A stretch of DNA of 64,000 nt from Candidatus Omnitrophota bacterium (GTDB taxonomy: Bacteria > Omnitrophota > Gorgyraeia > Gygaellales > Profunditerraquicolaceae). The notes below the pieces were generated by a model. The model was not told the origin of the DNA, did no database searches, and was given only the letters and a program-made list of their open reading frames with translations. Below, piece after piece: positions 1 through 64,000 of this stretch. Position numbers and translations under genes: made by a program. The stretch lies in the NCBI GenBank assembly GCA_018825985.1, contig JAHKAP010000002.1, positions 650 through 64,649 on the forward strand. Direction: 5' to 3'. How positions within the stretch are numbered: position 1 is the first letter of the stretch; each line of letters begins with the position of its first letter.

Positions 1-3000
1 ATCAGCGATCCTAATAACGCCAATGCCACTGATACCGGCTATGGCAGCTTCCCGATCCGCGGCAACCTTACATTAGACACGCCAGTGGGAAGTGAAAGCT
101 GGAGTGTTGGTTCAGTTCGTCCGGTCAACTGGACTCGTAAAGGTAATATCATAAATGTCAATATATCTTATTCTACGGATGCCGGTTCTACCTACCCGAC
201 AGCCTTAGCTACTAATTATAACGCCTCATTAGGCACCTGGAATTGGTCAATTTCAAATACTACTCCTTTGACTAATCAGGGCCGGATCAAGGTAGCGGAT
301 GCTTCTAACCCGTCGATAGTATTCGCTAATAACACGGTTAATTTTGAAGTTAAAGGAGCGGTAGAATTAATTACACCTTCGGATGCCGGTATATCTATAG
401 CTGTGGGAAATCCCTATAGCGTTAATTGGACTAAAGCCGGAGCAGTAAATGATGTCCAACTGCATTTTTCACCTGACGGCGGCATTGCCGGAAACGGTAC
501 TTATTCGGATTCGGATTTGATCGGAAATTTCTCAGCTACAAATTATACTAAATCCTGGACAGTACCAGATAGGATCGGCAGCACTTTAAGGATACGGGTA
601 AGGGACTTGAATAATACCGGGGTTTGGGATGAATCTAATAATACATTCCAGATCAGGGGTAAGGTATTTGTGGTAGTTCCTAACGGTGATGAAATCTGGT
701 ATAAAGGGGATACCCAGCAGATCCAGTGGATCCCGACCGGGACTTATTCTCAGGTTAAATTGGAGTATTCTACTAACGCTTTTGTCAATGAGACCTTGAC
801 TTATTTGATTGCTAATGTGTCAGCCGGTTCAAGCGGCGCGGTTACCTCTTACAACTGGACTGTCCCGGATAATATCGGTTCTGACCTTATAGTAAGGGTA
901 ACTGATAGAAATAACGCCATGGTTACGGACGTTTCAAATAATACCTTTAATATAAAAGGAAGACTGCATCTAACATCTCCTAACGGAGGAGAGAACTGGA
1001 TAGTTAATTCTACCCAGCCTATTTACTGGCAGCGCACCGGTTCGATCGCTAACGTAAAGTTAGAGTATTCAACTGATTCTGGTGACAGCTATGCTTTTGT
1101 AATCACTAATTCTACTCCGGCCGCCAGCGGAGAATACAACTGGACTGTTCCGGATTCAATAGGGACTAATAAGATCAAAGTAAAAGTTACTGATGCGTCT
1201 GATGCTACGGTTAATGATGATTCTAACGCCACCTTTACCATAAAAGGCGCTTTGCATTTGAGTATCCCTAATGGAGGCGAAAGTTGGGGAGTAGGGACCA
1301 AGTATAATATTACCTGGGAGCGCACCGGTTCGATCGCTAATGTAACTTTGGAATATTCTACTGACGGCGGCGGAAACTATACTAACAGCATTAACGCGAC
1401 TTCCGGAGCAGCAGGTATTTATGAATGGACTATTCCGGATAACCCCGGCTCACAGATCAAAGTCAGGATTAAAGATACGTCTGATGCTTCGGTCAATGAT
1501 CCTTCAGATACTAATTTCAAGATAGTCGGTTTCCTGACATTGACCGCGCCTGACGGAGGAGAGAAGTGGGTGATCAATACCACCCGCCAGATAAACTGGA
1601 CCATGACCGGTTCGATCGCTAACGTAAAATTAGAATATTCGACCGATGGTTCGTCTTATGATAAATTGATCAATTCTTCAGTGCCCGGAGGCAGCTCGCC
1701 ATATTACTGGTTGATACCGGATACTGCAAGCACTACGGCATTGATAAAAGTAACTGATGCTTCAGAATCCAGCGTTTATGATACTTCCAATAATACTTTT
1801 AAACTTCAGGTTAAGTTTAATCTTACTCAGCCTAAGGGCGGAGAGGTCTGGGTAGTTAATGATACCCAATATATTAACTGGACTACTATCGGCACAGCCG
1901 GAACAGTTAATTTGACCTATTCAACCGATAGCGGGTCTAATTTTAACTATAGTATAGCCAATGATGTGCCTAATACGGGATCTTATTCCTGGATAGTGCC
2001 GAATAATATTTACCAGACCTTAAGGCTTAAGGTAGCTGATTCTCAGGATGCAGAAGCGTTTAACGCTTCTACCAGTAATTTTAAGATCAAAGGCGCTGTC
2101 TCTTTAAGCTCACCTGATGGCAACGAGATCTGGATAGTTAATACTACTCATAATATTACCTGGGGCATTACCGGAAGCGTTCAAACAGTAAGGTTGGATT
2201 ATTCCAATGACGCGGGCAGCGATAATTATGAGCATCCTATTACCAGCAACATAACCGCGCCTTTAGGTAATTATAGCTGGCTGGTGCCGGATAATATCGG
2301 AAATTATACCCGGGTAAAGATTACCGATACCTCTGATTCTACTGTTTTTGATAATTCAACCGGTAATTTCTCGATCAAAGGCGCGCTGGACTTAACTGCT
2401 CCTGATGGCGGAGAAAACTGGATAGTCAATGAGACTCAGCGGATCAATTGGACCCGGACCGGAAATATCCCTAATGTTAGAATCGAATATTCCAAGAATT
2501 CCGGCGGAACATATCCGTTTGCAGTCGTTAATTCAACTGACGCCTCAACAGGATATTATAATTGGTTTATCCCGGATGAGCTCTCAACCGGAGTGAGGAT
2601 TAAGATATCTGACGCGTTAGATCCGGCGGTATATGATAATTCTACGGCTGATTTTATAATTGCCGGTAAATTTACCCTAACCTATCCTACCGGCGGCCAG
2701 ATCCTTTATGTAGGAGAGGGTAAGAATATCACCTGGACCAGGGATGGCTCTATTACTAATGCTAAATTACAATATTCCCGGGACGGAGGGTTAAATTACA
2801 ATTATACCATTACTAACGCTACTGATGCGTCTTTAGGATATTCTAGCTGGGTTATTCCCGATGCTATCGGCGATAAAGTCAAAGTGAAAATCAGCGATCC
2901 CGCTAATACCAATGTCAATGATACCTCAGCGAATAATTTTACAATTAAGGGAAGGCTGAATATTACCGCGCCTGTAGGAGAAGAGACCTATATCGTGGAT

Positions 3001-6000
3001 AACGCTCATCCTATAACTTGGTCTCAGTCAGGCTCGATCGCCACCGTTTCGTTAAGTTATTCTACTGATGGCGGCGGGACCTACCCGTTTAGCATTACCA
3101 ATTCCACGGTCAGTAATGGTTCTTATAGCTGGACTGTCCCGAATATTATAGGTAATAAAATAAAGGTCAGGGTTATAGATACTGCGGATTCCAGCGTTTC
3201 CGGAGATTCAGCGGATAACTTTACAGTTAAAGGATCCATACATGTAACTGCGCCTAACGGCGGAGCCGGACAGATGCTTCAGGTAGGAACAGACTATCCT
3301 ATCAACTGGACCAAGACCGGGACAATATCCACGGTTAATATTACCTATTCTACCGACGCAGGGACGACTTATCCTTATACTATCATTGGTTCAACTGACG
3401 CCGCCGCCGGCACATACACCTGGACTAATATTCCCGATACCATATTTGGAACCTGTAAGGTTAAAATAACCAATAATGCCGATTCTTCGGTAAATGATAC
3501 TTCTGATTTTAATTTTAAGATCGCCGGCGTAGTTAATTTAACTCAGCCTGATGGTGGTGAGCGCTGGACAGTAAATGGCACCCAGGATATTAAATGGAAT
3601 ATAACCGGTTCCATGGCTAATGTAAGTTTAGGTTATTCGGTTGACGGCGGAGGTAATTATACTACCATAGTTGGCGCAACTCCTGCCGGATCTAAGAGTT
3701 TGGCTTGGCAAATACCGAATGCCGTATCCAAGTCAGCTAAGGTAAGGATCGCTGACGCCAGTGACAGCGATGTATTTGACGTATCTTCAAATAATTTTAC
3801 TATCCAGGCAGGGTTTAATATGACTTCACCCGGCGGCGGAGAGATCTGGGTAGTAAATTCTACGCATGATATTAACTGGACTACTATCGGGTCAGTCTCG
3901 ACGGTAAAATTAGCTTATTCTACGGACGGCGGCTCAAATTATAATTACACTATTACTAATTCCACCACTAATACCGGCTCATACCCCTGGTTTGTGCCTA
4001 ATAATATCTCTACTACTATGAGGCTTAGGGTCAGCGATTACAATGATCCTTTGGCATACGGTAATTCCACCAGTAATTTTAAGATCCGCGGAGATATTTA
4101 TGTCATTACTCCGAATAATAATGAATCCTGGATTGTCAATAATACCTATAATATTACCTGGGGCATTACCGGTTCCATATCCGCGGTTAACCTTAAATAT
4201 TCATTGGATGGCGGCTCAAATTATAATTATACCATTGCCAGTAATGTCAGCGCTTCTATCGGGAATTACAGCTGGACCATACCGAACAATATTACAGCCG
4301 CGGCCAGGGTAAAGATAATTGACGGAACCGACTCCTCGGTTTATGATGAATCAGACGCTAATTTTAAAATCCGCGGAAGCCTGACCCTTTTGGCTCCTAA
4401 TGGCGGGGATGTTCTAAACGTAGGGGATACTTATAATATTACCTGGAGCAAAGTAGGTTCGATTGAAAATGTAAATTTGAGCTATTCTACTGATAACGGG
4501 CTCACCTATCCAAATTATCTGGCTACGCTGGATGCAACAGGCGGGATGTACCCCTGGGCAGTAAATGATTCTATCAGCAGGAATATCCGGGTTAAAGTAT
4601 CGGATTCATCGGATCCGATAGTCAATGATACCTCGGATTCCAACGTTACTATCCGGGGTGTATTAAGGATTATCTCTCCTAACGGCAATGAGCGTTGGGA
4701 TGTGCTATCCCATCATAATATAACCTGGAATACCACTGGTTCGATCTCTACGGTAAACATAACTTATTCTACCGACGGAGGGGCTAGTTATAACCGTACA
4801 ATTATCAGTTCAATTGCAGCGGTCCCATCGGTTTACGACTGGGAAGTGCCGGATACCATCTCTTCCTTAGTAAAAGTCAAGGTTTCTAATTTAGCGGACG
4901 GCAATGTATTTGATGTTTCGGATGACAATGCCAATATAGTCGGCAAACTTACTTTATCCTCGCCGGACGGAGGAGAAGTCTGGGCAGTAGGTTCTTCCCA
5001 GACCATCAGTTGGACCAAGGTCGGATCATTCAGTAATATTACTTTATCCTATTCAGCTAACGGCGGGATTGATTATAATTATACAATTAACAATGGGAAT
5101 AATGTTTCCGCGGGCGGCGGTTCAGGTTCATACAGCTGGGATGTGCCGGATGTAGTTTCTACTACTTTGAAGGTAAAAGTAGCGAATGCGGCAGATCCGG
5201 TTGTTAACGACACCTCTAATGCTACATTTAAGATCAGGGGCGACCTTGACCTGACTCGTCCTGATGCCCCGGATTTGGTATTCCTGATCGGCTCCACCGA
5301 GAATATTAACTGGGTCAGGCATGGCTCCATAGCCAACGCTAAACTAAGATATTCAACCGATGGAGGCGCAACTTATCCCTATTGTATTACTAATTCGGTC
5401 AATGCTTCTAATGAAACCTTGCAGTGGTCAGTCCCGGACAGGCCTACTCTTCAAGGCAGGGTTAATATTTCCGATGCGGCAGATTCTACGGTGTTTGATA
5501 CCTCTACCAATAACTTTATAATCCGCGGCGGTTTTGTGGTTAATAGCCCTAATGGAGGGGAAGCCTGGGCGGTAAATTCAACCCATGATATTAACTGGAC
5601 CACTTATGGCTCGATTTCTTATGTCCGGCTGGATTATTCTACTAATAACGGGACCGGCTGGACACTGATAACTACAAATACGTCAAATATTAATCGTTAC
5701 AGTTGGACTATTCCCGATGCCATATCCACAAATTGCAGGGTCAAGGTATCGGACGTCAATGACCCGGATGCCTACGATTTCTCAAATACTTCATTTAAGA
5801 TACATGGAATTTTAGGGGTGAGCGTTCCTAACGGCGGCGAGCAGTGGCAGGTAGGTTCTTATAAGGCGGTTAACTGGACCAGGACCGGCTCGATCGGTAA
5901 CGTGAGGATAGAATATTCCACTAATGGCTTTGCCAATGAAACCCTAACGGTGAAGATCACCAATAATACTCCTTCGTCAGCCTTGACTTATAACTGGACA

Positions 6001-9000
6001 GTCCCGTCTATAATCTCCGATTCTATTAAAATCAGGGTCAGCGATGACGTTGATACCTTGGTGAATGATACTTCCGACGGGCCGTTTAAGATAAAAGCAA
6101 GTTTTACTCTCAGCTCGCCAAACGGAGCCGAGGAATGGATCGTGGCGAGTGCCCATAATATTACCTGGACTACGCTTGGCCCGGCGACAAATATTAAACT
6201 TTCTTTCTCATCTAATAGCGGGAGCAGCTGGAGCAATATAACCGCCGGAGGCGTAAATAATACCGGGAGTTTCTTATGGACAATACCTAATATCATCTCC
6301 ACTAACTGTACAGTAAAGGTGGAGGATTCAACAGATAGCGATGCTGCTGATGTATCGGATGGTAACTTTAAGATCCGGGGTGATTTAAGAATAACCGCTC
6401 CCAACGGCGGGGAAAAATTAATCGTAAATACCAGTGATTATCAGATCACCTGGAATATCACCGGCTCAATATCTACTGTAGGATTGCAGTATTCTATCAA
6501 CAACGGCACTTCGTATCTGCCTATTACAACTTCTGCCCCTAACTTTGGCTATTATACCTGGCTGATCCCGAATGTTAAGACTACTCTCGGATTGGTAAAG
6601 ATATATAACACTGAAGATCCAGGTGTGTTGGATGTATCGGATGCGGTATTTAAGATCCAGGGCAGCTTTGCCCTGAATACGCCTAACGGAGGCGAGAGCT
6701 GGCCGGTAGCAACTGTACGTCCGATAAACTGGACCTGGACCGGGCCGATCAATTATGTAAAATTAGAATACTCTAAAGACGGCGGCAATAATTATAATAA
6801 TACGATTATCGCTTCCGTTAACAACACCGGTAATTATAACTGGACTATTCCCGATGATGTATGCACTACCCTAAGATTAATGATCTCTGATGTGAGCGAC
6901 GCTGAGGCTAAGGCTAATTCCGAAGGAAACTTTACTATTAAGGCGGTATTTAATATCAGCGCTCCCAACGGCGGCGAGAATTGGCTGGTCGGGGATTTAA
7001 ATAATATCCTTTGGAATGTTACCGGGACTATTCCTTATGTGCGCCTGATGTATACCCGGAATAATTTCATTAATTCATATAATATATCGACGGAGAATTT
7101 AGGCGGGTTTACCAATGTTACCTCTAACTCTTTTATTTATAACTGGACTGTTCCTGATACGATATCCTCCGGTGCGCAGCTGCGTATCCTTGATCCGGCA
7201 AATACGGATAATTATCTGGATTCAGCGGCTAACTTCAGTATTAAGTCCAGGTTCAATGTGACTTCGCCGGTTGCCGGAGATAAGTGGGATGTAGATAGTG
7301 TCCAGCAGATCAGATGGACCTGGACCGGCTCAGTGCCGGAAGTCCGCCTGCAGTATTCTATTAACGGAGGCACAAGCTATAGCGATCTTGACGACGGGAT
7401 TTATAACACTACAATAAATCCGGGTTATTATAACTGGACCGTACCGGATAATATAACCGCTTCTTTGAAGGTTAAAGTCGCGGATCTGGCTGATTCAACG
7501 GCCAATGACACTTCTGACGGTAATGCTAAGATCCGGGCCAAATTTACTTTATTTACTCCTAATGGCGGACAGGACCTGACTGTAAATGACACCTATAATA
7601 TTACCTGGGAGTCTGTAGGCACGGTTTCTTTTGTCAACCTTACTTATTCGCTAAATAATTATACCAGCTATTCTACTATTATTACTTCAACGCCTAATGA
7701 CGGCTGTTTTACCTGGACAGTGCCTGACGCTATATCAAACAATGTTACGGTGAGGGTAAGAAGCACTTCTGATATTGACGCTTACAATGATTCCAATACC
7801 GCGTTCAGGATCAAGGGTTCATTGAATGTGACTTCTCCTAACGGGAATGAACAATGGAAGATCAACCAGAAATATAATGTGACCTGGGATACTATCGGGA
7901 CAATTCCTGTGGTAAAGATATTGTATTCTACTAACGGCGGAAATAATTTTAACGGGACCATCATATCCGGGACAGCTAATACCGGAATTTATGAATGGAC
8001 GATTCCCGATATACCTACTACCGGCGGAAAAGTGAGGGTTATCGATTATAATGATTCTGCGGTTTATGATGATTCTAACGCTAATTTCAGCATCCAGGGT
8101 AATGTGATATTGGATTCACCGCTGGGTAATGAGATCTGGATAGTGGGAAGTAAATATAATATTACCTGGACCTGGGGCGGGACAATACCGGCTATATATA
8201 TCGCCTATTCCAATAATAGCGGGGCTAATTATGCGGTTGTTAATGCAGCTGCTCCTAATGGAGCAGGCAGTAGCGGCACCCATACTTATGAATGGACTAT
8301 TCCCGATGACATTACAACTCATGCCAGGGTCAGGATACAGGATGCCAACGATACTAATGTTAATTCAACTTCCGCCAGCGATTTCTATATCAGGGGGAAC
8401 CTGACCATTACTTCGCCTAACGGCGGAGAATATTGGGTAGCCCGCAGCAGTGTGCCGATTACCTGGGGCACGGTGGGCACTATACCGAACGTAAAATTGC
8501 AGTATTCTAAGGATAATGTCAATTATACTACTATAACCAATGCCGCTAATATCAGTAATCAGGATTCATTCACTTGGGCTATACCTAATGATCCGTCCGC
8601 TACAGTGAAGATAAAGATAAGTGATACCCGGGATGCCAATGTTACCGACACCTCGGATACTAATTTTACGATAGGTTACTATAATGTTACCTGGAATCTC
8701 AAGGATCTTTTAACCGGGCAGGACCTATCTCAACTGACAGTAAACGCAGTCTCCAACCAGGGAGACGAATGGAAGAATTCCACTATGCCTGATAATCCCA
8801 ACGCCACCCTGGGTTCGCCGGTCAGTAAAGATATGCCTTTTGGTTTCTGGACAGCAACCTGGACCAAGACCGGCTATAGCGATATCCAGACTAGTTTCTT
8901 GGCCAGCAGTAATATGACCGTGCCGACCTTGTTTATGGAAACTTCAGCTATCCATATCTGGAGGGCATATTCGGAATTTAGTTATGATTCGTATTTGGAC

Positions 9001-11154
9001 AAACTTGCTGTTAGTTCCTGGCTGGAAAGGGATGGTTTTGTGGTTACCGGAGGAACACAATGTGATATTTATATTTATTATGCCGGTGAACTGATACAAC
9101 ATTTAACTGATCTTAGTATAGATGACGCTGGTTTCTTCCAGATGTTCTGGGAAAATACCAATACCTTAATAGCCGGAAGGGTATACACTGTAGTAACTAT
9201 AATTAAAAACGCCAGCGGCGCAGAATTCCGGACTCCTACGTCTTTTAGCGTAACTTCGTCTGCTATGTTGCAGCAGACCGTGGATACCGTGGAACGGATG
9301 AGTAACGTTACTTTCCCGGAATTTATTAACCTGACTAATACCACGATTGTTACTCAGATGCAGCAGCAGGCGATATTGATTGGCGGTTATATGACCAATC
9401 AGACTGATATAATCAATGCCAGCATGACTAATATGACCGGCCTTATCAATACCAGCATGGAGAAACAGATTAATCTAATCGTCGGCGATAGAAGCGCTGA
9501 CGATATTATCTCGGGAGGCGGTATGGTGGGTATGCTGCAGTCTTCCTTAAGTAGCTTTGAAACTAATGCTACGGTAGTTATCGGAAGGCTACAGTCCGGC
9601 GCAGATGCTGCGGTTGGCGCCGGCCAGAATCTGACCGCTACAGCTCAAAGATATTCCTGGAACGCGATCTGCGCGCCTAATCCATCGCTGGCCGGGGATA
9701 ATGTAACCATCAGCGTACAGGGCCCGGATTTTTATGTGGATCCGGTAACCAGCTTAGTATCCACGGTTCAACCCATGCTGACTATTTATAGCTGGGATAA
9801 TAAAGCGGTCGTTGAAAATATAGCTGTTCTTAAAACCCAGCCCGGCCTTTACAGTTATACATTCCAGGTAGATAATACGCGCTTCCAGCCGGGCAAGGCC
9901 TATACTTATATAGTCAGCGAGTCGCAGACCGGAGGCCTGGTTTCCGGTTCAGGCATGGTAGAGTCGATGAGCGTTACTTCTATCGCCGGCCTTGCTTCAG
10001 CGGCTCCGGAAGCGGAACGCGCGGCCAAAGCGGCTTTGGAGGGTATCAGGGCTTTGCAAACAATGCTCGGCGCCGGAGGTAATGACGCGACAAATATCAT
10101 GCTTACGCTGCAGAATTTAAAAGAGGCGTTGGATAAGTTGCCGGAACAGATGGCTGAAGATAAACAAGGATTTAAGGCCCTGACTAGTGATCTTGAGGAT
10201 ATGGCTAGCCGTCTGCAGAAAGTTATCGGCGATGAAGGCTACGGTGACCTTGGCAAACTGCTTGAAGAGAAACTTGCGGATTCTCCGACTATGAAGGCTA
10301 TCCGCAGCAAGACCGATTCTATTAAGACAATTATCGAACTTTTACAGATGTTATTTGAGGCTAAGTTAGGTGGAATGGATTCACCGGTTGTTTCAACTTC
10401 TCTTGCTCCGGGCAGCGTTAAGTTCAGGATAGCCGCGGTTAACCCATCGGCAACCAAGACCCAGCGGGTGATGATTAAAACATATCTGCCGCTGGAGGTA
10501 AAAATTAAGGATATTTTAGATAACGCTGGTTTAGACGTCGGATATGATTCCGGGAAATCAATGTATTATGTTTACCGGGATAGTCTTGAACTTGCCCCTA
10601 AAGAGGCCCGGGTTTTCGAAGTAGAGGTAGAGGATATCTGGTTTGTTCCCAAGAAAGTATTGGACCAGCTTAAGGAGCAGACTGCAAAATTAGCTCTCCG
10701 TTTGGAGAAGTCTAAATATGCCCAGGAATCCCGCTCAACCGCCAATACTATTAACCTGGCCCTGGAAGAAATTGCCAAGACTCAGGCCGATGAGTCAGTG
10801 AGCAGGGATCAGCATATCGGCTCGTACAGGCAGAATTTAGAGACCCTGAAAAAGATTAAAGAGGAGATTGTGCGGTTAGAGAAACTTCTCCAGCCTCAGG
10901 AAGGTACGAATGTTCCGGAGATACTCGAGAAGTCTAAATTTAAATTCAATCTGCCTAATAAAACTACTACCTGGCTGATTATCATGGTTATCATAAGCTT
11001 TATGGGGATGTTGGCCGGAGTATTCTTCTTTATTTGGCAGGGACAGATAAAATCCAGCCAGGAAGTTTTAGATTCTGCGCGCAAAGCCGCTTTCCCCGAC
11101 CAAAAAACAGAAAACAAACCCACGCCTCCGCCGCCCGCCGATAAGAAAACTTAA
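1..11154 (+). CDS. Giant repeat-rich surface protein, 5'-truncated by the window edge. About 30 tandem Ig-like/Kre9-KNH-like beta-sandwich repeats of roughly 92 aa, then a non-repeat region, a coiled coil and a C-terminal transmembrane tail anchor.
   Basis: The reading frame is open from nt 1; the track ORF begins only at an internal GTG at 85. The unit L(T/S)xPNGGExWxVG...I(N/T)W...GSIxxVxLxYSxDGGxxYxxxI......GxYxWxVPDxI....xKVxD......DxSxxxFxI(K/R)G recurs about 30 times. A hydrophobic helix WLIIMVIISFMGMLAGVFFFIW lies about 35 aa from the C-terminus, followed by a Pro/Lys tail. Stop is at 11152-11154. Confidence 0.85.
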   Translation: MSDPNNANATDTGYGSFPIRGNLTLDTPVGSESWSVGSVRPVNWTRKGNIINVNISYSTDAGSTYPTALATNYNASLGTWNWSISNTTPLTNQGRIKVADASNPSIVFANNTVNFEVKGAVELITPSDAGISIAVGNPYSVNWTKAGAVNDVQLHFSPDGGIAGNGTYSDSDLIGNFSATNYTKSWTVPDRIGSTLRIRVRDLNNTGVWDESNNTFQIRGKVFVVVPNGDEIWYKGDTQQIQWIPTGTYSQVKLEYSTNAFVNETLTYLIANVSAGSSGAVTSYNWTVPDNIGSDLIVRVTDRNNAMVTDVSNNTFNIKGRLHLTSPNGGENWIVNSTQPIYWQRTGSIANVKLEYSTDSGDSYAFVITNSTPAASGEYNWTVPDSIGTNKIKVKVTDASDATVNDDSNATFTIKGALHLSIPNGGESWGVGTKYNITWERTGSIANVTLEYSTDGGGNYTNSINATSGAAGIYEWTIPDNPGSQIKVRIKDTSDASVNDPSDTNFKIVGFLTLTAPDGGEKWVINTTRQINWTMTGSIANVKLEYSTDGSSYDKLINSSVPGGSSPYYWLIPDTASTTALIKVTDASESSVYDTSNNTFKLQVKFNLTQPKGGEVWVVNDTQYINWTTIGTAGTVNLTYSTDSGSNFNYSIANDVPNTGSYSWIVPNNIYQTLRLKVADSQDAEAFNASTSNFKIKGAVSLSSPDGNEIWIVNTTHNITWGITGSVQTVRLDYSNDAGSDNYEHPITSNITAPLGNYSWLVPDNIGNYTRVKITDTSDSTVFDNSTGNFSIKGALDLTAPDGGENWIVNETQRINWTRTGNIPNVRIEYSKNSGGTYPFAVVNSTDASTGYYNWFIPDELSTGVRIKISDALDPAVYDNSTADFIIAGKFTLTYPTGGQILYVGEGKNITWTRDGSITNAKLQYSRDGGLNYNYTITNATDASLGYSSWVIPDAIGDKVKVKISDPANTNVNDTSANNFTIKGRLNITAPVGEETYIVDNAHPITWSQSGSIATVSLSYSTDGGGTYPFSITNSTVSNGSYSWTVPNIIGNKIKVRVIDTADSSVSGDSADNFTVKGSIHVTAPNGGAGQMLQVGTDYPINWTKTGTISTVNITYSTDAGTTYPYTIIGSTDAAAGTYTWTNIPDTIFGTCKVKITNNADSSVNDTSDFNFKIAGVVNLTQPDGGERWTVNGTQDIKWNITGSMANVSLGYSVDGGGNYTTIVGATPAGSKSLAWQIPNAVSKSAKVRIADASDSDVFDVSSNNFTIQAGFNMTSPGGGEIWVVNSTHDINWTTIGSVSTVKLAYSTDGGSNYNYTITNSTTNTGSYPWFVPNNISTTMRLRVSDYNDPLAYGNSTSNFKIRGDIYVITPNNNESWIVNNTYNITWGITGSISAVNLKYSLDGGSNYNYTIASNVSASIGNYSWTIPNNITAAARVKIIDGTDSSVYDESDANFKIRGSLTLLAPNGGDVLNVGDTYNITWSKVGSIENVNLSYSTDNGLTYPNYLATLDATGGMYPWAVNDSISRNIRVKVSDSSDPIVNDTSDSNVTIRGVLRIISPNGNERWDVLSHHNITWNTTGSISTVNITYSTDGGASYNRTIISSIAAVPSVYDWEVPDTISSLVKVKVSNLADGNVFDVSDDNANIVGKLTLSSPDGGEVWAVGSSQTISWTKVGSFSNITLSYSANGGIDYNYTINNGNNVSAGGGSGSYSWDVPDVVSTTLKVKVANAADPVVNDTSNATFKIRGDLDLTRPDAPDLVFLIGSTENINWVRHGSIANAKLRYSTDGGATYPYCITNSVNASNETLQWSVPDRPTLQGRVNISDAADSTVFDTSTNNFIIRGGFVVNSPNGGEAWAVNSTHDINWTTYGSISYVRLDYSTNNGTGWTLITTNTSNINRYSWTIPDAISTNCRVKVSDVNDPDAYDFSNTSFKIHGILGVSVPNGGEQWQVGSYKAVNWTRTGSIGNVRIEYSTNGFANETLTVKITNNTPSSALTYNWTVPSIISDSIKIRVSDDVDTLVNDTSDGPFKIKASFTLSSPNGAEEWIVASAHNITWTTLGPATNIKLSFSSNSGSSWSNITAGGVNNTGSFLWTIPNIISTNCTVKVEDSTDSDAADVSDGNFKIRGDLRITAPNGGEKLIVNTSDYQITWNITGSISTVGLQYSINNGTSYLPITTSAPNFGYYTWLIPNVKTTLGLVKIYNTEDPGVLDVSDAVFKIQGSFALNTPNGGESWPVATVRPINWTWTGPINYVKLEYSKDGGNNYNNTIIASVNNTGNYNWTIPDDVCTTLRLMISDVSDAEAKANSEGNFTIKAVFNISAPNGGENWLVGDLNNILWNVTGTIPYVRLMYTRNNFINSYNISTENLGGFTNVTSNSFIYNWTVPDTISSGAQLRILDPANTDNYLDSAANFSIKSRFNVTSPVAGDKWDVDSVQQIRWTWTGSVPEVRLQYSINGGTSYSDLDDGIYNTTINPGYYNWTVPDNITASLKVKVADLADSTANDTSDGNAKIRAKFTLFTPNGGQDLTVNDTYNITWESVGTVSFVNLTYSLNNYTSYSTIITSTPNDGCFTWTVPDAISNNVTVRVRSTSDIDAYNDSNTAFRIKGSLNVTSPNGNEQWKINQKYNVTWDTIGTIPVVKILYSTNGGNNFNGTIISGTANTGIYEWTIPDIPTTGGKVRVIDYNDSAVYDDSNANFSIQGNVILDSPLGNEIWIVGSKYNITWTWGGTIPAIYIAYSNNSGANYAVVNAAAPNGAGSSGTHTYEWTIPDDITTHARVRIQDANDTNVNSTSASDFYIRGNLTITSPNGGEYWVARSSVPITWGTVGTIPNVKLQYSKDNVNYTTITNAANISNQDSFTWAIPNDPSATVKIKISDTRDANVTDTSDTNFTIGYYNVTWNLKDLLTGQDLSQLTVNAVSNQGDEWKNSTMPDNPNATLGSPVSKDMPFGFWTATWTKTGYSDIQTSFLASSNMTVPTLFMETSAIHIWRAYSEFSYDSYLDKLAVSSWLERDGFVVTGGTQCDIYIYYAGELIQHLTDLSIDDAGFFQMFWENTNTLIAGRVYTVVTIIKNASGAEFRTPTSFSVTSSAMLQQTVDTVERMSNVTFPEFINLTNTTIVTQMQQQAILIGGYMTNQTDIINASMTNMTGLINTSMEKQINLIVGDRSADDIISGGGMVGMLQSSLSSFETNATVVIGRLQSGADAAVGAGQNLTATAQRYSWNAICAPNPSLAGDNVTISVQGPDFYVDPVTSLVSTVQPMLTIYSWDNKAVVENIAVLKTQPGLYSYTFQVDNTRFQPGKAYTYIVSESQTGGLVSGSGMVESMSVTSIAGLASAAPEAERAAKAALEGIRALQTMLGAGGNDATNIMLTLQNLKEALDKLPEQMAEDKQGFKALTSDLEDMASRLQKVIGDEGYGDLGKLLEEKLADSPTMKAIRSKTDSIKTIIELLQMLFEAKLGGMDSPVVSTSLAPGSVKFRIAAVNPSATKTQRVMIKTYLPLEVKIKDILDNAGLDVGYDSGKSMYYVYRDSLELAPKEARVFEVEVEDIWFVPKKVLDQLKEQTAKLALRLEKSKYAQESRSTANTINLALEEIAKTQADESVSRDQHIGSYRQNLETLKKIKEEIVRLEKLLQPQEGTNVPEILEKSKFKFNLPNKTTTWLIIMVIISFMGMLAGVFFFIWQGQIKSSQEVLDSARKAAFPDQKTENKPTPPPPADKKT

Positions 11155-11158
11155 GCAG

Positions 11159-11282
11159 AAATGGGGTCAGAATTATTTTTTCACAAAAGAATGGGGTCAG
11201 AATTATTTTTTTTCCTTATTTTGTTTTATAAAAAAATAATTCTGACCCCATTTCTAAAAAAATAATTCTGACCCCATTTTTT
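11159..11282. repeat. Composite palindrome: two direct copies of AATGGGGTCAGAATTATTTTTT followed by two inverted copies. Likely a bidirectional terminator or REP-like element. The same 22-mer pair recurs at 60627-60687.
   Basis: Direct copies at about 11160-11181 and 11190-11212; inverted copies AAAAAATAATTCTGACCCCATTT at about 11231-11253 and 11257-11279. Read directly from the sequence. Confidence 0.8.
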
Positions 11283-11317
11283 AAATACCATAAATTAATG
11301 GACTTAGGGATAGAAAA

Positions 11318-11326
11318 TGATATAAT
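11318..11326 (+). promoter_or_regulatory. Candidate extended -10 promoter (TGaTATAAT) for the atp/gsp cluster
   Basis: TG at 11318-19 and TATAAT at 11321-26, 37 nt upstream of the atpC-like start. An AAGG ribosome-binding site lies about 9 nt before the ATG at 11364. No good -35 hexamer. Confidence 0.35.
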
Positions 11327-11363
11327 ATTAAATTGAAAAAGTATATCATTTAAGGCTGAAAAT

Positions 11364-11591
11364 ATGTTTGATGTATTAATCGTAACTACAGAAAAGGTTC
11401 TATTCGAGAATAAGGTAAAGAGCCTGGTTTTGCCCGGGGAACACGGGGTATTCGAAATATTAGATTACCATAAGCCGGTAATGGCCAGGCTTATGGGAGG
11501 CAATATCTTCGCCGGTGTAAACGTATTTAAGATCTGCCGGGGCATAGTTGGTTTTAGTAAAAATAAAGCAACGGTTATCGTCGAACAGTAA
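11364..11591 (+). CDS. atpC: F-type ATPase epsilon subunit, truncated form of 75 aa with the beta-sandwich domain only
   Basis: FDVLIVTTEKVLFENKVKSLVLPGEHGVFEILDYHKPVMARLMGG aligns with the E. coli epsilon N-terminal domain ([41 protein letters not shown]). The C-terminal helical hairpin is absent. Confidence 0.7.
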   Translation: MFDVLIVTTEKVLFENKVKSLVLPGEHGVFEILDYHKPVMARLMGGNIFAGVNVFKICRGIVGFSKNKATVIVEQ

Positions 11592-11603
11592 TTAGGCTAA
11601 GCG

Positions 11604-11680
11604 CAGGGACGGTTCTCATGCCAAAGCTAAAGTGTCCCCGAAAAGGGGACACTTTTAGAACAAATTGAGAACCGTCCCTG
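11604..11680. repeat. Nested palindrome, GGGACGGTTCT family copy A. Outer stem CAGGGACGGTTCTCA/TGAGAACCGTCCCTG; inner hairpin GTGTCCCCgaaaaGGGGACAC.
   Basis: Inverted repeats read directly. Sits between the atpC-like and atpE-like genes. Related copies at 25764-25806 and 37736-37812. Confidence 0.85.
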
Positions 11681-11711
11681 AATTGACTGACGGCAGGCAG
11701 GATGAGGGATC

Positions 11712-11924
11712 ATGGATAAGAACCTATCATTACTATTGATTTTTACCTCTTGTATTATAGGTCCGTGCTGGGTTTTTGCCGCTTGCGCGAAATCCAGCAT
11801 CAATGCTCTTGGACGTAACCCGTCCAGCGCACCCAAGGTTTTTATCGCAATGATCATTACCTTGATTTTCGCTCAGGCAGCGGCCTTGATCGCGATGCTT
11901 ATTGCGTTCCAATTATTCAGTTAA
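11712..11924 (+). CDS. atpE: F-type ATPase c-subunit-like proteolipid, 70 aa and two helices, with Gln at the position of the conserved ion-binding carboxylate
   Basis: Two hydrophobic helices joined by an ALGRNPSSAPK loop (compare ARQPE/ARNPE). The residue 20 positions after the loop Arg is Q (codon cag) where E/D is conserved. Helix 2 contains no acidic residue. A GAGGG ribosome-binding site lies upstream. Confidence 0.65.
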   Translation: MDKNLSLLLIFTSCIIGPCWVFAACAKSSINALGRNPSSAPKVFIAMIITLIFAQAAALIAMLIAFQLFS

Positions 11925-11939
11925 TTAAAGGGGTGATAT

Positions 11940-12668
11940 ATGCTAATTGTGTCTTTAGTAATTTTTCAGATAATAATCTTCATCACCTTGACTGTTGTAT
12001 TGCGTAAGCTGCTCGGACGCAATGTAACCAGCGCTACGGCCCATTTGGATTATTTGTCAGCGGAATTCGCCAGGAAAGAGAAAGAAGTCAAAGCCCAGTA
12101 TGATGAGGCTAAAAGACAGAGCCAGGAGATCCTGGCAAATGCTTTAAAAGACGCCGATTCTCAGAGGGAGAATATATTAAAAGAGGTTCAAAAGGAAAAA
12201 GAGAGAATAATTTCTGAGTCTCAAAATAAGGCTGATGAAATAGTAAAACAGGCGGATAAGGCCAGAGAGAATCTTTTGGCTGATATCAACCATCAGATAC
12301 AGAGTAAATCGCTCCAACAGGCTGTTAACCTGCTTCAATTATCTTTGCCGGAAAATATCAGGGTAGAAATCCACCGGCATTGGGTGGATGATCTAATCAA
12401 TAATACTTTTGAACAGTTAAGTAATATTCATATACCAGAGGGGACAACCGAGGCTAAGATAGTTACCCCTTTTGCGCTTACTCCAAAGCAGCGGGAAGCC
12501 TTAAATTCTAAGATCAAGGAAAAGCTGGGTTTTAATCTGGATCTTAAAGAAGAGATCGAGATGGGAGTAATCGCCGGATTAGTCGTTCATATCGGCAGTT
12601 TAGAATTAGATGGTAGTTTAAGATCTAAAATCCTGGAGGCGGGGCATGCCCAGCAAGCCAATGAATAA
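11940..12668 (+). CDS. atpF: F-type ATPase b-delta fusion: N-terminal TM helix and coiled coil (b), C-terminal OSCP/delta-like domain
   Basis: N-terminal TM helix LIVSLVIFQIIIFITLTVVL, then a charged coiled coil. The C-terminus LTPKQREALNSKIKEKLGFNLDLKEEIEMGVIAGLVVHIGSLELDGSLRSKILE resembles the delta C-terminus (..VDPSLIGG..V..GD.V.DGS....L). Confidence 0.6.
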   Translation: MLIVSLVIFQIIIFITLTVVLRKLLGRNVTSATAHLDYLSAEFARKEKEVKAQYDEAKRQSQEILANALKDADSQRENILKEVQKEKERIISESQNKADEIVKQADKARENLLADINHQIQSKSLQQAVNLLQLSLPENIRVEIHRHWVDDLINNTFEQLSNIHIPEGTTEAKIVTPFALTPKQREALNSKIKEKLGFNLDLKEEIEMGVIAGLVVHIGSLELDGSLRSKILEAGHAQQANE

Positions 12669-14139
12669 CGGCAGTAACGGCGACGCCCTCGTTAAATTTG
12701 ATGTCCGGGAGGCCGGAACTATTAAATCGGTCCGGGAGTGTATTATTCGGGTTAAAGGCCTTCCTTCTTGTATTAACGGCCAGATGATCGAATGCAGCCA
12801 GGGCGGGCAAGGAATGGTTTTAGGATTTAATGAAGAAGAAGCCCATATAATGGTTTTTAAGAGTAATGCCCCGCTACGCGCCGGAGATGAAGTATATAGC
12901 AAGGGCCAATTCCTGAATTTGCCGGTTGGTGAAAAATTTTTAGGCCGGGTAATTGATCCTCTTTGCGAACCGGTGGATAATTTAGGGCCAATCGAGCCGG
13001 ACGCGTTTTTTCCGGTATTCCGCGAGGCCCCTTCAGTTATGGACCGGGTTCCGGTCAAAGAGACATTAGAAACCGGGACCTTGCTTTTGGATGCGATTAT
13101 CCCAATTGCTAAAGGACAGAGGCAGCTTTTGATCGGCGACCGGCTTACCGGGAAGACTACAGTCGGGCTGGATGCTATCCTTAATCAGAAAGAAAGAGAA
13201 GTTATCTGTATTTATTGCAGTATTGGAAAGACATATTCGAGTTTAGTTAAAGTTCTCAATCTTTTTAAGGAAAAAGACGTAATGCCTTATACTATAGTGG
13301 TCAGCGGAGTGGCAGCGATCTCAATGGGTGAACAATACCTGGCTCCTTATACCGCGGTAACCTTAGGTGAATATTTTATGCAAAAAGGCAAGGATGTTTT
13401 TGTGGTTTTTGACGATCTCACCAAGCATGCCTGGATCTACCGGCAGATATCGCTTCTGATGGACCGGGCTCCGGGAAGAGAAGCTTATCCGGGAGATATA
13501 TTTTATATCCATTCTCAGATGATGGAAAGAGCCGGATATTTAAAACCGGAGTTAGGCGGTGGTTCAATGACTTTTTTTCCTATCGTGGATATTTTGCAGG
13601 GGGATGTTACCGGGTATGTCTCCAGTAACCTTATTTCAATGACTGATGGCCAGATCTATTTCTCAAGCGCGCTTTTTAATAAAGGAGTTAAACCGGCTAT
13701 AGACTTTGGGCTTTCAGTATCCCGTATCGGAAACAAGGCCCAATGGCCGGCAATGAAAGCGTTAAGCGGCAGGCTCAGGCTTGAGTATATCCAGTATCAG
13801 GAACTTTTACAGATGACCCAATTAAGGACTACGGGATTATCCAAAGAGGCAGAGGAGAGGATGAAGAGGGGGCAGGCAATGACCAATATCCTGATCCAGG
13901 CGAAGAATAACCCTATCAGTATGGAAACGGAAATAATCTTTTTGTTCGCTTTAAGCATCGGCGTATTGGATAATTTATCTGTAGCGGATGTCAATAAATT
14001 CAGGGTTGATTTTCCTAAACAGGCCCAGGAGTGGTTCCCGGAACTTTACGTTAACCTACGCCAAAGCCAGATCATGGATGATTCGGTGATCGCCCAACTG
14101 TATGAGGGATTGGGCAGGTATTTCCAGTCAACCGCCTAG
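12646..14139 (+). CDS. atpA: F1 ATPase alpha subunit
   Basis: Walker A GDRLTGKTTVGLDAILNQ. Conserved blocks QYLAPYTAVTLGEYF, DDLTKHAWIYRQISLLMDRAPGREAYPGDIFYIHS. Confidence 0.9.
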   Translation: MPSKPMNNGSNGDALVKFDVREAGTIKSVRECIIRVKGLPSCINGQMIECSQGGQGMVLGFNEEEAHIMVFKSNAPLRAGDEVYSKGQFLNLPVGEKFLGRVIDPLCEPVDNLGPIEPDAFFPVFREAPSVMDRVPVKETLETGTLLLDAIIPIAKGQRQLLIGDRLTGKTTVGLDAILNQKEREVICIYCSIGKTYSSLVKVLNLFKEKDVMPYTIVVSGVAAISMGEQYLAPYTAVTLGEYFMQKGKDVFVVFDDLTKHAWIYRQISLLMDRAPGREAYPGDIFYIHSQMMERAGYLKPELGGGSMTFFPIVDILQGDVTGYVSSNLISMTDGQIYFSSALFNKGVKPAIDFGLSVSRIGNKAQWPAMKALSGRLRLEYIQYQELLQMTQLRTTGLSKEAEERMKRGQAMTNILIQAKNNPISMETEIIFLFALSIGVLDNLSVADVNKFRVDFPKQAQEWFPELYVNLRQSQIMDDSVIAQLYEGLGRYFQSTA

Positions 14140-14163
14140 ATAAAATGGAAAATAAATATAGAG

Positions 14164-14243
14164 CACGGATTCTCACGGATTTTTATGCGGATTTACACAG
14201 ATTCATCCGTGTGCGTCCGTTATTTTATCCGTGTATATCCGCG
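14164..14243. repeat. Iteron-like array: CACGGAT-type direct heptamers followed by their inverted copies (ATCCGTG) at about 10-11 bp spacing
   Basis: CACGGAT, CACGGAT, GCGGAT, then ATCCGTG, (G)TCCGT, ATCCGTG, ATCCGCG. Between atpA and atpG. A homologous array lies at 37165-37247. Confidence 0.8.
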
Positions 14244-14269
14244 CCTAAGGCATTATTTATTATAGAAGA

Positions 14270-15121
14270 ATGAGATTACTTGCCCAGATAAAAAAGGACC
14301 TCGATTTTAATAATAATCTCTATAACCTGGTTGAGGTATTAAAGGAAATCTCTATATCCCAATACCGGATCATGGAGAAGAAGATCAAGTCATTTGATAA
14401 GGTTTTTAACGCGCTGGAGAGCCTTTTTGAGATGTTTGACCCGGAAAGCTCTAATCATCCGCTTATCAATACCGGCAACCGGCAGCCGGGAGTGATAGCT
14501 ATAACTTCAGATTCCGGGCTTTTGGGCGGTTTGAATATGCAGGTTATGAATTCAGCGGTTAAAGAAGCAGTTTCCTCCAGGGCTACATTGATAATAATCG
14601 GAGAAAAAGGTAAGGTTTTTGCTAAGGATAGCGGTTTACCTACAGTTAATTTTAAAGGGATCAAGGATGAAACCAGGTATGAGCAGGCCGTGGAGTTAAG
14701 GGATTTTATTGTCAAGGAGGAATTAGCCGGAAGGCTGGGCGCGTTAGAGATGATTTATCCGTATTCAATATCCTTATTTTCCCAACAGGTCCAGGTGATC
14801 AAGCTTTTGCCTTTTTCTAAGGCGGATAATATCCGGGTGAAAAATGAGGGGAGCTTTTATCCGGATATAATTTATGAATCTCCGATCGATGATGTCGTAG
14901 GTTACCTGATCTATCTTTTATTATCCCGTAAGTTTTATGAAACATTCGGCCTGGCCCGCCTGGCTGAGATGTCCGCGCGGTATATTCATTTGGAAAATTC
15001 CAAGACTAAGATTGAGCAGTTAAACAAAGAACTAAAAATGCAGTATTTCCGCACGCGCCATGAACTTATTGACCGGAATATCCGCGAGCTGTTTGCCTCG
15101 CGCTTAGCAGTCCATAATTAA
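14270..15121 (+). CDS. atpG: F1 ATPase gamma subunit (divergent)
   Basis: 283 aa, positioned between alpha and beta. Predicted N- and C-terminal helices (C-terminus LNKELKMQYFRTRHELIDRNIRELFASRLA). Similarity to gamma is weak but consistent. Confidence 0.55.
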   Translation: MRLLAQIKKDLDFNNNLYNLVEVLKEISISQYRIMEKKIKSFDKVFNALESLFEMFDPESSNHPLINTGNRQPGVIAITSDSGLLGGLNMQVMNSAVKEAVSSRATLIIIGEKGKVFAKDSGLPTVNFKGIKDETRYEQAVELRDFIVKEELAGRLGALEMIYPYSISLFSQQVQVIKLLPFSKADNIRVKNEGSFYPDIIYESPIDDVVGYLIYLLLSRKFYETFGLARLAEMSARYIHLENSKTKIEQLNKELKMQYFRTRHELIDRNIRELFASRLAVHN

Positions 15122-15123
15122 TT

Positions 15124-16512
15124 ATGAATAATAATGAAAAAGTAGGCCGTGTAATATCAGTTCAGGGACCGGTTGTGGATGTTAAATTTTCGTCCACAGA
15201 TGAAATACCGGACATACAGGAGAATATTAATACCGCTACCGTGGACGGACAAAGAATAGTTTTAGAGGTTGCCGAACATCTTCCGGGAAATATCGCCAGG
15301 TGTATCGCGATCAACTCCACTTTTAATTTACAGCGCAACTCGCCGGCCCATCCTACGGGCGAGGCGATCAAAGTTCCTGCCGGAGACAGCATTTATGGCA
15401 GGATTATAAATGTCTGGGGCGAGCCTCTTGACCAGAAAGGGCCGATAAACACCACGGAATGGCTTCCGATCCGCAGGCCCAGGTCAGATTTTAAGATCTA
15501 TTCCCAGAAGGAAAAAGTAAAATTTGAGATACTGGAGACCGGGGTTAAAGTAATCGACTTACTTTTCCCGCTGGTCAAGGGGAGCAAAAACGGGATCTTA
15601 GGAGGCGCGGCTTTAGGAAAAAGTATCCTTACCTTAGAGATCATCCATAATATTGTGCGTAAGACCCGGGGTTCCTGCGTCTTCGTGGGCGCGGGAGAGC
15701 GTATCCGCGAAGGTAATGAACTTTATCACGAACTCTCTCACCGTAATATTCTATCCCGCACCGTATTGATATACGGTCAGATGAATGAGCCTCCGGGAGC
15801 GCGTTTTGAAGTGGCGATGAGCGGGGTTACGCTGGCTGAGTCTATCCAGCGCAAGAATCAGGATGTCTTGCTTTTTGTGGATAACATTTTTCGTTTTTTA
15901 CAGGCTGGGGCCGAGATATCCAGCCTTTTAGGCAGGCTTCCTTCTGAAACCGGTTATCAGCCTACCCTGGTGGCTGAAGCCAGCGAGTTCCATGAAAGGA
16001 TCCGCACAACTAAAGAATCCGGGGGTTCCATTACTTCAATTGAAGCGGTTTATATTCCTGCCGATGACATTACAGATCCGGCAGTTGTAACCTTGTTCAG
16101 CTTTATGGATTCGATCATGGTCCTATCCCGTCAGAGAATACAGCTAGGGCTTTATCCGGCAATCGATCCCCTTCTATCTTCGAGCGCCAACCTGGACCCG
16201 GATGTTGTCGGCCGCCGGCATTATGAAATATCCCAGGAAGTTATCCGCGTGCTCCAGAGATACGAGGAATTGCGCCGCATCGTTATGGTTATTGGCATTG
16301 ATGAACTTTCCGCCGGGGACCGGACCATTTATGAAAGGGCCAGGAAGGTCCAGTATTTTATGACCCAGCCGTTCTTTGTCGCGGAGGCCTATACCGGGAA
16401 GATGGGTGAGTATGTTAGTGTAGAGCAGACCATTGAAGGCTGCGAAAAAATAATCTCAGGCCATCTCGATCGCAAGCCTGAGAATGATTTTTACATGATC
16501 GGAAAGGTGTAA
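15124..16512 (+). CDS. atpD: F1 ATPase beta subunit (divergent P-loop GGAALGKS)
   Basis: ETGVKVIDLLFPLVKGSKNGILGGAALGKS, VFVGAGERIREGNELYHE, YGQMNEPPGAR, LLFVDNIFRF.QAGAE.S.LLGR.PS..GYQPTL, IDELSAGDR (DELSEED-like). Confidence 0.9.
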   Translation: MNNNEKVGRVISVQGPVVDVKFSSTDEIPDIQENINTATVDGQRIVLEVAEHLPGNIARCIAINSTFNLQRNSPAHPTGEAIKVPAGDSIYGRIINVWGEPLDQKGPINTTEWLPIRRPRSDFKIYSQKEKVKFEILETGVKVIDLLFPLVKGSKNGILGGAALGKSILTLEIIHNIVRKTRGSCVFVGAGERIREGNELYHELSHRNILSRTVLIYGQMNEPPGARFEVAMSGVTLAESIQRKNQDVLLFVDNIFRFLQAGAEISSLLGRLPSETGYQPTLVAEASEFHERIRTTKESGGSITSIEAVYIPADDITDPAVVTLFSFMDSIMVLSRQRIQLGLYPAIDPLLSSSANLDPDVVGRRHYEISQEVIRVLQRYEELRRIVMVIGIDELSAGDRTIYERARKVQYFMTQPFFVAEAYTGKMGEYVSVEQTIEGCEKIISGHLDRKPENDFYMIGKV

Positions 16513-16516
16513 AAAT

Positions 16517-17005
16517 ATGTCAGGAGATCATAAACGTATCGGAGAGATATTGATCGAAAAAGGGTTGATCACTGAGGCCCAGTTGCATGATGCTTTAATG
16601 GAACAACAGGTAAATTCAAAATTTTTAGGGGCGATTCTGGTAAGCAAAAATTTGATCACCAATGATGATCTGATCGAGTCTTTGGCCAGTCAGTTCGGCA
16701 TCCCGCTGGTAGATATAAAGAGCCATTATGTAGATATGGAACTGGCCCGGAAATTCTCCTCATCGCTTATACTTGACCACAAATGTTTTCCTTTAATTGA
16801 AGATGAGTCAAGCGTGACCGTAGCGATCATTAATCCGCTGGATGCCTTGGCAATCAGCAAGATCGAAGAAGCTTGTATGCCCCGGGAAGTAAAATTAGTC
16901 CTGGTTAAAGAGGAAGATATGAAGAATGTCTTAGCCAGTTTCAGGCTATATATTAATAAGAGCATACAACAGATGCTGAAGAAAGATAAAAAGCCAAATG
17001 AATAA
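16517..17005 (+). CDS. Standalone MshEN / T2SS-E N-terminal domain protein with tandem c-di-GMP-binding-type motifs
   Basis: RIGEILIEKGLITEAQLHDALMEQQ and FLGAILVSKNLITNDDLIESLASQ match the MshEN motif RLGxxLxxxGxIxxxxLxxxLxxQ. The rest resembles the GspE N-terminal domain. Overlaps the next gene by 8 nt (ATGAATAA). Confidence 0.6.
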   Translation: MSGDHKRIGEILIEKGLITEAQLHDALMEQQVNSKFLGAILVSKNLITNDDLIESLASQFGIPLVDIKSHYVDMELARKFSSSLILDHKCFPLIEDESSVTVAIINPLDALAISKIEEACMPREVKLVLVKEEDMKNVLASFRLYINKSIQQMLKKDKKPNE

Positions 17006-19148
17006 AGTTGATTCGCTGCTTTATGACGCCCTGATCAATAAAGGGATAGCCGCAAAAGATACCCTTGACCTCCTGATTAAGGAATCCGATGGGAGTTCCC
17101 AGAACCTGGTATCGATATTAAGTAAGCGGGGCGATTACAGCGAAGCGCAGATACTGAAGGTCTTAGCTGAAAAAACCGGTTTGGCTTTCCTGGACCTTAA
17201 GAATGTTGCTGTGCCTGAAGACATCACGGAGAAAATACCAGTAAAGATCGCCACCTATTATCGATTTCTGCCTATAGAGATAAAAGGCAGGATTTTGATC
17301 TGCGCGGTATCGTATCCATTGGATATCAAGATCCAGGATGAGATCCGCAACCAGCTGGGGTATGATATCGAACTTGTTCTGGCGGTTACCGAGGATATAG
17401 TCGAAGGCTTGAGAAAATATTACGGCCTGGCTGCGGATACTCTTGAGAAAATCGTATCCCAGGTCCCTAAAGATAGCGCTTCTTATCAGGATCCGACTCA
17501 GAAGATCGATGATATTGAGAAATTGGCCGAAGACGCCTCGGTTATAAAATTGGTTAATCAGATAATCCTGGAGGCGTTTCGTAAGCGGGCGACTGATATC
17601 CATATTGAGCCGTTCAGGGAGAGCGTGGCCATCCGTTATCGTATCGACGGATTGCTTTATGACGCGAACATCCCGGCTGAGGTTAGGAATTTTCTGGGGG
17701 CGATCATTTCCAGGATCAAGATCATGTCAAATCTAAATATTGTTGAGCACCGTCTCCCCCAGGACGGAAGGGCAGTAGTAAAGGTCCAGGAGCAGATATT
17801 GGACTTAAGGATTTCTACTATACCTACTCCTTTTGGAGAGAGCGTGGTTATTCGTATTCTTCCGACACAAATGCTTTTCAGCCTGGAAAGACTAGGATTG
17901 TCCAAAGGTGATCTGACTGTATTTGAAGATCTGATCAAAAAACCGCACGGAATAATATTTGTGACCGGGCCTACCGGAAGCGGAAAGACCACTACACTTT
18001 ACGCCTCTTTGACCAGGATCAATACCCGGGACCGTAAAATAATCACTATCGAGGATCCTATTGAATATGAAATGTCCGGGATAACCCAGATCCAGGTAAT
18101 GCCGGAGATTGGCCTGGATTTTGCCAGGGGCCTTAGGAGCATGCTCCGTCATGATCCGGATGTAATAATGGTAGGAGAGGTTCGGGACTTAGAGACTGCG
18201 GAGATCGCTATCCGGGTAGCTCTCACCGGGCATTTGATATTTTCTACACTGCATACTAATGACGCAGCCAGCGGCATAACCCGTTTAGTTGATATCGGTT
18301 TGGAGCCATATTTAGTCGCTTCCAGCATTGAGGCTTTTGTGGCCCAGCGCTTGATCCGGTTGATCTGTCCGGATTGCAAATATGAGGATAAAGTAATCGC
18401 GAACGAAGTCCGGCAGTTGATCGCCGGAGAACTGGGATTAAAATCGCCCCAGGAGGTTAAATTATACCGAGGTAAAGGATGCGCCAACTGTAACTTCAGC
18501 GGATTCTTCGGCCGGACCGCAATCTATGAAATCCTTTTGGTAGATGAACAGACAAAAGAGCTGATTGTGAAGAAGTCAGCTTCTAACCGGATAAAAAATC
18601 TGGCTGTTTCTAAGGGTATGCGCACCTTGCGCCAGGATGGGTGGCAGAAAGTTATCAAGGGCCTGACCACTCCCGAAGAAGTAATGCGGGTAACTTCTAT
18701 AGAGGAGATCAGAGAAAAGCCCCGGGAAGAAATTATTAGTCCGGGTATTGCCATTCGCGAAGATGAACAGAGCCGTCCGCTTTTGGATTCGGAAAGAAGG
18801 ATTTATAATCGTTTAGGAAGCAAGATAAACCTGCGTTATAAACCTTTTAAGAATGTTCAGGAATTGACTGATCGGGGATTTACCCTTGAGCAATTGAGCG
18901 TAACCAGGAATATTTCCGCCGGGGGCATATTATTTGTTTCTTCGGAGATCATTAATATCGGCACTTTCCTGGAATTAAAATTAGAATTGCCGAATAATGA
19001 AGAAGTGGTCAATTGTTTGGCCAGGGTGGTGCGGGTTGAAGAGCTTGCCGAAGGCAAGAGTTATGATGTGGCGGGAGTTTTTCTGGATATTACTTCTGCC
19101 CAGCGGGCCCGTTTAGATAAATATGTAATTAAAGGACTTGAGGAATAA
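16998..19148 (+). CDS. gspE: GspE/PilB-family secretion/pilus assembly ATPase with a C-terminal PilZ domain
   Basis: N-terminal GspE_N-like domain. Walker A GPTGSGKTTTLYA. Tetracysteine CPDC...CANC. The C-terminal roughly 120 aa carry the PilZ motifs RIYNR (RxxxR) and NISAGG (D/NxSxGG). Confidence 0.85.
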   Translation: MNKVDSLLYDALINKGIAAKDTLDLLIKESDGSSQNLVSILSKRGDYSEAQILKVLAEKTGLAFLDLKNVAVPEDITEKIPVKIATYYRFLPIEIKGRILICAVSYPLDIKIQDEIRNQLGYDIELVLAVTEDIVEGLRKYYGLAADTLEKIVSQVPKDSASYQDPTQKIDDIEKLAEDASVIKLVNQIILEAFRKRATDIHIEPFRESVAIRYRIDGLLYDANIPAEVRNFLGAIISRIKIMSNLNIVEHRLPQDGRAVVKVQEQILDLRISTIPTPFGESVVIRILPTQMLFSLERLGLSKGDLTVFEDLIKKPHGIIFVTGPTGSGKTTTLYASLTRINTRDRKIITIEDPIEYEMSGITQIQVMPEIGLDFARGLRSMLRHDPDVIMVGEVRDLETAEIAIRVALTGHLIFSTLHTNDAASGITRLVDIGLEPYLVASSIEAFVAQRLIRLICPDCKYEDKVIANEVRQLIAGELGLKSPQEVKLYRGKGCANCNFSGFFGRTAIYEILLVDEQTKELIVKKSASNRIKNLAVSKGMRTLRQDGWQKVIKGLTTPEEVMRVTSIEEIREKPREEIISPGIAIREDEQSRPLLDSERRIYNRLGSKINLRYKPFKNVQELTDRGFTLEQLSVTRNISAGGILFVSSEIINIGTFLELKLELPNNEEVVNCLARVVRVEELAEGKSYDVAGVFLDITSAQRARLDKYVIKGLEE

Positions 19149-20367
19149 TATGATCTATAAATATAAGGCTAAGAACGGACCGGAAAATTCAGTAGAAGGA
19201 AAGATATCCGCCCAGTCAGAAAATGATGCGATCGAAAAAATTACCCAAATGGGCTATGTGCCGGTAAGCATCCAGGAAGAAGCCCAAAATCAAAGGCAAT
19301 CCAGGGTTTTTAATCTAAATTTTAGCTTCGCCAGGGTTAGTTCTCAAGACATAACGATTTTTAGTTCTCAATTGGCCAGCCTGCTTAAATCCGGAGTGCC
19401 TTTTTTGAATGCCATAAACATAATATCCGAACAGTCGGAGAACCCGAATTTCAAGAATGTTCTTAAGAACATCCACAATATAGTAAAAGAAGGGTCTGAT
19501 TTTTCTACAGCCCTTAGCCAATATCCTTCAGTTTTTTCCCCGCTTTACCTGGCTATGGTGCGCACCGGTGAAAATAGCGGGCAGCTGCCGGAAGTGCTTT
19601 TAAAGATTGCGGAATACCGCAAGAAACAGGAGGAGGTGCTCTCACGCCTGCGCATGGCCATGGCCTATCCGATCCTGATGGTAATCGTTGGTTTAGGGAC
19701 GATTATTTTTATGTTAACTTTTGTTATTCCCCGCCTAACCAGGCTTTATTCGAACATGGGCCAGGTATTACCCCTGCCAACCAGGATCCTGATAGCTTTA
19801 AGCGATGGATTAAGACAGTGGTGGTTATGGATAGTAATATTTTTAGTGCTTTTGGTTACTCTTATCCGGCGTCAGGCTCAGACTGATGCGGGCAGGTTAT
19901 CGATTAGTATCCTTAAACTGCGCCTGCCGATCTTCGGTAAATTAATGCTTAAATCTGAATTAGGCCGGTTTTGCCGGACCCTGGAGTTATTGATAAAAAG
20001 CGGAGTGCCGATCCTGCGGGCGATCCACATAAGTATACCGGTTTTAGGCAATGAGGTTATAAAATTAAAATTCAAGAAAAGCTATAAAGACCTGGAACAG
20101 GGCGGTTCTTTCGGATCAAGCCTTAAGGATTCCAGGGTAATACCGGTATTTATGAGTAATCTCATTATAGTTGGCGAGCAATCCGGCAGGCTTTATGAGG
20201 CCCTGGCTGAAGTCGCGGGTACTTATGAGCGCGATACTGATGAGGCTATTAAGACCATGAGCAGCCTTTTGGAGCCGATAATGGTTTTGGTAATGGGCCT
20301 GGTCGTGGGATTTATTGTAGTAGCTATGCTTTTACCGATATTTGAGATCAATATGATGGTGCGTTAG
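19138..20367 (+). CDS. gspF: GspF/PilC-family inner-membrane platform protein
   Basis: 409 aa. Two T2SS-F-type repeats (..LLKSGVPFLNAI.., ..LIKSGVPILRAI..) and 3 TM segments. Confidence 0.85.
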   Translation: MRNNMIYKYKAKNGPENSVEGKISAQSENDAIEKITQMGYVPVSIQEEAQNQRQSRVFNLNFSFARVSSQDITIFSSQLASLLKSGVPFLNAINIISEQSENPNFKNVLKNIHNIVKEGSDFSTALSQYPSVFSPLYLAMVRTGENSGQLPEVLLKIAEYRKKQEEVLSRLRMAMAYPILMVIVGLGTIIFMLTFVIPRLTRLYSNMGQVLPLPTRILIALSDGLRQWWLWIVIFLVLLVTLIRRQAQTDAGRLSISILKLRLPIFGKLMLKSELGRFCRTLELLIKSGVPILRAIHISIPVLGNEVIKLKFKKSYKDLEQGGSFGSSLKDSRVIPVFMSNLIIVGEQSGRLYEALAEVAGTYERDTDEAIKTMSSLLEPIMVLVMGLVVGFIVVAMLLPIFEINMMVR

Positions 20368-20422
20368 TATGGAAAATATAAAGAGGGTATTTATTACTGA
20401 TAACGGTAAAGAGGCTTAAGTA

Positions 20423-21292
20423 GTGCCTATTATCGTAGTTCCGAAGAAAATAACCCTCCTTTTGCTCATACTTTCAATTCTTTGTTCAATAAACAGCTCA
20501 GCGGCTTCAGACTGGAAAGAATTAAGTAGCGAGCATTTTATACTTTATTATATGAACGATGAAAATTTTTCTTCTCAGGTTTTGAATAAAGCTGAGAATT
20601 ATTATCAGCGGATCGCTTCGGACCTGGGCTATGCCAGGAATTCTAACTTTTGGACCTGGAATAATAGAGCAAAGATATATATATATCCCGATCACGGTTC
20701 TTTTATGAGATCAACCGGCCAGCCTGACTGGTCTAAAGGGATGGCTGATTATAATAAAAAGGAGATAGTCAGCTTTTTGGGTTCGGGAAGTTTTGTAGAA
20801 TCGATATTGCCGCATGAGATGACTCATTTGATCTTTCGGGATTTTGTGGGATTTAAGGGTGAGATCCCGCTCTGGCTGGAAGAGGGCATCGCTCAGTGGG
20901 AAGAAGAGAAAGACAGGGAGATGTTTAGGGATTATCTCGGGAAATATCTGAGCAAGAATCTCCTTATATCCCTAGAAGAGCTCAATGTCCTGGATATACG
21001 AAACATTAAAAAAGAAGACCGGCTTTATTTAAGGGTAATATACGCCGGCGAGTCTAAGGGATTTCCGGTATTCTTAAGCGGGGATAATCTGGTTAAAGTA
21101 TATTATATGGAATCGGTGTCTATAGTAAGTTTTCTTATTGAAATATACGGAACGGATAGTTTTGTTTCCCTCTGCCGCGGATTGCGGGAAGGAAAAACTT
21201 TTGCGGACGCTTTAAAATCAGCTTATTCTCCGTTGATAAATTCTATGTCAGAACTTGAAAATAAATGGATTGAATATCTGCGGAAGTTTTAA
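20423..21292 (+). CDS. Secreted HExxH zinc-metallopeptidase-like protein (HEMTH...EEG), GTG start, signal peptide
   Basis: N-terminal MPIIVVPKKITLLLLILSILCSINSSAASDW resembles a signal peptide. Motifs LPHEMTHLIF and EEGIAQW. Embedded between gspF and gspG. Confidence 0.5.
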   Translation: MPIIVVPKKITLLLLILSILCSINSSAASDWKELSSEHFILYYMNDENFSSQVLNKAENYYQRIASDLGYARNSNFWTWNNRAKIYIYPDHGSFMRSTGQPDWSKGMADYNKKEIVSFLGSGSFVESILPHEMTHLIFRDFVGFKGEIPLWLEEGIAQWEEEKDREMFRDYLGKYLSKNLLISLEELNVLDIRNIKKEDRLYLRVIYAGESKGFPVFLSGDNLVKVYYMESVSIVSFLIEIYGTDSFVSLCRGLREGKTFADALKSAYSPLINSMSELENKWIEYLRKF

Positions 21293-21312
21293 CTAAGCAA
21301 GGGAGGTATTTT

Positions 21313-21717
21313 ATGAAAAGGATTAAAGGCTTTACACTTATCGAATTGATGCTGGTCGTTGTAATTATTGGGGCATTGGTAGCTATGGTAATGCCGCGGC
21401 TGACCGGCAGAAGCGAGCAGGCCAGGACTACCGCCGCTTCAGCTGATATCCAGGCTAATATCGCTACCGCTTTAAAGCTTTACGAACTGGATAACGGCAA
21501 TTTTCCTACCACGGAAGAAGGTTTAAACGCCCTTTTAACCAGGCCGGCTAGCGCGAGGAATTGGAGCGGGCCATATTTAGAGAGAAAGCCGATTGACCCT
21601 TGGGGCAGGGAATATAATTATAAGTGCCCGGGTGAACACCGGCCGGCGGATTATGATTTGTATTCTTTAGGCAAGGATGGCGCAGAAAGCCCCGATGATG
21701 TTAAAAACTGGGAATAA
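21313..21717 (+). CDS. gspG: GspG-like major pseudopilin with prepilin leader
   Basis: KGFTLIELMLVVVIIG prepilin cleavage/methylation motif (G|F, E+5). C-terminal DPWGREYNY..PG....DYDLYSLGKDG..SPDD is GspG-like. Confidence 0.85.
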   Translation: MKRIKGFTLIELMLVVVIIGALVAMVMPRLTGRSEQARTTAASADIQANIATALKLYELDNGNFPTTEEGLNALLTRPASARNWSGPYLERKPIDPWGREYNYKCPGEHRPADYDLYSLGKDGAESPDDVKNWE

Positions 21718-22096
21718 AGGGTTTACACTAATTGAGGTGTTAGTTGCTGCCGCGGTTTTATCCTTGGGATTGGTATTTATTTACGAAGCTTTTTTTATCT
21801 CGTTGGATACCTTTAGATATTATTCGGATTACCTGAATATCGCTCCCAAAGCGGAGGAAATACTCTGGCTCACTCAGGATTCGCTGATCCGTACAGGCGT
21901 GGTTTATAATATGGACCAGGCAGGAGGATCAGTAATAAACGACAGCAGCGGTATTCTCTTGAATTTTAATATAGCCAGTAGCCTTGTAGATGACAAATAC
22001 GGCCTTTACGAGGTTGGTTTAAATGCTGTTTGGAAGAATGGAAAAAGATTGCGCAGCACAACCCGGGACAGTTATGTTATCCGCCAAATTAAATAA
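21695..22096 (+). CDS. Minor pseudopilin with prepilin leader
   Basis: MMLKTGNKGFTLIEVLVAAAVLSLGL. Start placed at the ATG at 21695, in frame with track ORF 21677. Confidence 0.7.
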   Translation: MMLKTGNKGFTLIEVLVAAAVLSLGLVFIYEAFFISLDTFRYYSDYLNIAPKAEEILWLTQDSLIRTGVVYNMDQAGGSVINDSSGILLNFNIASSLVDDKYGLYEVGLNAVWKNGKRLRSTTRDSYVIRQIK

Positions 22097-22151
22097 CCGT
22101 CCCGCACCTTCTAAAAAATTAAATGATTTTAAAACAAATGGTTTTAGTATT

Positions 22152-22730
22152 ATGAATAGAAAAGAAGGTGCGGGGTTCACCCTTATAGAGTTATTGATGG
22201 TTGTTTCAATGCTTTCAGTCATCTCCCTGGCTATTTTTTCTACTTTTAATAACGGGATAAAAATCTGGCAGAAGGTTAATAAACAATCAGATCGCGAGGA
22301 TATCAATATTTTTCTTGATAAGTTTGTCTCGGACTTGAGGAACACCCTTAGTTTTACCGGAATAAGTTTTATCGGGACTGAAAATAAAATCAGCTTTCCC
22401 CGTATAGTTAATAGCAAAAACCTGGTTGTGAATACGGTCGGTAGGATTATTTACAGTTATGATGACGGGGCGCGTTTAATTTTCCGCCAGCAGCAGGATT
22501 TTTCTCAGGTTGCCACAGATAAAGAATCTTTTAACCAGAGAGTATTAGGAAATGTTACATCGTTTAGATTCCAATATTATCATTATGATACCGATAAAAA
22601 AGAATATCTTTGGCTTAAAGAATGGAATAGTTTGCAGACGCCTTTAGCGGTAAGAATCGAATTCGAGAATTTAAATAAAGATAAAAAGGCTGAATTTACA
22701 AGAAGTGTTTTTATACCGGTAGGTTTCTAA
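22152..22730 (+). CDS. Minor pseudopilin (GspJ-like size) with prepilin leader
   Basis: MNRKEGAGFTLIELLMVVSMLSVISLAIF. Start at the ATG at 22152 inside track ORF 22023. Confidence 0.7.
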   Translation: MNRKEGAGFTLIELLMVVSMLSVISLAIFSTFNNGIKIWQKVNKQSDREDINIFLDKFVSDLRNTLSFTGISFIGTENKISFPRIVNSKNLVVNTVGRIIYSYDDGARLIFRQQQDFSQVATDKESFNQRVLGNVTSFRFQYYHYDTDKKEYLWLKEWNSLQTPLAVRIEFENLNKDKKAEFTRSVFIPVGF

Positions 22731-22732
22731 GA

Positions 22733-23749
22733 ATGCTGAAAAAAAATAACCCCGCTCTTAAGGCGAGCATACTAATTATTAGCCTTTGGACGGTTTGTTT
22801 GCTGTCCATATTTTGCGTGTATTTAGGGTATAATGTCCGGCAAAAGATAACTCTGGTCAAGCGCCTGGAAGAGAGGAATAAGCTTTATTATATCGCCGAC
22901 GCGGGGGTAAAAAAAGCGATTGTCTGTTTGTTAGGCGTTGATCCGGAAATTGAGTATATGGCGCTCAATGGTGATTGGGCAGATAACCCCGGGCTATTCC
23001 AGGACATTGATTTTAATGGAGGAAGTTTTAGCGTCGGCTATAATTATTCTTCCGGAGGCGCAACTCAGACCAGATACGGACTGGTAGACGAGGAGCGCAA
23101 GGTGAATATAAACACGGCTGATGCCGGAGTGCTGCGGCGTTTATTTCAATTAGTTCTAAATTTTTCGGAAGGGGAGGCCTCAGGCTTAGCTTATTCGATT
23201 ATTGATTGGAGGGATAGCGACAACCAGTTATCCGACTCCGCAAGAGGAGCAGAGTCCGCCTATTATCATTCGCTTAAATACCCTTATAGCTGCAAGAATT
23301 CCGAATTTGAGATTTTAGAAGAGGTCCTTCTTATTAAAGGAATGAGTGAGGATATTTCTAACAAGATCAAAGACTATATTACTATATACGGCGATGGGCG
23401 GGTAAACATTAATACCGCGTCTTTGGAGGTTTTACTGGCTTTGGGATTAAGCCCGAAGATCTGCGCTGATATAATCGAATTTAGAAAAGGTAAGGACGCG
23501 GCAGAAGGCACAACCGATGATAATTTTTTTTCTCAAAATTCGGATATTGCCACGCGCCTTCAAACAAGGTATAATTTAAACCAAATAGAAATGGCTGAAG
23601 TAGAGAGCGTGGCCTCAAATTACCTGTCGTGTAATTCGTTTTTTTTTATGATCCGCAGTGTCGCCAGGCTCACAGATAAAAAGAATCAACTGGAAGTAAT
23701 TTGCGTTGTCAACAGGTTGGGTGATATTTTATATTGGCGGGAGACGTAA
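22733..23749 (+). CDS. gspK: GspK-like pseudopilin tip protein
   Basis: N-terminal KASILIISLWTVCLL hydrophobic segment lacking E5. Two KVNINTA-type helix-hairpin-helix motifs (RKVNINTADAGVL, RVNINTASLEVL). Confidence 0.7.
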   Translation: MLKKNNPALKASILIISLWTVCLLSIFCVYLGYNVRQKITLVKRLEERNKLYYIADAGVKKAIVCLLGVDPEIEYMALNGDWADNPGLFQDIDFNGGSFSVGYNYSSGGATQTRYGLVDEERKVNINTADAGVLRRLFQLVLNFSEGEASGLAYSIIDWRDSDNQLSDSARGAESAYYHSLKYPYSCKNSEFEILEEVLLIKGMSEDISNKIKDYITIYGDGRVNINTASLEVLLALGLSPKICADIIEFRKGKDAAEGTTDDNFFSQNSDIATRLQTRYNLNQIEMAEVESVASNYLSCNSFFFMIRSVARLTDKKNQLEVICVVNRLGDILYWRET

Positions 23750-25197
23750 TGTTTATATCGGGAATCAGGCGAAGGGACCTGGTAGGAATAGAGTTCGGCG
23801 CTAATAAGCTTAAACTTGCTTATCTGCGTTGTTTAGGCGGCAAACGGGAATTAGCCGGTGTTGTCAGTAAAGATACGCTCGGATGCTCGGATACCGATAT
23901 CTCGGGTGTTATTCTTGCCTTTCTTAACCAGCATAATATCAAGAACCCGGAGTTTATCAGTGTCATATCATCCAGCTCGGTAATAACTAAGAACATAGAA
24001 GTGCCCTCGGTTGATCCCCAAGAGATCAAGGGGATCATAAATCTCCAGGCTGCCAGGCATACGCCTTATTCCCGCGAAGAGATCATCGTCGACTATATAG
24101 ATATAGGTAATTATAAAAATAACTATACCAAAATATTGCTGGTGATAGTAGTCTCGAGCCTTATAAAAAAATACGTTGAAATCTTAGGGGGGGCCGGTTT
24201 AGGGATTGAAAAAGTACTTTTGGCGTCCGAGGGTATGGCCTGGGCCGCTATGCATATCCTTAAAGTCGAAAATAAGGATATCCCTGTTTGCCTTCTGCAC
24301 ATAGATGAGAATTCTAGCGATTTTGCGATTGTCTTTAAGAATAAATTGGCCTTTATCCGCTCTATACCTATAGGGGCTAAGGCGCTATCGGGTGAGTTCG
24401 ATATACAAAAGGATAAATATTGCGAAGAAGTAAAAAAATCCATGGAATCATATCAAGGCGAGGACATAGAAAAAAATCCCGGGAGTATTTTGATTACCGG
24501 GGCTATTGATGGGCTAAAAGGCCTTGAAACCGCTTTATCCCTGGCGTTGAATAAGGATAGCCGGGTGGTCCCGTATTTAAGGAATATTTCTATTTCTAAA
24601 GATCTTTTAAAAAGCATAGATGTATCAGCGGCTTCATATTTTAATCTGGTGAGCCCTCTATTGGCTTGTGATGATATGTTGGTTGATCTTATTCCCGAAG
24701 AGGCAAAGATAAAAAAAGAGCTTGAGGCCAGGGGAAGGGACTTGATTAAAAGCGGGATTCTAGTCCTGACTTTTTTTATTCTGGTATTTTTTATTTTAAT
24801 GAGCAAAATTTATTTTAAAAGTTTTTATTTAAATAAAATCGACTCCCGCTATAAAGGTATCAATCAGGAAGCCTCTAAACTGGAGAAAGATTTTGACCGG
24901 ATAAACCTGATTAAGAATTATCTGGGGAAAAGGGGGTATCCTCTGGAGATCTTGACTGAGATTTACGGACTTTTACCACTGCAGATAGAATTAAGCGATC
25001 TGCGTTTCGACGAACAAGGAAAATTCGTAGTCCGGGGGAGTGCGGAATCGATGTCCACGGTTTTTAGTTTCGTTGACGAAATGGAGAGGTCTAAATATTT
25101 TAAAGACGTAAAGACCAAGTATACCACCCGGCGCAAGCAGGATAAGAAGGATGTTACCGATTTTGAGATAAACTGCCTGCTGGAAAAGGAAGGATAA
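23734..25197 (+). CDS. GspL-like / PilM-PilN fusion: cytoplasmic actin-like domain, TM helix, periplasmic domain
   Basis: N-terminal LVGIEFGANKLKLAYL (PilM-like). TM helix ILVLTFFILVFFILMS near residue 340, then a periplasmic segment of about 130 aa. Confidence 0.6.
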   Translation: MAGDVMFISGIRRRDLVGIEFGANKLKLAYLRCLGGKRELAGVVSKDTLGCSDTDISGVILAFLNQHNIKNPEFISVISSSSVITKNIEVPSVDPQEIKGIINLQAARHTPYSREEIIVDYIDIGNYKNNYTKILLVIVVSSLIKKYVEILGGAGLGIEKVLLASEGMAWAAMHILKVENKDIPVCLLHIDENSSDFAIVFKNKLAFIRSIPIGAKALSGEFDIQKDKYCEEVKKSMESYQGEDIEKNPGSILITGAIDGLKGLETALSLALNKDSRVVPYLRNISISKDLLKSIDVSAASYFNLVSPLLACDDMLVDLIPEEAKIKKELEARGRDLIKSGILVLTFFILVFFILMSKIYFKSFYLNKIDSRYKGINQEASKLEKDFDRINLIKNYLGKRGYPLEILTEIYGLLPLQIELSDLRFDEQGKFVVRGSAESMSTVFSFVDEMERSKYFKDVKTKYTTRRKQDKKDVTDFEINCLLEKEG

Positions 25198-25754
25198 TGA
25201 TAAAACTAGAGGCCATCAATTCATTCCTGGCCCGTTTGAACAAAAGAGAAAAGCTTATCTTGTACTGCGCTCTAGCCGTTATCTCGCTGACCCTCTTGGA
25301 CCGGCTGGTTATAAGTCCGGTAACATCCAGGATCCAGGGATTATCAGCAGAGATTCTTGATAAACATACCGCTATTAAAAGAAGCTTAAAGATCCTATCT
25401 CAAAAAGACAAAATATTGGCTGAGGCCGCTAAGTATAACCCTTATCTCGATGGGTTAAAAAGCGAAGATGAAGAGATGACCAGCATATTAAGGGAGATCG
25501 AAGGGTTGGCGAACAAAAGCTCGGTTTATCTGTTCGATCTCAAACCCTCCGGGGTAAAGGATATGGGCCCGTTTAAGAAATATTTTGTAACCTTAAGCTG
25601 CGAGGCTCAGGTTGAGCAGCTGGTTGGATTTTTTTATGGAATAGAGAATTCCGATAAATTGCTTTCGATCGATAAATATCAATTGATGCCCAAATCCAGC
25701 GAATCATCTGTGGCTAAATGCTCGATGACCATCTCTAAAATGACATTGCCTTAA
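25197..25754 (+). CDS. GspM/PilO-like bitopic inner-membrane component
   Basis: 185 aa. N-terminal TM helix LILYCALAVISLTLL, then a soluble domain. Position after the GspL-like gene. Confidence 0.5.
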   Translation: MIKLEAINSFLARLNKREKLILYCALAVISLTLLDRLVISPVTSRIQGLSAEILDKHTAIKRSLKILSQKDKILAEAAKYNPYLDGLKSEDEEMTSILREIEGLANKSSVYLFDLKPSGVKDMGPFKKYFVTLSCEAQVEQLVGFFYGIENSDKLLSIDKYQLMPKSSESSVAKCSMTISKMTLP

Positions 25755-25763
25755 GAAAACGCC

Positions 25764-25815
25764 GGGACGGTTCTATGCTAAATAGCGATTCGAATAGAAC
25801 CGTCCCTAAATTTTT
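25764..25815 (+). terminator. Intrinsic terminator-like hairpin (GGGACGGTTCT family copy B) followed by a T-run
   Basis: GGGACGGTTCTAT...ATAGAACCGTCCC stem (25764-25776 and 25794-25806), then TAAATTTTT. Ends the atp/gsp cluster. Confidence 0.6.
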
Positions 25816-25825
25816 AAAAAAAAGG

Positions 25826-25854
25826 TTGACAAACTCAAATTCATAGTGTATATT
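25826..25854 (+). promoter_or_regulatory. Consensus sigma70-type promoter upstream of tRNA-Thr
   Basis: TTGACA (25826-31), 17 bp spacer, TATATT (25849-54). An A/T-rich UP-like tract lies upstream (TTTTTAAAAAAAA). Confidence 0.6.
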
Positions 25855-25997
25855 TGCTCGTCTACGTGAAACATAGGGAGCCTTTCCTGGCAGTCAGACG
25901 ATAATTACTTACAGGCTATTCCTAGGCGTAAAAAAAAGAGAATAATTTAAAATTCTTGAGGTGGTTTTTTTTTATTTAAGGCTACATTCAGCATAAT

Positions 25998-26070
25998 GCT
26001 GGAGTAGCTCAGTTGGTAGAGCACGTCCTTGGTAAGGACGGGGTCGCGGGTTCGATTCCCGTCTCCAGCT
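25998..26070 (+). tRNA. tRNA-Thr (anticodon GGT)
   Basis: Cloverleaf GCTGGAG/CTCCAGC acceptor, GCTC..GAGC D-arm, anticodon stem CGTCC/GGACG with loop TTGGTAA, GTTCGATTCC T-arm. No encoded CCA. Confidence 0.9.
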
Positions 26071-26102
26071 TAGCTAATCCAAGATAATTTGAAAAATAAG
26101 TC

Positions 26103-26177
26103 ATGATTCCAGTGATTAAAAGGCAGATTACGGAGAATAAAACAATCGCTGAAATCTTATTTAAAATCTTTGTAATC
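26103..26177. repeat. Conserved intergenic element ATGATTCCAGnGATTAAAAGnCAGATTAC...AATCGCTGnAATCTT...AAAATCTTTGTAATC, copy 1 of 3
   Basis: Highly similar copies at 47061-47137 and 55277-55367. Contains AGATTAC/GTAATCT-type inverted segments. Confidence 0.8.
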
Positions 26178-26190
26178 AGTAACTAATAAT

Positions 26191-26340
26191 ATGCGTGAAA
26201 TTATTACATTAGAGTGTACGGTCTGTAAAAACAGAAATTACACTACGACCAAAAATAAGAAGAAGCACCAGGAAAAACTTGAAATTAAGAAATTCTGCAA
26301 GTGTTGCCGCAAGCATACTGTGCATAAAGAAATAAAATAG
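26191..26340 (+). CDS. rpmG: 50S ribosomal protein L33
   Basis: Translates to [49 protein letters not shown]. Not in the ORF track because it is short. Confidence 0.85.
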
Positions 26341-26360
26341 CTCTAGTTAGTTCGGGTAAT

Positions 26361-26431
26361 AGGAGCGTCGGTTAATGGCAAACCAACGGTCTCCAAAACC
26401 GTAACTGCAGGTTCGACTCCTGCCGCTCCTG
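26361..26431 (+). tRNA. tRNA-Trp (anticodon CCA)
   Basis: AGGAGCG/CGCTCCT acceptor, anticodon stem ACGGT/ACCGT with loop CTCCAAA, T-arm GCAGGTTCGACTCCTGC. Classic position before secE. Confidence 0.85.
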
Positions 26432-26459
26432 AAAAAAAGAGCCGGGCTTAAAGAAAAAA

Positions 26460-26654
26460 ATGATAGCGATAATTAGTAAACCCATAAATTTTTTAAAAGA
26501 GGCTAAGGTCGAGCTATCCAAAGTTGCCTGGTCCACTAGGCAGGAATTAACCGGGGCGACCGTGGTAGTGATCGCCATTACTTTGATATTAGGAATTTTT
26601 ATCGGTATAATCGATCTTCTGCTTTCAAAGGGTTTAAGCTTAATATTAAAATGA
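26460..26654 (+). CDS. secE: Preprotein translocase subunit SecE
   Basis: 64 aa, single C-terminal TM helix. KVAWSTRQEL motif (compare KV.WP.R.E). Confidence 0.8.
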   Translation: MIAIISKPINFLKEAKVELSKVAWSTRQELTGATVVVIAITLILGIFIGIIDLLLSKGLSLILK

Positions 26655-27178
26655 AAAATTGGTACGTCGTCCACACCCAAACAGGATTAGAGGATAAAGT
26701 AAAGGCTGTATTGGAAAAGAAAATAATATCCAATAGCCTGCAGGAATTGATTTTTAAAATAGTCATACCTACTGAACAGATTTCCGAGGTCCGTTCGGGC
26801 AAACGCCGGGTCTCCGAGAGAAGGTTTTTTCCGGGCTATGTCATGGTAGAAATGGAGATGGACGATAAAACTTATTCATTCATTAAGAGCATACCCGGAG
26901 TTACCGGATTTATCGGTTCAGGCAGAAAACCTACGCCCCTGCCCCCCAGAGAAGTCGAGAACATCTTAAAAAGAACAGAAGAGACTAAAGCTAAGCCGTC
27001 CCCCCGGATAATTTTTGAAAAAGGCGAACAAGTGAGGGTCAAAGAAGGTCCATTTATGAATTTTAACGGCAGTATTGAAGAGATCCATCCGGAAAAAGGC
27101 AAACTAAAGGTTAGTATTTCCATATTCGGCAGGTCAACTCCGGTTGAATTGGAGTATTGGCAGGTGGAGAAGATATAA
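26651..27178 (+). CDS. nusG: Transcription antitermination factor NusG
   Basis: [18 protein letters not shown]-terminal NGN domain and C-terminal KOW. Follows secE. Confidence 0.9.
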
Positions 27179-27603
27179 TGGCAAAAAAGATTACCGCGCA
27201 GATTAAATTGCATGTTCCGGCGGCCCAGGCTAATCCAGCGCCTCCAGTAGGCCCGGCATTAGGACAACACGGGGTTAACATAATGCAGTTTTGTAAACAG
27301 TTTAACGATCAGACCAAAGGAAGGGACGGTTTGATCCTACCTGTTGTTATCAGTGTTTATGAGGACAGGACCTTCACCTTTATAATAAAGAGCCCTCCTT
27401 CATCGGTACTTTTAAAACGATCGGCGAATCTGGCTAAGGCATCGGGGACCGCCGGCAGAGAAGTTATCGGTAAGGTAACTTTAAAGCAGGTCGAAGAGAT
27501 AGCTAAACTTAAAATGAAGGACCTAAATACCTCTGATCTAGACGAGGCCATTAAAACAGTAAAAGGCACTGCCCGTAGCATGGGTTTAGCGGTTGAGGGA
27601 TAG
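27178..27603 (+). CDS. rplK: 50S ribosomal protein L11
   Basis: [43 protein letters not shown]. Start at the ATG at 27178 (TAATG overlap with nusG). Confidence 0.9.
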
Positions 27604-27608
27604 TAAAT

Positions 27609-28289
27609 ATGAAAGCGCGCAGCAAAAGGTATAAGGAATCTGAAAAACAGGCAGATAAAAATAAGGTATATTCGCTTAAAGAAGCGGTGGCCTGCATTAA
27701 AAAGTCAGCGTCGCCGAAATTTGACGCTTCAATCGATATTCATTTCATGCTTAATATTGATCCTAAAAAATCCGAACAAATGGTAAGAGGCACAGTCCTT
27801 CTGCCTCATGGGACCGGAAAACAGGTCAGGGTGGCGGTTTTTTGCAAAGGAGAATTTGAGCAGCTGGCTAAAGAAGCCAAAGCCGACTTAGTCGGTTCTA
27901 ACGAACTTATTGATAAAGTAGCCGGCGGTTTTTTAGATTTTGACTGTGTTATCGCAACTCCGGACATGATGAAAGACCTGAGTAAATTAGGCAAGGTTTT
28001 GGGGCCCAGGGGGCTGATGCCTTCGCCAAAAACCGGAACCGTAACTAATGATATTGTTAAAGCAATTAATGACGTAAAAAAAGGAAAAGTCGAGTTCAGG
28101 GTGGATAAACAGGGCGGCATTCATTTATCCGTAGGCAAGGTTTCATTCTCCGAAGAGAAGATAACGGAAAACGCCTCCTGCGTAATCAAGGCCGTTAATG
28201 AAGCGAAACCAACGACTATAAAAGGTAAGTTCGTCGAAGGTTTATCAATTTCATCAACTATGAATCCCGGGTTTAAGCTGGAAATATAA
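27609..28289 (+). CDS. rplA: 50S ribosomal protein L1
   Basis: 226 aa, KRYKESEKQADKNKVYSLKEAV...; follows rplK. Confidence 0.9.
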   Translation: MKARSKRYKESEKQADKNKVYSLKEAVACIKKSASPKFDASIDIHFMLNIDPKKSEQMVRGTVLLPHGTGKQVRVAVFCKGEFEQLAKEAKADLVGSNELIDKVAGGFLDFDCVIATPDMMKDLSKLGKVLGPRGLMPSPKTGTVTNDIVKAINDVKKGKVEFRVDKQGGIHLSVGKVSFSEEKITENASCVIKAVNEAKPTTIKGKFVEGLSISSTMNPGFKLEI

Positions 28290-28291
28290 AT

Positions 28292-28816
28292 ATGAAAAAA
28301 ATCGGATTAGTATTTAAGGAGGTTTCGTCAAATCGCATCAAAAATGCCATAGAAGGTTCTGAGAGTTTTTTTGTGATCAAATATTCAGGCCTTTCCTCAC
28401 CAGACCTGTCATCTTTGAGGCAGGCATTGAAAGCTGAAAGCGCCTCCTGTTTTGTGGTAAGGAATAAAGTGGCTCAAAAGACCTTAAAGGATAAATCGCT
28501 GGATAGCCTGATCAAACTTATCGAGGGGCCTTGCGGCCTGGTATTTATTAAGGATGAACCGGTAAGCGTATCCAAACTTTTGTGTAATTTTGCCAAGGAC
28601 CATGAAAAACTAATATTAGAAGGTGGGTATTTAAAAGACAAAATCATAGAGAAAAAAGATATTTTAGCGATGGCTAAGCTTCCTGGTAAGGACGCCCTAA
28701 GGGCTCAGGTAGTGATGACCTTAAATTCACCGATTGTCAAATTGGTGATGGTATTGAATGGAAATTTAAGGAAATTGGTCAGTTGTTTAGATCAAATAAA
28801 GAAGAAAAAACAATAA
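28292..28816 (+). CDS. rplJ: 50S ribosomal protein L10
   Basis: 174 aa, position between rplA and rplL. Confidence 0.85.
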   Translation: MKKIGLVFKEVSSNRIKNAIEGSESFFVIKYSGLSSPDLSSLRQALKAESASCFVVRNKVAQKTLKDKSLDSLIKLIEGPCGLVFIKDEPVSVSKLLCNFAKDHEKLILEGGYLKDKIIEKKDILAMAKLPGKDALRAQVVMTLNSPIVKLVMVLNGNLRKLVSCLDQIKKKKQ

Positions 28817-28900
28817 CTGAATATCCTTAGACCCGCTCTCGCGGGGCTAAAGGATCAATTTTCCTGCGGTAACGCGGGAGAAAATTGAGGAGGAAGTAAA

Positions 28901-29284
28901 ATGGCAAAGTTAGAGGAAATGATCAAATCGATCGAAGAAATGACAGTCCTGGAACTGGCGGATCTGGTCAAGGCTTTGGAAGATAAATTCGGGGTTCAGG
29001 CAAATATGCCGATGATGGCAGCTCCAATGGCAGGCGGACAAGCTGGCGGGGCCTCTCCTGTTGCGGAGGAGAAGACTGCTTTTACCGTAGTATTAGCAAG
29101 CGCTGGCGGAAGCAAGATCTCTGTAATTAAAGAGGTAAGAGCGATGACCAGTTTAGGATTAAAGGAAGCTAAGGACCTGGTTGACGCTGCTCCTAAGCCG
29201 GTTAAAGAGGGCGTTACAAAAGAAGAAGCTGAAGATATGAAGAAGAAACTGGAAGCGGCCGGCGCAACAGTAGAATTAAAATAA
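28901..29284 (+). CDS. rplL: 50S ribosomal protein L7/L12
   Basis: [32 protein letters not shown]...[43 protein letters not shown]. Confidence 0.95.
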
Positions 29285-29314
29285 CAGATCCTTTACCTAT
29301 ATATAGCATAGAAT

Positions 29315-32300
29315 ATGCTTAATAAGCGCAAAAATTTCGCTAAATTCAAAGAGATATACGATCTGCCTAATTTTCTGGATATACAGACCGAGTCTTACCG
29401 TGAGTTCCTTCAGATTAATGCCGCTCAAGGGGATATAAAAACTCAAGGGTTGCAGGAGGTTTTTGAAGACACCTTCCCGATCGAGAATACTGACCGGACT
29501 GTGCGCCTGGAATTCGTAAATTATACCCTTGGCAAGCCTAAATACAATGTTGGTGAATGTAAAAAAAGGTCGTTGACTTATGCTGCTCCGCTTAAAGTTA
29601 GATTCCGCTTAACTACTCCTCAGGAGATCAAAGAGCAAGATGCTTATTTTGGGGAGCTGCCTTTGATGACCGATACCGGAAGTTTTATTATTAACGGAGA
29701 TGAGCGTGTAGTAGTTAGCCAGTTACAGCGTTCACCTGGAGTTTCTTTTGAGGAAGAGGAGCATCCAACTGGAAAGAGCGTGTATCAGGGCAGGATTATA
29801 CCCTACCGCGGGGCTTGGCTAGAATTCAAATATGACCTTTCTGAGACCATCCTGGCTTATGTGGATAGGCGCAGGAATTTTCCAGCTACCCAGATCTTAA
29901 GGATTTTAGGCTATTCAACTGACAACGATATTATTTCCGCATTCTCAAAGGATTTTCCGGAAATTAGAAATACCCTGAAAAAAGATTATACTAAAAACAA
30001 GGAAGAGGCCTATCTTGATTTCTACCGTAAAATGCGGCCGACTGATCCGATAACCAAGGAGGCGGCAGAGGCTTTATTCTATCGTCTATTTTTTGACCCT
30101 AATCGTTACGATCTAGAGAGAGCAGGAAGGTTTGTGCTTAACCGTAAATTAGAGATGGAAGTTTCTTTAGATAAGAGGATCCTGGATTCAGCCACAGTAA
30201 TTAAAGTAATAGAATATTTGATCAAGCTTAAAGAAGGTGAAGGAAAAATCGATGATATCGATCATTTAGGCAATCGCAGGATCAAGACTGTCGGCGAACT
30301 GGTCCAAAATCAGGTCAGGATCGGGATGAGCCGGATCGAGCGTTCGATCAGGGAGAAGATCGGTGTATTAAGCGATCTAAGCGCATTAAATGTGCATACC
30401 CTGATAAATTCGAAATTATTTTCCACCCAGCTGCATGATTTTTTCGGCCGCAGCCAGTTGTCTCAGTTTATGGATCAGGTTAACCCCTTAGCTGAAATTA
30501 CCCATAAACGCAGGTTAAGCGCTTTAGGACCTGGCGGGTTATCCCGCGAACGGGCTGGATTTGAAGTCAGGGATATCCATCCTTCGCATTACGGAAGAGT
30601 CTGCCCTATAGAAACTCCTGAGGGCCCGAATATCGGCTTGATTGCTTCTTTAAGTACCTATGCCCGGGTTAATCCTTTAGGCTTATTGGAGACTCCTTAT
30701 AGGAAAGCCGAAGATGGCAGGGTTACTAAAAAGATTGAATATCTGACTGCCGATATTGAAGAAGGGAAGATAATTGCTCAGGCTAACGTGCCCTTGGATG
30801 GCGATGGTTATTTCGTAGAAAAAGAGGTTTCTTGTCGTTTTAAAGGCGATTTTCCTAAAGTAAGCCCTAAACAGGTTGAATATATGGATGTTTCTCCAAA
30901 ACAGCTGGTCTCGGTTGCCGCTTCATTGATTCCGTTTTTAGAGCATGATGACGCTAACCGGGCGCTTATGGGTTCAAACATGCAGAGGCAGGGCGTTCCC
31001 TTGATGATTAATGAATCTCCGATCGTAGGTACGGGTATGGAAGAAAAAGTTGCTTATGATTCAGGCACTGTTGTTATTGCTGAGGAATCAGGTAAGGTCA
31101 CCAGGGTTGACGGAGCCTCTATAACCGCAGGCAAGAAAACGTATGCTTTAAAGAAATTCCTGCGTACTAATGCCGATACCTGTTTAAATCAAAGGCCGAT
31201 AGTTAAGCTTGGTGAGCATGTGGAAAAAGGCCAGGTTATTGCCGATGGTATGTGTACCAAAAACGCTGAATTGGCCTTAGGCAAAAATGTTATGGTGGCT
31301 TTTATGCCCTGGAGAGGGTTTAATTTTGAGGATGCTATTGTTATCAGCGAGAAACTGGTAAAGGAGGATGTATTTACCTCTATTCATGTAAAAGAATTTG
31401 AGATTGAGGCTATTGAGACCCGGTTAGGTAATGAAGAAATTACCCGCGATATTCCCAATGTCAGCGAAGATTCATTAAACAACCTGGATCAGGATGGTAT
31501 TGTCCGGATCGGGGCTGAAGTAGGCCCTGGAGATATATTGGTAGGTAAGGTTACTCCAAAAACTGAATCCGAGCTTTCCCCTGAAGAAAGGCTCTTAAGG
31601 GCTATATTCGGCGAAAAGGCTTCGGATGTCCGGGATACTTCCTTAATCGTTCCGCCGGGAGTTGAAGGCGTAGTGGTAGACGTGCATATATTCCAGCGCA
31701 AGGACCGGGGCAGGAAGTCTAAAGAAGAAAAAAGCAAAGAACTGGCCAAGGTCAGAGAGTTGAAAGCTTACTATAAGCAGGAAGTTGAATTCCTGCAAGT
31801 TGAGAAGGCCAGCCGCCTGGCCCATCTTTTAGGCATTGATAAGTCTAAGATCGAGAAAATAGATTTTGAAGAGAGTGATAATGAAGAAGCCAAAATAGTG
31901 GCTAATTCATATGATGAGCAGATCCGTGAGCTGTTGAATGAACAGCAGCAGGAAATAGATAAAGTAAGGCGCGGAGATGAATTGCCTCCGGGCGTATTAA
32001 AGCGGGTTGTGGCTTATGTTGCTACCAAAAGAAAGCTTGCCGTAGGCGATAAACTATCGGGCCGCCACGGCAACAAAGGCGTGGTAGCCAAGATATTGCC
32101 TGAATACAGTATGCCTTATCTGCCGGACGGAACTCCGGTGGAAATGATCTTAAATCCATTAGGCGTGCCTTCACGTATGAACGTGGGGCAGATATTAGAG
32201 ACCCATTTAGGCTGGGCAGCCAAAGCTTTAGGGATCAGTATTATGACTCCGGTATTTGATGGGGCTAAAGAAATCGAGGTCAAAGAGATGTTAAAAAAAG

Positions 32301-32731
32301 CAGGCCTGCCTGAAGATGGCAAGACCATGCTTTTTGACGGATACACCGGCGAATCATTTAATCAGACGATCACCGTTGGTTATATTTATATGATGAAATT
32401 GATCCATTTGGTGGACGAAAAGATACATGCCCGCTCTATCGGCCCATATTCATTGGTAACTCAGCAGCCTTTGGGCGGCAAAGCCCAGTTTGGCGGCCAG
32501 AGGTTAGGTGAAATGGAAGTTTGGGCCCTGGAAGCTTACGGCGCTGCTTTTACTTTGCAAGAGATGTTGACGGTGAAAAGCGATGACGTAAACGGAAGAA
32601 CTAAGATCTACGAAGCAATAGTTAAAGGAGAACAACATTTAACTCACGGCACTCCTGAATCCTTTAATGTTCTGGTAAAGGAATTACAGGGTTTAGGATT
32701 AGATGTCCGTTTAGAGAAAGCAGCCAAATAA
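29315..32731 (+). CDS. rpoB: DNA-directed RNA polymerase beta subunit
   Basis: 1138 aa. Conserved blocks [72 protein letters not shown]. Confidence 0.95.
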
Positions 32732-35700
32732 TGCCAGAAAATCTAGCATTTGATAGTATAACGATTAAATTAGCTTCGCCGGCAGTCATCCATTCATGGT
32801 CTAAGGGAGAAGTCAGAAAGGCTGAAACTGTAAATTACCGGACTTTAAAACCGGAAAAGGACGGCCTCTTCTGCGAAAAGATTTTTGGGCCGGTCAGGGA
32901 CTGGGAATGTAACTGCGGTAAATATAAAGGAATAAAATTTAAAGGTATTACCTGCGACCGCTGCGGTGTTATAGTGGATCATTCCTCAATAAGAAGAGAG
33001 CGGATGGGCCATATCGAGTTAGCCGCGCCTGTAATGCATATCTGGTTTTTTAAGGTAGTCCCCAGCAGGCTTTCAGCGCTATTGGATATAAACTTAAGAG
33101 AACTGGAAAAAGTTATATATTATGAAGAGTATGTGGTTATTGACCCCGGGACCACCCCTTTAAAGAAAAAAGAATTACTTACTGAAGATAAGTACCAGGA
33201 GGCATTTGATAAATACGGCTCTAAATTCAAGGCAAAAATGGGAGCGGAAGCAGTTCAGGACCTGTTAAAAGAAGTTGATCTTGATGCCGCCTGCCGCAAA
33301 CTTCGCCGGGATCTGGAAAAATCCAAGGAGGTCCTGAGCAATCGTAAATCATTAAAAAATCTAAAGATAGTCGAAGATTTCCGTAAATCCGCAAACAAGC
33401 CGGAATGGATGATCATGGATGTTCTGCCGGTAATTCCTCCTGATTTAAGACCGTTAGTTCCTTTAGAGGGGGGCAGATTCGCTACATCTGATCTTAATGA
33501 TCTATACCGCAGGGTAATCAACCGGAATAACCGTTTAAAGAAACTAATTGAATTAAGCGCGCCCGATATAATCGTGCGTAATGAGAAGCGCATGCTTCAG
33601 GAGGCAGTTGACGCGCTTTTAGATAATGGAAGGCATGGCCGGGCAGTCGTGGGCAGTAATAACCGTCCTTTAAAATCGCTCTCTGATATGCTTAAAGGTA
33701 AACAGGGCCGGTTCCGCCAGAATCTTTTAGGTAAGCGCGTAGATTATTCCGGCCGTTCGGTAATTGTAGTGGGCCCTGAGTTAAAACTGCATGAATGCGG
33801 GCTTCCTAAGCAGATGGCCCTGGAATTATTTGAGCCGTTTATAATTAAGAAATTAAAAGAAAAGGGGTTTGTCCATACTATTAAAGGCGCGCGCAGGATG
33901 GTTGGCCATGGAAAAATAGAGGTCTGGGATATGCTGGATGAGGTGATCAAAGACCACCCTGTGCTTTTAAACCGCGCTCCTACATTGCATCGTTTAAGCA
34001 TCCAGGCGTTTCAGCCTGTTTTGATCGAAGGAAAGGCGATTAAGATCCATCCTTTAGTCTGCGCCGGGTTTAATGCTGATTTTGACGGCGACCAGATGGC
34101 AGTGCATGTCCCCTTGTCTATCGAGTCCCAGACTGAATGTAAAGTTTTAATGCTATCGGTTAATAATGTTTTTTCTCCTGCCCATGGCCGGCCGGTGGTC
34201 ACGCCCAGCCAGGATATAGTTTTAGGGCTTTCTTATCTATCCAAGGAAAGGCCCGGGGCAAAAGGTGAAAATAAATTATTCGCGAATAATGACGAAGTTA
34301 TCGTGGCAAATAATGATAAAGAAGTAGAACTTAATGCTAAGATAAAATTAAGAGTATATTCGGTATATGACCTATCCGAAAAGAAAGTGATTTCCGGCAG
34401 ACAGATCATAAATACCACTGTAGGCAGAGTTATATTCAATCAGATCCTTCCCGATGGTTTTGGTTTTGTAAATCGGGAATTAAATAAGAGTAATGTAGGA
34501 GAGGTAGTTGCTGAATGCTATAAACGGTTCGGACACGAGCGGGCGATCCAGCTATTAGATGATATCAAGGGTTTGGGTTTTGAGGCCGCCACGCTCGGCG
34601 GCATTTCAATAGGTATTGATGATTTGGTAATTCCAAAAGCTAAACAGGAAGTATTAAAGGAAGCCAGGGCCGAGGTGGCAAAAGTCGAGGATCAGTACCG
34701 TAAAGGTATTATTACCGACCGGGAACGTTTTAATAAGGTTATTGATATCTGGACTCATGTTACGGATAAAGTTTCAGATATGTTGTTCAAAGAGATGGAG
34801 CCTTTTAATCCTATATTTATGATGGCTGATAGCGGCGCCAGGGGTTCGAGGATGCAGGTCAGACAGTTAGCCGGGATGAGAGGGTTAATGGCTAAGCCAT
34901 CGGGCGAGATTATTGAAAACCCGATTACCGCGAATTTCAAAGAAGGATTGACGGTTTTGGAATATTTTATTTCTACCCACGGCGCCAGGAAGGGTTTGGC
35001 TGATACCGCCCTTAAGACCGCTGACGCCGGATACCTGACCCGCAGGTTGGTTGATGTTTGTCAGGAGATAATTATTACTGAAGATGACTGTGGCACCTTA
35101 AACGGTATAACTGTCCAGGCTATTACTGAGGGAAATGAATTAGTAGTAAGTTTGAAGGATCGGATTGTTGGCAGGGTGGCCTTGGATAATATAGTTGATA
35201 TTATTACCGATGAAGTCATTGTTGAACAAGGCGAGCAGATTACCGATGAAAAAGCCGATATGATCGATAAATTAGGGATCGAGAAGATCCGGATCCGCAG
35301 TGTCCTTACCTGCGAATCTGAACGGGGCGTATGCATTAAGTGTTACGGCCGCAATCTCGCTACCGGCAGATTAGTAGAAGCAGGCGAGGCAGTGGGTGTA
35401 ATTGCCGCCCAAAGCATCGGCGAACCCGGTACCCAGCTCACCCTTAGGACTTTCCATATCGGTGGAACGGCTTCCCGCAGCGTTGAACAGTCACGGATTA
35501 ATGCCAAGAATAAAGGTTTTATCAAGTACCACAATTTAAGGATCGCTCCCAAGAAAAAAGAATTTGTACTTTTAAATCGTAATGGTTCAATAAGCATTAA
35601 TGATAAAGACGGCCGGGAGTTAGAGCGTTATCTCGTGCCCCAGGGCTCTTTTATCGCTTTTAATGATGGTGATGAGATCAATAAGGGGATTTCATTCGTT

Positions 35701-36774
35701 CATTGGGATCCATATACCGCGCCCATACTTACCGAGGTTAGCGGGATCGTAAAATATGAAGATTTAAAGGAAAAGGTCTCGGTTGTCCAGGAAGTTAATC
35801 CGGTTACTAAGTCAATTGAGCAGGTGGTAGTTGAGCACAAAGCGGATTACCATCCTCAGATCGTTATATTGGATAATAAAAAAGAAGTTATGGGTATTTA
35901 TCCTATTCCTATCGGCGCGCACATTCTGGTTAAAGATGGCCAGGCTATTGAGGCCGGCGATCTTTTGGCTAAGATACCTCGTTTAACCGTAAAGACCAGG
36001 GATATTACCGGTGGTCTGCCTAGAGTCGCTGAATTATTTGAAGCCAGGAGGCCTAAGGACCCGGCAGTTATCAGTGAAATAGATGGTTTTGTCGAGTTCG
36101 GAGAGACTAAAAAAGGACAGAGAGTGATCGTAGTTAAATCTCCTACCGGCATGCAAAGGGAATATGTAATTCCTCACGGTAAACATCCTAATGTTTATAA
36201 GGGTGATAGGGTTACTGCCGGCCAGCAGTTAACCGACGGTCCGGTCGTATTGCAGGATATTTTAAGGGTCTGCGGGGACAAGGTCCTGCAGGAATACCTG
36301 GTTAATGAAGTCCAGGAAGTATACCGGCTTCAGGGCGTGCATATTAACGATAAGCATATCGAGTTAATCATCCGCCAGATGCTGAAAAAAATCAGAGTGG
36401 AAGATCCAGGCGATACTGAATTCCTGGCTCTGCAGCAGGTGGATAAATGGAGATTTCAGAAAGAGAATGCCCGGGTGATCAAGAAAGGCGCTAAGCCGGC
36501 CCAGGCCACTCCTTTATTATTGGGTATAACCAAGGCCTCTTTGACCACTGAGAGTTTTATCTCCGCGGCCAGTTTTCAGGAGACCACCCGCATGCTTACT
36601 GACGCGGCCACGTCTGGAAAACGCGATGAACTTTTCGGATTAAAAGAGAATATTATTGTCGGCCACCTAATTCCGGCGGGAACCGGTTATCCTATACATC
36701 GGGATATCACAGTAGTAAAATTAAATAAAGAAACCAAGGAAAAAGAAACCTCTAAAGAAACTAAAAAGGAATAA
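32731..36774 (+). CDS. rpoC: DNA-directed RNA polymerase beta' subunit
   Basis: 1347 aa. Zn finger CNCGKYKG...CDRCGV, catalytic [16 protein letters not shown], trigger loop and other conserved blocks. Confidence 0.95.
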
Positions 36775-36779
36775 AAGTT

Positions 36780-37157
36780 ATGCCTACTATCTCACAACTG
36801 ATTAGATTCAGCCGTAATTCCAAGGTGAAGAAATCCAAATCCATGGCTTTAAAGTCCTGCCCGCAGCGCAGGGGTGTTTGCATTCAGGTTAAGACTATGA
36901 CACCGAAAAAGCCGAATTCAGCGCTGAGAAAGATCGCCAGGGTGAGGCTTACCACTGGGATCGAGGTAACCGCTTATATTCCCGGAGAAGGCCATAATTT
37001 ACAGGAGCATTCCATAGTATTAGTAAGAGGCGGCAGGGTAAAAGACCTTCCGGGTGTAAGATATCATATAGTCAGAGGAACTCTGGATGCGGCAGGAGTA
37101 AATCAGCGAAGGAAATCCCGCTCAAAATACGGGGCAAAAATGCCGAAGGCAGCATAA
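36780..37157 (+). CDS. rpsL: 30S ribosomal protein S12
   Basis: [62 protein letters not shown]. Confidence 0.95.
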
Positions 37158-37164
37158 AAAAGGG

Positions 37165-37247
37165 CACGGATACACGCGGATAAAAGAACGGATTAACACG
37201 GATAAAATCTGTGAAAATTCCGTGTAAAAAATCCGTGGAAATCGGTG
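37165..37247. repeat. Iteron-like array: four CACGGAT-type direct heptamers then four inverted copies (ATCCGTG) at about 10-11 bp spacing
   Basis: CACGGAT, CGCGGAT, AACGGAT, CACGGAT, then ATCTGTG, TTCCGTG, ATCCGTG, ATCGGTG. Inside the str operon between rpsL and rpsG. Confidence 0.8.
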
Positions 37248-37254
37248 TAAAAAA

Positions 37255-37725
37255 ATGAGAAGAAAAAGGGTATTCAGAAAAGAAACTTTATCAGATCCTA
37301 AATATAACAATAAGATAGTCGGTAAATTTATTAATATGGTTATGTTGGAAGGTAAAAAGTCCGTGGCAGAAAGGATAGTTTACGGAGCGTTTGAATCCGT
37401 AAAAAAGCACCTCAATGAACCGGATGTGATAAAAGTATTTAATAAGGCTATTGATAATGTGCGTCCCCGCCTGGAGGTAAAGCCCCGCAGGGTGGGAGGC
37501 GCGACATACCAGGTTCCGATCGAGGTCAGGCAGGACCGCGGGGCATCAATCGCTTTACGCTGGATACGGGATTTTGCCAAGAATAAAAAAGGTAAATCCA
37601 TGAAAGAAAAACTAGCCGACGAGATCATGTCTGCTTATAAAGGCGAAGGTTCGGCGATCAAGAAAAGGGATGATACGCATAAAATGGCGGATTCAAATAA
37701 GGCCTTTGCCCATTTTAGGTGGTAA
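37255..37725 (+). CDS. rpsG: 30S ribosomal protein S7
   Basis: 156 aa. MRRKRVFRKETLSDPKYNN.IVGKFIN.VM..GKKS.AERIVY. Confidence 0.95.
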   Translation: MRRKRVFRKETLSDPKYNNKIVGKFINMVMLEGKKSVAERIVYGAFESVKKHLNEPDVIKVFNKAIDNVRPRLEVKPRRVGGATYQVPIEVRQDRGASIALRWIRDFAKNKKGKSMKEKLADEIMSAYKGEGSAIKKRDDTHKMADSNKAFAHFRW

Positions 37726-37735
37726 GCTTTAAATG

Positions 37736-37812
37736 CAGGGACGGTTCTGAAACTGATCTTAAACTGTCCCCAAAAAAGGGACACTTTAGCTTTGATTTCA
37801 GAACCGTCCCTG
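37736..37812. repeat. Nested palindrome, GGGACGGTTCT family copy C. Outer stem CAGGGACGGTTCTGA/TCAGAACCGTCCCTG; inner hairpin CTGTCCCCaaaaaaGGGACAC.
   Basis: Read directly. Sits 11 nt upstream of the fusA start codon, inside the normally contiguous rpsG-fusA junction. Confidence 0.85.
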
Positions 37813-37823
37813 ACTGAAAGAAT

Positions 37824-39920
37824 ATGGATAGACACATACCATTAGAGAGAATCAGGAATATCGGGATCATCGCCCATATTGACGCTGGAAAGACCACGAC
37901 TACCGAACGGATCCTTTATTATACCGGAAGGACCTATAAGATAGGCGAGGTTAATGAGGGTACGGCGACAATGGATTGGATGGTCCAGGAACAGGAGAGA
38001 GGCATAACTATTACTGCGGCAGCTACTACCTGTTTATGGAAAGATTTTTATATTAGTATTATTGATACTCCCGGGCACGTTGATTTTACCGTAGAAGTAG
38101 AGAGATCGCTTAAAGTTTTAGACGGAGCAGTGGTGGTTTTTTGCGGAGTAGGCGGGGTTGAACCTCAGTCAGAAACGGTCTGGCGGCAGGCGGATCGTTA
38201 TGGCGTACCCAGGATCGCTTTTGTCAACAAGATGGACCGCACTGGCGCGAATTTCATAGAAACAATCGACCAGATGCATAAAAGGTTAGGGGCAAACGCC
38301 GGAGCTATCCAGCTTCCCTATGGAGTGGCAGAGAATTTTAACGGTATTATTGATTTGATTGAAAATAAGCTTATATCTTATACTGAAGTAACCGGAAAGG
38401 AATTTGAGGTTATAGAGATACCTGAAGACGCAAAGAAGGATGCTGAGCATTACCGTAATCTGCTGATTGAAAAATTGGCTGAGGCTGATGATGAAATGCT
38501 GGATATCTATCTTCACCAAAAAGAAATTACCACTGCTAAAATAAAGGAAGTTATCCGCCGGACAGTGGTCCAAAATAAATTTATTCCGGTTCTTTGCGGT
38601 TCCTCATTCAGGAATAAGGGCGTGCAGATGCTATTGGATGCGGTGGGAGATTACCTGCCTTCCCCTAAGGACGTTCCTCCGATTAAAGGGACTAATCCTA
38701 AGACTGAGGAATTTGAGGAAATCGTTGTTAGCGAGAAAGCTCCTTTTTGCGCTTTTTGTTTTAAGGTCGCCACTGATCCTTTTGTGGGCAAACTAAATTA
38801 TATCCGGGTGTATTCTGGTACCCTGAATTCAGGTAAATACATCTATAATTCCAGTAAAAGGGAAAAAGAGCGGATAACTAAACTTTTAAGGATGCATGCT
38901 AATCGTCAGGAGATCATTGAGGCTGCATATGCCGGGGATATCGTGGCCGCGGTTGGTTTAAAGGAGACTAAGACCGGCGATACTCTCTGCGAAGAATCTA
39001 ATCAGATATTAATCGAGGCAATGCGTTTTCCTGAGCCGGTTATCCAGCAGGCGATCGAGCCTAAAACTAAGAATGATCAGGAAAGGCTGGGTATGGCTTT
39101 GCACAAGTTAGTGGAAGAAGATCCGTCATTCAGGGTTAATTATAATCACGAAACCGGCCAGACCGTAATATCAGGGATGGGGCAATTGCATCTTGAGATT
39201 ATTGCCGATAGGATTTTAAGGGAATTTAATGTTCAGGTCCAGACCGGATTTCCGGAAGTCGCGTACCGCGAGACCATTACTAAAAAAGTCAGCTCTACTG
39301 GTAAATTTATTCAGCAGTCCGGAGGCAGGGGCCAATACGGCCATGTCGTGATTGAGTTAGAGCCTCAGGAGGCTCCGGGTGCCGGTATCACATTTGAAAA
39401 TAAGATAAAAGGCGGAGCGATCCCCCAGGAATTTATTCCGTCGGTAAAAGACGGAATATTTGACTGCGCCAAGAGCGGGGTATTAGCCAATTATCCGGTT
39501 ACCGATGTTAAAGTTATCCTGGTGGACGGGTCATTCCATGAGGTGGATTCTTCGGAAATGGCTTTTAAAATGGCCGCCAGTATCGCTTTATCCGACGGCA
39601 TGCGCAAGGCCCATCCGGTATTACTGGAACCGATCATGGATATGGAGATAATCGTACCCGAAGAATTTATGGGAGTGATAATCGGCGATTTAAGTTCCCG
39701 CCGGGCAAAGATAGTCTCGATCAACCCCAGGGCAAATGTCCGGGCGATCAAGACTTTCGTCCCCCTGGCTGAAATATTTAATTACGCGACCGTATCAAGG
39801 TCATTAACTCAGGGCCGCGCGTCTTATACAATGGAGCCCTCATATTACACTGAGGTGCCTTTATATATATCTGAAAAAATTATATCGGGTTTTGCCTCTT
39901 CAGGACAAAAACAACGTTAA
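37824..39920 (+). CDS. fusA: Elongation factor G
   Basis: 698 aa. [52 protein letters not shown]. Confidence 0.95.
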
Positions 39921-39947
39921 GCCTTATTAAAATCAGGAGGTGATGTA

Positions 39948-41153
39948 ATGGCTAAAGAAAAGTTTGTAAGAAATAGGCCTCACGTAAACATCGGGACAAT
40001 CGGACACATCGATCACGGTAAAACTACTTTGACCGCGGCTATTACCCATGTCTTGGCAAAGTTAGGCAAGGCTACTGCCCGTGATTACGCGGATATCGCT
40101 AAAGGCGGGACAGTAAGGGATGAGACCAAGGTAGTTACTATTTCAGTTGCCCATGTTGAATATGAAACCGATAATCGCCATTATGCCCATATTGACTGTC
40201 CGGGGCATGCGGATTACATTAAAAATATGATAACCGGAGCCGCTCAGATGGACGGCGCGATCCTGGTGGTTTCAGCTGTTGACGGTCCGATGCCTCAGAC
40301 CAGAGAGCACATTCTTTTAGCCCGTCAGGTCAATGTGCCTTCAATGGTAGTATTTTTGAATAAAGTAGATATTGTTACTGATCCGGAATTGATCGATCTG
40401 GTTGAGATGGAAGTAAGAGATCTTTTGACCAAATATGGTTATCCGGGAGATAAAACTCCGGTCATTAGAGGAAGTTCATTAAAGGCTATGCAGGCGGCAG
40501 GAGATCCTAATTCACCCGATGTCAAGCCTATACTGGACCTGATGAAGGCCTGCGATGAATTTATACCTTTGCCGGTTAGAGAATTAGATAAGCCTCTGTT
40601 GATGGCGGTTGAAGACGTATTCACCATCGAAGGAAGAGGGACTGTAGGCACCGGCAGGATTGAGCGCGGCAAAGTCAAACTCAATGATGAGGTAGAGATA
40701 ATCGGGTTAAAACCGGAGATCAAGAAATCAGTTGTTACCGGTATTGAAATGTTCCGCAAGCTTTTGGAAGAAGGACAGGCCGGCGATAACGTAGGGCTCT
40801 TATTAAGAGGCGTGGATAAGAATGATATTGAGCGCGGGATGGTTATTGCTGCCCCTAAATCCATTACTCCTCATACTAAGTTCAAGGCCCAGGTTTACAT
40901 ATTGACCAAAGAAGAAGGCGGAAGGCATACACCGTTCTTTTCAGGTTACAGGCCGCAGTTTTATTTTCGGACCACCGATGTAACCGGATCGTCAAAACTT
41001 CCTCAGGGAGTGGAGATGGTTATGCCCGGTGATAATGTTACGCTGGAGATCGAGTTGATCCAGCCTGTTGCCATGGAAAAGGAATCCCGTTTCGCCATCC
41101 GCGAAGGCGGGCATACAGTGGGAGCGGGCGTTGTTACTGAAATTACAGCATAA
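39948..41153 (+). CDS. tuf: Elongation factor Tu
   Basis: 401 aa. [61 protein letters not shown]. Confidence 0.95.
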
Positions 41154-41167
41154 CCGACTAAATAAAT

Positions 41168-41467
41168 ATGCAAAAAATCAGAATAAAATTAAAGGCATAT
41201 GACCACCGCCTGTTAGATCAGGCGACAGAGGAGATAGTGGATACTGTTAAACGAACAGGAGCTTCTATCTGTGGCCCACTGCCGCTTCCTACTAAAAGGG
41301 AGGTTTATACGGTTTTGACTTCGCCGGTCATCGATAAGAAATCGCGCGAGCAATTTCAGATATCTACACATAAGCGGCTTATCGATATATATGAACCGAC
41401 ATCCAAGACTATTGACGCCTTGAGGAAGTTAAATCTTCCTGCTGGAGTGGACGTAGAAATAAAGTAA
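41168..41467 (+). CDS. rpsJ: 30S ribosomal protein S10
   Basis: [72 protein letters not shown]. Confidence 0.95.
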
Positions 41468-41568
41468 GCGTTCTTTAGCACAAATGGACACGCATTATCC
41501 CGACGTTTCGTGAAGTCAGCCGGGATCCCGCGTGACTATCAGGATTTGCCGCGGGGTGAGGCGAACAT

Positions 41569-41668
41569 ACACGAATTTATTTGTGTAAATTTGTGTGAGT
41601 TGTAAATTATTTAATTGCTGATTGCGAATTAGTGATAATTCGTGCTAAGAATAGGATAGGTTAAGATA
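41569..41668. promoter_or_regulatory. Conserved leader element ACACGAATTtATTTGTGTAAATTtGTGTGAG...GCGAATTaGTGaTAATTCGTGCTaAgAA...ATAATG upstream of rplC. Homologous copy upstream of rplQ.
   Basis: About 100 nt, nearly co-linear with 56421-56546. Contains direct ACACGAA repeats and the inverted GCGAATTA/TAATTCGTGC. Confidence 0.7.
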
Positions 41669-42340
41669 ATGATAAGTATATTGGGAAAAAAAGTTGGAAT
41701 GACGCACGTTTTTAGCGAAGACGGGCGGATGGTCCCGGTTACGGTCGTGGAAGCCGGGCCCTGTCCGGTTTTAGCGGTCAGGGAAAAGTCTGTTCAGGTA
41801 GGATTTGACCCGGTTAGCGAAAAGAAACTTAAAAAGCCCCAAGCCGGTTATTTTAAGAAATTAAACATCGCCCCGCAAAAAATTATCCGGGATCTTCAAA
41901 AAGAACCGGGTAAAGAGTATAAAGCCGGCGATGAATTAAAAGCGGATATATTTAAGCCCGGCGATTTTGTGGATGTCTCCGGGGTTAGTATAGGTAAAGG
42001 ATTCCAGGGCGGTATGAAACGCTGGCATTGGAAGGGCGGGCCTATGACTCACGGTTCGACTTCGCATCGAAGGGTAGGGTCGATGGGCTCTACTACTACT
42101 CCAGGAAGAGTATGGAAAGGGCACCATCTTCCCGGGCATATGGGCGCGGGTAAAGTTACGGTCCAGAGCCTGGAGATAATCAAGGTTGACCCGGCAAATA
42201 ATTTATTGGCGATCAAGGGCGCTGTTCCCGGGTATAATGATAACTATTTGGTGATTAAAACCGCTAAAAAGAAGAAGGCCAAGGTAGCTCCCGCGGTTTC
42301 TTTAAAAACGGAAAAACAACCAGCTAAAAAGAAATCATGA
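41669..42340 (+). CDS. rplC: 50S ribosomal protein L3
   Basis: 223 aa. MISILGKKVGMTHVFSEDGRMVPVTVVEAGPC.V..FKPGD.VDVSG.S.GKGFQG.MKRW. Confidence 0.95.
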   Translation: MISILGKKVGMTHVFSEDGRMVPVTVVEAGPCPVLAVREKSVQVGFDPVSEKKLKKPQAGYFKKLNIAPQKIIRDLQKEPGKEYKAGDELKADIFKPGDFVDVSGVSIGKGFQGGMKRWHWKGGPMTHGSTSHRRVGSMGSTTTPGRVWKGHHLPGHMGAGKVTVQSLEIIKVDPANNLLAIKGAVPGYNDNYLVIKTAKKKKAKVAPAVSLKTEKQPAKKKS

Positions 42341-42969
42341 ATATAACTGTATATAACACCGACGGAAAAGAAGTTGATTCATTAAAGATCGACGATTCGA
42401 TCATTAATGAAGGCATAAACAAAGCGGCGGTCCATCAGGTGGTGAAGTGTTACCTCGCAAATCAGCGCAAGGGCCTGGCCTCAACCAAGACTAGGGGCGA
42501 GGTGTCAGGCGGCGGTAAAAAGCCCTGGAAGCAAAAAGGCACCGGCCGGGCCAGGATCGGTTCTATACGTTCCCCGCTCTGGCGCCACGGCGGAGTAGTA
42601 TTCGGGCCTCACCCAAGAGATTTTACTTATACCCTTTCGAATAAGATAAAACAAGCGGCTTTAAAAACAGTAGTGGCAGAAAAAATCAGAAATAATTGCC
42701 TGTTGCTTTTGGATAATTTAAAAATTGAGATTCCTAAGACTAAGGAGGCGGTTAAGATCTTAGGAAATTTAAAGGTCAATCACCGCAAAGAAAAGATCTT
42801 AGTTTTATTGGCGAAAATGGATAATGATTTGAAACGTTCGTTTCATAATATCGATTCGTTGATCCTGGATCTCGCCAGAAATAGCAACACCTATCAGATC
42901 CTGAACGCCGATAAGATTATTATTACCAAAGATAGCTTTAAGGAATTAATAGAGAGGGTTAGAAAATGA
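42337..42969 (+). CDS. rplD: 50S ribosomal protein L4
   Basis: 210 aa. Position and KPWKQKGTGRARIGSIRSPLWRHGGVVFGP. Confidence 0.9.
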   Translation: MNITVYNTDGKEVDSLKIDDSIINEGINKAAVHQVVKCYLANQRKGLASTKTRGEVSGGGKKPWKQKGTGRARIGSIRSPLWRHGGVVFGPHPRDFTYTLSNKIKQAALKTVVAEKIRNNCLLLLDNLKIEIPKTKEAVKILGNLKVNHRKEKILVLLAKMDNDLKRSFHNIDSLILDLARNSNTYQILNADKIIITKDSFKELIERVRK

Positions 42970-43244
42970 TTTCTCCTTACGATGTAATCAGGTCTTTGAT
43001 CAGGACCGAAAAATCAAGTTTGCAGGAGCCCGACGGTAAATATCTATTCCTGGTTGAAAAGTCGAGCAACAAGAGCCAGATCAAGCGGGCGGTTGAGGAA
43101 GTTTATAAAGTAAAGGTTACAGATGTAAATACTATAATATCCCCGGGAAAATTGACCCGGGTCAGGTATCAGTACGGGAAAAAGCCTGATTTTAAAAAAG
43201 CAATAGTAACCCTTAAAAAGGGCCAAAAGATCGAGACGGCATAA
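42966..43244 (+). CDS. rplW: 50S ribosomal protein L23
   Basis: 92 aa. [12 protein letters not shown]......[31 protein letters not shown]. Confidence 0.9.
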
Positions 43245-43245
43245 C

Positions 43246-44079
43246 ATGGGAATAAAAAAATACAGACCAACTACGCCTTCAAGGCGTTTTATGAACGGCC
43301 ATGATTTTTCTGATATAACCAAGACCGAGCCGGAAAAATCCTTGACCGCTCCGATCAAGAAAACCGGTGGCAGGAATAATTACGGCCGGATTACTTCAAG
43401 GTGGCGCGGCGGCGGGCATAAGCGGATGTTAAGACTTATTGATTTTAAAAGGAATATACTGGATACTCCGGCAAAGGTTATGACTATTGAATATGATCCT
43501 AACCGTACTGCCAGGATCGCCCTGGTAGAATATCCTAATAAGGAGAAGAGATATATCCTGGCCCCGATTGGATTAAAGGCCGGCGATGAAATTATTACCT
43601 CTAATCAGAAGTCTACTGAAATCAAGGTGGGAAATTGCCTGATTTTAAGAAATATTCCTCAAGGGACAATGATCCACAATATCGAATTAACTCCCGGAAA
43701 AGGCGGTCAGATCGTCAGGAGCGCTGGAACATCCGCTCAGATCATGGCTAAAGAAGGCGCGTTTGCCCATTTAAAGCTGCCATCTGGCGAGGTAAGATTG
43801 GTTAATTTGGATTGCCATGCCACAATAGGCCAGTTAAGTAATGCTGAAAATGGAGCGATTAATATCGGTAAAGCGGGAAGGAATCGTTGGTTAGGCTTTA
43901 TGCCTAGAGTGAGAGGTTTGGCTATGAACCCGGTGGATCATCCGCACGGAGGCGGAGAAGGAAAGTCAGGACAGGGTAACCCCCATCCGGTAACTCCCTG
44001 GGGTAAGCCTACCAAAGGCTATAGGACGCGTAACCGCACTAAATATTCAAATAAATTTATTATTAAAAGGAGAAAATAA
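43246..44079 (+). CDS. rplB: 50S ribosomal protein L2
   Basis: 277 aa. [47 protein letters not shown]. Confidence 0.95.
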
Positions 44080-44085
44080 AGGCCT

Positions 44086-44373
44086 ATGCCACGCTCATTA
44101 AAAAAAGGACCGTATGTTGAAGAGAAATTGATTAAAAAAGTCGACCGGATGCGTATCTCCGGAGGCCGCCAGGCGATTAAGACCTGGTCCAGACGTTCAA
44201 CCATTATACCTGATTTCGTCGGTTTTACTTTTGCGGTTTATGACGGGAAAAAACACATCCCGGTTTTTGTGACTGAAAATATGGTTGGGCATAAATTGGG
44301 TGAATTTGCTTTTAGCCGGATATTTAGAAAACACGGCGGTGTCAAGGCTAAGAAAGCCCCCGAAAAGACGTAA
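44086..44373 (+). CDS. rpsS: 30S ribosomal protein S19
   Basis: [19 protein letters not shown]........[54 protein letters not shown]. Confidence 0.95.
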
Positions 44374-44375
44374 AG

Positions 44376-44598
44376 GCTGTAGGTAGTATGTAGTAGATAG
44401 TAGGCAGGGATTAAATTTCCCCTAAATACTACCTACTAAATACTATCTACTAAGTAAAAGCAGTATGTAGCATATAGTAGGTAGGGATTAGGATATCCCG
44501 GAGAAGCCTACTAAACAAAAAAATAAACAACAATGTAAGTAGAAAAAAGGGGATCAGGGTATCCCTACATACTACCTACTAACTACTATCTACTAAAA
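44376..44598. repeat. Repeat-rich insertion of about 225 bp between rpsS and rplV. TAGTAG / TACTACCTACTAA-word arrays form two palindromic modules, each around a GGGAT...ATCCC hairpin.
   Basis: GTAGGTAGTATGTAGTAGATAGTAGG ... GGGATTAAATTTCCC ... CTAAATACTACCTACTAAATACTATCTACTAAG, and again GTAGGTAGGGATTAGGATATCCC ... GGGGATCAGGGTATCCCTACATACTACCTACTAACTACTATCTACTAA. Confidence 0.8.
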
Positions 44599-44602
44599 TA
44601 AA

Positions 44603-44935
44603 ATGATTGTAAAAGCTGAAAATAAGCATATAAAAATTTCACCGAGCAAGATGCGCGAGGTGATGGATTTGATCCGAAATAAGGATGTTCAGGAGGCAGA
44701 GGCGATCCTGATAAATTTAAATAAAAGGCCCAAAGAAAGTTTAATAAAAGTCTTGCGCTCGGCGATCGCTAATGCTAAAATTAAAGGCTTTGAACCTCGG
44801 CAATTATACATATCTAAGGTCATTTGTAATGTTGGGCCAGCCTGGAAGAGGTATAAGGCCGCGGCATTCGGCAGGGCAACGCCGATAAAAAGAAGGACCT
44901 CGCATATCAAAATCGAACTGGATTTGAAAGGATAA
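44603..44935 (+). CDS. rplV: 50S ribosomal protein L22
   Basis: 110 aa. AENKHIKISPSKMREVMDLIRNKDVQEAEAIL. Confidence 0.9.
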   Translation: MIVKAENKHIKISPSKMREVMDLIRNKDVQEAEAILINLNKRPKESLIKVLRSAIANAKIKGFEPRQLYISKVICNVGPAWKRYKAAAFGRATPIKRRTSHIKIELDLKG

Positions 44936-44938
44936 AAA

Positions 44939-45607
44939 ATGGGACAAAAAGTAAGCCCTTTGTTATTAAGAATAGGTTTTACCAAAAATTGGCATAGCCG
45001 CTGGTTTGCCGGTAAGAAGGATTTTGCCAGATTTGTATCCGAGGATTTTAATATCCGTAAATACATTAAATCAAAATTCAAACAGGCAGCAGTAGCGCGG
45101 GTTATAATCGAGAGGCTTACCGAAAAAGTTAAGATCCGGATCCAGTCAGCCCGGCCGGGTATTATTATAGGCCGCCACGGAGCTGATATAGAGCGCTTAA
45201 GAGAAGATATAAATAGCATGGTTAAAAGAGAGGTTTCGATAGATATAGAAGAGATAAAAAATCCGGCTATGGATGCTCAGTTGGTATCTGAAAATATCGC
45301 GATGCAAATAGAGAAAAGGGTTGCTTTCCGCAGAGCGGTAAAAAGGGCCATTGAACAGACAATGTCCGCGGGGGCAAAAGGAGTAAAGATATCTACTGCC
45401 GGCAGGTTAAACGGCGCTGAAATGTGCCGCACTGAAACCTATAAACAGGGGAAGGTTCCGCTACAGACTTTTCGTGCGGATATTGATTATGGTTTTTCCG
45501 AGGCTTTCACAACCTATGGGTTGATCGGAGTCAAGGTTTGGCTTTATAAAGGCGATATATTAGGTAAGCCTATTGCACCGCGGGATGCGCGCCAGCAGGG
45601 CGCGTAG
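44939..45607 (+). CDS. rpsC: 30S ribosomal protein S3
   Basis: 222 aa. MGQKVSPLLLRIGFTKNWHSRWFA, KH and S3-C domains. Confidence 0.95.
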   Translation: MGQKVSPLLLRIGFTKNWHSRWFAGKKDFARFVSEDFNIRKYIKSKFKQAAVARVIIERLTEKVKIRIQSARPGIIIGRHGADIERLREDINSMVKREVSIDIEEIKNPAMDAQLVSENIAMQIEKRVAFRRAVKRAIEQTMSAGAKGVKISTAGRLNGAEMCRTETYKQGKVPLQTFRADIDYGFSEAFTTYGLIGVKVWLYKGDILGKPIAPRDARQQGA

Positions 45608-45704
45608 GTTGTAAATTAAAAGCGTAATCTTTTAAAATCAAAACCCCGCACCTTCCAACAGGGTATTCTGGGAAGGTGAGGGATAAACAAAAAGCGAGAT
45701 TGAT

Positions 45705-46121
45705 ATGGCATTAATGCCCAAAAGGGTTAAATTCAGGAAGCTGCAAAAGGGTCAACGACGCGGTATTGCCAGCAGAGGTTCGGAATTGGCGTTCGGCGAG
45801 TTCGGGTTAAAAGTGTTAGCAAACGGTTGGCTTAAGAATAATCAGATTGAGGCCTGCCGCGTGGTTCTGGCCAGGCAGTTACATAAAGGCGGAAGACTAT
45901 GGATCAGGGTTTTTCCGGATAAATCTATAACCAAAAAACCGGCGGAAGTTCGCATGGGTAAAGGCAAAGGGGATATCGACCATTGGGTATGTGTTATTAA
46001 GAGAGGCCGTATCCTTTTTGAATTAAGCGGTGTGCATGAAGAATATGCCCGCAGGTGTTTCAGGTTGATAGCCTACAAGCTTCCTTTTAGGGCAAAGTTC
46101 GTAACCAGGGCGCATAAGTAA
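45705..46121 (+). CDS. rplP: 50S ribosomal protein L16
   Basis: 138 aa. [61 protein letters not shown]. Confidence 0.95.
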
Positions 46122-46201
46122 ATGAACCCCGCACCTTCTAAAGAATTCAGTTATAATAAGGTAAAAGGTGCCGGGTCCATGAATAAGAGAGAAGGTGCGG
46201 G

Positions 46202-46402
46202 GTGAAAATACAAGAGCTGCGTAATTTATCAAGAGAAGAATTAATAAATAAGGAAAAATCCCTGAAAGAGGAATTGTATAAAATGAATCTTCAGCGTTAC
46301 GGCGGACAGGTAGAAAAACCGCACAAGTTCTCTTTGATCAAGAGGGATATTGTCAGGATCAAAACAATTCTATCGGAAAAGAAAGAGAAAATAAATGGGT
46401 AA
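46202..46402 (+). CDS. rpmC: 50S ribosomal protein L29
   Basis: 66 aa. MKIQELRNLSREELINKEKSLKEELYKMNLQR. Confidence 0.85.
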   Translation: MKIQELRNLSREELINKEKSLKEELYKMNLQRYGGQVEKPHKFSLIKRDIVRIKTILSEKKEKING

Positions 46403-46676
46403 GCGCAAATTATTTACAGGCGTCGTAGTCAGCGATAAAATGATGAAGACAGTTATCGTGAAGATTATGCATTTAAGCAAGCATCCCAAGTATGGTAGGA
46501 TCATGAAAAGGTATAATAAATTTAAGGCTCATGATGAGTCAAACAATGCTAAGGTAGGCGATACTGTCAAAATCGAGGAAACCAGGCCTATATCTAAAGA
46601 TAAACGTTTTCGGGTCTTGGAGATCGTTAAAAAAGCCAAGATGCTGCACGTTGAATCAAAGGATGAGGTAAAATGA
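46395..46676 (+). CDS. rpsQ: 30S ribosomal protein S17
   Basis: 93 aa. [46 protein letters not shown]. Confidence 0.9.
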
Positions 46677-47041
46677 TCCAATTACGTACTATTTTGGATG
46701 TGGCGGATAATAGCGGCGCGAGAAAAGCGTCTTTGATCGGTGTATTAGGAAAGAAAAACAGTTTGACTGCCGTTATCGGGGACGTTGTTAATGTTAATAT
46801 TAAGGAATCATCGCCGGATGGGGTGGTTAAAAAAGGAGAGGTGGCAAAGGCGGTGATAGTCAGGACCAAGGAAGCGATCAGGCGCGCCGACGGTTCGATA
46901 TTGAGATTCGACCGTAATGCCGTAGTTATTATTGACGCTCAGATGAATCCCAGGGGGACAAGAGTTTTCGGGCCGGTAGCGAAAGAATTAAGGGAGAAGA
47001 ACTTTACAAAAATCATTTCCCTGGCCCCGGAAGTCATATAG
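46673..47041 (+). CDS. rplN: 50S ribosomal protein L14
   Basis: 122 aa. [26 protein letters not shown]. Confidence 0.95.
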
Positions 47042-47060
47042 AAAGCTGTAAAAAAATATT

Positions 47061-47137
47061 ATGATTCCAGAGATTAAAAGACAGATTACAGAGATAAAGC
47101 TATAATCGCTGTAATCTTTTCTAAAATCTTTGTAATC
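47061..47137. repeat. ATGATTCCAG-family intergenic element, copy 2 (between rplN and rplX)
   Basis: ATGATTCCAGAGATTAAAAGACAGATTACAGAGATAAAGCTATAATCGCTGTAATCTTTTCTAAAATCTTTGTAATC. Perfect 9-bp inverted AGATTACAG/CTGTAATCT. Confidence 0.8.
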
Positions 47138-47157
47138 GCCGTAAAAAAGGAAGCAGA

Positions 47158-47472
47158 ATGTTAAAGATAAAAAAAGGCGATACAGTTCAGGCGATTAAAG
47201 GTAAGGATAAAGGAAAAAAAGGCAAGGTGTTAAACGTATTAGCCAAGGAAAGCCGGATCATAGTTGAGGGTATAAACCTGGCAAAAAAAGCGATGCGAAA
47301 AACACAAACTAATCAACAAGGCGGGATAGTTTCTATCGAGAGGCCTTTACACATATCCAACGTGATGTATTTCTGTAAGGGCTGCAGCCGGCCTTCCCGC
47401 GTAGGGTTTAAGCTTCTGGAAGATAAAACTAAGGTAAGATTTTGCAAAAATTGCAGCGAAAACATACAATAA
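47158..47472 (+). CDS. rplX: 50S ribosomal protein L24 with C-terminal CxxC...CxxC zinc-ribbon-like tail
   Basis: [27 protein letters not shown] (KOW). C-terminus [33 protein letters not shown]. Confidence 0.9.
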
Positions 47473-47483
47473 GGAACCATATT

Positions 47484-48038
47484 ATGATACCTAGATTGCT
47501 GGAAAAATACCGTAATGAAATATCCCCGATAATGATGGAGCAATTTAAACTTAAAAACAAGTACGCTGTCCCTAAGATTGAGAAAATAGTAGTGAATATG
47601 GGGGTCGGTGAGGCTCTTGGCGATATTAAGATACTGGAAAAGGCAATGGATGACCTGGCCCTTATTACTGGCCAAAAACCGATCATGCGCCGGGCCAAAA
47701 AAGCTATCGCAAATTTTAAGATCAGGGATGGTTTGCCCATAGGCTGCAAGGTAACGCTTAGAAAAACAATGATGTACGAGTTTATGGACCGGTTGTTAAA
47801 TGTGGCCCTTCCGCGTATCCGGGATTTCCGGGGAGTGCCGGAGAGGTCTTTTGATAAAGCCGGTAATTATACGCTGGGGCTCTCTGAACAGGGGATTTTT
47901 CCGGAAATAGATTATGACCGGATCACCCGGGTCCAGGGCATGGATGTAACCTTTGTAATCAAAAATGCCAAAACCGCGGAAGAGGCTAGGGAATTCTTAA
48001 GATTATTTGGCATGCCTTTTTCCCGCAAAAACGAATAA
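47484..48038 (+). CDS. rplE: 50S ribosomal protein L5
   Basis: Start at ATG 47484 ([15 protein letters not shown]), preceded by AAGGAACC. The track ORF 47442 start overlaps rplX. Confidence 0.9.
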
Positions 48039-48118
48039 AAATTGGGCGGGATCCCGCTTGAGGAAGAATGAAATGAGCGGTAAAGACTAAGAAACAATAA
48101 GGAGAATATTTTAAAGAT

Positions 48119-48304
48119 ATGGCTAAGACATCACAGATAAACAGATGGAAGGGTAAAAAGAAATTTTCAACCCGAGAATATAACCGTTGCCGCATCTGCG
48201 GCCGCTCAGGCGGATATTTAAGGAGATTTCAGCTTTGCCGCATATGTTTTCTGGAATTAGCCTGGCAGGGACTGATCCCCGGGGTCAAAAAATCCAGTTG
48301 GTAA
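48119..48304 (+). CDS. rpsZ: 30S ribosomal protein S14, type Z (zinc-binding)
   Basis: 61 aa. [48 protein letters not shown]. Confidence 0.9.
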
Positions 48305-48330
48305 ATTAAAATAAAGGAGAAACTATATAA

Positions 48331-48726
48331 ATGTCTAGGACAGATTCGATAGCTGACGCCTTTACCGTGATCAGAAACGCGATCATGGCTAAGAAGGAGA
48401 ATTTGGATATTCCTGCTTCCAGGGTTATAACAGTTATCCTGGAAATACTTAAAAAGGAAGAATACATAGATAACTTTAAGTCTATAGAGGATAAAAAACA
48501 GGGGATTTTGAGGGTATATCTTAAATACGTCGGAAAGAAATGCGTGATCGGCGGCATAAAACGCATCTCCACCCCCGGCTTACGCAAGTATGTGACTCAT
48601 GATAAGATCCCCTATGTTTTACGAGGCAGGGGCCTGGCTATAATTTCGACCTCAAAGGGGATTCTAACGGATAAAGAAGCCAGGGAGCAAAGGTGCGGCG
48701 GCGAGGTTATTGGGTATATTTGGTAA
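48331..48726 (+). CDS. rpsH: 30S ribosomal protein S8
   Basis: 131 aa. DSIADAFTVIRNA.MAKKE..., ISTSKGILTDKEAREQRCGGEVIGYIW. Confidence 0.9.
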   Translation: MSRTDSIADAFTVIRNAIMAKKENLDIPASRVITVILEILKKEEYIDNFKSIEDKKQGILRVYLKYVGKKCVIGGIKRISTPGLRKYVTHDKIPYVLRGRGLAIISTSKGILTDKEAREQRCGGEVIGYIW

Positions 48727-48741
48727 GGAGGGATAGGTTTC

Positions 48742-49290
48742 ATGTCTAGAATCGGAAGAAAGCCAGTAAATCTACCTAAAGATGCTAAGGTAGAGATTAA
48801 AGGCAGTTTTATTTCTGTTGAGGGTCCAAAGGGGAAATTAGCCCGGACCTTTAGCGACAGGATAGGTATGGAGGTTAAGGATAACCAGATTTTTGTTACC
48901 CGGGCTGGGGACACAAAGCTGGATAAGGGTCAGCAGGGTTTAGTCAGGGCCTTGGTCGGGAATATGCTTAAGGGCGTGACCGAAGGCTATGTCAAGGAAT
49001 TAGAGATAAACGGCGTTGGTTTTAAGGCTTTGGTTCAGGGAAATATCCTGACCATGAATTTGGGATTTTCTCACCCGGTTATTTTCAATGTACCCGAGGG
49101 TATAAAAATAGAGGTTCCTAAGCCGACTCAGATTGTGATCCGGGGTATCGATAAGGAAAAGGTCGGGGAACTGGCGGCTGAGATACGTTCGGTATACCCG
49201 CCTGAACCGTATAAAGGTAAAGGTGTGCGTTATTTAGGAGAATACGTAAAGAAAAAAGTCGGAAAGGCCCAGGCAACTGGCGGAAAGTAA
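48742..49290 (+). CDS. rplF: 50S ribosomal protein L6
   Basis: 182 aa. MSRIGRKPVNLPKDAKVEIKGSFISVEGPKG. Confidence 0.9.
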   Translation: MSRIGRKPVNLPKDAKVEIKGSFISVEGPKGKLARTFSDRIGMEVKDNQIFVTRAGDTKLDKGQQGLVRALVGNMLKGVTEGYVKELEINGVGFKALVQGNILTMNLGFSHPVIFNVPEGIKIEVPKPTQIVIRGIDKEKVGELAAEIRSVYPPEPYKGKGVRYLGEYVKKKVGKAQATGGK

Positions 49291-49291
49291 T

Positions 49292-49654
49292 ATGAAAAAT
49301 AAAAAATTAATAAAGCAAATTGGAAGGCATACGCGTATCCGTTTGCGTATAAAAGGCAATGGTGAACGCCCTCGTTTAGTGCTTAACCGGGGATTGAAGA
49401 ATATTTTTGCCCAATTGGTCGATGATACCAAGAATAAAACGGTATTTTCCTTATCGACTCTGGATAAAGAAATAAAATCGAAATTTCCCGCTGCCGGCAA
49501 TATCAAGGCCGCGGAGTTTTTCGGGGAGATTTTCGCCCGCCGGGCAGTGGAAAAAGGGATCAAAAAAATCGTTTTTGACCGGGCGGGGTATTTATATCAC
49601 GGAAGGGTCAAGGCTTTTGCCGATTCCTTAAGAAAAGCAGGATTGGAGTTTTAA
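49292..49654 (+). CDS. rplR: 50S ribosomal protein L18
   Basis: 120 aa. RHTRIRLRIKGNGERPRLVLNRGLKNIFAQLVDD, FDRAGYLYHGRVKAFADSLRKAGLEF. Confidence 0.9.
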   Translation: MKNKKLIKQIGRHTRIRLRIKGNGERPRLVLNRGLKNIFAQLVDDTKNKTVFSLSTLDKEIKSKFPAAGNIKAAEFFGEIFARRAVEKGIKKIVFDRAGYLYHGRVKAFADSLRKAGLEF

Positions 49655-50113
49655 ATGCGCGAAGTAAATATACAACAGCAATCAGAGCTAAGCGAGAAAA
49701 TAGTTTCAATTAACAGGGTTACTAAGGTTACTAAGGGCGGGAAAAAGATGTCTTTCAGCGCCCTGGTAGTTGTCGGTGATAGGAACGGCCGGGTTGGTTA
49801 TGCCTTAGGAAAGGCAAATGAAGTTGCCGATGCCATACGTAAAGGCTTAGGCAGGGCTAAAAAGGATTTAGTCAAGATCGGCGTAGAGGATTCAACTATA
49901 CCCCATGAAGTGATCGGTAAATATGCCGGAGCTAAAGTTCTTTTGAAGCCGGCTTCCGAAGGCACGGGAGTAATCGCCTGCGGCCCGGTCCGGGCCGTAT
50001 GCGAATCATGCGGGATAAAGGACATTCTTACTAAATCTTTAAAATCCAATAATCCTATCAATGTAATTAAGGCTACTATGGCCGCGTTATCGAATTTAAA
50101 AGGAAAAAAATAA
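49655..50113 (+). CDS. rpsE: 30S ribosomal protein S5
   Basis: 152 aa. [40 protein letters not shown]. Confidence 0.9.
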
Positions 50114-50656
50114 ATGCTTAAAACTAAAAAGACAGTTAAGGCTGAACCAAAGGCCGAGAAATCCGTTAAACAGCCGATTCCTGCTCAGGAAGCGGATAAA
50201 TCTGTATATAAAATCGGCCTGCATAATTTAAGGGCTCCTTTTGGGTCGCATAAAAAAAGAAAATTATTGGGAAGAGGCGCAGGTTCCGGACACGGAAAAA
50301 CATCTACCCGGGGAAGTAAGGGCGCGACTTCGCGTTCAGGTCCTGGCGTTTACCTGGGACACGAAGGAGGCCAGTCTCCATTGATCCGCAAAATGCCCAA
50401 ACGGGGATTTAACAGCAGGACTCCGCTAAAATACCAGGTCGTTAACCTTGAATCGTTAGTTAAGATTAAAGAAGATATTATTAATCCTTCCTTATTGCTG
50501 GAAAAGGGTTTTATCAAAAGTAAGTCTGTCCCGGTTAAGATACTGGGAAACGGCGAGCTTAAGGCCGCGAAGACGTTCCAGGCCCACGCTTTTTCAAAAA
50601 AGGCCCAGGAGAAGATAAAAAATACAGGTGGTAAAGTAGAGGTTATTAATGCTTAG
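50114..50656 (+). CDS. rplO: 50S ribosomal protein L15 (immediately follows rpsE; no L30 gene between them)
   Basis: 180 aa. LHNLRAPFGSHKKRKLLGRGAGSGHGKTSTRGSKG. Confidence 0.85.
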   Translation: MLKTKKTVKAEPKAEKSVKQPIPAQEADKSVYKIGLHNLRAPFGSHKKRKLLGRGAGSGHGKTSTRGSKGATSRSGPGVYLGHEGGQSPLIRKMPKRGFNSRTPLKYQVVNLESLVKIKEDIINPSLLLEKGFIKSKSVPVKILGNGELKAAKTFQAHAFSKKAQEKIKNTGGKVEVINA

Positions 50657-51995
50657 CGCGCTGGTAAATTCTTTTAAGATACCGGATTTAAAGCGCAGGT
50701 TAATAATTACCGGGATGCTTATTGCGGTTTATCGTATCGGCTGCTATGTTCCTACTCCCGGTATTGACGGGGTCGCCTTGGGGGAGTTTTTTAACCGGAT
50801 CGCCAAGACCCAGGGCGGTACGCTCTTTGGCATAATGAATATGTTCTCCGGCGGCGCTATGGAGAGATTGACTATTTTTGCTTTAGGGATCATGCCCTAT
50901 ATATCAGCCTCAATTATTATGCAGCTTTTGACTGCGGTTATCCCGCAACTAGAAAAAATAGCCAAAGAAGGCAAGGCCGGATATGAAAAGATAAATCAGT
51001 TTACCCGCTGCGGCACGGTAGCCCTGGCTTTGATCCAGTCTTTTTTCATCGCTATGTGGCTTGAGAATCCGGCTCGTTTCGAGGGACTGAAAATAGTAAT
51101 GCAGCCTGGTATCGGATTTCGGATATTGACGGTTTTCACCCTTACTACCGGGACTATATTTATTATGTGGCTGGGGGAACAGATCCAGGAACGGGGGATC
51201 GGAAACGGCATATCGCTGGTTATCACCGCTGGCATTATATCGCGTATCCCCGCGGCTATCGCTCAATTATGGGTGTTGATTTCTCCTTTTTCACCGGCCC
51301 GCAGGCAGATCCAGCCTTTGACCATTTTAGTCATGCTGGTCCTTTTATGCGCGGTTGTTTTTGCGGTAATCATGATCATTCAAGGGCAAAGGAAGATACC
51401 GGTGCAATACGCCCGCAGGGTAGTGGGTAGAAAGATCTACGGGGGGCAGTCAACGTATATACCCTTAAAGGTAGATACTTCGGGAGTCATCGCTATTATC
51501 TTTGCCCAATCTATAATATTGTTTCCGGCGACCCTAGCTTCTTTTATACCAAATCCGGCTTTTCAGATGTGGGCTCAAAATCTGGTTAGAGGGCACTTTC
51601 TTTATACCATGGTTTATTCGCTCCTGATCATATTTTTTTGTTATTTCTACACCGCGATTGTTTTTAATCCAATAGATATTTCAGAGAATATGAAAAAATA
51701 CGGTGGTTTTATACCGGGGATCCGGCCGGGAAATCCGACATCCGAATACCTGGATTTTGTTATGACCAGGATCACTTTGGCCGGAGCAATTTTTATCGCT
51801 ATTATCGCCATTCTACCTGATTTTATTATGGCCTGGCTTAAAGTTCCCTATTTGATCGCTTCTTTTGCCGGAGGCACCAGTATATTGATCGTGGTCGGGG
51901 TTATGCTGGATACTATAAAACAGATCGAGTCTCATTTAGTAATGCATAATTATGAAGGGTTTATTAAAGGCGCCAAAATCAAGGGTAGAAGGTAG
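50649..51995 (+). CDS. secY: Preprotein translocase SecY
   Basis: 448 aa. 10 TM segments, GIMPYISASIIMQLL, position after rplO. Confidence 0.95.
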   Translation: MLSALVNSFKIPDLKRRLIITGMLIAVYRIGCYVPTPGIDGVALGEFFNRIAKTQGGTLFGIMNMFSGGAMERLTIFALGIMPYISASIIMQLLTAVIPQLEKIAKEGKAGYEKINQFTRCGTVALALIQSFFIAMWLENPARFEGLKIVMQPGIGFRILTVFTLTTGTIFIMWLGEQIQERGIGNGISLVITAGIISRIPAAIAQLWVLISPFSPARRQIQPLTILVMLVLLCAVVFAVIMIIQGQRKIPVQYARRVVGRKIYGGQSTYIPLKVDTSGVIAIIFAQSIILFPATLASFIPNPAFQMWAQNLVRGHFLYTMVYSLLIIFFCYFYTAIVFNPIDISENMKKYGGFIPGIRPGNPTSEYLDFVMTRITLAGAIFIAIIAILPDFIMAWLKVPYLIASFAGGTSILIVVGVMLDTIKQIESHLVMHNYEGFIKGAKIKGRR

Positions 51996-52634
51996 ATGAA
52001 AATTATTTTTTTAGGAGCGCCCGGCGCCGGCAAGGGCACACAGGCAAAAAAAGTCGCCCAAAAAATGAATATACTGCATATTTCTACCGGCGACTTGTTG
52101 AGGCAGAATGTAACTAATAGTACTTCTTTGGGCCGGCAGGCCAAGGATTTCATGAATAAAGGGGCTTTGGTTCCGGATGAGCTGGTTACTCAGATGCTGA
52201 TTGACCGGCTGAGCCGGCCGGATATTGAAAAAGGATTTATTTTAGACGGGTACCCCCGCAATCTGAACCAGGCGAAAAAGTTGGATGAGGTGCTGGCAGA
52301 TAAAAATCGAAGTATAGATAAAGTGATTTACCTGGATGCCAGCGAACCGGTAATTATACAGCGGATCACCGGAAGGCTGGTCTGCAGGTCCTGCGGAGCA
52401 AATTTTCATATTAAGAATATGCCTCCGAAGAAAAACATGGTTTGCGATCATTGCGGGGGTGAGCTGTATCAAAGAAGCGATGATAAAGAAGAGACGGTCA
52501 GGAAACGTTTGGAAGTTTACCGTCAGGAAGCAGCCTGTTTAATAGATTATTACTCTAATACCGGCAGGTTAATCAAGATCAAGGCCGATGATGAAGCTGA
52601 GCCGGTCCTGAAAGAGATATTCGCGGTTATATAA
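51996..52634 (+). CDS. adk: Adenylate kinase with zinc-binding lid
   Basis: MKIIFLGAPGAGKGTQAKKVA. Lid CRSCGANFH...CDHCGGEL. Confidence 0.95.
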   Translation: MKIIFLGAPGAGKGTQAKKVAQKMNILHISTGDLLRQNVTNSTSLGRQAKDFMNKGALVPDELVTQMLIDRLSRPDIEKGFILDGYPRNLNQAKKLDEVLADKNRSIDKVIYLDASEPVIIQRITGRLVCRSCGANFHIKNMPPKKNMVCDHCGGELYQRSDDKEETVRKRLEVYRQEAACLIDYYSNTGRLIKIKADDEAEPVLKEIFAVI

Positions 52635-52642
52635 TAATAGCA

Positions 52643-53389
52643 ATGATTCCTATAAAGTCCGAGCAAGAGCTGGAGGTTATGCGTCAGGCAGGCAGGATAA
52701 TAGCGGGGATAGCAGCTAAATTGCGGGAAAGTGTAAAGCAAGGAACAACAACGGGCCGGATCAGCGATTTAGCTTTAAAATATATGGAGGCTGAAGGAGT
52801 AGTCTCTGCTTTTAAAAATTACCGGGGTTATCCCGGAAATATTTGCATATCAGTAAACGAAGAAATCGTTCATGGTATCCCCAAGGATAGACAGCTGGCC
52901 GAAGGAGATATTGTAAGCATAGATTTAGGAATTAAGTATAATGGTTATTTCTCAGATATGGCGTTTACCGTGGGTGTGGGAAGTATCAGCTCTCGGGCTA
53001 AAAAGCTCATAGATGTAGCCAGAAAATCTTTAGTTTTCGGCATAAAACAAGCTAAGGCGGATAATCGTTTATCGGATATATCTTATGCCATTCAGCATTA
53101 TGTTGAAAATAATGGATTTTCCGTGGTCAGGCAGTTTGTAGGCCATGGCATAGGCAGAGATTTACACGAAGAACCTGAAATTCCTAATTTCGGAGCGCCT
53201 AATCAGAAAGAAGTTTTAAGGCCCGGAATGGTTCTGGCTATTGAGCCGATGGTGAACATGGGGAATTGGGATTGCCGAGTCTTGAAGGACGGTTGGACAG
53301 CGGTTACAGCGGACGGCCTGCCTTCAGCTCATTTTGAACATACAGTAGCTATTACTGAAAAAGGCGCCGAGATCCTGACTAGCGTATAA
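52643..53389 (+). CDS. map: Methionine aminopeptidase type I
   Basis: 248 aa. Pita-bread fold motifs [29 protein letters not shown]. Confidence 0.9.
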
Positions 53390-53400
53390 TCTGGAGGGAT

Positions 53401-53619
53401 ATGGGCAAGGAAGAACTTATAGAAACAGAAGGCAAGGTTGTAGAAGCTTTACCCAATGCCGTATTTAAGGTAGAATTGGAAAACGGTCATATAGTAACCG
53501 CGCATGTGTCCGGAAAAATGAGGATGAATTTTATCAGGATACTGCCGGGGGATAAAGTAAAACTTGAACTTTCTCCTTATGATTTAGGGCGGGGGAGAAT
53601 CACATTTAGAGTAAAATAA
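53401..53619 (+). CDS. infA: Translation initiation factor IF-1
   Basis: 72 aa. [61 protein letters not shown]. Confidence 0.95.
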
Positions 53620-53677
53620 AAAGATATAGGTAGAGGTAAAGGTATAGATTGAGATAAAGAATAGAGAGGATAATAAA

Positions 53678-53791
53678 GTGAAAGTAAAAGCATCGGTCAG
53701 GAAAATATGCGATAAGTGCAAAGTTATTAAACGTAGAAGAATTGTTAGGGTTATATGTTCTAATCCTAAGCATAAACAGCGCCAAGGATAG
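53678..53791 (+). CDS. rpmJ: 50S ribosomal protein L36 (GTG start)
   Basis: Translates to [37 protein letters not shown]. Not in the ORF track because it is short. Confidence 0.85.
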
Positions 53792-53802
53792 GAGGAAATA
53801 AC

Positions 53803-54186
53803 GTGCCCAGGCTTTTAGGTGTAGATATACCCAAGGAAAAAAGAATTGAAATATCGTTGACTTATATATACGGTGTCGGCAGGTATTTGTCTAACCAGAT
53901 ACTTAAAGAGGCCCAGATCTCTCCGGATAAACGGGCAAAGGATTTGACCGAAGAGGAGATCTCCCGCATTGTTAACATAATCCAAAAAGGAAATTATAAA
54001 GTAGAGGGCGATCTGCGCCGGGACATTTCCCAGAATATTAAAAGATTAATGGATATAGGTTCATACCGCGGTATGCGTCATAAAAGAGGGCTTCCTTGCC
54101 GCGGTCAAAGGACCAGGACTAACGCCCGGACCAGAAAAGGCCCGCGTAAAGGCAATATTGCCATAGCTAAAGCCAAGAAGGAATAA
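53803..54186 (+). CDS. rpsM: 30S ribosomal protein S13 (GTG start)
   Basis: 127 aa. [36 protein letters not shown]. Confidence 0.9.
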
Positions 54187-54188
54187 AA

Positions 54189-54629
54189 ATGACTGAAAAA
54201 CCAGCAACCCCAGCAACCCCAGAAACTACAGCAACGCCGGCTCAAACGCCAACAACCAGTAAAAAAAAGAAAAACCTTAAAGGCGTAACTTTAGGGATAG
54301 CTCATATTCAAGCGAGTTTTAATAATACCCTCATTACTATTACAGATAAGCAGGGTAACACTATAGCCTGGTCATCGCCGGGAATCGTAGGTTACAGCGG
54401 ATCTAAAAGGTCTACTCCTTTTGCCGCTCAGACAGCTGCCGGCGACGCCGCAAAAAAGGCTAAGGATCTGGGCTTGCAGGAAGTGGAAGTTTGGGTAAAA
54501 GGCCCTGGCCCGGGAAGGGAATCGGCTATCAGGGCTTTGCAGGCCGCCGGTTTAGTAATAACTTCGATCAAAGACGTTACTCCTATCCCGCACAACGGTT
54601 GTCGTCCGAAAAAGAAAAGGAGAGTATAA
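54189..54629 (+). CDS. rpsK: 30S ribosomal protein S11
   Basis: 146 aa. [47 protein letters not shown]. Confidence 0.9.
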
Positions 54630-54634
54630 TATAT

Positions 54635-55267
54635 ATGGGAAGGTATACAGGTCCAACATGTAGATTGTGTAGAAGAGAGCAGCAAAAGCTGTTCCTTAAA
54701 GGTACCAGGTGCAGCACTGAAAAATGCGGCCTGGCTAAAAGAGATTACGTCCCCGGCCAGCACGGAGAGGCAAAGGCCCGGATTAAGCTTTCAAATTACG
54801 GCTTGCAATTGAGGGAGAAGCAAAAGGTAAAAAGAATGTACGGGCTTTTTGAAAAGCAGTTCCGCCGTTATTTTAAGATTGCTTCTAAGACCAAAGGCGT
54901 AACCGGTAAAGTATTGTTGCAGCTTTTAGAGAGAAGGCTGGATAATGTGATATTTCGTTTAGGGTTGGCTACGTCCCGGGCCCAGGCCAGGCAGGTAGTC
55001 CGCCACAATTTTATCTTTGTCAATTCCAAGCGGGTGAACATACCTTCTTATTTAATCGTTAAAGACGATATCGTCCAGTTAAAGGCCAAAGATAAGGCTA
55101 TGGCCAAGATTAAAGATAACCTTGAAATTAGCAAGGACAGGACTGTGCCTTCCTGGCTTGAATTTAATCCTGCCCAGGCCCAGGCCAAGGTCCTGCGCCT
55201 TCCGGAGAAAGACGATATTCAGCTTCCGATCCAGGAACAGTTAATAGTCGAGTTGTATTCAAAATAA
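54635..55267 (+). CDS. rpsD: 30S ribosomal protein S4
   Basis: Start at ATG 54635 (MGRYTGPTCRLCRREQQKLFLKG). The track ORF 54491 start overlaps rpsK. Confidence 0.9.
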   Translation: MGRYTGPTCRLCRREQQKLFLKGTRCSTEKCGLAKRDYVPGQHGEAKARIKLSNYGLQLREKQKVKRMYGLFEKQFRRYFKIASKTKGVTGKVLLQLLERRLDNVIFRLGLATSRAQARQVVRHNFIFVNSKRVNIPSYLIVKDDIVQLKAKDKAMAKIKDNLEISKDRTVPSWLEFNPAQAQAKVLRLPEKDDIQLPIQEQLIVELYSK

Positions 55268-55276
55268 AGGCTGTCA

Positions 55277-55367
55277 ATGATTACACTGATTAAAAAGCAG
55301 ATTCCAGAGATTAAAACATATAACAGAAACAATCGCTGTAATCTTCTTTTAGGAATCTGTGGAATCA
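55277..55367. repeat. ATGATTCCAG-family intergenic element, copy 3 (between rpsD and rpoA)
   Basis: ATGATTACACTGATTAAAAAGCAGATTCCAGAGATTAAAACATATAACAGAAACAATCGCTGTAATCTTCTTTTAGGAATCTGTGGAATCA. Confidence 0.75.
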
Positions 55368-55419
55368 ACAATTAAAAAGATTTTAGCAACAGTTTGTAAA
55401 AAATAAAGGAGCCAAGAAA

Positions 55420-56409
55420 ATGGGTATAAAGTGGAGAGATTTTCAATTACCAAAAAAATTGGAGTGCGAAGAGTCCAGCTATACCGGAAATTACGGAAAA
55501 TTTTTCGCCGCTCCTTTTGAAAGAGGCTATGGCGTTACTTTAGGAAACGCCATAAGAAGGCTGCTATTGTCGTCCATTGAGGGCAGCGCCGTAACATCAG
55601 TAAAGATATCCGGAGTGCAGCATGAGTTCTCCACTATTCCTGGCGTACTCGAAGACGTCCCGGAGATAATCTTAAACCTTAAAAGCCTGATTCTAAAATC
55701 GCATTCCAAAGTATCGAAGACGCTTTATATCAAAAAGAATACTAAGGGCGAGGTCAAGGCCAAGGACATCCAGACCGATGAAAGCGTGGAGGTTATCAAT
55801 CCCGATCTTCACATCGCAACTATCACCGATGATATAAAGCTTAATATGGAGATTGAGGTTTCAAAAGGCAGGGGTTATGTCCCCCAGGATGCGAACAAAA
55901 GAGATGACCAGGTTATCGGGACGATCCCGATTGATTCCATATTTTCTCCGGTAAAAAAGGTCAACTTTAATGTGGAAAATACCCGGGTGGGCCAGAAAAC
56001 CGATTATGACAAACTTATACTTGAGATCTGGACCAATGGAGCAGTAAGCCCTAAAGACGCGCTTTTATATGCTTCAAATATATTACAGAGGCATCTTGAT
56101 ATTTTTGTTAACTTCGGTCAGTTGCCTGATGAGGAAGAGGAAGAACCGGAGATGACCAAGGAAGAGATCGCTCTGTATGAAAAACTCAGACTACCGATCT
56201 CCGAACTTGAACTGTCGGTGAGAAGTTCGAACTGTTTAAGGGAAGCCAATATAAAGACCATAGCGGACCTGGTAAAGAGAGGGGAAGAAGAAATGCTTGG
56301 TTTTAAGAATTTTGGCAAGAAATCTTTAACTGAGATCAAGGAGCTTTTGACCGGGATGAGTTTAAACTTGGGGATGCAGATAGACATCAAGAAACTTAAG
56401 AAATCTTAA
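55420..56409 (+). CDS. rpoA: DNA-directed RNA polymerase alpha subunit
   Basis: 329 aa. N-terminal domain GNAIRRLLLSSIEGSAVTSVKI and C-terminal domain ELSVRSSNCLREANIKTIADL. Confidence 0.95.
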   Translation: MGIKWRDFQLPKKLECEESSYTGNYGKFFAAPFERGYGVTLGNAIRRLLLSSIEGSAVTSVKISGVQHEFSTIPGVLEDVPEIILNLKSLILKSHSKVSKTLYIKKNTKGEVKAKDIQTDESVEVINPDLHIATITDDIKLNMEIEVSKGRGYVPQDANKRDDQVIGTIPIDSIFSPVKKVNFNVENTRVGQKTDYDKLILEIWTNGAVSPKDALLYASNILQRHLDIFVNFGQLPDEEEEEPEMTKEEIALYEKLRLPISELELSVRSSNCLREANIKTIADLVKRGEEEMLGFKNFGKKSLTEIKELLTGMSLNLGMQIDIKKLKKS

Positions 56410-56420
56410 GATTAGAAAGG

Positions 56421-56546
56421 ACACGAACAGACACGAATTTCACACGAACAGACACGAATTAATTTGTGTAAATTAGTGTGAGCCGCGAAAATTTAAAAAG
56501 TAATGGCGAATTGGTGTAAATTCGTGCTTAAAACAAGGATACAATA
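56421..56546. promoter_or_regulatory. Conserved leader element upstream of rplQ: four ACACGAA(C/T) direct repeats at about 10-11 bp period, then ACACGAATTAATTTGTGTAAATTAGTGTGAG...GCGAATTGGTGTAAATTCGTGCTTAAAACAAGGATACAATAATG. Homologous to 41569-41668.
   Basis: Read directly and aligned by eye with the rplC leader. Confidence 0.7.
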
Positions 56547-57128
56547 ATGAGACATAATAAAGCTAAAAATCAGCTCAACCGGTTCACTAGTTGGCGCAGG
56601 GCCACGATCTTAAGCCTGGCCAGGAGCTTGTTTATTTATCAGCGGATCTCTACGACCGCGGCCAGGGCTAAAGCAGTCAGGCCTACGATAGATAAACTTA
56701 TTACCATGGGTAAACATAATACTCTGGCAAAAAAAAGGCAGGCCTTTGAGTTATTAGGGGACCATAAATTAGTCGGTATGCTTTTTAATGATATAGCCCC
56801 GCGTTTTGCTAAGAGGCAGGGTGGATATACCCGCTTGCTTTTACTGGGAAAAAGGCGCGGCGACGATGCTCAGCTGGCTATTTTAGAGTTGACTGAGATA
56901 AAAGAAAAAGTCAAAAAAGTTAAGAAGAATAAAGATAAAGAATCCAAGCCCGCGTCAGCAACAGGTGTTGTTGAAGGAAAGACCGAGGTTGCGCAGGATA
57001 CGCCGGTCGAAGTAAAATCCAAGACTGAAAACGCGGTTAAAGAAAGGCCCCCTGTTATTAAAAAACCAGCCAAGAAATTCTTCAGCGGCATTAAGAATAT
57101 CTTTAAAAAAGAGAGAGACTCTCTTTAA
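56547..57128 (+). CDS. rplQ: 50S ribosomal protein L17 with a Lys-rich C-terminal extension of about 70 aa
   Basis: MRHNKAKNQLNRFTSWRRATILSLARSLFIYQRI.TT..RAKAVRP. The extension KEKVKKVKKNKDKESKP... lies beyond about residue 120. Confidence 0.9.
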   Translation: MRHNKAKNQLNRFTSWRRATILSLARSLFIYQRISTTAARAKAVRPTIDKLITMGKHNTLAKKRQAFELLGDHKLVGMLFNDIAPRFAKRQGGYTRLLLLGKRRGDDAQLAILELTEIKEKVKKVKKNKDKESKPASATGVVEGKTEVAQDTPVEVKSKTENAVKERPPVIKKPAKKFFSGIKNIFKKERDSL

Positions 57129-57133
57129 TACCG

Positions 57134-58309
57134 ATGCGTATTGACAGCCGGTTATCTGAACGCTTATTAAAAGTAAAGCCTTCTTCAACCCTTGCCATCA
57201 CCTCCAAAGCCAAAAAGCTTAAAGGTGAGGGCAGGGATGTGGTTACTTTTGCGGCAGGAGAACCGGATTTTGATACTCCGGATGCGATTAAAGAAGAGGC
57301 TATCTTGGCCATCCGTTCGGGATTTACCAAATACACCCCCACCACCGGCATACCGGAATTAAAAAAACTAATATGCGAAAAATTCAAAAAAGACAATTCA
57401 TTAGATTATCAGCCTAACCAGATCGTTGTCTCTTGCGGGGCAAAACACAGCATTTTTAATACCCTTTTTGTTTTAATTGACCACGGTGACGAAGTCTTGA
57501 TCCCTTCTCCTTATTGGGTAAGTTATCCGGAAATGGTTAATCTCTGCGAAGGCGCGCCCCGCTTTATCAATTCCCGGCCTGAAAATAATTTTAAGATCAA
57601 TATAGAAGATCTGGAAAAACACATCGGTTCCAAAACCAAGGTATTTATTTTAAACTCGCCTTCTAACCCCACTGGCTGTGTATACGATAAAGATGAGCTT
57701 AAAGAGATCGCCAGGATCTGCGTCGAGCGGAAGATTTTTGTGATTAGTGATGAAATATACGAGAAGATAATTTTCGACAATTTAAAACATATATCCATCG
57801 GGTCCCTCGGTAAAGATATTTATGATTATACTATTACCGTTAATGGGCTCTCCAAGAGTTATTCTATGACCGGTTGGCGTATTGGATATTTAGCCGGGCC
57901 GGTTGATATAGTTGAGGCAGTATCTAAATTCCAGGATCATTCTACTTCTAATCCAACTTCTATATCTCAAAAAGCGGCATTAGCGGCCCTGAGCCTAACC
58001 GATGACTTTAGCAGGACAATGTGCTTGGAATTTTCCAAGAAAAGGGATTATATAATCAGCCGGTTGAATAAAATAAAAAAAATTGGTTATTGTAAGCCCA
58101 GCGGCGCGTTCTATATATTTTGTGATATTTCTAAAACAGGTTTAGATTCAGTCCAATTTTCCAGCCGTCTATTGGATGAGATGATGGTTGCAGTCATACC
58201 CGGCGATCCATTCGGTAGAAATGATTATATCCGTTTAAGTTTTGCCACTAGCCTTAATGAAATTGAAAAAGGGATGGACCGAATTGAAGGGTGGGTCAAT
58301 AAATTATGA
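57134..58309 (+). CDS. Class I/II (aspartate-family) aminotransferase
   Basis: 391 aa. LKGEGRDVVTFAAGEPDFDTPDAIKEEA; a Lys-containing SKSYSMTGWRIGY motif characteristic of PLP binding. Confidence 0.85.
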   Translation: MRIDSRLSERLLKVKPSSTLAITSKAKKLKGEGRDVVTFAAGEPDFDTPDAIKEEAILAIRSGFTKYTPTTGIPELKKLICEKFKKDNSLDYQPNQIVVSCGAKHSIFNTLFVLIDHGDEVLIPSPYWVSYPEMVNLCEGAPRFINSRPENNFKINIEDLEKHIGSKTKVFILNSPSNPTGCVYDKDELKEIARICVERKIFVISDEIYEKIIFDNLKHISIGSLGKDIYDYTITVNGLSKSYSMTGWRIGYLAGPVDIVEAVSKFQDHSTSNPTSISQKAALAALSLTDDFSRTMCLEFSKKRDYIISRLNKIKKIGYCKPSGAFYIFCDISKTGLDSVQFSSRLLDEMMVAVIPGDPFGRNDYIRLSFATSLNEIEKGMDRIEGWVNKL

Positions 58310-59562
58310 CGGGTAAGACTATAGCGGAAAAAATATTAAGCAGCCATTCTGGGAGGTCTTTGAAGGCCGGTGATTTTGCGGTATGCAAAGTTGATTTTAC
58401 CTTTGGACAGGATGGGACGTCGTCGATAATAATCGACCGTGTTAAAGAGCTGGGGATAGATAAATTAAAAACTAAGTTTTGTATGGTCATCGATCACAGC
58501 GCTCCTTCTCCGAATGAAGGCGTATCCAGGGTGCATAAAAAGATGCGCCGATTTTCGGCTGATTTTAGGTCTCGCCTTTACGATGTGGGCTGCGGGGTAT
58601 GCCATCAGGTCATACCGGAGTCCGGGTATATATTGCCCGGAGACTTGGTTTTGGGGGCTGATTCACATACCTGTACGTATGGGGCAATAGGTGTTTTTGC
58701 TACCGGCGTCGGCTCTACTGACTTGGCTGTAGCCTTGGCCACCGGAAAAAACTGGTTTAAAGTGCCCGAGACAATAAAAATCATAGTGCAAGGAAAGCAG
58801 CCTAAGGGGATTTTCGCAAAAGATATTATCCTTTATATAATAGGAGGAATTGGGGCTAACGGAGCTACTTATAAAGCTGTTGAATTCTCTGGAGAGGTAA
58901 TTGACCAGTTGGATATGGACGGCCGTTTTACCTTTTGCAATATGGTGGTTGAAATGGGGGCTAAGGCTGGTTTTATGCCTCAGGATAAAAAAACCATTGC
59001 CTGGCTCAAAGGCGTTTCGGGGATTAAGCGGGAGATTAAAACAGTCTCTCCTGACAAAAACGCTGAATATTGCGATACTATTGAATTTGATATCTCAAAA
59101 CTTAAGCCCCAGGCTTCAATCCCTCACAATGTCGATACAACCGTGGATGCGGCAAAACTAAGAAATGTTTTGATAAATGAAGCCTTTTTGGGCACCTGTA
59201 CCAATGGCAGACTGGCTGACCTTAGAGTGGCCGCCTCAATACTAAAATCAAGAAAAGTTTCTCCGCGGGTTAAATTTATTGTTGCTCCCGCCTCAAGGAG
59301 CATTTTTTTAGAGGCTTTAAAAAACGGAATTATTGATACCCTGGTTCGATCCGGCGCAGTAGTAGTTGCTCCTGGATGCGGTCCATGCGTAGGCACCCAT
59401 AATGGTGTGCCTGCGGACGGAGAAATAGTTATATCAACCGCAAACCGTAATTTTAAAGGCAGAATGGGGAACCCTAAAGCTTTTATATATCTGGCCTCTC
59501 CGGCTACCGTTACTGCTTCAGCTATTGAGGGCAGGATAACCGATCCCCGAAAGTATCTTTAA
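58306..59562 (+). CDS. leuC: Aconitase-family large subunit, archaeal-type LeuC (3-isopropylmalate/homoaconitate dehydratase large subunit)
   Basis: 418 aa. MTGKTIAEKILSSHSGRSLKAGDFAV. Cys ligands GTCTNGR and PGCGPCVG. Confidence 0.8.
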   Translation: MTGKTIAEKILSSHSGRSLKAGDFAVCKVDFTFGQDGTSSIIIDRVKELGIDKLKTKFCMVIDHSAPSPNEGVSRVHKKMRRFSADFRSRLYDVGCGVCHQVIPESGYILPGDLVLGADSHTCTYGAIGVFATGVGSTDLAVALATGKNWFKVPETIKIIVQGKQPKGIFAKDIILYIIGGIGANGATYKAVEFSGEVIDQLDMDGRFTFCNMVVEMGAKAGFMPQDKKTIAWLKGVSGIKREIKTVSPDKNAEYCDTIEFDISKLKPQASIPHNVDTTVDAAKLRNVLINEAFLGTCTNGRLADLRVAASILKSRKVSPRVKFIVAPASRSIFLEALKNGIIDTLVRSGAVVVAPGCGPCVGTHNGVPADGEIVISTANRNFKGRMGNPKAFIYLASPATVTASAIEGRITDPRKYL

Positions 59563-59577
59563 TACGGAGGACTAAAA

Positions 59578-60624
59578 ATGGAAATACGCGACCTATTGTT
59601 ATTGTGTATCGAAAAGCAAGCTTCTGATCTTCATCTTACAGATAATGAGCCGCCGATATTACGTATTGACGGAAGGCTGCAAAGGACAAACCTGCCGGTC
59701 TTAAATAAAGAAATCCTTAAAAAGATTATTTATAGTGTTTTGAATGATACTCAGAAAGAAACGTTTGAGAAAGATATGGAATTGGATTTTTCTCTGGCTC
59801 TTCCCGCATTGGATAGGTTCCGGGTAAATGTACATCTGCAAAAAGGCTCAGTTGAGGCTGCTTTTAGACGGGTGCCCTTGAAAATTCCGGTCATCGCAGA
59901 TATAGGCTTACCGCCCATAGCAATTGAGTTAGCCCGTAAACCCAATGGTTTAGTTCTGGTTACCGGTCCTACCGGAGTTGGTAAAACCACTACTTTAGCG
60001 GCAATGATCGACCTTATAAATAATGAGAGAGAATGTATGGTTATGTGCGTTGAGGACCCGATCGAATTTATTCATTCTAATAAAAAGAGCGTAATAAAAC
60101 AAAGAGAGATTTATGCGGATACCCGTTCATTTGCCGATTCTTTACGCCATGCCTTGCGTCAGGACCCCAATGTTATAGTTGTCGGAGAGATGAGGGATTT
60201 GGAAACTATTTCCACAGCGCTTACAGCCGCAGAAACCGGGCATTTGGTTTTGGCTACCCTGCATACTCCTGACGCCCCGCAAACCGTGGAAAGGATTATT
60301 GATGTATTTCCTCCTCATCAGCAGACCCAGGTTAAACTACAGTTATCCGATTGTTTACAGGGCGTAATTTCGCAGTTGCTCCTTCCCCATATCTCCGGAA
60401 AGGGTAGAGTTTTAGCTACCGAGATAATGATTGCTACTTCGGGGATAAGAAACCTTATTCGTGAACAGGAGATCGAGCAGATCCCTACTTTGATGCAGAC
60501 CGGAAGTCAGTATGGGATGAAGACAATGGATAAATGTTTAAAAGAATTGTATCAACAAGGGTTGATATCTTTGGATGTGGCTATGTCCAAGGCTAAGAAT
60601 ATCGAGGAATTCCGCCAGCTATGA
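59578..60624 (+). CDS. pilT: PilT-family twitching-motility/retraction ATPase
   Basis: 348 aa. GLVLVTGPTGVGKTTTLAAMID, VEDPIEF, NVIVVGEMRDLETISTALTAAETGHLVLATLHT, GIRNLIREQ. Confidence 0.9.
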   Translation: MEIRDLLLLCIEKQASDLHLTDNEPPILRIDGRLQRTNLPVLNKEILKKIIYSVLNDTQKETFEKDMELDFSLALPALDRFRVNVHLQKGSVEAAFRRVPLKIPVIADIGLPPIAIELARKPNGLVLVTGPTGVGKTTTLAAMIDLINNERECMVMCVEDPIEFIHSNKKSVIKQREIYADTRSFADSLRHALRQDPNVIVVGEMRDLETISTALTAAETGHLVLATLHTPDAPQTVERIIDVFPPHQQTQVKLQLSDCLQGVISQLLLPHISGKGRVLATEIMIATSGIRNLIREQEIEQIPTLMQTGSQYGMKTMDKCLKELYQQGLISLDVAMSKAKNIEEFRQL

Positions 60625-60626
60625 GA

Positions 60627-60687
60627 AATGGGGTCAGAATTATTTTTTTATTCTATGTAATCGTAAAAAATAATTCTGACCCCATTT
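60627..60687. terminator. Hairpin from one direct plus one inverted copy of the AATGGGGTCAGAATTATTTTTT 22-mer (same family as 11159-11282). Likely bidirectional terminator or REP-like.
   Basis: AATGGGGTCAGAATTATTTTTT (60627-48), a 16-nt loop, then AAAAAATAATTCTGACCCCATTT (60665-87). Starts 3 nt after the pilT stop. Confidence 0.7.
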
Positions 60688-60708
60688 CCCCCATTTATCC
60701 CTAAGTAT

Positions 60709-61209
60709 ATGAACATTAAAGGTAAAACCATTAAAATAGGCGATAATATCAATACTGATTTCATTATTTCAGGAAGGTACAAATTTTCCATTACCGACAT
60801 AAAAGAATTAGCTAAGCATATAATGGAGGATATCGACCCTGATTTTTATAATAAGATAATACCGGGCGAGTCTATATTAGCGGCTGGGAAAAATTTCGGA
60901 ATGGGCTCAAGCCGGGAGCAGGCGCCCCTGGTTATAAAGGAATCCGGGATCAGGGCGGTATTGGCAAAATCATTTGCCAGGATATTCTTCAGGAATAGTT
61001 TTAATATAGGATTGCTTCTGGTTGAAACCGATACCGACAAAATCGGGCAAGGCGATATTATCGAACTGGACTTGAATAGAGGAAAAGTCTGGAATGTTAC
61101 AAAGAATATCTATTTGAATATTAAGCCTTTGCCGGGATTTATGCAGGAATTATTGAAAGAAGGCGGCATAGTCAATTACATAAAAAAACACGGAGAATTA
61201 AAAATATAA
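60709..61209 (+). CDS. leuD: Aconitase-family small subunit, archaeal-type LeuD
   Basis: 166 aa. [33 protein letters not shown]. Confidence 0.8.
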
Positions 61210-62291
61210 TGGCGTATAAAATTACATTTATACCCGGAGACGGTACCGGCCCGGAGATTGCCGAGGCCGCCAGGCGTTGTATTGAGGCCACAGGTGTTAA
61301 AATCGATTGGGATGAAAAGTATGCCGGGGAAGAAGCCCAAGCTAAATATGGGTCGCTTTTGCCTGAGGCGACTATCGCTTCGATAAAGAAAAATAAAGTT
61401 GCCATCAAGGGCCCGATCACAACCCCCATAGGGGGTGGTTTTCGTTCGGTTAATGTGGCCTTGCGCCAGACCCTGGATCTTTACGCCTGCGTGCGTCCGG
61501 TGAAATACTATCCCGGAGTTAAGTCTTTTTATAAAGATATTGACTTGGTTATCATCAGGGAAAACAGCGAAGACCTCTATGCCGGAATAGAATTTGAAGA
61601 AGGCGCTCCGGAAACTCGCAAATTAATTAAAGAGATCGAAGGTTTTTCCAATAAAACGGTGCGGCCCGATTCCGGTATCTCTATCAAGCCGATTTCAAAG
61701 TCGGCAAGCGAAAAAATAGCCAGGTTCGCATTTGAGTATGCACTTATTAATAACCGTAAAAAAGTTACTTGCATAACCAAAGCCAATATAATGAAATTTA
61801 CCGACGGGCTATTTTTAAAGATTGCCCGGGAAATCGCCGCTTCTTATGAAGGTAAGATCGCGTTTGAGGAGGCTTTAGTCGATAATATGGCTATGCAGTT
61901 GGTGCAAAAGCCGCTCAACTACGATTGCCTGCTTCTGCCTAATCTTTACGGCGATATTCTTTCTGACCTTTGCGCCGGTTTAGTCGGAGGCTTAGGGGTT
62001 GCCCCAGGAGCGAATGTAGGAGATGGCATGGCGGTTTTTGAGCCTGTCCATGGCTCAGCCCCTAAATATAAAGGAATGAATAGGGTTAATCCTACGGCTA
62101 TGATACTTTCAGGCGTTCTAATGCTAAGATATATTAAAGAGGGCGCGGCTGCGGATAGATTGGAAAAAGCTGTTAAAGAAGTTTTGACCGAAGGCATATC
62201 CGTTACTTACGATCTAAAACCTGACCCTAAGGATCCAACTGCTGCAGGAACAAAAGAAATGGCCGACGCCATCATTAAAAAACTTAAATAG
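61209..62291 (+). CDS. Isocitrate/isopropylmalate dehydrogenase family (NAD(P)-dependent beta-decarboxylating dehydrogenase)
   Basis: 360 aa. [36 protein letters not shown]. Confidence 0.85.
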
Positions 62292-62342
62292 GGACAGCGA
62301 CTATTTTTTAGATTTAGCAAATTAAAAAATAGTCGCTGTCCC
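62291..62342. terminator. Perfect 20-bp-stem hairpin GGGACAGCGACTATTTTTTA/TAAAAAATAGTCGCTGTCCC between icd/leuB and mdh. A GGGAC...GTCCC palindrome; terminator-like.
   Basis: Read directly. Loop gatttagcaaat. Confidence 0.75.
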
Positions 62343-62351
62343 TAATAAACT

Positions 62352-63275
62352 ATGAAAATATCAATAATAGGCGCTGGTAACGTAGGAAGCCTTACTACTC
62401 TGCGGATAGCTCAGCAGGGCTTGGGAGAAGTTTATCTGATCGATGTGGCCAAGGGCCTGGCCTGCGGCAAGGCATTTGACCTGGAAGACGCGCGATCGCT
62501 GATCAAATCTGACTATAAGATTACGGGAAGCGAAGATATTAATCAAGTTCTGGGTTCAGATATAGTAGTAATGACTGCTGGATTAGCCCGTAAACCGGGA
62601 ATGACCCGAGAGGACCTGGTTAGCAAAAATGCCCAGATAATTAAAGAAGTCTGCCTAAATATAAAAACCCTGGCTCCTAAAGCTATAGTAATTGTGGTTA
62701 CTAATCCTTTGGATGTAATGACTTACCTGGCCCTAAAAACAACCGGTTTTAGTTCTAGCAGGGTTTTTGGCATGGGCGCAAGCCTCGACGCGGCCAGGTT
62801 CAATAATTTAATAAGTAAAGAATTAAAGATAGCGGCTCGGGATGTTGAAGGCATGGTGATCGGTTGCCATGGCGAGGCAATGATTCCTTTGCCCAGGTTC
62901 AGTTATATAAAGGGTAAACCGCTCCCGGAGATCATCGACGAAAAAACCATGGAAGACCTGGTAAATAAGACTAAGGCCAGGGGCCTGGAGATCGTGTCTT
63001 TATTAGGCAACGGAAGCGCTTTTTTCGCTCCATCGGCGGCAATTACTGAGCTGGTGGCGGAGATTATTAAAAATGAAAAACGCACCATTGGGGTTTCAGC
63101 TTACCTGAACGGAGAGTATGGGGTTAAGGATGTTACGATTGGGGTACCCTGTGTCATAGGCAAAAAAGGTATCGAGGATATTGTGGAGCTGAGTTTGAGC
63201 CCTGAAGAGAAAAACAAATTCCATGAATCTGCGCAGTCCATCCGTCAGCTGATCTCCCAGATAAATATTTTATAA
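62352..63275 (+). CDS. mdh: Malate (or lactate) dehydrogenase, LDH/MDH family
   Basis: 307 aa. MKISIIGAGNVGS, catalytic-loop GLARKPGMTRED, IGCHG. Confidence 0.85.
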   Translation: MKISIIGAGNVGSLTTLRIAQQGLGEVYLIDVAKGLACGKAFDLEDARSLIKSDYKITGSEDINQVLGSDIVVMTAGLARKPGMTREDLVSKNAQIIKEVCLNIKTLAPKAIVIVVTNPLDVMTYLALKTTGFSSSRVFGMGASLDAARFNNLISKELKIAARDVEGMVIGCHGEAMIPLPRFSYIKGKPLPEIIDEKTMEDLVNKTKARGLEIVSLLGNGSAFFAPSAAITELVAEIIKNEKRTIGVSAYLNGEYGVKDVTIGVPCVIGKKGIEDIVELSLSPEEKNKFHESAQSIRQLISQINIL

Positions 63276-63276
63276 T

Positions 63277-64000
63277 ATGTATGATCTAGCCATAATCGGC
63301 TCAGGTTGGGCCGGAGTAAATGCCGCATTAAAAGCCAAAGAATTAGGTTTGAACCCTGTAATTATAGAAAAATCAAATCTGGGAGGCGCCTGTCTTAATC
63401 AAGGGTGTATCCCCACCAAGTCATTGATCCAGTCGGCGAAAATCTATACTTTGGCCCAGAAATCCAGCGCGTTTGGTATTGATAATAGCGGAGTTTTGTC
63501 AGTAAATTTACCGCAGATCCAGGCCCGTAAAGAAAAAATAATCAGGCAATTGCGCCAGGGGTTGGAATTTATGCTTAAAGGCGTTAAGATTATCTATGCC
63601 CCGGCGGAATTTATTTCTGTGGATACCTTGAAAGCAGGCTCGGATGAAATACAAGCCAAAGCTATCTTGATAGCTTCCGGCTCAGTCCCCCTGGAATTGA
63701 AAAGCCTGAAATTCGATAATAATAAGGTAGTTTCCAGTAATGAAATTTTAAATTTAAAAGAATTACCCGCATCGATATTAATTATTGGCGCAGGGGTTAT
63801 TGGATGCGAATTCGCAAGCCTCTTTTCTAATTTAGGGGTTAGGGTTAAATTGGTTGAATTGACCCCTCAGGTCTTGCCTGAGTATGACCTGGATGTTGCT
63901 AACAGGATTAAGGGGCTTCTAGAGAAAAAAGGAGTTGAGATAAATACCTCAACTAATGCCGCGGACATTAACCTGCAAAATTTCGATCTGGTTCTTGTTT
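63277..64000 (+). CDS. lpd: Dihydrolipoyl dehydrogenase-like pyridine nucleotide-disulfide oxidoreductase (3'-truncated by the window end)
   Basis: MYDLAIIGSGWAGVNAALKA, GGACLNQGCIPTK redox-active disulfide motif. Frame open to nt 64000. Confidence 0.8.
   Translation, partial: MYDLAIIGSGWAGVNAALKAKELGLNPVIIEKSNLGGACLNQGCIPTKSLIQSAKIYTLAQKSSAFGIDNSGVLSVNLPQIQARKEKIIRQLRQGLEFMLKGVKIIYAPAEFISVDTLKAGSDEIQAKAILIASGSVPLELKSLKFDNNKVVSSNEILNLKELPASILIIGAGVIGCEFASLFSNLGVRVKLVELTPQVLPEYDLDVANRIKGLLEKKGVEINTSTNAADINLQNFDLVLV

Follow-up and report, generated by a model that had tools for sequence, protein, structure and literature searches.

The locus raises the question of whether a GspE/PilB-type ATPase may carry its own c-di-GMP receptor within a single polypeptide. 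The window analyzed is the whole stretch of 64,000 nucleotides (64 kb) of Omnitrophota DNA. On the evidence given below, its ATPase-PilZ fusion is probably a T2SS/T4P-like assembly or secretion motor ATPase with a c-di-GMP receptor of its own. The features of the fusion are as follows.

16998..19148, + strand: whole ORF of the GspE/PilB-type ATPase-PilZ fusion, 716 aa, uninterrupted
16998..17177, + strand: aa 1-60 of the ATPase, a four-helix ND0 / MshEN_N-like region, degenerate; c-di-GMP motif lost, helices predicted
17178..17432, + strand: N1E / MshEN_C subdomain of the ATPase, aa 61-145 (Pfam PF05157, 60 bits)
17526..18689, + strand: T2SSE ATPase core, aa 177-564 (Pfam PF00437, 434 bits)
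17967-17993, + strand: Walker A GPTGSGKTT of the core, aa 324-332
18153-18188, + strand: Walker B of the core
18225-18260, + strand: His box of the core
18366-18377 and 18480-18491, + strand: tetracysteine zinc site, CPDC (aa 457-460) and CANC (aa 495-498)
18693..18794, + strand: variable acidic disordered linker between ATPase core and PilZ, aa 566-599, ~34 aa; low pLDDT, no consensus
18795..19145, + strand: PilZ domain of canonical type, aa 600-716, with RRxxxR loop, beta-barrel and C-terminal helix, from Pfam PF07238, AF2 and Foldseek
18795..18812, + strand: RRIYNR, first putative c-di-GMP motif (RxxxR with an Arg ahead), aa 600-605
18849..18893, + strand: b1-b2 family-specific insert KNVQELTDRGFTLEQ, consensus KSxEELxKRGFTPEQ; two short helices predicted
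18909..18926, + strand: NISAGG, second putative c-di-GMP motif ([D/N]hSxxG, h = Ile), aa 638-643

The protein is 100% identical to the NCBI Omnitrophota MAG protein P0001. The Walker A sequence and the CxxC pairs that the earlier note had described were located within the T2SSE match, and Walker A, Walker B, the His box and the tetracysteine site were invariant among 62 aligned homologues. Judged by these motifs, the ATPase part is a catalytically intact, hexameric-type GspE/PilB enzyme. Its scores were below threshold for both the GspE equivalog TIGR02533 (588.7 versus a cut-off of 630.25) and the PilB equivalog TIGR02538 (549.7 versus 675.65), and by this profile classification it is a superfamily member belonging to neither equivalog group. 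In the full-length AF2 model, pLDDT was <50 at aa 570-601, and the linker region had no consensus in the family alignment. Among 127 homologues the linker had a median length of 31 aa and a median net charge of -5, and its charge was positive in none. The full-length model (pTM 0.44) gave no reliable inter-domain contact.

A C-terminal PilZ domain with both signature motifs, RxxxR and D/NxSxGG, had been claimed from the sequence, and the Pfam search bore this out. PF07238 matched aa 632-711 of the whole protein with 42.6 bits (E 8e-11) and the last 127 aa alone with 46.3 bits (E 5.6e-12), against a Pfam gathering threshold of 22.5 bits. The match begins at profile position 23, and RxxxR lies outside the aligned stretch because of a ~10-aa family-specific b1-b2 insert; the spacing from RxxxR to NISAGG is 32 aa here versus about 23-27 in related stand-alone PilZ proteins. 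The PilZ region was aligned by MAFFT with MapZ/PA4608 and stand-alone PilZ proteins, the residue numbers of the MapZ sequence used agreeing with those published. R601/R605 fell on MapZ R9/R13 and N638/S640/G643 on D35/S37/G40, the MapZ counterpart of NISAGG being D35-V-S37-L-H-G40, and no misalignment of the motifs was seen. As a register check alongside MAFFT, the family profile was also compared with MapZ by hhalign, which aligned just 12 residues round NISAGG, with no significance. In the family alignment, R601 and G643 were invariant, and Y603, R605, I639, S640, A641 and G642 were conserved at ≥90%, as were the insert residues G627 and E631. A lysine or arginine stands just ahead of RxxxR in 60 of 74 species. 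The combined RxxxR and [D/N]hSxxG pattern had a single occurrence among the six-frame ORFs of ≥100 aa in the window. No PilZN (YcgR_N) or YcgR_2 domain ahead of PilZ was matched by Pfam, and the ATPase precedes it instead.

In the full-length AF2 model, strands were called at 611-616, 636-640, 643-648, 657-663, 671-684 and 688-695, followed by a helix at 700-715. The domain-only model (pLDDT 79.6, pTM 0.72) gave five strands and the helix, with the 636-640 strand uncalled and with insert helices at H25-30 and H35-38 (domain numbering); model confidence was low for the insert and the motif loop. PDB sequences were searched with the PilZ region by phmmer and, as a profile, by hmmsearch; no PilZ match was returned, only spurious ones (E 0.014 or worse). 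This is attributed to too great a divergence, and a fold search was therefore used. The top Foldseek matches were MotI/DgrA, MrkH, Alg44-c-di-GMP, BcsA, PP4397 and X. citri PilZ, with a probability of about 1, weak E-values (best 9e-3) and a query-normalized TM of about 0.5. Taken together, the profile, motif and fold comparisons indicate that the PilZ domain is canonical, with both putative c-di-GMP motifs.

The survey of PilB/GspE-PilZ fusions that the earlier note had suggested was carried out, and the fusion proved common to Omnitrophota. The same three Pfam domains were found in 120 of the 120 best homologues, 117 of which had both PilZ motifs at constant spacing; of 76 GTDB species loci, 74 likewise retained the two motifs with this spacing. 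All fusion homologues were from Omnitrophota or shared Omnitrophota synteny. A search from the most divergent full-length member returned only Omnitrophota-labelled fusions and then the nearest relatives without PilZ, which are ordinary PilB proteins of 574 aa. When 1.84 billion cluster representatives were searched with a PilZ profile, most matches were C-terminal fragments of the fusion family on short contigs, along with stand-alone PilZ proteins; this set is without taxonomy and is uninformative on fusions beyond Omnitrophota. On the basis of these comparisons, the fusion is a phylum-wide conserved Omnitrophota trait and not peculiar to one genome, and both putative ligand-binding motifs were shown, at the sequence level, to be under strong purifying selection across Omnitrophota.

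A few deep-branching loci (L071, L074 and L075) have a stand-alone PilZ paralogue beside the ATPase gene. Such neighbours give some weight to the reading that the fusion is an artefact, in which a mis-assembly, frameshift or missed stop joined the ATPase to a neighbouring pilZ gene. In these loci, however, the ATPase is also PilZ-fused besides the free copy. The ORF in the window is single and uninterrupted, and the identical architecture was recovered in independent NCBI, JGI, ENA and Logan assemblies and in single-amplified genomes, with a PilZ-part identity of 38-100%. An artefact is therefore hardly conceivable, and assembly artefact as the source of the fusion is refuted by the comparative data.

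It is very unlikely that the PilZ domain serves as a ligand-independent protein-protein adaptor, that is, as a fused version of the Pseudomonas and Xanthomonas PilZ. The known PilZ partners of PilB contact its ND0/ND1 domain, and a domain of this type is kept in the Omnitrophota ATPase, which would suit such a role. [quoted passage not shown] In addition, Foldseek ranked ligand-binding PilZ domains ahead of the PilZ structures from X. citri and X. campestris. Because both motifs are present and conserved, the PilZ domain of the fusion is placed, by sequence, outside the nonbinding "type II" PilZ adaptors (PA2960, XAC1133). We infer from these motifs that it would bind c-di-GMP.

The ATPase gene is preceded by a gene for a small protein that is related to the ATPase's own N-terminus.

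16517..17005, + strand: stand-alone MshEN-type protein, 162 aa, paralogous to ND0/ND1 at the ATPase N-terminus
16535..16693, + strand: 53-residue MshEN c-di-GMP motif in the 162-aa protein (motif definition from Wang et al. 2016)

The MshEN motif is a tandem 24-residue RLGxxhhxxGhhxxxxLxxxLxxQ with a 5-aa spacer. The Pfam "MshEN" match of the ATPase covers the nonbinding C-terminal subdomain only, and NF053729 had no match in the ATPase itself. Its N-terminal 60 aa carry other residues in place of the two Gly, two Gln and two Arg of the motif, and a relaxed motif was found in this region in 1 of 120 homologues. This motif loss resembles that of the nonbinding XpsE. Because the ATPase's own MshEN motif is lost, PilZ is the sole putative c-di-GMP site in cis.

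For the 162-aa protein, the MshEN assignment of the earlier note was confirmed by Pfam MshEN (51 bits) and by NCBIfam NF053729 (64.8 bits versus a cut-off of 38, profile positions 1-53 of 53). Half-motif I, RIGEILIEKGLITEAQLHDALMEQ, is a strict match and is followed by a 5-aa spacer. Half-motif II, FLGAILVSKNLITNDDLIESLASQ, keeps LG...L...L..Q and has F for R38 and N for G47 (numbered as in V. cholerae MshE), a pattern shared by its orthologues. Of the key motif residues, 10 of 12 are identical and 1 is conservative, and perfect conservation of the binding motif may be dispensable (Wang et al. 2016). The protein also matched structure 5HTL, c-di-GMP-bound MshEN of V. cholerae (E 7e-11), and Thermus PilF (E 2e-25) and is collinear with aa 12-141 of the ATPase at 22% identity. 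The stop of its gene overlaps the ATPase start by 8 nt. The upstream MshEN gene was present in 48 of the 63 species loci with the upstream region visible (about 76%). These data point to an MshEN module that acts in trans and is accessory, not part of the ATPase. Compensation for a missing MshEN gene by an intact cis MshEN motif was rejected, as 0 of 15 such loci have one.

Downstream, a T2SS-like set accompanies the ATPase, with a GspF platform, GspG/J/K pseudopilins and GspL/M-like assembly proteins.

19138..20367, + strand: GspF/PilC platform protein (Pfam T2SSF, 208 bits); start overlaps the ATPase gene end
20423..25754, + strand: remainder of the machine, seven genes, order shared by dozens of species loci
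20423-21292, + strand: secreted HExxH peptidase
21313-21717, + strand: GspG major pseudopilin
21677-22096, + strand: minor pseudopilin
22023-22730, + strand: GspJ-like protein
22733-23749, + strand: GspK-like protein
23734-25197, + strand: PilM-PilN fusion
25197-25754, + strand: GspM-like protein

The platform protein scored 385 bits against TIGR02120 GspF, under the cut-off of 424. The T2SS-like cluster contains no secretin or prepilin peptidase gene, and no GGDEF, EAL or HD-GYP gene was found within the 64-kb window. GGDEF domains and small pilZ genes are on record in Omnitrophota giant-gene loci.

Most likely, the PilZ domain senses c-di-GMP in cis and thereby gates the motor. From the motifs, c-di-GMP would bind at the RRxxxR loop and the NISAGG strand, and probably as an intercalated dimer, since a lysine or arginine precedes RxxxR. 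The RRxxxR loop sits at the tether junction, so ligand binding would be expected to order the tether and shift the PilZ barrel, along with its basic C-terminal helix, against the ATPase or a partner. Candidate docking partners are the ATPase ND0/ND1 domain, the GspL-like PilM-N protein and the small MshEN protein. A conserved surface with CLARVVR, FLD and R703, or the b1-b2 insert, would be a plausible contact site. [quoted passage not shown] Precedents are MshEN, the R580 switch in BcsA and, for PilB, a complex of its N-terminal domain with PilZ that together with FimX raises ATPase activity. Against this, intact PilZ motifs do not always go with demonstrated c-di-GMP binding, as PlzA and PlzE of V. 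cholerae illustrate. The small MshEN protein may be a second, trans-acting c-di-GMP receptor, probably of higher affinity; it would mimic the ATPase N-terminal domain, and its gene would be translationally coupled to that of the ATPase.

The direction of this regulation and the docking partner of PilZ are conjectural. Judging from the analogous MshE, M. xanthus PilB and FimX-PilZ-PilB, high c-di-GMP would, if anything, be likelier to activate the motor than to brake it. A brake, by which the ATPase would be locked or disengaged at high c-di-GMP as YcgR/MotI act on the flagellar motor, is less probable. The B. subtilis clutch MotI/DgrA is the best Foldseek match, and a ligand-docked tethered domain could equally obstruct hexamer dynamics. 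The likeness to MotI is that of the generic PilZ fold only, however, and in the documented cases just named c-di-GMP promotes assembly or activity. The always-acidic linker could occupy the basic RRxxxR loop until displaced by the ligand, which would fit a brake and activation alike.

Control of PilB/GspE ATPases by c-di-GMP is already known, via MshEN and via PilZ and FimX in trans. In X. citri PilB-PilZ(-FimX) and with P. aeruginosa PilZ PA2960, a PilZ-fold protein likewise ties a T4P assembly ATPase to c-di-GMP, and the ND0/ND1 domain of PilB is no longer c-di-GMP binding, as in the Omnitrophota ATPase. In contrast to these systems, the Omnitrophota PilZ is fused at the C-terminus and keeps the canonical motifs, so that no FimX-like intermediary would be needed. 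The MshE-type ATPases (V. cholerae MshE, P. aeruginosa PA14_29490, M. xanthus PilB, C. perfringens PilB2 and Thermus PilF) are also T2SS/T4P motors under direct c-di-GMP control via a dedicated receptor domain. Their receptor is the N-terminal 53-residue motif in cis, whereas in Omnitrophota this motif is on a separate small protein and the C-terminal PilZ is the putative cis receptor.

BcsA and Alg44 likewise have a canonical PilZ with RxxxR in the linker to the output domain, and in BcsA an inhibitory contact is released upon ligand binding. Their output is a membrane glycosyltransferase or co-polymerase, whereas that of the Omnitrophota protein is a soluble hexameric AAA+-like motor without a known equivalent of the gating loop. 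YcgR and MotI also exert PilZ-based c-di-GMP control of a motility motor, but they are free two-domain (PilZN-PilZ) proteins that act on the flagellar stator/rotor, and the Omnitrophota fusion is without PilZN.

No description of a T2SSE-PilZ fusion was found in the literature searched, where absence is not proof of absence, and the covalent ATPase-PilZ architecture is new relative to that literature. With it, the known PilZ-fused output domains come to include a hexameric secretion ATPase. The fusion bears on the field question of the mechanism by which c-di-GMP alters PilB/GspE motors. MshEN domains at the N-terminus are flexible, and in vitro ATPase rates often do not change when the nucleotide binds. 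A single polypeptide sets the receptor-to-motor stoichiometry at 1:1, which makes the fusion tractable for cryo-EM and biochemistry.

Omnitrophota are largely uncultured, probably host-dependent nanobacteria. The fusion marks their secretion/pilus machine as a predicted c-di-GMP-controlled output. A more far-reaching reading is doubtful, namely that the motor is under a two-threshold switch, gated in cis via PilZ and by a trans MshEN "decoy" of its own N-terminal domain. This switch would be the control unit of a phylum-specific super-operon driving host-cell attachment or attack, and the ATPase may be the first of the type IV-filament superfamily with cis gating by c-di-GMP via PilZ. The super-operon envisaged comprises a giant surface protein, atypical F-type ATPase genes and the T2SS-like machine.

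Window positions 16998-19148 (+ strand) form a single unbroken ORF of 716 aa, hereafter GspE-PilZ. Both the ATPase core described in the earlier note, with its Walker A and paired CxxC motifs, and the C-terminal PilZ domain with its two signature motifs were found. All three Pfam matches were above the gathering threshold:

aa 61-145, MshEN/T2SSE_N (PF05157, 60 bits)
aa 177-564, T2SSE (PF00437, 434 bits)
aa 324-332, Walker A GPTGSGKTT
aa 457-460, CPDC
aa 495-498, CANC
aa 600-605, RRIYNR, containing RxxxR
aa 632-711, PilZ (PF07238, 42.6 bits in the whole protein, cut-off 22.5 bits)
aa 638-643, NISAGG

When the last 127 aa were searched alone, the PilZ score was 46.3 bits (E 5.6e-12). Across the six reading frames of the window, the pattern RxxxR-x(15-40)-[D/N]hSxxG occurred once, in this ORF. 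The ATPase catalytic residues were all invariant in the homologue alignment. Among NCBIfam models the ATPase was nearest to GspE, with PilB second, and scored below both equivalog cut-offs.

The Pfam PilZ match begins only at HMM position 23, so that RxxxR lies outside its aligned part. For this reason, and because the earlier note had named misaligned motifs as evidence against its claim, the register was examined in three ways. When family members were aligned in MAFFT with related stand-alone PilZ proteins and with the P. aeruginosa c-di-GMP receptor MapZ/PA4608 (a sequence that agrees with every residue number given by Galperin and Chou), R601/R605 fell on MapZ R9/R13 and N638-I-S640-A-G-G643 on D35-V-S37-L-H-G40, indicating that the motifs are in register. 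Separately, hhalign paired RNISAGGILFVS with HDVSLHGILVGQ, a pairing without statistical weight. The AlphaFold2 model of aa 596-716 (pLDDT 79.6, pTM 0.72) was a PilZ beta-barrel followed by a long C-terminal helix. All six barrel strands were also visible in the full-length model, whose pTM of 0.44 leaves the inter-domain geometry without confidence. The best Foldseek PDB matches were PilZ domains (MotI/DgrA 5vx6, MrkH, Alg44 with c-di-GMP, BcsA, PP4397, XC1028 and X. citri PilZ), with a probability of about 1, weak E-values (best 9e-3) and a query-normalised TM-score of about 0.5. As the third check on register, the gap in the HMM alignment was traced to a conserved insert of about 10 residues between strands b1 and b2 (consensus KSxEELxKRGFTPEQ, with G627 and E631 kept in at least 90%); the insert raises the inter-motif spacing to 32 aa, compared with about 23-27 in many related stand-alone PilZ proteins. 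We conclude that the C-terminus forms a PilZ domain of the canonical type whose b1-b2 insert is unusual.

The database survey proposed in the earlier note bore out the fusion. An NCBI MAG protein labelled 'Candidatus Omnitrophota' has the same sequence as GspE-PilZ (100% identity), and all of the 120 best homologues (63-100% identity, about 702-737 aa) carried PF07238, PF05157 and PF00437; both PilZ motifs were present in 117 of them, mostly spaced 32 aa apart. A GTDB scan with one genome per species gave 142 relatives, of which 80 loci were fetched; its patterns were family-specific, which limited its taxonomic reach outside Omnitrophota. Every complete ORF among the fetched loci was an ATPase-PilZ fusion. 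Both motifs were kept in 74 of 76 species loci, the two exceptions reading NIGAGG. Of 74 loci, 71 had Y or F as the middle residue of RxxxR and 60 had K or R just before the motif. In work on PP4397 and VCA0042, such a basic residue reportedly favours an intercalated c-di-GMP dimer. When a divergent member (49% identity) served as the query, fusions again turned up only under Omnitrophota labels, and the closest relatives lacking PilZ were ordinary PilB proteins (574 aa, 60% identity). A few fetched loci (L003, L004, L011, L012, L055, L060, L079 and others) are labelled 'uncultured Planctomycetales/Planctomycetia', Margulisiibacteriota, Patescibacteria or Deltaproteobacteria and have the same synteny as the Omnitrophota loci; these are probably taxonomically mislabelled MAGs.

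The gene directly upstream, which the earlier note had predicted to supply a second receptor module, does encode an MshEN-type protein (16517-17005, + strand, 162 aa). It starts 4 nt past atpD and overlaps the ATPase gene by 8 nt. The protein matched all 53 positions of the NCBIfam MshE-type c-di-GMP-binding motif model (64.8 bits, cut-off 38 bits) and could be aligned to the chain in the crystal structure of V. cholerae MshEN with c-di-GMP (5HTL, E 7e-11) and to the GSPII domains of Thermus PilF. Ten of the twelve key residues taken from Wang et al. were identical, one was conservatively replaced (L10 to I) and one was truly changed (R38 to F); the turn glycine G47 was Asn. The orthologues were alike, with a good motif I and a motif II of the form [FL][LI]G...L..AL.EQ. 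Since non-binding XpsE has eight changes in the key residues (Wang et al.), the small protein is likely to bind c-di-GMP. It is collinear with ATPase aa 12-141 at 22% identity and is therefore a free paralogue of the ATPase ND0/ND1 domain. In the ATPase N-terminus itself, the Gly, Gln and Arg residues of the MshEN motif, two of each, were all replaced and the NCBIfam motif model found no match; a relaxed motif fitted only 1 of 120 homologues. The small gene was present in 48 of the 63 species loci showing the upstream region, with two copies in two loci. In none of the 15 loci lacking it did the ATPase carry a compensating motif in cis. This distribution indicates that PilZ would be the universal c-di-GMP module of the machine and MshEN a frequent accessory.

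The order of the closely packed genes at window positions 85-25754 was kept in most fetched loci of sufficient extent, with the small MshEN gene, where present, between F-type beta and GspE-PilZ:

upstream, 3689-aa repeat-rich surface protein
upstream, F-type ATPase short epsilon (11364-11591), c (11712-11924), b/delta fusion, alpha, gamma and beta
downstream, GspF
20423-21292, HExxH peptidase (HEMTH) of the MA clan with signal peptide, conserved in the secretion cluster
downstream, GspG with a classical G|FTLIE leader
downstream, minor pseudopilin
downstream, GspJ-like and GspK-like proteins
downstream, PilM-PilN fusion
downstream, GspM-like protein

The secretion cluster had neither an A24 prepilin peptidase gene nor a secretin gene, and no c-di-GMP turnover genes were found within the window. 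West-Roberts et al. described T2SS-like loci, small pilZ genes and GGDEF domains near Omnitrophota giant genes and did not mention a GspE-PilZ fusion. The F-type genes possibly encode something other than a normal chemiosmotic ATP synthase: the c-like subunit has Gln at the usual ion-binding carboxylate position (LIFAQAAAL), where Gln was by eye commoner than Glu among 37 aligned orthologues, the short epsilon (75 aa) is a beta-sandwich only, and no a-subunit gene was found in the F-type operon of any locus.

The linker between ATPase and PilZ was disordered in the model (pLDDT <50) and variable in sequence; its length was constrained (median 31 aa), and it was acidic in every case, with a median net charge of -5 and no positive value. 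In GspE-PilZ, a motor that looks active is joined by a flexible acidic tether to a canonical PilZ domain, in which the ligand-contact residues are under selection. We propose that c-di-GMP binds this PilZ domain. Because the RRxxxR loop would sit at the junction of tether and barrel, binding should stiffen this junction and shift the barrel, so that its conserved surface (CLARVVR, FLD, R703) and the family-specific insert would come to lie against either the ATPase or a partner. One precedent is the linker arginine switch of BcsA, where R580 leaves an inhibitory salt bridge and turns onto c-di-GMP. The PilZ protein of X. citri is separate from the ATPase, not covalently joined to it as here; it binds PilB ND0/ND1 and, together with FimX, raises ATPase activity about 3-fold. 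In MshEN-type ATPases, c-di-GMP is required for pilus assembly. By analogy with these three systems, the favoured reading is that c-di-GMP turns on or engages the motor; a brake, in which the PilZ domain locks or disengages the ATPase at high c-di-GMP in the manner of YcgR or MotI, is only somewhat less likely. The small MshEN protein would mimic the domain through which the ATPase normally contacts GspL/PilM and could, speculatively, compete for or bridge to this partner in a c-di-GMP-dependent manner.

Control of T2SS/T4P ATPases by c-di-GMP is already established, and PilZ fusions to other outputs are known (BcsA, Alg44, chemoreceptors, Ser/Thr kinase and DnaK). For ATPases of this class, the entries in reviews of PilB regulation and c-di-GMP receptors are limited to MshEN in cis and to PilZ/FimX in trans. 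No description of a T2SSE-PilZ fusion was found in full-text literature searches; the architecture is visible in public databases through automatic Pfam labels on homologues. The fusion is real, conserved and useful, and not conceptually surprising.

Related modules were observed at other loci. In one deep-branching clade, which lacks the small MshEN gene, a 161-aa stand-alone PilZ paralogue lies between gspE-PilZ and gspF (L071:2326-2811, L074:7654-8139, L075:4659-5144), with the same motifs as the fused domain and an N-terminal extension of about 45 aa that by eye looks like the GspF/PilC N-terminus. Similar proteins of about 160 aa were common in a search of cluster representatives. At L026:12603-13340, the gsp cluster contains an inserted REC-PilZ response regulator (245 aa), which separates gspF from the peptidase gene. 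In the 206-aa protein P0179 (JGI/Logan), a PilZ domain of the GspE-PilZ family follows an MshEN_N-like N-terminus, which would combine both c-di-GMP module types in one small protein. A CheA-like histidine kinase (L045:14157-16355) carries a complete tandem 53-residue MshEN motif (RLGDILVEKHIISEDELSEALVHQ, 5 aa, KIGEILVEKGAATKTQVERGLKEQ), which suggests a c-di-GMP input to chemotaxis-type signalling in Omnitrophota. Within the window, a 348-aa PilT-like ATPase (59578-60624; T2SSE, 145 bits) lies between large- and small-subunit aconitase-family (LeuC/LeuD-like) genes, a hint that the filament system is possibly retractile.
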